Made by a program: the position numbers and the translations under genes
In this document: positions 1 through 27,736 of the stretch, in pieces
Layout of the letters: each line of letters begins with the position of its first letter
Position numbering within the stretch: position 1 is the stretch's first letter
Assembly: GCA_965649115.1 (NCBI GenBank)
Contig: CBFGJN010000021.1
Coordinates: 1 to 27,736, forward strand
Source: a candidate division WOR-3 bacterium
GTDB lineage: Bacteria > Hydrothermota > Hydrothermia > LBFQ01 > DSFT01
Direction: 5' to 3'
DNA: 27,736 nucleotides
Notes under the pieces: generated by a model
Told to the model about the DNA's origin: nothing
Database searches by the model: none
What the model saw: the letters and a program-made list of their open reading frames with translations, nothing else

Positions 1-220
1 GCCTTCGGCTTATAAATACCCGTTTAAATCTATAATTTCCTCAAAGCTTTTATAAGTTATTGATAATCAAGGATTTAACAATAATTATTGGACAAAGCAC
101 TCGTTATATGCTGTGTCCAATAATTCGGAAATTATTTATTTTTCTTTATTTTTCCCACCCACCCTATACATAAGCCTACGGCTTAAACTTCGCCCTCCTT
201 AAATACCCCCATAAAACTAA
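1..220 (-). repeat. Two tandem partial copies of the element (1-99 and 109-~220)
   Basis: TTATTGGACAAAGCA ends at 99, 9-bp spacer, TGCTGTGTCCAATAATT starts at 109; hairpins at 1-11 and 172-184. Confidence 0.7.
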
Positions 221-253
221 TAGTTTCATTAAAACTTATAAAATTTTTATAAA

Positions 254-823
254 TTATTGAATAAGTTCTTTTCTAACTTTTTCAATAATTGGCTTAATTT
301 TAACTTTTAAAGGCTCTGGAAAGTTTTCAAATGCTTTTTCAATCTCTTCAACTGCTTTTTGTTTAATTTGTAATGCGGTTTTTCTTGCTATTTCAATTAT
401 TTCAGCAGGTGTTTGATTATCCTTCTTTTCCTCCAATTGTTTTTTTAGTTCAGAAATAATAGCATCCTTTTCAGCATTTTCTAACTTCAAAGCCTCTATC
501 AAATCTTCTTGTTCTGAAATTTTGTTTCTTAATTCTTGATTTTCTCTTCTTAGAGCTTCAACTTCACCTTCAAGTATAAGATTTTTATCTTTTAGTTTTT
601 CATAATCTGCTTTCATTTCATCAGCTTCAAGTGCTTTAACCCTCATCTGCGTTAACATATTTTCAAGATCTTTATTTTCTTTAAGAACCTCATTATAGTC
701 ATGTGCTACCTTTTCAAGAAAAGCTTCAACATCTGATTTTTTTAAACCACCTATTAGGACAGTTTTAAACTTTGCGTTCTTTATATCAACAGGGGTAAGT
801 CGGACCTTTTTCTTTTCAGGCAT
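254..823 (-). CDS. divIVA: DivIVA-domain coiled-coil cell division protein
   Basis: N-terminal LTPVDIKNAKF...G..KSDVEAFLEKVAHDY DivIVA motif followed by a long coiled coil. Confidence 0.8.
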   Translation of the reverse strand: MPEKKKVRLTPVDIKNAKFKTVLIGGLKKSDVEAFLEKVAHDYNEVLKENKDLENMLTQMRVKALEADEMKADYEKLKDKNLILEGEVEALRRENQELRNKISEQEDLIEALKLENAEKDAIISELKKQLEEKKDNQTPAEIIEIARKTALQIKQKAVEEIEKAFENFPEPLKVKIKPIIEKVRKELIQ

Positions 824-849
824 AATTGAAAATTTTAAAGCATAATTTA

Positions 850-1040
850 TCTATTTTACCCACCCGCCCTAAAATTAAGCCTACGGCTTATAAATCCCCT
901 ATTTTTCGGTAGGGGGGCAAAACCCCCTATTAAGAAACCCCCAACAAAATTAAATAATCAAGGTGTTTTGTCTAATAATTCCAAATACTCAAGCCTTCGG
1001 CTTATAAATCGTTGCCCCCTTATTAAACCACCATAAAATA
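850..1040 (-). repeat. Two partial copies of the element
   Basis: Hairpins at 877-889 and 991-1003, GC hairpin ~911-928, TIR-like TGTTTTGTCTAATAATT at 964. Confidence 0.65.
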
Positions 1041-1058
1041 GGGTCTTTTTAAAACTAT

Positions 1059-1808
1059 TTATTTATTTTCATTTTGCTTTATTTTAAACAATTCTAATGG
1101 AATTGGAAAAGCTATTGTCGTAGTTTTTTCAGATGATATTTCTATTAGTGTTTGTAAATATCTTAATTGTATTGTTATGGGGTTTTGAGCTAATATGTCA
1201 GCTGCTTCTCTTAGTTTTTGTGCTGCTTGATATTCACCTTCTGCCGATATTATCTTAGCTCTTCTTTCTCTTTCGGCTTCTGCTTGCCTTGCCATAGCTC
1301 TTCTCATTTCCTCAGGTAAATCAACGTGCTTAATTTCTACTGCAACAACCTTAACACCCCAATTTTCAGTTTGTTTATCGATAATCCCTTGCAATTTTAA
1401 ATTCAACTTTTCTCTATTTGCTAAAATTTCATCTAATTCAACTTCACCTAAAACACTTCTTAATGTCGTTTGAGCGATTTGGCTTGTTGCATAAAAATAA
1501 TCTTCAATTTCCAAAATAGCTTTATCAGGATGAACAACTTTAAAATAAACAACTGCATTTACTTTTATTGAAACATTATCTTTTGTTATTACATCTTGTG
1601 AAGGAACATCAAGAGCAACAAGTCTTAAAGAAACCTTTTGCATTGTATCTATAAATGGAAGAAGAATAACAAGACCAGGACCCTTAACACCTACAAATCT
1701 ACCAAGTCTAAAAACAACTCCTCTTTCATATTCATTTAAAATTCTAACCATATAGGTTAGAAGTGAAATAAGGAGAAATATGAGAAGAGCAAGGGTAAAT
1801 AATGTCAT
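1059..1808 (-). CDS. SPFH/stomatin (slipin, band 7) family membrane protein
   Basis: N-terminal TM helix; [29 protein letters not shown] and [16 protein letters not shown] stomatin motifs. Confidence 0.93.
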
Positions 1809-1869
1809 AGCTAAAATTTTAAAGGATGATAAAAAGTACTTAATAATGCCTCCCTTTAATCGTTCTATT

Positions 1870-2081
1870 AAATGATAATCAATGAATTATGAAAATCTAC
1901 TTGAAACTATTGATTTTAGGGGGACAACCCCCCCAAAACATAAGAGTGGGTTTTTTAAAGCCGAAGGCTTAATTTTTAGAAACATCAATGATGCTAAGTG
2001 AAATGCTTGAAATAATTAGGAAACTTATGGGGGCGAAACCCCTCAATAATGATTACACTTTTAGAATTATTGAACACACCA
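1870..2081 (+). repeat. Degenerate copies of the element
   Basis: AAGCCGAAGGCTT 1958-1970, GC hairpins near 1918 and 2029, right-end AGAATTATTGAACACACCA. Confidence 0.6.
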
Positions 2082-2109
2082 AAATGATAATGCTTTAAAA
2101 TTTTAAATC

Positions 2110-3090
2110 TTGAACTTTGAACTATTGAAAAAATTATCAGAAGGATTTGGTCCATCAGGTTTTGAAGATGAAATAAAAGATATTATTAAAAATGAGCTTA
2201 AAAACTTTGATTACTTTGAAGATAATTATGGAAATTTAATTTTCTATAAAAAAGGTAAGTATCAAGATAAGAAATTTCTTATAGAAGCTCATATTGATGA
2301 AATAGGATTTATGGTTTATTCAAAATTTGAAAATTATCTTAAATTAGCCCCTATTGGTTCAATTGACCCTAAAACATTAATTGGTCATCTTGTTAAAATA
2401 AAAACTAAATATGGTTTTATTTATGGTGTTTTTTCAAGTGTTCCTCCTCATCTTGGAAGTATAAATTTTGATATTAATAGTGTTGAAAAGTTATTTTTAG
2501 ATGTTGGGGATAATTATAATAAAGTTGAAATTGGAGATGTTGGTGTTATTGATTATGGATTTAGAGAAATCTCAGAAAATTTAATAATGGGAAAAGCTTT
2601 TGATAATAGAATAGGAACATTCTTAGCAATTGAACTAGCTAAAAATGTAAAAAATTATTATGATATTTATTTTGCTTTTTGTGTAGAAGAGGAAGTCGGT
2701 TCGCGTGGTGCAAATGCCTTAATTGATAATGTGAATTTTGATTTTGCTATAATTCTTGAAACAACAAGTGCAGAAAGTCCTTATTTGTCTAATAATGAAC
2801 AATCAACATTTCTTTCAAAAGGACCTGCTATTACTATTGCTGATAAAGGAACAATTATAAGACCAAAAATTTTGAAAGAATTTGTAAATCTCTTTGAAAA
2901 ATACAATATTCCATATCAATTTAAAAGACCATTTATTGGTTCAACTGATGCTCGCTATATAAATTTAAAGGTTCCTTCTATTATTATTTCTGTTCCTTGT
3001 AGATATATACATACACCTCTCCAAATAGCTAACAAAAACGATATTAAATTAACTTATGAATTTTTATTAAATTTTCTTGAAAATGCTTGA
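2110..3090 (+). CDS. M42 family metallo-aminopeptidase (TET/FrvX-like)
   Basis: GPSGFE, AHIDEIG, GKAFDNRIG, EEEVG, GSTDA and RYIHTP motifs; TTG start 8 nt after TAAAAT. Confidence 0.9.
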   Translation: MNFELLKKLSEGFGPSGFEDEIKDIIKNELKNFDYFEDNYGNLIFYKKGKYQDKKFLIEAHIDEIGFMVYSKFENYLKLAPIGSIDPKTLIGHLVKIKTKYGFIYGVFSSVPPHLGSINFDINSVEKLFLDVGDNYNKVEIGDVGVIDYGFREISENLIMGKAFDNRIGTFLAIELAKNVKNYYDIYFAFCVEEEVGSRGANALIDNVNFDFAIILETTSAESPYLSNNEQSTFLSKGPAITIADKGTIIRPKILKEFVNLFEKYNIPYQFKRPFIGSTDARYINLKVPSIIISVPCRYIHTPLQIANKNDIKLTYEFLLNFLENA

Positions 3091-3760
3091 TGTTTTAATT
3101 ATTTCTCCTCATCCTGACGATGCAGAAATGGGAATGGGTGGAAGTATATTTGCTTTTAAAGACAAAGGATTAAAAGTAGGTGTTTTAAATTTAACGAATG
3201 GTGAGCCAACACCATTTGGAAGTGTTGAAAAAAGAATTAAAGAAGCAGAAAATTCATCAAAATTCTTAAATTTAGATTATATGGAAATTTTAGACTTTCC
3301 TAATAGATATTTAATGGATAGTATAGAAGTTAGAATTGAAGTTGCTAAAAGAATTAGAGTTTTAAAACCCAAAATTTTATTTATCCCGTATTTTATTGAT
3401 GCTCATCCAGATCATATTTCAGCAAGTCATATAGGTAATGCAAGCAGATTTTATGCTAAGCTTACAAAAGTTGATTGGGAAGGAGAACCTCATTATCCAA
3501 AAAGAATTATCTATTATTTTTCAAACCATTTGAGATTTCAATATCCAATTAGTTTTACAATTGATATTACAAATTACATTGATAAAAAGCTCAAATTGCC
3601 AGAAATTTATGAAAGTCAATTTTCTCATAGGATTGATGAGGTTAAAGAATGGTTAAAACTAAGAGCAAGATATTTCGGAAGCCTAAGTGGTGTTGAATAT
3701 GCTGAACCATTTTTTAGTTATGAAATAATATCTTTAAAGGAATTTAATTCTTTATTATGA
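3083..3760 (+). CDS. bshB1: PIG-L/LmbE family deacetylase, bacillithiol BshB1-like
   Basis: SPHPDDAE, HPDH, YESQF and YAEPF motifs; ATG at 3083 overlapping the upstream gene end preferred over TTG at 3077. Confidence 0.75.
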   Translation: MLDVLIISPHPDDAEMGMGGSIFAFKDKGLKVGVLNLTNGEPTPFGSVEKRIKEAENSSKFLNLDYMEILDFPNRYLMDSIEVRIEVAKRIRVLKPKILFIPYFIDAHPDHISASHIGNASRFYAKLTKVDWEGEPHYPKRIIYYFSNHLRFQYPISFTIDITNYIDKKLKLPEIYESQFSHRIDEVKEWLKLRARYFGSLSGVEYAEPFFSYEIISLKEFNSLL

Positions 3761-4680
3761 AAATTTGTGTTCTTTGTGGTGGTTGGTCATCAGAAAGGGA
3801 AGTTTCTTTAAGAAGTGGTAATGGGGTATATAATGCTTTATTAAATCTTGGATATGAAGCGCAATTAGTTGATATGAACAGAAATTTTGAAAAGCAAATA
3901 GAACCTTTTGATGTAATTTATATAATGCTTCATGGAAGACCAGGAGAAGATGGAACAATTCAAAGTTATTTAGAATTAAAGAATAAAAAATATACGGGAA
4001 GTGGTCCCTTTGCATCATTTTTAGGAATAGATAAAGTAATTTTCAAGCATTTTTTAACTCAAAATAATATATTAACACCAAAATTTTTAAGCTTTTCAAG
4101 AGATGATAACTTAAAAGAATTGTTTGAAATTATCTTAAAAAGTTTTAATTTTCCTATTGTTATAAAGCCAAGATATGAAGGTTCAAGTGTTGATGTCCAT
4201 ATTCTGAAAGATGATAAGAACTTAGAGGAAATTTTGAATTTAATTATTAAAAAATATAATTTTGGAATTGTTGAAGAATTTATAAGTGGAAGAGAAATTA
4301 CAATTGGTATTCTTGGAACAGGAAAAAACGCATTCGCTCTTCCAATCATTGAAATAAAGCCAATAATAAGTGAATTTTATGATTATAAAGCAAAATATAC
4401 AAAAGGAGGTAGCGAATATATCGTTCCTGCCAAAATTGATGAAAACTTAACAAAAAAAATTCAAGAAATTTCATTAAAAATTCATAGATTATTAAATTGT
4501 AGAGCTTTTTCAAGAATTGATGCAATTCTAAAAGGTGAAGAAATTTATATTTTAGAAATAAATACTATTCCAGGAATGACTGAAACATCTCTTCTTCCAA
4601 AGTCTGCTAGTGCCATAGGCATGACTTACGAAAATCTTGTAGAATTTATATTAAAAGATAGTCTAACTCACTTTACTTAA
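3757..4680 (+). CDS. ddl: D-alanine--D-alanine ligase
   Basis: GGWSSEREVSL, LHGRPGEDG, EGSSV, YDYKAKY and EINTIPGMT motifs. Confidence 0.95.
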   Translation: MKICVLCGGWSSEREVSLRSGNGVYNALLNLGYEAQLVDMNRNFEKQIEPFDVIYIMLHGRPGEDGTIQSYLELKNKKYTGSGPFASFLGIDKVIFKHFLTQNNILTPKFLSFSRDDNLKELFEIILKSFNFPIVIKPRYEGSSVDVHILKDDKNLEEILNLIIKKYNFGIVEEFISGREITIGILGTGKNAFALPIIEIKPIISEFYDYKAKYTKGGSEYIVPAKIDENLTKKIQEISLKIHRLLNCRAFSRIDAILKGEEIYILEINTIPGMTETSLLPKSASAIGMTYENLVEFILKDSLTHFT

Positions 4681-5670
4681 TTTTTCACTTATTTTTTGAA
4701 CTAATTTTTGATTGAACATCTTCTTTGAAACATTTATAGCATTAAAAATTGCTCTATGCGATGACCTTCCATGACAAATTATTACATTACCATTTACTCC
4801 CAATAGAGGTGCTCCTCCGTACTCTTCAAAATCAGCATGTTTTCTAATGTTTTCAAATGCACCTTTCATTAAGAAAGCACCAAAATAATAAATTGGATTC
4901 TTTTTTACTTCCATTTTTAGCATTTTAATCAAAGAAAAAAACACACTCTCACCAAATTTTAATAAGGTATTTCCTACAAATCCATCCATTACAATAACAT
5001 CTGCCTTATCAGATAAAATTTCATGTCCTTCTATAAATCCAACAAAATTCAAATCACTACTTTCAAACAATTTCCTCGCTTCTATAACTACTTGATTTCC
5101 TTTAACTTCTTCCTCTCCTATGGAAAGAATTCCTACTTTTGGATTTTCTATGTCAAATAGTATTGAATAAAAAACACTTCCAAGAATGCCAAATTGAAAT
5201 AGAATTTGTGGATTTATATCAACATTCGCTCCAACATCTAAAACTAAATTACTTCCTTCAATTTTTGGAAATAATGCTCCAATTGCGGGTCTTTTAACAT
5301 TTTGTATTCTTCCAACAGTGAAAATTGAAAATGCCATAACTGCTCCTGTATTTCCCGCTGAAACAAAAGCATCTACTAAATTTTCTTTGTGAAGATTTAA
5401 TCCAACTGAAATTGTTGAATTTTTCTTATATTTAAGAGCATCAGAAGGTTTTTCATTTGTTTTTATAACATCATCAGCATGAAAAATTTCCAAATTCTCA
5501 ATTTTCCTTTTATTATAAATTTTATAAATTTTTTCTTCTAATAAGCTTTTAGGACCAACTAAATAAATTATTGTATCATCAAATTTTTTAAGATATTCAA
5601 TTGAACCAATAATCTCAACATCAGGTGCATTATCACTCCCCATTGCATCAATAGCAACTCTAAATTTCAT
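4663..5670 (-). CDS. plsX: Phosphate acyltransferase PlsX
   Basis: AIDAMGSD, SAGNTGA, LDVGAN, DGFVGN, GGAPLLG and HGRS motifs; follows rpmF. Confidence 0.96.
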   Translation of the reverse strand: MKFRVAIDAMGSDNAPDVEIIGSIEYLKKFDDTIIYLVGPKSLLEEKIYKIYNKRKIENLEIFHADDVIKTNEKPSDALKYKKNSTISVGLNLHKENLVDAFVSAGNTGAVMAFSIFTVGRIQNVKRPAIGALFPKIEGSNLVLDVGANVDINPQILFQFGILGSVFYSILFDIENPKVGILSIGEEEVKGNQVVIEARKLFESSDLNFVGFIEGHEILSDKADVIVMDGFVGNTLLKFGESVFFSLIKMLKMEVKKNPIYYFGAFLMKGAFENIRKHADFEEYGGAPLLGVNGNVIICHGRSSHRAIFNAINVSKKMFNQKLVQKISEKLSKVS

Positions 5671-5876
5671 TTATTTAATTCTTCATTTAATTCTTTTTCC
5701 TCCTTTGTTATTATTATTTTCTTACCTTTATAATATCCACAACTAGGACAAACTGCATGTGTTAAAATTGGCTCTTGGCATCTCGGACAAAACGCCCATT
5801 CAGCGACCCAAGCTTTCCAATGAGCTCTTCTTGCTCTCCTTCCACTTCTTGCGGTTTTCCTTTTAGGAACAGGCAT
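5667..5876 (-). CDS. rpmF: 50S ribosomal protein L32 (Zn-ribbon type)
   Basis: MPVPKRK..RRARRAH and CPRC...H.VCPSCGYY; AGGAGG Shine-Dalgarno upstream; rpmF-plsX synteny. Confidence 0.95.
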   Translation of the reverse strand: MPVPKRKTARSGRRARRAHWKAWVAEWAFCPRCQEPILTHAVCPSCGYYKGKKIIITKEEKELNEELNK

Positions 5877-5879
5877 TTT

Positions 5880-6527
5880 TTATTCCTCCTTTGCTTTCAA
5901 AATATAATTTAAGAAAAATTCTTCGGGAATAGCTCCTTCAAATGAAACCTTATCATTTATTACAATTTTTGGAACCGCTTGAACAAAATAATTATCAGCA
6001 AGCTCAGGAAATTCAATTGCTTCTATCATATCTGCTGTTATATTTTGATTCTCAAAAGCAAACTTATGGGCAGTTCTAACAGCCCTTGGACAATAAGGAC
6101 AAGTTGGTGTCACAAAAACCATTATGTGAATTTTTTCATTTATTTCTGAAAGTTTTTGTTTTATTTTTTCAGATAAACCACTATCGCCACTTGAAACCAT
6201 AATAATATCTTCAATTAAGGAAGAAAATTCATAACCTGATGGGATTCCAAAATATCTTATCCCTTTTATATTCTCATCTTTATCAGTTATAATAATCGCT
6301 GGGGTTTTATCAATATCAAACTCTTTTGCCTTATCAGTATCTATAACTAAATTGTACTTCTCAACCTTTATTTTTTCAGAAAGTTCAGAGACTTCATCAA
6401 TTATTCTTTCAGTATCAAGGCAATATTCACAATTCAAGTTCTGACTAAAAAACAAAATTTTTATATCATTTTTTAGCTTTTCATCAAAAAGTTTCTTTAT
6501 AAGTTTCTTATCTTCTTCCCTTATCAT
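5880..6527 (-). CDS. Glutaredoxin-like protein disulfide oxidoreductase (PDO, two thioredoxin folds)
   Basis: CEYC and CPYC motifs, GIPSGYEFSSLI, VPKIVIN; ATG at 6527 lies 9 nt after AAGGAGG. Confidence 0.88.
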   Translation of the reverse strand: MIREEDKKLIKKLFDEKLKNDIKILFFSQNLNCEYCLDTERIIDEVSELSEKIKVEKYNLVIDTDKAKEFDIDKTPAIIITDKDENIKGIRYFGIPSGYEFSSLIEDIIMVSSGDSGLSEKIKQKLSEINEKIHIMVFVTPTCPYCPRAVRTAHKFAFENQNITADMIEAIEFPELADNYFVQAVPKIVINDKVSFEGAIPEEFFLNYILKAKEE

Positions 6528-6532
6528 AATTT

Positions 6533-7129
6533 TCAACCTCCTTTATTCTCAAAAAAGTAAAACTTAGGTTCTGTCCCTTTTATCATTCTTTCAATGTTTG
6601 ATTTATGCCTTAAAACTATTAAAAATGCTATAATCCCACAACAAACTTTTATTAATAAACTTTTTTCTAAAAATAAAACAATAATAAAAACACTTATTGC
6701 AGAAACAATTGAAGCAAGAGCCATAATTTTAAAGACCATTAAAACGAAAAACCATATTCCAAAACCTATAATTGTTTCAATTGGTATTAGTGCAATACTA
6801 ACACCAAGACCTGTCGCCACACCCTTCCCACCTCTAAATTTCATAAAAATACTATAACTATGTCCTATTACTGAAAATAAACCTGCTAAAATTCCATATT
6901 CAAGACCAAATAATGATTTAAATAAAATTGTTGGAATAAAACCTTTAATAGCATCAAGAAATAAAACAATAAAAAAATATGGTTTTCCTAAAAATCTACC
7001 AACATTTGTTGCACCTATATTTCCACTTCCAAGTTTTGTAATATCAATACCCTTCAATTTAGCAATAATGTAGCCAAACGGCATTGAACCTAAAATGTAT
7101 GAGAAAATTATTACAATAAGAATTTTCAT
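6533..7129 (-). CDS. plsY: Glycerol-3-phosphate acyltransferase PlsY
   Basis: YILGSMPFG, GSGNIGATNVGR, GH....F.GGKGVATG and HKSNI motifs; start moved to ATG 7129 because the ORF extension runs into a repeat element. Confidence 0.95.
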   Translation of the reverse strand: MKILIVIIFSYILGSMPFGYIIAKLKGIDITKLGSGNIGATNVGRFLGKPYFFIVLFLDAIKGFIPTILFKSLFGLEYGILAGLFSVIGHSYSIFMKFRGGKGVATGLGVSIALIPIETIIGFGIWFFVLMVFKIMALASIVSAISVFIIVLFLEKSLLIKVCCGIIAFLIVLRHKSNIERMIKGTEPKFYFFENKGG

Positions 7130-7204
7130 AATAATTGAAAATTTTAAAGGTAGTAAAGCAAAACAAATTTTGCTGTATCTAAATAACTTATTAAAACTTA
7201 ATAG

Positions 7205-7362
7205 TGCTTTGTCCAATAAATAGCCACTAAAATTTTAAGAAAATCTTCAATTTTATTGGGGGTTTATTAAGGGGACGAAGTTTTTAAATCCGAAGGCTTA
7301 TTATCAGGGTGAGTGGAAAAAATATAAAAATGATTATATTTTCCAAATTATTAGAAAAAACA
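7205..7362 (+). mobile_element. Short-subfamily copy of the element
   Basis: Left TIR TGCTTTGTCCAATAAATA, AATCCGAAGGCTT, AGGGTGAGTGGAAAA and degenerate right TIR. Confidence 0.65.
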
Positions 7363-7397
7363 ACAAAAGATTGTTTAATGCCTTAAAATTTTTAAAA

Positions 7398-8282
7398 TTG
7401 ATGTCCAATTTTTCACTATTTGATAGTAATGAAATTTTTAAAATTTTCTTTGATTATATAAAAAATAAATATGAATTTAAGGATTTGGGAAATCGTTTTA
7501 TTATTAGAAAGGTTGGAAGAATAAAACGACTTCATTATGCTATTGATGATTTAGTAGATTGGTGGGATTTGGATATTAAAAAAGATGAATTAGAATATAT
7601 GTTAAAAAATGAAATTTATACAAAAGCGGTTTTTAAGAATATATTGGAGTTCTCTAATATAAAGCAAGTTCTTGATAATTTATCAATTAAACCAAAGAAG
7701 GTTAGTTTTTCAAAGGTTTATTATATTAGTTTTGAAGATATTAAAGATGAGCAAGATTTATATAAATCTTTGAGCTACAACCAAAGAAGGAACATAAAAA
7801 AATACTTAAATAGATTAAGGAAAATAGATTTTGTTTTTGAGGGAATAAAAGATTACAAATTGGTTTTAAATGAAGCTATTAATTTAATAACTATCAGACA
7901 TAAGGAAACTTATTGGAATGATCCATTATACATTCAAACTATGGAAAAATCTCTAAATTTTTTTAATAGTAAAGGAATGTTAGAAACATTTGTCATGAAA
8001 AGCAAAGGCGACATTATGAGTATCAATATAACACTTGTGTTTGAGAAAAGAGCCTTTTGGTGGATAACCGCTTTTAATGATAAATACAATTATTTTTCAC
8101 CATCAAGAATCAGTGTTTGGTATATGTTAAATTATTATTTAAATAAAGGATTCAAAGAATTCAACTTCATGAAAGGAGAAGCAGAGTATAAAACACTTTG
8201 GACAAAGAAATACTACAAATTGTATAGATATGAGTTTGAAAATCCAAATTTAATAAAAAAAGTTTTTTCGTTTTTTATTTAA
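7398..8282 (+). CDS. GNAT family acetyltransferase (CelD/BcsL, Acetyltransf_6-like)
   Basis: RRNIKKYLNRL, FSPS and FNFMKGEAEYK..W C-terminal motif; start TTG 7398 or ATG 7401 after TAAAAT at 7384. Confidence 0.7.
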   Translation: MMSNFSLFDSNEIFKIFFDYIKNKYEFKDLGNRFIIRKVGRIKRLHYAIDDLVDWWDLDIKKDELEYMLKNEIYTKAVFKNILEFSNIKQVLDNLSIKPKKVSFSKVYYISFEDIKDEQDLYKSLSYNQRRNIKKYLNRLRKIDFVFEGIKDYKLVLNEAINLITIRHKETYWNDPLYIQTMEKSLNFFNSKGMLETFVMKSKGDIMSINITLVFEKRAFWWITAFNDKYNYFSPSRISVWYMLNYYLNKGFKEFNFMKGEAEYKTLWTKKYYKLYRYEFENPNLIKKVFSFFI

Positions 8283-8406
8283 ATATTTTTCTTTTTGTAA
8301 TTTTAGTTAGTAAGCATTTAATTAGGAAGAAATTTAATGAAAACAAAAACACCTGTTTATTGCGGGACAAAGTAAATAAAATTATTTAAAACTATTGGTT
8401 TAATAG

Positions 8407-8768
8407 TGCTTTGTCTAGCAAGTAGTGTTAAGTATAAGAATGGGAATTTTAAAGCCGTAGGCTTATTTAGTAGGGTGGGTGGGAAAATATAGAAAAATAT
8501 GTATTTTTAGAGTTGCTTTTAAAATGTAACTGGATAGGAAGAAAGTTCTCCGCCAAAGACTAAAATAAAAAATAATTAATAGATAGCGAACTTCCTGCCG
8601 AAAAAAATTTTTCTTGCTTTAATACTGAGATTTTATCGTAGTTCTTATGGGGGATTATAGGGGACAAAGTCCCCCATAGTAAAAGTTAGGGTTTTTAAAA
8701 TTGGGAAATTAAGAGGGCGAAGTTTTATAAGCCGAAGCCTTAAATATAGGGTGTGTGGGAAAAATAAT
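8407..8768 (+). repeat. Cluster of partial copies of the element
   Basis: Left TIR at 8407, hairpins at 8452-8464, 8660-8674 and 8729-8741, AGGGTG(G/T)GTGGGAAAA twice. Confidence 0.65.
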
Positions 8769-8971
8769 TGCTTTGTCCAATAAATATATCAGATTATTGA
8801 TTATCAATAACTTACTAAAATTTTTCAAAACCAGTTTATTTTATTGGGGGTCTTTAAAGGGGGCAAAGCCCCCCTTGCCGAAATATGGGCATTTTAAAGG
8901 CGAAGCCTTGAATACAGGGTGGGTGGGGAAAACAAGAAAAATAAATAGTTTTAGAATTATTAGACAAAGTA
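8769..8971 (+). mobile_element. Full-length ~203-bp MITE/REP-like element
   Basis: TGCTTTGTCCAATAA ... TTATTAGACAAAGTA; colinear with 27442-27646 along its whole length. Confidence 0.75.
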
Positions 8972-9005
8972 GAAAATAAGAATTTTTTGCTTTAAAATTT
9001 TAATT

Positions 9006-9698
9006 ATGAAAGAAGTAAAAATTCTATTTGATAATCAGTATAAAACTTATGGCAAAAATCTTCCACAAATTTGGCTTTATTCAAATCTCATTGAAAACTA
9101 TTATTTGAGAAATATAATTGATTCTATTAAGCCAAAACTGATACTTGATGCTGGATGCGGCGTTGGTCTAAAACTTGAAAATTTAAGAAATTACAATGTT
9201 ATTGGATTTGATTATTCATTTGAAGCTGTGAAAATTTGTAAGAATGATAAATTCAAAGTTGTTCAAGCAAGTGTTCATCAAATCCCATTCAAAAATGAGA
9301 TATTTGATTTTGTATTTTCTTTTCAAGTTATACAACATCTTCCAAATTGGGATTATATTAGCTTAGCTTTTAAAGAAATTTCAAGAGTTTTAAAAAAGGA
9401 TGGATATTTTTTAACAATAAATTATAGACTTGGTGGAAGATTAAAAGAAAGATATATGCCTATTAAAGAGGATGATAAAACATTACATAGATGGGCATTT
9501 GATTTTAAAGATTATGAAAACCTAGCAAAAGAAAATCATTTAGAAATTATAAAAATTGGAACAATTTTAAATTTAAAACCAAAAGGTATTGGAAAATTTC
9601 CATTTTTAAAGAAGTTTTATCAGTTTGCTGACTATCAAATGTTTAAATTTGGTTATAAAAGAGGCCTTTATTTAATTGGTTTATTTAGAAAGATATAA
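9006..9698 (+). CDS. Class I SAM-dependent methyltransferase
   Basis: ILDAGCGVG, GFDYS, IPFKNEIFDFV and EISRVLKKDG motifs. Confidence 0.9.
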   Translation: MKEVKILFDNQYKTYGKNLPQIWLYSNLIENYYLRNIIDSIKPKLILDAGCGVGLKLENLRNYNVIGFDYSFEAVKICKNDKFKVVQASVHQIPFKNEIFDFVFSFQVIQHLPNWDYISLAFKEISRVLKKDGYFLTINYRLGGRLKERYMPIKEDDKTLHRWAFDFKDYENLAKENHLEIIKIGTILNLKPKGIGKFPFLKKFYQFADYQMFKFGYKRGLYLIGLFRKI

Positions 9699-9824
9699 AT
9701 TCTTAATATATTCCTTGATTTTATTGGGGTAAGGCTAAAAAGTATAGCTTTAAGTCTTTGATTATAGATATAGGATGGGACAAAGCAAAAAACTTTTTAT
9801 CTATCCTTTAAAATTTTAAAACTT

Positions 9825-11276
9825 ATGAAGAAAAAACTGTTAATCATTTCCATCTTAGTGCTTAGTGGAATAGCAATTGGAATGGTAATAAGTTCAAACT
9901 TAAATATCTTCAATAAGGCAGTTGCACAAACTAACCAAACTGAACAAACTCCTCAAAAAACACTATCAGATATTCAAGAAGGATTTACACAAATTGCACA
10001 AACTGCAATACCAAGCGTTGTAAATATATCCGCTACTAATCAAAAAAGAATCAAAAGTTCAAGTGAATTTGAAGAATTTTTCAAAAAGTTTTTTGGAGAA
10101 CCATTTGAATTTCCTGAAATACCAAGGAGTTCTCTTGGTTCTGGATTTATATTTAGAAAAGATGGAAACACCTATTATGTAATGACAAACCATCATGTTA
10201 TTAAGGACGGGGATCAAATAAAAATTACATTAAGTGATGGAACAACAATAGAAAATGTAAAAATTGTAGGTTCTGATCCAAGAACTGACATAGCAGTTTT
10301 GAAATTTGAAAGTAAGAAAGATTTACCTGTTTTAAAACTTGGAAATTCAGATGAGGTAAAAGTTGGTCAATGGGCAATAGCAATAGGTAGTCCCTTTGGT
10401 CTATCTTCAACAGTCACAGTTGGAATAATTAGTTCAGTTCACAGAAAAAATATAGCACTTCCAGAAGGACCAGATTACCAAGATTTCTTACAAACTGATG
10501 CAGCAATAAACCCAGGAAATAGTGGAGGACCATTATTAAACATTAAAGGTGAGGTAATAGGTGTCAATACAGCTATTGCTACACCAACGGGAGCATTCGC
10601 AGGAATTGGTTTCGCTGTTCCTATAAACTTAGCAAAAAATGTTGCAGAGCAACTCATTTCAAAAGGAAAAATAGAAAGAGGATACTTAGGTATTAGAATT
10701 CAAGATTTAACACCAGAATTGGCACAAGCAATGGGTTTAAAGGAAGAGGGTGGAGCAGTTGTAAATCAAGTAATAAAAGGCGAAGCAGCTGACAAGGCAG
10801 GAATAAAAGAAGGCGATGTTATTGTTGAAGTTGATGGGAAAAAAGTTAAAGATGCTAATGATTTAAGATTATATATCGGTTCTTTACCACCTGGAAAAGA
10901 AGTTCAATTGAAAATTTATAGAGATAAAAAATTCTTAACACTAAAAGTTAAACTTGGAAAAATGCCCGAACAATTATCACAAGCCCCATCAATTGAAGAA
11001 GAAAGTCAAGAAACTTCAAAGACATCAAGTTGGCTTGGAATGACGGTTATTGAAAGAGATAATAATGTTGTTGTAGTATCTTCAAAAGATAAAGCATTTG
11101 AAATGGGCATAAGAGAAGGAGATATTATTAGAAAAATTGGAGATGTAGAAATAAATTCACTAAATGATTTTGAAGATGCCAAAAAGAAATACGAAAAATC
11201 TGATAAACCTGTTCTAATAGTTGTTGAAAAAGATGGGGTAAAAAGATTCTTAGCAATCACACCAAGTTCAAGTTAA
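9825..11276 (+). CDS. degP: DegP/HtrA (Do family) periplasmic serine protease with two PDZ domains
   Basis: Signal/TM N-terminus, GSGFI, TNHHV, DIAVLK, QTDAAINPGNSGGPL and two PDZ regions. Confidence 0.93.
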   Translation: MKKKLLIISILVLSGIAIGMVISSNLNIFNKAVAQTNQTEQTPQKTLSDIQEGFTQIAQTAIPSVVNISATNQKRIKSSSEFEEFFKKFFGEPFEFPEIPRSSLGSGFIFRKDGNTYYVMTNHHVIKDGDQIKITLSDGTTIENVKIVGSDPRTDIAVLKFESKKDLPVLKLGNSDEVKVGQWAIAIGSPFGLSSTVTVGIISSVHRKNIALPEGPDYQDFLQTDAAINPGNSGGPLLNIKGEVIGVNTAIATPTGAFAGIGFAVPINLAKNVAEQLISKGKIERGYLGIRIQDLTPELAQAMGLKEEGGAVVNQVIKGEAADKAGIKEGDVIVEVDGKKVKDANDLRLYIGSLPPGKEVQLKIYRDKKFLTLKVKLGKMPEQLSQAPSIEEESQETSKTSSWLGMTVIERDNNVVVVSSKDKAFEMGIREGDIIRKIGDVEINSLNDFEDAKKKYEKSDKPVLIVVEKDGVKRFLAITPSSS

Positions 11277-12073
11277 TGCGAAAATTACTAATTCTAACAA
11301 TAATTTTAACAATTTTTTTATTAACACTTGGTGTAATAACATCAGCATTTGGTGCATGTCTTGGTTGTCCTGATTGGCCATTATGTTATGGCAGTATCCT
11401 ACCACCAGAAACTATAACCGCTAAACTTGAATACTATCATAGAATTTTTGCTGGAATTGTAGGAATTTTATCATTTATAATAGCTATTGGCTATTATAAA
11501 AATCAAAAAAAACTATCAACTTTACTTATAATTTTAATAACTTCACAAATTCTGCTTGGGGGTTTAACCGTCCTCTTAAAAATGCCTTTCATTATATCGA
11601 TCTCACATGCTATTCTTGGAATTTTAACATATATAACATTAATTCTATTACTTAAAGAGAATTTTAATTTTGAAAAAAATTTTTGGACATTAGCATTTAT
11701 ATTAACTTTTATCTATTATATATGGGGAGCAATTGTTGATAAAACAGCATCAAGTTTAGCCTGTGAAAATATCCTCTGCATCTCTTCAAATCTAACTGAA
11801 ACAAAAGTTATCATTCAATTAATATATCAACTAATTGGTTTATCAATAATTTCCATATCTTTAATTTCAATTTATAAATTTAATTTAAAAAAGTTAATTT
11901 TTCTTATTCTTGCTATCCTTCTTTTCATTTTAAATTATCTTATTATAAAAAGTTTATTAAGCGTTTCTATGATTACTGCTCATTACTTAATTTTGTTAAT
12001 TACTTTAAGTTTCGCACTAACAAATTCAATTAAAAAAGTAGAATTAAGAAACCTAAAAACATCAGAAATTTAA
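11276..12073 (+). CDS. COX15/CtaA heme A synthase family membrane protein (divergent)
   Basis: GACLGCPDWPLC, EYYHR and SHA motifs; about 8 TM helices. Confidence 0.7.
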   Translation: MRKLLILTIILTIFLLTLGVITSAFGACLGCPDWPLCYGSILPPETITAKLEYYHRIFAGIVGILSFIIAIGYYKNQKKLSTLLIILITSQILLGGLTVLLKMPFIISISHAILGILTYITLILLLKENFNFEKNFWTLAFILTFIYYIWGAIVDKTASSLACENILCISSNLTETKVIIQLIYQLIGLSIISISLISIYKFNLKKLIFLILAILLFILNYLIIKSLLSVSMITAHYLILLITLSFALTNSIKKVELRNLKTSEI

Positions 12074-12758
12074 GAATTTTTGAAAGAATTCTTTCGGAAA
12101 ATAAATCTAAAAGGTAAAAAAAGAAAATTATTCCCGTAAAAATTCCATATAAAAAAAAGTAAAAATTACTTAAAGTGATTGAAGCAAAAATCAAAGATAA
12201 AAATAAAAAAATTAGCAAAAACCTTAATAAAATTCTCGTTTTATTTTTTGAAATAGAAATAGCTATTGTATTTCTAAATCCAAAATCATAATCATAATCA
12301 ATGTAGCTTTTCACAATCTCCCTTATAACATTAAAAAGAAATGAAAAAATTATTAAATAAAATAATTCCTTTTTAAAACCAAAAACAATTCCCAAACTTG
12401 AAACACCTATTGAAATAATCAAACTTGTAATTAAAAATCCAAAAGGCTTTTTACTTCCAAAAATGTTATAATAACTAATTAAAATAAACATCAATAAAAA
12501 TAAAAGAAAAAGCTTTATTTCAATAAAAAAAGAAATGATAAGTGAAACAAATAAAATCAAAAACTGATAAAAAGGACTTAAAATTACTCTTTTTATACCC
12601 TTTTTAGCATCAATTTCTTTATCAAAATAATCATTTTGTAAATTAGCAAAAATTATCAAAAATGATGAAGATATAGCAAACAGTAAAGTTTTTATTGAAA
12701 TTTTATGAGCATATAACAAAATTAACAAAATTGTAATAACAACATTTAAAAATCGCAT
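12030..12758 (-). CDS. UbiA family prenyltransferase, DGGGP synthase-like
   Basis: NDYFDKEID first Asp-rich motif; REIVKSYIDYDYD resembles the REIIKDIED..GD second motif; polytopic membrane protein. Confidence 0.7.
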   Translation of the reverse strand: MRFLNVVITILLILLYAHKISIKTLLFAISSSFLIIFANLQNDYFDKEIDAKKGIKRVILSPFYQFLILFVSLIISFFIEIKLFLLFLLMFILISYYNIFGSKKPFGFLITSLIISIGVSSLGIVFGFKKELFYLIIFSFLFNVIREIVKSYIDYDYDFGFRNTIAISISKNKTRILLRFLLIFLFLSLIFASITLSNFYFFLYGIFTGIIFFFYLLDLFSERILSKILKFLMFLGFLILLF

Positions 12759-12761
12759 CTA

Positions 12762-14696
12762 TTAAATAAAATATAAAAATCCTTTTTTCAAGAGTTCTTT
12801 ATAATCCTCTTTACTTAAATGTATAAAATTCAAGAATTTATCAGCATAATGAACAGGAGCAGGACATTTAATACTCATATATTCATAATTCACGGAAGAA
12901 TAATTTAATCTTGTTAAATTGTATAAAATTTGAATAATTTCTTCATTTAATTGAATTTTATTAATTTGACCATTTTTTATTAAATAAACTTGCTCAATTT
13001 TCAAGGGTTTTTCATTTTTTGTATTTTTTATTTTATGGGGAAGCAAGAAAATTAATTTACCAAAATTTAAGTAAATCCCATAGTCAGAACTATTTAGGAA
13101 AGTTAAATGATTTTTAATAATTCCAATAATTAAAATTTCACAAAGATAATCTCTTGAAATTTCATCTAATTTTTCTAATTCATCCTCATAAATTCTACCA
13201 TCTCTTAATATCAAAAATTTCCTATTTTCCAATTGAATATATTCTTTATTTTTTAATTTTTCAATAATAAAATTTATGTTAATTTTTTCACCTTTTTGAG
13301 GAATTGATATTGGAACAATAGTTTTTAAAATACCCGATGAATCATAAATGATAGCACATCCTCCATAATTAACATTTTCTTTTCTACTAACATCAAGTCC
13401 AATTATATAATCATAAGGAACTTTACTTTCAAGAGCAAAATATCTAATTCCAATTTTATGTGATATTTGAAAAATGATATTTCTTTTAGCATATTCCCAA
13501 TTCTTTGAATTTATTGTTTCAATATCTACAAATTGAGAAATATAATTTTTTTCTAATAAACCAACTTTTATTTTTTCATAATTATTTGTTCCAAAAATAA
13601 TAGCAAGACCAAAGTTATTTGCTTTTTGAATTCTATCTAAAATTTTATCCTCAAATCTAATAAATTCAGTATCAAAATTAATTTGAAATTTTTCTCTAAG
13701 TTCATTTAATAAATTTTGTGCTTCTGATTTTAAATTTATATCATTCATTATAATATAGGTTTTTATTGTTTCACCTTTTAAAGGATTTTCATATGGATAG
13801 TAAGAAAAAATTTTATTTGTTGCTTTAATTTCTTTATTGTTTCCTTCTTTATCCTTGACAATTAAATTAGGTAATTTTAGTTTTTTAGAAGGCAATTTCA
13901 ATGGTTCTTTTTCTACAAATGATAATTTTTTAACAATATCAATAATTTTTTTCATTCTCTCTTCATTAGAAATTCTTATTTCTTTCATAATTTTTCTTGA
14001 AATATCAGTTCGCTTAATATCAGAGAAATTAAAAACTTTATAGCAAAATTGAGGTAAATAAGGATAATCATTTTCTGCAAGAATTATCTGTTGTTCGCAA
14101 TTAATTTCTTCAAAAATTTCATATTTTTCTTTTAGATATTTTTCAATTTCCTTTATTTTATCTTTATTATTTGGCAATTTCTCTTTAACTTCATGAACCC
14201 TACTTTTGTTATATTTAAATATAAATCTATCGCCTTCTTTAAAATCTGTTTCAAGCATAGATTTTTTTAAACAAATTCTATATTTAAAATTTAAATTCAA
14301 ATAAAAATTATCTTTTTCTTTCAAAATATCAAACTTAACATAAGGAATAATTACATAATTTTCAATATAAATTTCTTTAAATTTTGAAAATAATTTTTCT
14401 GAAAGAGAATAACCATATCGTAAATAACCTTCTATATGATTTTGTGTTATTTTAGATTTATTTAAGTTTTCCTCCCTTATAGGTTTTAATCCAGATTTAT
14501 TTCCTAAGGGAAAAATTGTGGAAATGATTTTTTTATCTTCATCTTCAACATTTCCATAGTGTTTTAACCTATAAAAGGTCTTTTTTCCTTCCTCCTCATT
14601 TAAAATTATTTGGTAATAATAAAATTTTTTTAAGTTATTATCATTGATAAGAGCTTCCATATTTATTTTAAATAAATTGAGTTGAACTTCTTTCAT
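12762..14696 (-). CDS. ago: Long prokaryotic Argonaute (pAgo), predicted active slicer
   Basis: PIWI motifs DYIIGLD(435), GE(470), LRD(499)G, PAPVHYAD(619); MID Y373/K377/Q388/K414; YPYLPQFC PAZ-end motif; C-terminal GFLYFI. Confidence 0.93.
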   Translation of the reverse strand: MKEVQLNLFKINMEALINDNNLKKFYYYQIILNEEEGKKTFYRLKHYGNVEDEDKKIISTIFPLGNKSGLKPIREENLNKSKITQNHIEGYLRYGYSLSEKLFSKFKEIYIENYVIIPYVKFDILKEKDNFYLNLNFKYRICLKKSMLETDFKEGDRFIFKYNKSRVHEVKEKLPNNKDKIKEIEKYLKEKYEIFEEINCEQQIILAENDYPYLPQFCYKVFNFSDIKRTDISRKIMKEIRISNEERMKKIIDIVKKLSFVEKEPLKLPSKKLKLPNLIVKDKEGNNKEIKATNKIFSYYPYENPLKGETIKTYIIMNDINLKSEAQNLLNELREKFQINFDTEFIRFEDKILDRIQKANNFGLAIIFGTNNYEKIKVGLLEKNYISQFVDIETINSKNWEYAKRNIIFQISHKIGIRYFALESKVPYDYIIGLDVSRKENVNYGGCAIIYDSSGILKTIVPISIPQKGEKININFIIEKLKNKEYIQLENRKFLILRDGRIYEDELEKLDEISRDYLCEILIIGIIKNHLTFLNSSDYGIYLNFGKLIFLLPHKIKNTKNEKPLKIEQVYLIKNGQINKIQLNEEIIQILYNLTRLNYSSVNYEYMSIKCPAPVHYADKFLNFIHLSKEDYKELLKKGFLYFI

Positions 14697-14747
14697 ATTG
14701 AAATTTTAAAGTTTTAGGTAAATTTTTTATGCTTTATAATTTTAACT
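14697..14747. promoter_or_regulatory. Back-to-back -10-like promoters for ago and the C25 peptidase
   Basis: Minus-strand TAAAAT at 14703-14708, 6 nt from ATG; plus-strand TATAAT at 14735-14740, 7 nt from ATG. Confidence 0.65.
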
Positions 14748-17700
14748 ATGATTTTCTTTCTCTTAAATTTAACTTTCAATTATAATGACGAAACAATAAA
14801 AAAATTACCTGTTATTTTTGAAGATGGTTATCCTATTCTTCCTTACGACTTTAAAGTTATTGAAGTTCCAAACAACACAAAAAGTATCAAAATAAAAAAT
14901 TTAAGAATTCAAAGAAAGCTTTATAAATCTAATGTTATTCTTCAATACAACGATAAAATCTATTATTTTGATGAAAATCAAAATTTAAAAATAATTGATG
15001 TCCCAAGGGTTCAAATTGGAAATAAATTTCCAAAAGAAGTAGTTGAAGTTAAGTCAATAGGATATTATAGAAATGAGAAATTAACAACAATTTTTATTTA
15101 TCCAATAACTTATGAAAATGGAAATTTATATTTAAATGAAACCATAAGTTTTGATTTAGAATATGAACAATCACAAACAACTTATAACTTAAAGCCTCTT
15201 CCCGATAGTCTTGATTATTTAATTTTAACAATAAGTCTATTTAAAGAACCTTTTGATTCAATCGCTAAATTATCAATTATCAGAGGATTTAGAACATTAG
15301 TCGTTTATATTGATTCAATAAAAGATAATCCTCCAAAAATAAGGAATTTAATAATTTGGGCTTATAGAACATTTGGTATAAAATACGTCCTAATAGGTGG
15401 TGATGCCAGTATCATAAAACCTTGGCGATTCCAGGTAAATTACTATGATGCAGATCCAAACTTACCAACAGGTCCAGATATTCATACAGATTATCCTTAC
15501 TCAGCACTTGATGGAGATTACACAAATGGCTATAAATGGAAAATTGGTGATAGTATAATTGATCCTTATGCAGACATTGGTATAGGAAGATTACCAATAA
15601 CAAATGTTTATGAAGCATATAACTACTATTATAAGTTAAGAGATTGGACCTTCAATTTTGATGGAAACCCTAATGCTTTTGCTTGTCTTGAAGCTGAAAT
15701 TATGTATAATTATTTTGGAGGATATTGTGAAAATATCGTATCTGTTTCAAATATGCCAAGAATAATTAGACTATATGAGCCAAATTTTAATGGAGATTTG
15801 AAACCACAAACGTTATTTGATTCATTAAATATAAATAAGCCTCAATTTTTCTTCTATATTGGACATGCTAATGGTTTTATAATTACATCAAGTTATGCTA
15901 ATCCAACTTATTATGTTGGTTTTAATGAATTTTATAATATGAATTTCAATTATAATGCTCCATACATAGCAATGTTTGGGGGATGTTGGACAGGAGACTT
16001 AGAACACACTGCCTTAATAAAACAAATTCTACTAATGCCAAATAGAGGAGCTATTTTTGGAATTGGAGCAAGCAAGCTTGATAACACAGGTTCTGAAACA
16101 TCAAGAGGAATGGCTTTCTTTTTAGCGTTTAATAATTATAATGCGAAAACAATTGGAGATGCATATATTTATATGGTTATGAATTTTTCAGGTTCATTAT
16201 TTAGCACATATTCAAAACTTAATATGTTTGGAGATCCGACAATTGAACCATATTTAAATGGTAAAAATTACATAAATGCCAATTTCAATAGTTCATTTTC
16301 TGAATCACTTGTAGTAAATACAATTCCTAATTCAAGAGTTTTATTATATGATGGAGAAAACTATATTTTAGCAACCTCCGATAATAGCGGAAAAGCAATT
16401 TTAAGATATTCAAATTCAAGTCCAAAGACACTCTTACTCTCAATATCAAAACCAAGTTATGTTCCATATTATTCTTATGTTAATTATTATCCAAATAATG
16501 TAGTTTTAGATAGCATTACTTTAAATGCAGATTATTTAATTCCTTCAAACAACTATCAAATCAATTTTTATTTAAAGAATTTAAACACAAATAATCAATC
16601 AATAAACTTTAAAATTAAATTTAATAATGCTATTCCTGATAGTATATTTGGAAATCTAAATTTCAATCCTAATGAAGAAAAAACCATCAGTTATAACATA
16701 ACAATAAAACCCAACGCTAAAAATCTAATTGGAAAATTTTATATAAATGATAAACTTATTAGAAGTTTCTCATATTCCGTAGAAAAAGTAACTCTAAAAC
16801 TCGTTGGAGTAAAGTGGGAAAGTGATAGCATAGATTTAGATATATTTAACAATTCTAATGTTAATATCTACACTGTTGAATTAAAACTTCCTGATTTCGG
16901 AATAACTAAAATAATAGATTCCATAATTGCAAAAAACACAACAAATTATACAACAAAACTTCCAAGAATTTCAAATAATCCAAAATTAATAATTTCATAC
17001 GCAGGAAAACAAGACACATACCAATTGAATTTTCAATTACCACTTCCTTCAAATGACAGTTTTTATTTAATACCTCAAAGAGAAGGTATTTTAATAAAAT
17101 TTGATACAACAGATAATAACGCAAGGTTTTACAAAATTTATAGAAGTGAAATTCCTAATGGAAACTATAAATTTGTTGGAATAACTAATGATTTTGCCAA
17201 ATCATATATGGATTACATTGATAGTTTTAAAATTTATTATTATAAAATTTCAAGAATAGACTTTTATTATAATGAAGGACAAATCTCAAATTATAAATAT
17301 CAATCAAAAAATCCTGATTATAGCATTTATAAGCCAACTTATCTTCCAAATCAAGGAGAAGCACCACCTTTTATCTTAAATGACAGCTTTATTTTAGTTT
17401 TTAGTCCAATTTATATGAGTATTTATAATAATAGAGGTATTCCATTAGACGGTTATCCAAAAGAATTAAAATTCCAAGCATTTTCAGGAGTAGTTGCAGA
17501 TATTAATGGAGATGGTTTAGAAGAAGCTATTGTTTCCGCAAGAAAAGATAACAATTCATTTCTATTATCAGTTAATATAAATGAAATTGATACACTATTC
17601 TATTCAAATTTTATCGGTGATATATCAATTTATAATAAAGGTTTAATAATTGCTAACTTTTATAACGATTCACTTCCCGAAATAGCTCTAAAAACTTATT

Positions 17701-18866
17701 ATGCAGATAATAACCATAAGCAAAGAATTATTATATTAGATCCAAGAACAAAAACAATAATAAATGAAATAAATCTATTTAAGGGAAATGTTTCAACAAA
17801 TTGGGATATATCAGCAAGTGATTTTGATAATGATGGATTATATGAAATTGTAAGTTTAGATTCACTTGGAAAACTTCACATTCTAAAAGCAAATGGTCAA
17901 GATATAAATAACTTCCCAATTGATTTAACGCCTTACTTACCTTATAGTCCAGATGCTATTTCCTATTTTTCAAGTGCTATTTATGTCACATATAATAAAG
18001 TTATATGCGGAATTATACAAAATGGACAATTAAGAATTTTCATAATAAATGTTAATAGTGGAACTATTGAAAATGTAATAAATGTAAATTCTTATGTAAA
18101 TAATAATCCAATAGAACCATTTAGTTTATCGCTTGGAGATATTGATAATGATGGAATTGCAGAAATTGTTTTAATAACCTACCATGGTTATTATTCTTCA
18201 AAAAGAATTCTTGTTTTTAAATTAAATGGAAATTTAATTGCTCAATATGTTGGACCTGATGTTGATTGGGTTTGGTATTCACCAGCAAGTATTGCTGATA
18301 TTTTAAATGATAATAAAATGGATTTAGTAATTAGTCTTCCAAGAAGGGTTTTTATTTTAACTTATAATAATGGAAATTTAAATCATTTAGTTGGAACACC
18401 CATAATTTTAGCAGATGATACACTTCCAGAAGGTTATCCTCTCTATTCTCCTATTTTCAAAGATATAAATAATGACAATAAAATTGAAATGTTCGTTTTA
18501 CAATGGTCAAATCCACTATATTCATTTAACTTAGGAAATATAGGAAAAATTGAATGGAATGGAAATAGAGCTAATTTTAGAAATACTGCTGAATATGGAT
18601 ATAAAATTTCAAATAAAGACGAAACAAATTTAAATATCGTAAAATTTAATCATAAAAAGTTTGCTATTGAATTTAATTTAGGAAATTCTGAATTTTACAA
18701 TCTGAAAATATATAATGTTTCAGGAAGATTAATTTATGAAGATAAGGGTCTTATAAAAGGCAAAGGACTAATATCAATAAATTCTAAATTAAATAGAGGA
18801 ATTTACATTATTGATTTTAAGTCAAAAAATCATAATTTTAGAATAAAGGCGTTAAAATTAGATTAA
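14748..18866 (+). CDS. Secreted C25 (gingipain-like) cysteine peptidase with FG-GAP/VCBS repeats and T9SS-type C-terminal domain
   Basis: YVLIGGD, IGRLP, catalytic GH and GC motifs, NMFGDP; repeats ADINGDG, DFDNDG, GDIDNDG; C-terminal IYNVSGRLI...GIYII. Confidence 0.85.
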   Translation: MIFFLLNLTFNYNDETIKKLPVIFEDGYPILPYDFKVIEVPNNTKSIKIKNLRIQRKLYKSNVILQYNDKIYYFDENQNLKIIDVPRVQIGNKFPKEVVEVKSIGYYRNEKLTTIFIYPITYENGNLYLNETISFDLEYEQSQTTYNLKPLPDSLDYLILTISLFKEPFDSIAKLSIIRGFRTLVVYIDSIKDNPPKIRNLIIWAYRTFGIKYVLIGGDASIIKPWRFQVNYYDADPNLPTGPDIHTDYPYSALDGDYTNGYKWKIGDSIIDPYADIGIGRLPITNVYEAYNYYYKLRDWTFNFDGNPNAFACLEAEIMYNYFGGYCENIVSVSNMPRIIRLYEPNFNGDLKPQTLFDSLNINKPQFFFYIGHANGFIITSSYANPTYYVGFNEFYNMNFNYNAPYIAMFGGCWTGDLEHTALIKQILLMPNRGAIFGIGASKLDNTGSETSRGMAFFLAFNNYNAKTIGDAYIYMVMNFSGSLFSTYSKLNMFGDPTIEPYLNGKNYINANFNSSFSESLVVNTIPNSRVLLYDGENYILATSDNSGKAILRYSNSSPKTLLLSISKPSYVPYYSYVNYYPNNVVLDSITLNADYLIPSNNYQINFYLKNLNTNNQSINFKIKFNNAIPDSIFGNLNFNPNEEKTISYNITIKPNAKNLIGKFYINDKLIRSFSYSVEKVTLKLVGVKWESDSIDLDIFNNSNVNIYTVELKLPDFGITKIIDSIIAKNTTNYTTKLPRISNNPKLIISYAGKQDTYQLNFQLPLPSNDSFYLIPQREGILIKFDTTDNNARFYKIYRSEIPNGNYKFVGITNDFAKSYMDYIDSFKIYYYKISRIDFYYNEGQISNYKYQSKNPDYSIYKPTYLPNQGEAPPFILNDSFILVFSPIYMSIYNNRGIPLDGYPKELKFQAFSGVVADINGDGLEEAIVSARKDNNSFLLSVNINEIDTLFYSNFIGDISIYNKGLIIANFYNDSLPEIALKTYYADNNHKQRIIILDPRTKTIINEINLFKGNVSTNWDISASDFDNDGLYEIVSLDSLGKLHILKANGQDINNFPIDLTPYLPYSPDAISYFSSAIYVTYNKVICGIIQNGQLRIFIINVNSGTIENVINVNSYVNNNPIEPFSLSLGDIDNDGIAEIVLITYHGYYSSKRILVFKLNGNLIAQYVGPDVDWVWYSPASIADILNDNKMDLVISLPRRVFILTYNNGNLNHLVGTPIILADDTLPEGYPLYSPIFKDINNDNKIEMFVLQWSNPLYSFNLGNIGKIEWNGNRANFRNTAEYGYKISNKDETNLNIVKFNHKKFAIEFNLGNSEFYNLKIYNVSGRLIYEDKGLIKGKGLISINSKLNRGIYIIDFKSKNHNFRIKALKLD

Positions 18867-18874
18867 AGGGAATT

Positions 18875-18889
18875 GGGGGGAAAGCCCCC
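18875..18889 (+). repeat. Solo GC hairpin (element remnant, possible terminator)
   Basis: GGGGGGAAAGCCCCC just after the C25 peptidase stop; no clear U-tract. Confidence 0.4.
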
Positions 18890-18931
18890 GAGGCATAAGA
18901 ATTTTTTTAAACTTTAAAATTTTGAAAACTT

Positions 18932-19909
18932 ATGCTTAATCTTTTAATTGTTTTAAATGAAGATAGTACTTTAATTGAAGCTATGTATCTTGGACTTAAC
19001 GAGTACTATGACCAATCCTTTGCCTTAATAAATCAAGTTTTAAACAAAAATCCAACATCCATAAAAGCTTATCTATTAAAGGCTATTATTTTAGATTATA
19101 GAATGGACGATTATGGAAATAACATAGGTGAAGATGAATTTTTTGAATGCATAGATAAAGTTATTAAATTTTCTTCATCCTTACTTCAATCGGAGAATAG
19201 AGCAGATGGTTATTTTTTTATAGGTTCAGCCTATGCTTTGAGAGCTTTTAGATATGGGAAAAAAGGAATATATGCACCCATATTAAGTGATATAATAAAT
19301 GGAATTGATTATTTAAATAAAGCTCTTGAAATCAACAAAGAATTATATGATGCTTATTTATTACTTGGATTATATAACTATGCTTCAGATCAATTTCCTT
19401 CATTTGTAAAATTTATTTTAAGAACAGGTGATACAAAAAAAAGAAAGAAACTTGGAATTGAACAATTAGAAATTTCTGCTCAAAAATCAAGATATGTTAA
19501 TGACTTAACAAAATATGCCTTGCTTGAAATTTATTACAGAGAAAGAATGTACAACAAAGCTTATGAAATTGGAAAGGAATTAGTAAAGAAATACAATCAT
19601 TCAAGAAATATAAGATGGATATATGGAAAAAGTTTAAGAGCACTTGGAAAATGGGAAGAAGCAAGAGTTATATATGAAGAATTATTATACCTTATATTAG
19701 ATACAAGGGATTTTGACAAATATCAAATTGTTCTTTCAAGCTATTACACAGCTTTAAGCTATTATACACTTGGAAAATATGAAGAAGCATATCAATTTTT
19801 AAATTTCGCTTATGTTGTAATTTTAGAAAATTTAAATGTGAAAGAATTATTAAAATTAAAACCAAGAGTAGAAAACTTAATGAAAAATATAGAAAGATAC
19901 AAAGGATGA
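18932..19909 (+). CDS. Tetratricopeptide-repeat protein
   Basis: Helical repeats such as KALEINKELYDAYLLLG, LGKWEEARVIYE and LGKYEEAYQFL. Confidence 0.75.
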   Translation: MLNLLIVLNEDSTLIEAMYLGLNEYYDQSFALINQVLNKNPTSIKAYLLKAIILDYRMDDYGNNIGEDEFFECIDKVIKFSSSLLQSENRADGYFFIGSAYALRAFRYGKKGIYAPILSDIINGIDYLNKALEINKELYDAYLLLGLYNYASDQFPSFVKFILRTGDTKKRKKLGIEQLEISAQKSRYVNDLTKYALLEIYYRERMYNKAYEIGKELVKKYNHSRNIRWIYGKSLRALGKWEEARVIYEELLYLILDTRDFDKYQIVLSSYYTALSYYTLGKYEEAYQFLNFAYVVILENLNVKELLKLKPRVENLMKNIERYKG

Positions 19910-21174
19910 AACTTTTAAGAGAAAAAAATTTAATTCTATTATCAATAGCACAATTTATTTCGCTTTTTGGAGATAGATTAAATAATATGGCATTAGTAGG
20001 AATTCTTGGTTCTTACTATTCACAATCTACCTTCGTTTTTTCGGGTCTTGCTATATTTATTTCTTTACCTTCAATTTTATTTTCACCAATTTCTGGAATA
20101 ATAGCTGATAAACTAAATAGAAAAAAAATTATGATAACCATTGAAATTTTAAGAGCATTAATTGTTTTTTTAATTCCATTTATTTTCATAAAATTCAAAA
20201 GCATACTCCTAATTTATTTTTTAATTTTTCTTCTTTATTCACTTACACTTCCATTCAATAATGCTAAAATGGCATCAATTCCACAAATGGTAAATAACAT
20301 ATATACTGCTAATGCATTTTTGAATACAACAGGTAGACTATCAATAGCTCTTGGAATACTATTTGGTGGAGTAATAGTAGATTTATATATTTGGCAAAAA
20401 TTGGGTTTTGAAGGATGGCAAATAGCGTTTTATATTGATAGTCTAACATATTTAATTTCAGCTTTTATAATACTATTTATAACATTTGAAGAACAAAAGA
20501 AAAATAATTTTGAATTTCAAGAAATAATTGAAGAAGAAAAAAGTTTTTTAAAAAAAATCATTGATGATTTCAAATTTGGTATAGAATATATATCAAAAGA
20601 TAAATTTTTATCGTTTGTTTTTAAATGTATTATTCTAACGATGCTAATTATTTCAATTAGTTATAATGTTTATCTTCCATATTTTCAGCAAAACTTAGGA
20701 TTTGGAACAAAAGGAATAGGAATTGTAGGAGGATTTTTGGGAATAGGTTTTATAATCGGTTCTTCTTTATTTCCGATAATTGCTAAAAAATTGGGAGAAA
20801 TTAAAATAATTGTTATTTCTCATATTATTTTTCCTATATTATTTGTCCTTTCATTGTTCGTTTCTAACTTTTTCGTTTTAATGTTATTGTTTCTAATAGG
20901 TGGTTTTACATTATCAAACTTATTAATATCATATGATACATTTATTCAAGCTGTTTCAGATGATTTTATTAGAGGAAGATTGTTTTCTTTTAAGGAATTT
21001 TTATGGTCATTTTCATTCCTATGTTTTGTTTTCCTAATTGGAATTTTTGGTGAGATTTTGAAAATTTTCTTTAAATTTGAAAACGTAATAAAATCAATTA
21101 TTCTTATTACAAGTATAATTATAATTAGCCTAAATTTAGTTTTTTTTAACAACTTAAAGTCTAACAAGAAATAA
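19906..21174 (+). CDS. MFS transporter (MefA/EntS-like)
   Basis: QFISLFGD, GIIADKLNRKKIM motif A and RGRLFS; about 12 TM helices. Confidence 0.9.
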   Translation: MKLLREKNLILLSIAQFISLFGDRLNNMALVGILGSYYSQSTFVFSGLAIFISLPSILFSPISGIIADKLNRKKIMITIEILRALIVFLIPFIFIKFKSILLIYFLIFLLYSLTLPFNNAKMASIPQMVNNIYTANAFLNTTGRLSIALGILFGGVIVDLYIWQKLGFEGWQIAFYIDSLTYLISAFIILFITFEEQKKNNFEFQEIIEEEKSFLKKIIDDFKFGIEYISKDKFLSFVFKCIILTMLIISISYNVYLPYFQQNLGFGTKGIGIVGGFLGIGFIIGSSLFPIIAKKLGEIKIIVISHIIFPILFVLSLFVSNFFVLMLLFLIGGFTLSNLLISYDTFIQAVSDDFIRGRLFSFKEFLWSFSFLCFVFLIGIFGEILKIFFKFENVIKSIILITSIIIISLNLVFFNNLKSNKK

Positions 21175-21176
21175 TG

Positions 21177-22112
21177 TTAAGTAAAGGCGAAGCCAATTCT
21201 TCTATATTTTTCATATCTCATTTTTATTATTTCATTTATTTCAATTTTATTTAATTCATTTATTTGTTCAATTAAGTGTTGTCTTAAAATTTGATACATT
21301 TCCTTAGGATTCCAATGAGCTCCACCCACAGGTTCTTTAACTATTCCATCAATTACATTAAGTTCCAATAAATCTTTTGAAGTTAATTTTAAAATTTCTG
21401 CTGCTTCACTTGCCTTACTTGAATCTCTAAACAATATAGATGCACATCCTTCTGGTGAAATCACAGAATATATACTATATTCAAGAGCAAAAACCCTATC
21501 AGCAACAGCTATCGCTAGGGCACCACCACTTCCTCCTTCTCCAATAATATAACTAATCGTTCTTGTTTTAATTGAGAGCATTTTCATAATTGAGTAAGCA
21601 ATAGCTGAAAATTGTCCCCTCTCTTCAGCACCAATACCAGGATATGCACCCGGTGTATCAACAAATGTTATTAAAGGTAATTTTAATTTTTCAGCCAATT
21701 CCATAATTCTCATTCCTTTTCTATATCCTTCTGGATGTGGCATACCAAAATTCCTTTCAATTTTTTCATTTGTTGTTCTTCCTTTCTCCTGAGCAATAAA
21801 TGCTATTGAAAATTTTTCTAACTTTCCAATTCCAACGATTATTGAAGGGTCATCTGAAAACAATCTATCACCATGTAGTTCTAAAAATTCATCTAAAATA
21901 TTACTTAAATAATCTATTGATTTTGGCCTATCAGGATGTCTTGCTATCTGAACAATTTGCCATCTTGTTAAATTACTATATATTTGATGTCTTAGTTTTT
22001 CAGCTTCTTGCTTTAAAGAAGATAAATTATCCTTTAAACTTGGATTTCCTTCAAGCTCTTTTATCTTTTCTAAAATATCAAATAAAGGTTTTTCAAAATC
22101 AAGGGGTCTCAT
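21177..22112 (-). CDS. accA: Acetyl-CoA carboxylase carboxyltransferase alpha subunit
   Basis: LDFEKP, ARHPDRP, FGMPHPEGYRK, DTPGAYPGIGAEERGQ, GEGGSGGAL and SVISPEGC; likely ATG at 22112. Confidence 0.97.
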   Translation of the reverse strand: MRPLDFEKPLFDILEKIKELEGNPSLKDNLSSLKQEAEKLRHQIYSNLTRWQIVQIARHPDRPKSIDYLSNILDEFLELHGDRLFSDDPSIIVGIGKLEKFSIAFIAQEKGRTTNEKIERNFGMPHPEGYRKGMRIMELAEKLKLPLITFVDTPGAYPGIGAEERGQFSAIAYSIMKMLSIKTRTISYIIGEGGSGGALAIAVADRVFALEYSIYSVISPEGCASILFRDSSKASEAAEILKLTSKDLLELNVIDGIVKEPVGGAHWNPKEMYQILRQHLIEQINELNKIEINEIIKMRYEKYRRIGFAFT

Positions 22113-22866
22113 AGCTAACACTTATTATATTAGTAAAGTTAAGATATGATGGAATGTAAGCTTTATAGCCAAAGTTTAATTTTTTATATTTTATTATTAA
22201 GAAACCCGAAATTTTTGAATAATCGTAGTCAGGAGTAAGTGAAATTCCAAATTTTAAAATGTTCCTTAAATTATAATTTACTATTAGAAATTTTTCAAAA
22301 TTATAATATTTATTAAATCCAAAAGCAAATTCAAATTGATTGATATTTGAACTTAAACCAAAAGAAAAAATCTGTGGTAGTTCAACTTGATTAGAATATA
22401 TTAATTTTTTGAAACTAAAATTTTCAAAAGAAAATAAAATTGAATTGTTTGAATTTAATTTAAAATGCGAGCTAATTGAAATAAATGGTGAAGCTTTAAT
22501 TTCATCAACAACTCTATTTTCATAATATCCAAAATTTAATCCTAAAAATAACTTTTCTTCAATTTTAAATTTTTTACCCAGTGAAAAATAAATTGAAAAA
22601 GGAGAAAAGTTAAAAACTTGATTATCATTTGGAATTTCATTTTGATAATTAAAAACTCCAAAATCAAAGTACTTGATATTTATTGTAAAAGTCTTATATA
22701 ATACAAATAATTCATATATTTTACTATCAATAAGCCAAAAGTTTATTGATGTTGAAAAAATTTTTTTAGTATCTACAATGGAAGTATTAGTCTTATAATC
22801 TAAAAGTCTATTTGATATTGAATTATCTACCCATAGTTCATTTAATGTAATAATAAAATTTATCAT
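22099..22866 (-). CDS. Putative outer-membrane beta-barrel protein (PorV/PorQ-like)
   Basis: Alternating aromatic/hydrophobic beta-strand pattern throughout; family assignment tentative. Confidence 0.45.
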   Translation of the reverse strand: MINFIITLNELWVDNSISNRLLDYKTNTSIVDTKKIFSTSINFWLIDSKIYELFVLYKTFTINIKYFDFGVFNYQNEIPNDNQVFNFSPFSIYFSLGKKFKIEEKLFLGLNFGYYENRVVDEIKASPFISISSHFKLNSNNSILFSFENFSFKKLIYSNQVELPQIFSFGLSSNINQFEFAFGFNKYYNFEKFLIVNYNLRNILKFGISLTPDYDYSKISGFLIIKYKKLNFGYKAYIPSYLNFTNIISVSYETP

Positions 22867-23681
22867 ATTCCAAGCTTCTTTAAAAACTTTTCAAATTCCT
22901 CTTTATTTTTAAAATCAAGAATCAATTTAACTCTTCTCTTTGTCGCTTTAATTTCTGCTTTTAGTCCAACATTATTAAAAAGCTTTTCAGCTAATTCCCT
23001 TGTCCATAAATTCTCTTCACTTTTCTTCTCCTTCGGTGCAATAATGTTTTCTAATTGCCTAACACTTAAACCTTCATTTATAACTTTCATCGCCATTTCC
23101 TCTTGTTTCTTTGGATCATCAATCCTTAAAAGAACACGAGCATGACCTTCGCTTATCTTACCATCTCTTAACATTTCTAAAACTTTTTCACTTAAACTTA
23201 ACAATCTTAAAGTATTTGTAATAGTAGCCCTATCTTTTCCTACAATTTGAGCAATTTCTGATTGAGTAAATCCAAATTTTTCTATAAGTTGCTTATAAGC
23301 TAAGGCTTCTTCAACAGGATTTAGGTCTTCCCTTTGTAAATTTTCAATCAATGCCAATTGAAGCATTTCCGAATCTTCTAAATCTTTTACAATAGCAGGA
23401 ATTTTCTTTAAACCAGCTATTCTACAAGCTCTCCATCTTCTCTCACCAGCAACTATTTGATATTTATCATCTGAAATTTGTCTTACAATAATGGGTTGTA
23501 ATAATCCATTTGCTTTTATAGATTCTGCTAATTCTTTTAATTCTTGTTCAGAAAATTTCTTTCTTGGTTGATAAGGATTTGGCTCAATAGCTTCAATATC
23601 TATAAGTTGTAAATCTTCAAGTGATTCCCCTCCTGGTAAAATTGCTGCTAAACCTCTTCCAAGTCCTCTCATCTTCTTCAT
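22863..23681 (-). CDS. parB: Chromosome partitioning protein ParB/Spo0J
   Basis: GLGRGL, NPYQPRK, AGERRWRA, IENLQREDL and HTH region; GGAGG Shine-Dalgarno. Confidence 0.97.
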   Translation of the reverse strand: MKKMRGLGRGLAAILPGGESLEDLQLIDIEAIEPNPYQPRKKFSEQELKELAESIKANGLLQPIIVRQISDDKYQIVAGERRWRACRIAGLKKIPAIVKDLEDSEMLQLALIENLQREDLNPVEEALAYKQLIEKFGFTQSEIAQIVGKDRATITNTLRLLSLSEKVLEMLRDGKISEGHARVLLRIDDPKKQEEMAMKVINEGLSVRQLENIIAPKEKKSEENLWTRELAEKLFNNVGLKAEIKATKRRVKLILDFKNKEEFEKFLKKLGI

Positions 23682-24454
23682 ACCTTTGCCTCCCTTTTAG
23701 CAAACTTATTTAATATTTCTTTTGCTAAATTTTTATATGCAATAGCTCCGACAGACATTGGATCAAATAAAACCCCAGGAATACCATAACTTGGAGCCTC
23801 CGCCAATCTTATACTCCTAGGAATTACATTTTCAAAAACCATTTCTTTAAATATCCTTCTAATTTCCTCTTCAACTTGCTCAGAAAGCTTAGTTCTCTTA
23901 TCGTACATCGTTATTAAAAATCCCATTAGCTTCAATTTTGGATTTATCGTTCTTCTTACATAATGGACTGTTTCAAGAAGTTGAGCAACACCTTCAAGAG
24001 CATAGTACTCAGCTTGAACAGGTATTAAAACTTGTTCAGCAGCAGAAAGTATAAGAATAGTTAGTGTCCCAAGAGATGGGGGAGCATCAATAAAAGTAAA
24101 TTCATAATTATCAGAAATATTATCAAGAATGTTTTTTAAAGTTAATTCCCAATTTTGCTTTCCTCTTAATTCAGTATCAACCCCAATTAAATCCGGTGAA
24201 GATGGTATTAAATCAATTTTAGCATTTTCAATTCTCACCAAAACTTCTTCAATAGTGGCTTTACCTATAAGTAAATGATATAAATTTTTTGAATTTCTTC
24301 TATTTACTCCAAATCCACTTGAAGCATTTGCCTGGGCATCACCATCAACGACAAGAACTTTTAAACCTTCCATTGCTAATGCTGTCGACAAATTCACTAC
24401 TGTTGTAGTTTTTCCAACACCACCTTTTTGATTAACAACTGCAATTTTTGTCAT
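23678..24454 (-). CDS. parA: Chromosome partitioning ATPase ParA/Soj
   Basis: NQKGGVGKTTT deviant Walker A, DAPPSLG, PVQAEYYALEG and LAEAPSYG. Confidence 0.97.
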   Translation of the reverse strand: MTKIAVVNQKGGVGKTTTVVNLSTALAMEGLKVLVVDGDAQANASSGFGVNRRNSKNLYHLLIGKATIEEVLVRIENAKIDLIPSSPDLIGVDTELRGKQNWELTLKNILDNISDNYEFTFIDAPPSLGTLTILILSAAEQVLIPVQAEYYALEGVAQLLETVHYVRRTINPKLKLMGFLITMYDKRTKLSEQVEEEIRRIFKEMVFENVIPRSIRLAEAPSYGIPGVLFDPMSVGAIAYKNLAKEILNKFAKREAKV

Positions 24455-24462
24455 AGCGAAAA

Positions 24463-25551
24463 TTATAAAGCATAGGTTTCATGTGAAACAATTTTTTTAA
24501 TTTCTAAAAAATTCATCTTCTTTTTTTGGATAGAAAGATTTCTTTTAATGAAATTTAAAATCTCTGGATTTTCAATAATAAATTGAGTTAATTTGACAAG
24601 TTGAGAAAAGTTCTTTGCTATTAGTCCAAGACCATACTCCTTTATAAATTTTTCGTTTCCTTCCTCCTGACCTGGAAGACTTTTATAATAAATTGCTGGT
24701 TTTTCTAGATATAGAAGTTCAGAAACACTTAATCCTCCTGCTTTCGTAATTGAAAAATCACATATAGACATAAGTTTATAGATTTCTTGTGTAAATCCAA
24801 AGAGTTTATATTCAGCCCTTATCTTATTTAAGAAATTTTCAATCAGTTTAAATATTTTCTCATCTCTACCTACAATTATTAAAAAATAAAGCTTATCTTT
24901 AAATAAATCAATAAACTTAATTGCATCTTTTAAAGGTAAAACACTATTTGCTCCCAAATTCAATAAAACAATAAATTTATTTGTTTCTACATTAAAAAAT
25001 TTTTTCATTTCATTTTTATCCAATTTTGCCAAAAATCCCTTCCTTAAAGGAATACCTGTTATTAGAAAATTCTTTCCTTTAAATGTTCTTAATGAAAATT
25101 CAGATGGTAAGAAATATAAATCCACTTCATCAAACAACCAAATAGGATGAATTTCATAATCCGTTATACAAACAAGTAATTTTGTATTGGGTTTTTCGTT
25201 CTTAAATTTAATTCCATATATAGTAGCAAAAAAGTGTGTTGAAATAATAATATCTGGATTGTAATTTACTACTTTATCATAGACTTTTTTGTTTAATAGC
25301 AGTTTGAGAAGATTTCTAAAAAATTTGGCTTTTGCAATAGGATTATAATAAATTATCCTCCATAAAAAATGGGAATGACGATTTAAAAAAATGTACAACT
25401 TAGAAGTTATTTTTTCTATTTTTGAACCAGCCTCTACTATATCTAAAATTTCAACATCATTTTCTTCATCTTCAATAAGTTCTTTTAATCCTTCAGATGC
25501 TATTAAATGTCCAGCTCCATAATTTGCTGTTAGAATTAAAATTTTTTTCAA
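24463..25551 (-). CDS. MGDG synthase/UgtP-like processive diacylglycerol glycosyltransferase (GT28)
   Basis: YGAGH, ISTHF, ITDY..H..W, TGIP, ITKAGG and PGQEEGN motifs; TTG at 25551 chosen because the longer ORF overlaps the tRNA. Confidence 0.85.
   Translation of the reverse strand: MKKILILTANYGAGHLIASEGLKELIEDEENDVEILDIVEAGSKIEKITSKLYIFLNRHSHFLWRIIYYNPIAKAKFFRNLLKLLLNKKVYDKVVNYNPDIIISTHFFATIYGIKFKNEKPNTKLLVCITDYEIHPIWLFDEVDLYFLPSEFSLRTFKGKNFLITGIPLRKGFLAKLDKNEMKKFFNVETNKFIVLLNLGANSVLPLKDAIKFIDLFKDKLYFLIIVGRDEKIFKLIENFLNKIRAEYKLFGFTQEIYKLMSICDFSITKAGGLSVSELLYLEKPAIYYKSLPGQEEGNEKFIKEYGLGLIAKNFSQLVKLTQFIIENPEILNFIKRNLSIQKKKMNFLEIKKIVSHETYAL
24475..24490. promoter_or_regulatory. parS centromere-like site
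   Basis: GGTTTCATGTGAAACA matches 14/16 of consensus TGTTTCACGTGAAACA, 20 bp upstream of parA. Confidence 0.8.
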
Positions 25552-25553
25552 AA

Positions 25554-25626
25554 TGGGCGGTGGAGGATTCGAACCTCCGACCTCTCGCATGTCAAACGAG
25601 CGCTCTAACCCCTGAGCTAACCGCCC
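25554..25626 (-). tRNA. tRNA-Val(GAC), CCA not encoded
   Basis: Minus strand GGGCGGTTAGCTCAGGGGTTAGAGCGCTCGTTTGACATGCGAGAGGTCGGAGGTTCGAATCCTCCACCGCCCA folds as a cloverleaf with anticodon GAC. Confidence 0.96.
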
Positions 25627-25692
25627 AAATAAAGTTTTAAAATTTTAAAGGCAAAACTCTTCAAAGAAGGAAAATGAGCATTTTCAATGCAC

Positions 25693-25820
25693 TGCTTTGT
25701 CAAAACAAATAGGGGCAAAGCCCCAAGACAAAAATTGGAATTTTTATAAGCTGACAGATTATTTTCAGGGTGGGTTGGAAAAATACAATAAAATAAATAG
25801 TTCTAGAATTACTGGACATC
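25693..25820 (+). mobile_element. Internally deleted copy of the element
   Basis: TGCTTTGTC, GGGGCAAAGCCCC, AGGGTGGGTTGGAAAA and AGAATTACTGGACA. Confidence 0.65.
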
Positions 25821-25838
25821 CTTTAAAATTTTCAATAT

Positions 25839-26513
25839 ATGTCCATTCTTGAAGTAAAAAATTTAAGTGTTAAAATAGATGGTAAAGAAATTCTTAAAAA
25901 TATAAATTTTACTTTAAATGAGGGGGAAATTCTTTTAGTAATTGGTCCAAATGGTGGTGGTAAAACAACTTTACTCAAAGCAATTTTAAAAATTATCCCT
26001 TATGAGGGAGAAGTTATCATTAAAAATAATTATAAGATAGGTTATTTACCACAGAACATAGATAATATCTCAAAAATTCCCATTGTTGTTCTTGAAATGT
26101 TTAAATTCTTTACAAGTGCTAAAAAGGAAGAGATTTATAAAGTTTTAGAGTTTTTTGATTTAGTTAAATATAAAAACGAACTATTTAGAAATCTATCTGG
26201 TGGATTAAAGCAAAGAGTTCTTATAGCAATAAGCATACTAACAAATAGTAAAATTTTACTTCTTGATGAACCTACAAATAACCTTGATTTAAATGCTCAA
26301 AATGAATTCTATAATTTAATAAAAAAACTCAAAGAAGAATATAAAACTTCAATGATTATTGTAAGTCATGATATTGGAATTGTTAATGCTATTGCCGATA
26401 ATGTTCTCTGTTTAAATAGGATTATGTTTTACCATGGAAAACCAAATTTAACGGAAAAAGAACTTTGCGAATTATATGGTAGTGAAGTTAGACTGATTAT
26501 TCATGCTCATTAG
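25839..26513 (+). CDS. znuC: Zn/Mn ABC transporter ATP-binding protein
   Basis: GPNGGGKTT, GYLPQ, LSGG, LLLDEPT, VSHD and VLCLN motifs. Confidence 0.85.
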   Translation: MSILEVKNLSVKIDGKEILKNINFTLNEGEILLVIGPNGGGKTTLLKAILKIIPYEGEVIIKNNYKIGYLPQNIDNISKIPIVVLEMFKFFTSAKKEEIYKVLEFFDLVKYKNELFRNLSGGLKQRVLIAISILTNSKILLLDEPTNNLDLNAQNEFYNLIKKLKEEYKTSMIIVSHDIGIVNAIADNVLCLNRIMFYHGKPNLTEKELCELYGSEVRLIIHAH

Positions 26514-27270
26514 TGCAATTATTTTTAGTAGCATTATTTCAATTATTCTTGGACTATTATCATTCTTTGTTGTTTCAAGGAATTTAGAATTTGCTGGAAC
26601 TGGTATTTCCCATGCAGTATTTGGAGGAATTGCTATTGGCATTGCTCTAAATATAAATCCATTAATTAGTGCTTTAATTTTTTCAATAATAATATCAATT
26701 TTAATAGTTCAGAGTTCTTATAAACAATCTGAAAATACTGCTATTGGAATAATATTTCCTCTATCCATAGCAATAGGAATCATTATCCTCGTGAAATTTT
26801 CAAGAAACTACCAAGACATTTGGTCATATTTATTCGGGAATATTTTTCTTATGAGATTTGAAGATTTTTTAATTTTTTTAATTTACTCAGCTATTATATT
26901 AATTTTTATATTTTTGACATTTAAAAAACTTATTTTTATATCATTTCACAAAGAATTAGCACAAGCAAATGGTATAAATGTTAAGTATTATGACTATTTA
27001 TTTTTTATTATTCTTTCAATTGGCATTGTTTTATCATCAAAGCTGCTTGGAATTATTTTAGCTACCTCATTTTTAGTGATACCTTCTGCAATAAGTTTTA
27101 ACCTGTTTAAGGGAGTGATTAAAAATATTATTTTTTCATCAATTTTTGCTTTGACTTTTACAATCTTGGGAATAATTATATCTTATATTTTTGATATACC
27201 TACGGGTTCAACAATTGTTTTAATTTCATCAATTTTTTATCTTTTAACAATTTTAAGAATAAAAAGATGA
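26503..27270 (+). CDS. znuB: Zn/Mn ABC transporter permease
   Basis: GISHAVFGG, YLFGNI, LLGIILATSFLVIP and DIPTGSTIVL (ABC-3 family). Confidence 0.85.
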   Translation: MLISAIIFSSIISIILGLLSFFVVSRNLEFAGTGISHAVFGGIAIGIALNINPLISALIFSIIISILIVQSSYKQSENTAIGIIFPLSIAIGIIILVKFSRNYQDIWSYLFGNIFLMRFEDFLIFLIYSAIILIFIFLTFKKLIFISFHKELAQANGINVKYYDYLFFIILSIGIVLSSKLLGIILATSFLVIPSAISFNLFKGVIKNIIFSSIFALTFTILGIIISYIFDIPTGSTIVLISSIFYLLTILRIKR

Positions 27271-27299
27271 AGCTCTTGATTTTTTGCTCCAAGGCATAA

Positions 27300-27432
27300 G
27301 AATAGGGATTTATAATTAAGAACCTATCCCCCATAGGCAAAAGATGGGTTATTTTAAAGCTAAAAGCTTGATTTCAATGTAGGTGGGGAAAAATAAGGAA
27401 TAATAATAATTTCAGAATTACTAGACACAGCA
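27300..27432 (+). repeat. Right-half copy of the element in tandem with the full copy
   Basis: AAGCTAAAAGCTT 27357-27369, GGTGGGGAAAAATAA, and AGAATTACTAGACACAGCA ending at 27432. Confidence 0.65.
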
Positions 27433-27441
27433 ACCCACCAC

Positions 27442-27646
27442 TGCTTTGTCTAGTAAATAGTGTTAAGTAATTGGTAGTCAATAACCTATTAAAATTTTAA
27501 TAAATTATTTGATTTATCGGGGGTTTTAAAGGGGGGCAAAGCCCCCCGAAGCCGAAATATGGGTATTTTAAAGCCGAAGGCTTAAATATAGGGTGAGTGG
27601 GGAAAATATAGAAAAATAAATAATTTCAGAATTACTAGACACACCA
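27442..27646 (+). mobile_element. Full-length ~205-bp MITE/REP-like element
   Basis: TIRs TGCTTTGTCTAGTAA and TTACTAGACACACCA; hairpins GGGGGGCAAAGCCCCCC (27531-27547) and AAGCCGAAGGCTT (27571-27583). Confidence 0.75.
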
Positions 27647-27675
27647 TATTTTTCCTATCCTTTAAAATTATAGTA

Positions 27676-27736
27676 TTGCTTTATCTAATTGATGGATATA
27701 ATTTATTGTACTCTTCATTTAGAGAATGGATTGAAA
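27676..27736 (+). CDS. 5' fragment of a PIN-fold nuclease (NYN/YacP-like), truncated by the window end
   Basis: TTG start 7 nt after TAAAAT; translates MLYLIDGYNLLYSSFREWIE with the IDGYN motif; not in the supplied ORF track. Confidence 0.6.
   Translation, partial: MLYLIDGYNLLYSSFREWIE

Follow-up and report, generated by a model that had tools for sequence, protein, structure and literature searches.

A somewhat smaller member of the MjAgo/PfAgo-like Argonaute group encoded by a hot-spring Hydrothermia bacterium

The Argonaute locus and its host

The window analysed here, a stretch of 27,736 nucleotides, belongs to a 1.85-Mb MAG of the Hydrothermia/WOR-3 lineage with a GC content of 27.6% and contains 29 open reading frames (ORFs) of at least 80 amino acids. 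One of them encodes an Argonaute protein (pAgo), present as a single copy in the host genome (Table 1). Its translation matched the PADLOC models PprPIWI (2.5e-66) and pAgo (3.3e-40); the name PprPIWI does not occur in the literature searched. The ORF lies on the minus strand, a point on which the preliminary description of this DNA was silent. The length of the protein, its catalytic tetrad, its MID residues and its GFLYFI C-terminus, all named in that description, were verified position by position with a script, and each of the six motifs quoted there occurs exactly once, at residues 419, 445, 552, 594, 612 and 638.

Table 1. Features of the Argonaute locus, in positions of the window
Feature	Position	Strand	Basis or remark
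pAgo gene, 644 aa (P0001)	12762..14696	minus	ATG at 14696, stop codon 12762-12764; ORF list and translation
Divergent intergenic region, 51 bp	14697..14747	none	between pAgo start and C25-peptidase gene; presumed site of the pAgo promoter
UbiA-family membrane protein gene, 242 aa	12030..12758	minus	Pfam UbiA 2.6e-11; starts 3 nt past the pAgo stop
N-terminal domain core, residues 18-68	14493..14645	minus	MjAgo_N-like Pfam match of the M. fervens protein P0011, mapped via alignment A1
PAZ domain, residues about 145-222	14031..14264	minus	mapped from the Ago_PAZ_arc match of the M. fervens protein
MID 5'-phosphate pocket Y373, K377, Q388, K414	13455..13580	minus	codons 13578-13580, 13566-13568, 13533-13535, 13455-13457
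MID-PIWI region, residues 364-630	12807..13607	minus	counterpart of the Pfam Piwi match in the M. fervens protein; contains the DEDD tetrad
DEDD tetrad codons	D435 13392-13394, E470 13287-13289, D499 13200-13202, D619 12840-12842	minus	script
C-terminal GFLYFI, residues 639-644	12765..12782	minus	translation

The gene that follows pAgo encodes a UbiA-like membrane protein and is probably co-transcribed with it. Homologues of this gene were found in all four congeners (54-67% identity), in three of which pAgo was not found and the gene is preceded either by an S9 peptidase gene and a small ORF or by a gene for a T9SS-tailed protein; no PADLOC match was obtained for it. Because its distribution in these three congeners is independent of pAgo, it was rejected as a pAgo partner, and the UbiA-like gene is a host gene. 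The preliminary description had reported no nuclease, helicase, cas or integrase gene nearby, and none of the corresponding domains was detected in the 11 ORFs between 7371 and 22866 that were scanned. Neither PADLOC nor Pfam pointed to a partner among the neighbours, in agreement with a stand-alone gene. An effector-coupled pAgo of the short, SPARTA-like or long-B type, with an inactive PIWI domain and a co-inherited effector, does not fit this locus, where the tetrad is intact and the UbiA-like gene occurs without pAgo in the three congeners.

The setting is one of housekeeping genes and not a defence island; pAgos of the sister family adjoin type I R-M genes. Two Cas1 genes are located elsewhere in the genome, in which CRISPR-Cas is present. 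A host-type promoter had also been claimed, but is not supported by sigma-70-like sites, which were not enriched (31, compared with 25.0 +/- 4.6 in shuffled sequences); the same scan found no terminators.

A reverse gyrase gene in the genome (1223.6 bits against a cut-off of 471.7) marks the host as a thermophile; no archaeal histone was found in it. An F(IVYWREL) value of 0.436 corresponds to about 73 °C, a rough hint only, as the ORF calls were crude; a habitat near 70 °C is probable. At least 95% of the sampled words are present in four runs labelled 'hot springs metagenome', one of which may be the source sample, and the 17 runs listed as holding sampled words include no RNA run and are uninformative on expression. 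Exact-match pieces of contigs X1 and X2 tile the locus (window 10500-16500), and X5 and X6 contribute partial pieces; four joints seen in this comparison, with sides of only 20-21 letters, were taken as spurious.

The GC content of the whole pAgo gene is 20.9%, at the 1.7th percentile of the genome, and that of the UbiA-like gene is lower still (19.6%), whereas the GC3 of pAgo is ordinary (9th percentile). The low GC is therefore attributed to amino-acid make-up, and a recent transfer, as it might be read from base composition, was rejected on the same two grounds.

Domain architecture, active site and guide pocket

The AF2 model of the protein was confident over its full length (pLDDT 90.4, pTM 0.87). 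A comparison of a predicted structure with MjAgo and PfAgo had been proposed in the preliminary description, and it gave a whole-length superposition with the best Z for MjAgo. VIA placed model residues 1-644 on chain residues 5-713 (Z 36.4-36.6, rmsd 3.2, 614-620 residues), with the N-terminal region aligned from residue 1, and Foldseek returned TM values of 0.85/0.82 and an rmsd of 3.7 against the complex of MjAgo with guide DNA. The four domains thus superpose end to end, as in MjAgo (PDB 5g5s/5g5t) and MfAgo (the M. fervens protein, P0011), and the model has the full-length N-L1-PAZ-L2-MID-PIWI architecture.

In phmmer alignments, the four tetrad residues coincide with the GLD, GE, RDG and HYADKF motifs of MjAgo. 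Across the 39 rows of the clade alignment, the tetrad columns hold D in 38, E in 38 and D in 39 rows, followed by D in 32, H in 6 and N in 1, and the pocket columns hold Y in 35, K in 37, Q in 39 and K in 39 rows; all eight residues are intact in each of the six rows of the query family. At the C-terminus, conservation in alignment A1 is 90% or higher for G639, L641, Y642 and F643; the terminal carboxylate of Argonautes reaches into the MID pocket. The available text of PMC6299218 describes the Y/R-K-Q-K motif of MID as 5'-phosphate binding and DEDX as the mark of active PIWI domains in catalytically active long pAgos, the long-A type sensu Ryazansky et al. 2018, and Y373/K377/Q388/K414 and D435/E470/D499/D619 correspond to these two definitions. 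With tetrad and pocket present and Argonautes as its closest solved relatives, the protein is predicted to be a catalytically intact, full-length Argonaute.

The protein is indeed shorter than MjAgo (713 aa) and PfAgo (770 aa), as had been stated. Compactness is no special trait of it, since all domains are present and other clade members have 642, 652 and 662 residues. Relative to MjAgo and MfAgo it lacks about 70 residues; the difference from the M. fervens protein is 74 residues, and the length of 644 residues is explained by roughly ten small loop deletions scattered over N, PAZ, L2 and MID. None lies in PIWI, and beyond residue 369 any deletion relative to P0011 is shorter than 3 aa. Two deletions of eight residues each affect the PAZ domain, after query residues 154 and 196.

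Relatives and history of the gene

The likeness of the protein to MjAgo and PfAgo noted in the preliminary description is real and far beyond chance. Searched with phmmer against PDB sequences, the protein matched 5g5s/5g5t (M. jannaschii Argonaute by entry titles) with an E-value of 6.5e-63 over query residues 79-644, 1u04 (PF0537 of P. furiosus) with 1.2e-49 over residues 340-644, and 8jsi/8wd8 with 2.6e-44, followed at a great distance by KmAgo (9.7e-08) and TtAgo (1.1e-05). In the structural comparison, after MjAgo, VIA Z values were 29.6-33.3 for PfAgo and TtdAgo over the whole model and at most 27.3 for other pAgos. MjAgo, PfAgo and TtdAgo thus stand well above other pAgos in both sequence and fold, which places the protein in the MjAgo/PfAgo-like subgroup, and MjAgo, MfAgo, PfAgo and TtdAgo are its closest solved or characterised relatives by phmmer, Foldseek and VIA. 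Identity is nevertheless only 29-38% to the proteins of the named archaeal subclades and 29-37% to characterised relatives.

With MjAgo and MfAgo the protein shares the DEDD tetrad, the Y-K-Q-K pocket, the HYADKF and LYFI C-terminal motifs, and a stand-alone gene in an AT-rich thermophilic host. Unlike in these two, the host is a bacterium and the protein sits in a deep clade of its own. PfAgo (1u04/1z26/8jpx) and TtdAgo (Thermococcus thioreducens, 8wd8) belong to the same group, with the similarity noted above falling in MID-PIWI, but they have 750-770 residues and an N-terminal half that is barely alignable to the query by sequence. Thermococcus-type rows (P0017, P0019) differ in carrying H as the fourth tetrad residue and F as the first MID residue. 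P0021, a Piwi protein of Thermovibrio sp. with 662 aa, and the clusters P0039 and P0045 (642-652 aa) resemble the query in their small size and intact DEDD and Y-K-Q-K residues, but fall in a different subclade with 27-28% identity to it in A1; the literature searched holds no characterised member among the three. TtAgo, CbAgo, KmAgo, CpAgo and AaAgo share the fold (Z 25-27) and the catalytic logic, although TtAgo and KmAgo are far more distant in sequence and Bacillota-type proteins form the outgroup of the tree.

A search with the Pfam Piwi family (PF02171), which the preliminary description had suggested, did not recover the protein even at an E-value of 10, and neither the MjAgo_N nor the PAZ_arc model matched it directly, whereas MfAgo was matched by all three (Piwi 2.9e-49, PAZ_arc 6.7e-42, MjAgo_N 4.1e-12). 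NCBIfam likewise gave no Argonaute match for the query, the only subfamily member scanned there. The gathering cut-off of PF02171 (28.9 bits) belongs to a detection tool and is not a biological definition, and the miss is attributed to sequence divergence in a very AT-rich genome, fold and tetrad having been established otherwise. We therefore treat the lack of Pfam and NCBIfam matches as low model sensitivity and not as counter-evidence to the Argonaute assignment. It is a practical blind spot, in that Pfam Piwi misses seven of the eight scanned subfamily members (P0005 alone was matched), and such genes will consequently often be annotated as hypothetical.

Phylogenetic trees were built from phmmer matches of the query only, so that labelled long-B or short pAgo references are absent from them. 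The query fell into a group of 41-43 rows (support 99-100) with proteins of M. fervens, Thermococcus and Thermogladius, whose long-A status is taken from the literature; the group also contains the bacterial Thermovibrio protein and many metagenomic ones. In the first tree, the query clade joins an unresolved polytomy. With five Bacillota-type rows as the root, the ingroup splits into the eight-row query clade (support 100) and its sister, the remaining 35 rows (support 88). The stem of the query clade is long (0.65-0.78), and the clade branches outside every named archaeal subclade; the nesting inside an archaeal subclade that a recent archaeal origin calls for was not seen in the trees. On these trees pAgo is part of a small bacterial subfamily that occupies a separate long branch within the MjAgo/PfAgo-like group.

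The proposed acquisition from hyperthermophilic archaea is therefore not supported: with a long-stemmed clade outside the archaeal subclades, low identity, and bacterial and metagenomic members in the group, transfer may have run in either direction. The preliminary description had named, as the outcome that would speak against it, a vertically inherited bacterial clade far from MjAgo and PfAgo; vertical inheritance was found, within part of the genus, but distance from MjAgo and PfAgo was not. A single bacterial order carries at least three separate lineages of MjAgo/PfAgo-type Argonaute in the tree.

Patterns drawn from the query only located one locus in genome contigs and three in metagenomes, distant relatives lying outside such sampling. 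The gene is syntenic in three related records, and protein and profile queries did not find it in three of the four congeners or in either of the two neighbouring-genus genomes. Its long-resident appearance, already remarked upon in the preliminary description, is borne out by the ordinary GC3 and by a dS equal to that of the housekeeping genes on either side. In all six pairwise comparisons dN/dS was 0.30-0.36 (one close pair at a dS of 0.053), which is 7-9 times the value for HtrA, and between near-identical strains pAgo differs about three times more than its flanks. The reading frame is intact in four of five DNA copies (window, L007, L015 and L016), and the fifth, L017, carries a frameshifting 1-nt insertion; the sister-family copy G017 has three stops. 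The frameshift and the failure to find the gene in three congeners indicate that pAgo is dispensable.

Proposed function, alternatives and significance

Taken together, our analysis suggests that the gene likely encodes a functional, stand-alone, full-length MjAgo/PfAgo-like nuclease that would cut DNA with DNA guides in innate defence, and that its presence reflects an early acquisition followed by vertical inheritance in part of one genus. In such a mechanism, a small single-stranded DNA would serve as guide, its 5'-phosphate gripped in the MID pocket by Y373, K377, Q388 and K414 together with a divalent cation and the carboxylate of the C-terminus, and its 3' end held by PAZ. At high temperature and with Mg2+ or Mn2+, the RNase-H-like PIWI site would cut complementary DNA. 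Plasmids or phages entering the cell would be the source of the guides, which may arise by guide-independent 'chopping', an activity reported for MjAgo and PfAgo, and the cellular role would be defence against such invading DNA. The gene would have been acquired long ago and passed on within part of the genus as a fast-evolving, dispensable gene under purifying selection.

This proposal draws on characterised relatives. According to the accessible part of PMC6279821, MjAgo and PfAgo use 5'-phosphorylated DNA guides on DNA targets, chop double-stranded DNA at 75 °C or above, and reduce plasmid content or transformation; MfAgo, the nearest of the named relatives, is reported in the available portion of PMC13554494 to use 5'-phosphorylated DNA guides with Mn2+ or Mg2+ at 55-80 °C. 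Since identity to these enzymes is low, the guides and targets proposed here are extrapolated. The housekeeping setting, the RNA cleavage by MfAgo, the L017 frameshift, the patchiness, the Pfam and NCBIfam misses and the two PAZ deletions count against the proposal.

The same enzyme might instead use a different chemistry, cleaving RNA with DNA guides or taking RNA or 5'-OH guides, with transcripts or RNA genomes as targets. The deep split of the query clade from all characterised relatives and the shortened PAZ region leave room for this, and MfAgo also cuts single-stranded RNA with 5'-phosphorylated DNA guides, as stated in the available text of PMC13554494. However, the canonical 5'-phosphate pocket is intact and differs from the MID-OH type outlined for MpAgo in the accessible part of PMC6299218, and MjAgo, PfAgo, MfAgo, TtdAgo, TcAgo and FpAgo are all DNA-guided DNA cutters in the portions of the literature available, so that we regard another chemistry as unlikely. 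A chromosomal task, with defence as a secondary matter at most, appears quite improbable. TtAgo reportedly resolves or decatenates replicated chromosomes, and a similar co-option would suit the housekeeping setting, the co-divergence of pAgo with its flanks, the ameliorated GC3 and the presence of CRISPR-Cas elsewhere in the genome; against it stand the absence of detectable pAgo from most congeners and from the neighbouring genus, the frameshifted copy, and the rapid divergence relative to HtrA and to the flanks. Patchiness, frameshift and fast divergence typify a dispensable defence-type gene that evolves quickly.

The frameshift, the three stops in the sister-family copy and the patchy distribution could also describe a decaying relic without function, a very improbable reading given the intact frame in the other four copies, the dN/dS values, the conservation of all eight functional residues in the query family and the confident full-length fold. 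Tight adjacency on the same strand and a shared low GC suggested that pAgo and the UbiA-like protein might form a sensor-effector pair, as in short and long-B pAgo systems with membrane effectors. This pairing is exceedingly improbable: its refutation by distribution is largely already in hand, as the UbiA-like gene occurs in all four congeners, behind other genes where pAgo was not found, and has no PADLOC match, and a pAgo that retains its own tetrad needs no effector.

The defence nuclease favoured above adds a member of somewhat smaller size to a well-known family and is not a new kind of system. In the literature searched, no publication reports an Argonaute for Hydrothermia, WOR-3 or Caldifarciminota, though the supplementary pAgo list of PMC6299218 may include a subfamily member; in the one publication mentioning both Argonaute and WOR-3, the bacterial pAgos come, in the text available, from an Aerophobota MAG.

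It is possible, but unlikely, that the protein is the founding member of a deep lineage confined to bacteria and sister to every archaeal Argonaute of the MjAgo/PfAgo type, long kept at a housekeeping locus of an AT-rich thermophile that has reverse gyrase and in which no archaeal histone was found. The histones of M. jannaschii are said to have been proposed as a shield of its chromosome against guide-independent chopping of AT-rich DNA by MjAgo. If such a bacterial sister lineage were real, a host with a genome still richer in AT and without such histones would need another means of telling self from non-self, or chopping would have been lost, or the enzyme would have a chromosomal role, and this type of Argonaute could have moved from bacteria to archaea. 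The three lineages within one order illustrate repeated exchange among thermophiles, in whichever direction. PfAgo, MjAgo, MfAgo, TtdAgo and TcAgo are thermostable and, according to the sections of the literature available, are used in nucleic-acid detection and cloning; the subfamily offers an uncharacterised, slightly smaller scaffold between the hyperthermophilic archaeal and the mesophilic bacterial enzymes.

Architecture and functional residues of the Argonaute

The reading frame given for the Argonaute (pAgo) in the preliminary description was recovered as 644 codons with an ATG start, the only omission there being its strand (minus). A script check found all of the residues named in it (Y373, K377, Q388, K414, D435, E470, D499 and D619) and the C-terminal GFLYFI, and located all six quoted motifs, each at a single site in the protein. 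An NCBIfam scan of the 644-aa protein gave no match, and the Pfam Piwi family (PF02171), named earlier as a way to check the assignment, gave none even at E 10. The protein was matched by the PADLOC profiles PprPIWI (2.5e-66, across residues 60-644) and pAgo (3.3e-40).

When all PDB sequences were searched with phmmer, the likeness to the Argonautes of Methanocaldococcus jannaschii (MjAgo) and Pyrococcus furiosus (PfAgo) was borne out, with matches to MjAgo (5g5s/5g5t; 6.5e-63, residues 79-644), PfAgo (1u04/8jpx; 1.2e-49) and the Thermococcus thioreducens protein TtdAgo (8jsi/8wd8; 2.6e-44), these three identities being taken from PDB entry titles, and with KmAgo (9.7e-08) and TtAgo (1.1e-05) following. 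An AlphaFold2 model built from a 39-row clade alignment was confident (pLDDT 90.4, pTM 0.87), and Foldseek aligned it with the MjAgo-guide DNA complex (TM 0.85/0.82, rmsd 3.7). VIA-align superposed model residues 1-644 end to end onto MjAgo chain 5-713 (Z 36.4, rmsd 3.2, 614 residues), followed by TtdAgo (Z 33.3), PfAgo (Z 32.5) and other bacterial pAgos (at most 27.3); all four Argonaute domains are therefore present. The protein had been called compact, and at 644 aa it is indeed among the smallest of its group, yet its architecture is not reduced: the 74 residues that it lacks compared with the M. fervens protein (MfAgo) are accounted for by some ten short deletions, each of 3-11 residues, which fall in N, PAZ, L2 and MID and spare PIWI, and other clade members have 642, 652 and 662 aa.

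Catalytically active PIWI domains are recognised by a DEDX tetrad, and the guide 5'-phosphate is anchored by Y/R-K-Q-K together with a divalent cation (PMC6299218). In the 39-row alignment, the tetrad positions are D435 (D in 38 rows), E470 (E in 38), D499 (D in 39) and D619 (D in 32, H in 6, N in 1), and the anchoring positions are Y373 (Y in 35, F in 4), K377 (K in 37), Q388 (Q in 39) and K414 (K in 39). All eight are complete in each of the six rows belonging to the small bacterial subfamily that contains this protein, hereafter the query clade. The protein is assigned to the MjAgo/PfAgo-like group of catalytically active long pAgos.

Phylogenetic position and history of the gene

A phmmer search against 1.84 billion representatives yielded only 61 proteins with E <=0.001, including 21 with E <=1e-30. 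Of 20 clusters looked up, five had an organism name on record: M. fervens, Thermococcus thermotolerans, a bacterial Thermovibrio sp., Infirmifilum / Thermogladius calderae and a Bacillota MAG. Two trees of 48 rows each were made by short searches with SH-aLRT support only, with a taxon for a minority of rows and with long-B and short references left out. The first (quick IQ-TREE, LG+C20 PMSF) held all collected proteins of at least 560 aa minus nine cluster duplicates, and placed a six-row query clade (support 100, stem 0.78) in an unresolved polytomy within a group of 41 rows (support 99). The second (LG+G4), rooted on five Bacillota-type rows, left out four long-branch rows, the homologue P0078 and duplicates, and added the homologue P0081 plus four proteins obtained by translating loci. 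Here the query clade (eight rows, support 100) was sister to the other 35 rows (support 88), which include the Methanocaldococcus subclade. A recent archaeal origin, as a form of the proposed acquisition from archaea, is not supported; any ancient transfer may have run in either direction.

pAgo matches were found in 5 of 60 related genomes: one of four in the same genus, none of two in the neighbouring genus, four of the 12 sister-family genomes (an intact gene of 722 aa, a copy with three stops and two fragments), and none of the 42 genomes from ten other families of the class. In the second tree, the copy from sister-family genome G009 groups with the homologue P0015 and the fragment from G017 lies near the Methanocaldococcus subclade; both fall outside the query clade, which on sequence placement gives the host's bacterial order at least three separate lineages of MjAgo/PfAgo-like Argonaute. 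These two copies adjoin type I R-M genes (HsdM, HsdS), and the G017 copy is broken by two TGA stops and one TAA stop. In the G009 protein and P0015, D replaces the catalytic E470 and the HY of HYADKF is missing, so they may possess a variant tetrad.

In the related loci L007, L015 and L017, the gene has the C25 peptidase on one side and the UbiA-like, CtaA and HtrA genes on the other, as far as sequence extends. Between the window and L015, dS is 0.34 for pAgo, 0.39 for HtrA, 0.43 for CtaA and 0.23 for the UbiA-like gene; pAgo therefore co-diverged with its locus. It is a fast-evolving gene under purifying selection, with dN/dS of 0.30-0.36 in all six pairs (HtrA 0.04, CtaA 0.13-0.29, UbiA-like 0.36), and its GC3 of 11.6% is ordinary (9th percentile among 1175 ORFs). 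The L017 flanks are nearly identical to those of L015, but a frameshifting 1-nt insertion splits the L017 pAgo, a copy that could be a true pseudogene or could result from misassembly. With gaps counted as differences, about 1.7% of columns differ between L015 and L017 in pAgo vs about 0.5% across 3.8 kb of flanking sequence, so variation is locally raised in the gene. In-frame indels also occur near codons 105-115.

Coordinates of the features discussed
Feature	Location	Strand	Length	Remarks
CtaA/COX15-like gene	window 11276-12073	+	265 aa	
UbiA-like gene (short UbiA-family)	window 12030-12758	-	242 aa	GC 19.6%, among the lowest-GC ORFs in the genome
pAgo	window 12762-14696	-	644 aa	
C25 (gingipain-type) peptidase	window 14748-18866	+	1372 aa	FG-GAP repeats, weak T9SS C-terminal sorting domain; divergent from pAgo
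ORF without Pfam family	window 22099-22866	-	255 aa	GC 20.6% (low)
pAgo, related locus	L015 774-2708		644 aa	intact
pAgo, related locus	L017 6001-7942		175 + 500 aa	split by 1-nt insertion
pAgo, sister family (G009)	L004 991-3159			
pAgo, sister family (G017)	L003 1612-2913			
Reverse gyrase, host genome (L018)	G000:C5:35459-38617			full-length
Cas1, host genome	G000:C25:21310-22137			
Cas1, host genome	G000:C26:21700-22500			

Genomic neighbourhood and host

Of the 29 ORFs in the window that reach 80 aa, the Pfam and partner scan took in 11, covering 7371-22866: in order, a GNAT acetyltransferase, a methyltransferase, an HtrA-type protease, the CtaA-like gene, the UbiA-like gene, pAgo, the C25 peptidase, a TPR protein, an MFS transporter, AccA and an ORF without Pfam family. 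No nuclease, helicase, cas gene or integrase is among these 11, in agreement with the preliminary description. The C25 peptidase also adjoins pAgo in L007 and L017, where it has 1406 and 1373 aa, respectively.

Since the UbiA-like gene begins only 3 nt past the pAgo stop, it was considered as a candidate partner. It is present in all four congeners, in three of which (genomes 87-94% complete) no pAgo was matched, either with the protein as query or with the profile of the clade. In two of these, G003 and G004, it is preceded by an S9 peptidase and a 177-181-aa ORF, and in the third, G001, by a T9SS-tailed protein of 1161 aa; PADLOC gave no match on the preceding genes in any of the three. The UbiA-like protein is therefore rejected as a partner: it is encoded by a host gene, and pAgo stands alone. 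The CtaA-like and UbiA-like genes converge, overlapping by 44 bp, and both recur as a pair in L007, L015, L017 and the three congeners without a pAgo match; together they may be heme O and heme A synthases, with scores far under the NCBIfam cut-offs.

The host MAG (1.85 Mb, 99 contigs, 94.5% complete, 0.3% contamination), in which the window is the whole of contig C21, carries a reverse gyrase gene of full length (TIGR01054, 1223.6 bits vs a cut-off of 471.7), a hallmark of thermophiles. A crude proteome index suggests growth at about 73 C. At least 95% of the locus's sampled words occur in four 'hot springs metagenome' runs from two studies, which are not independent support because one may be the source sample. 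L007, the only related locus with a name and recorded as 'MAG: Candidatus Hydrothermia bacterium', has the same gene order as the window and a pAgo 56-57% identical; it probably corresponds to contig C11 of the congeneric genome G002. NCBI taxonomy places Candidatus Hydrothermia in class Caldifarciminia, phylum Caldifarciminota, and the class Hydrothermia has been assigned to WOR-3, a phylum found in hot springs and vents (PMC12542636). Given the two Cas1 genes, the host genome probably also has CRISPR-Cas systems outside the window.

Proposed function and meaning

MjAgo and PfAgo use 5'-phosphorylated DNA guides on DNA targets for guide-dependent cutting, chop dsDNA guide-free at >=75 C, and lower plasmid content or transformation (PMC6279821); MfAgo works at 55-80 C with Mn2+/Mg2+ and 5'-phosphorylated DNA guides, and RNA is also cut by it (PMC13554494). 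With architecture, residues and selection established here, we infer by homology which guides and targets the protein uses, over what temperature range it acts and what its biological role is: the protein would most likely load small 5'-phosphorylated DNAs as guides and, once loaded, slice complementary invader DNA at high temperature. Whereas histones have been proposed to shield the M. jannaschii chromosome against MjAgo (PMC6279821), the 94.5%-complete host genome, at 27.6% GC more AT-rich than thermophiles usually are, has no match to archaeal-type histone PF00808, with which a control matched in three archaea.

A literature search for Argonautes in hydrothermae, Hydrothermia, Caldifarciminota or WOR-3 found no such pAgo reported, and the one paper mentioning both Argonaute and WOR-3 takes its bacterial pAgos from an Aerophobota MAG. 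The query clade is a previously undescribed bacterial subfamily of eight sequences, 55-78% identical to the query and all from metagenomes or MAGs, only one of which is recognised by the Pfam Piwi model. The subfamily exemplifies a blind spot in annotation, and its 644-aa member is a candidate thermostable programmable nuclease.
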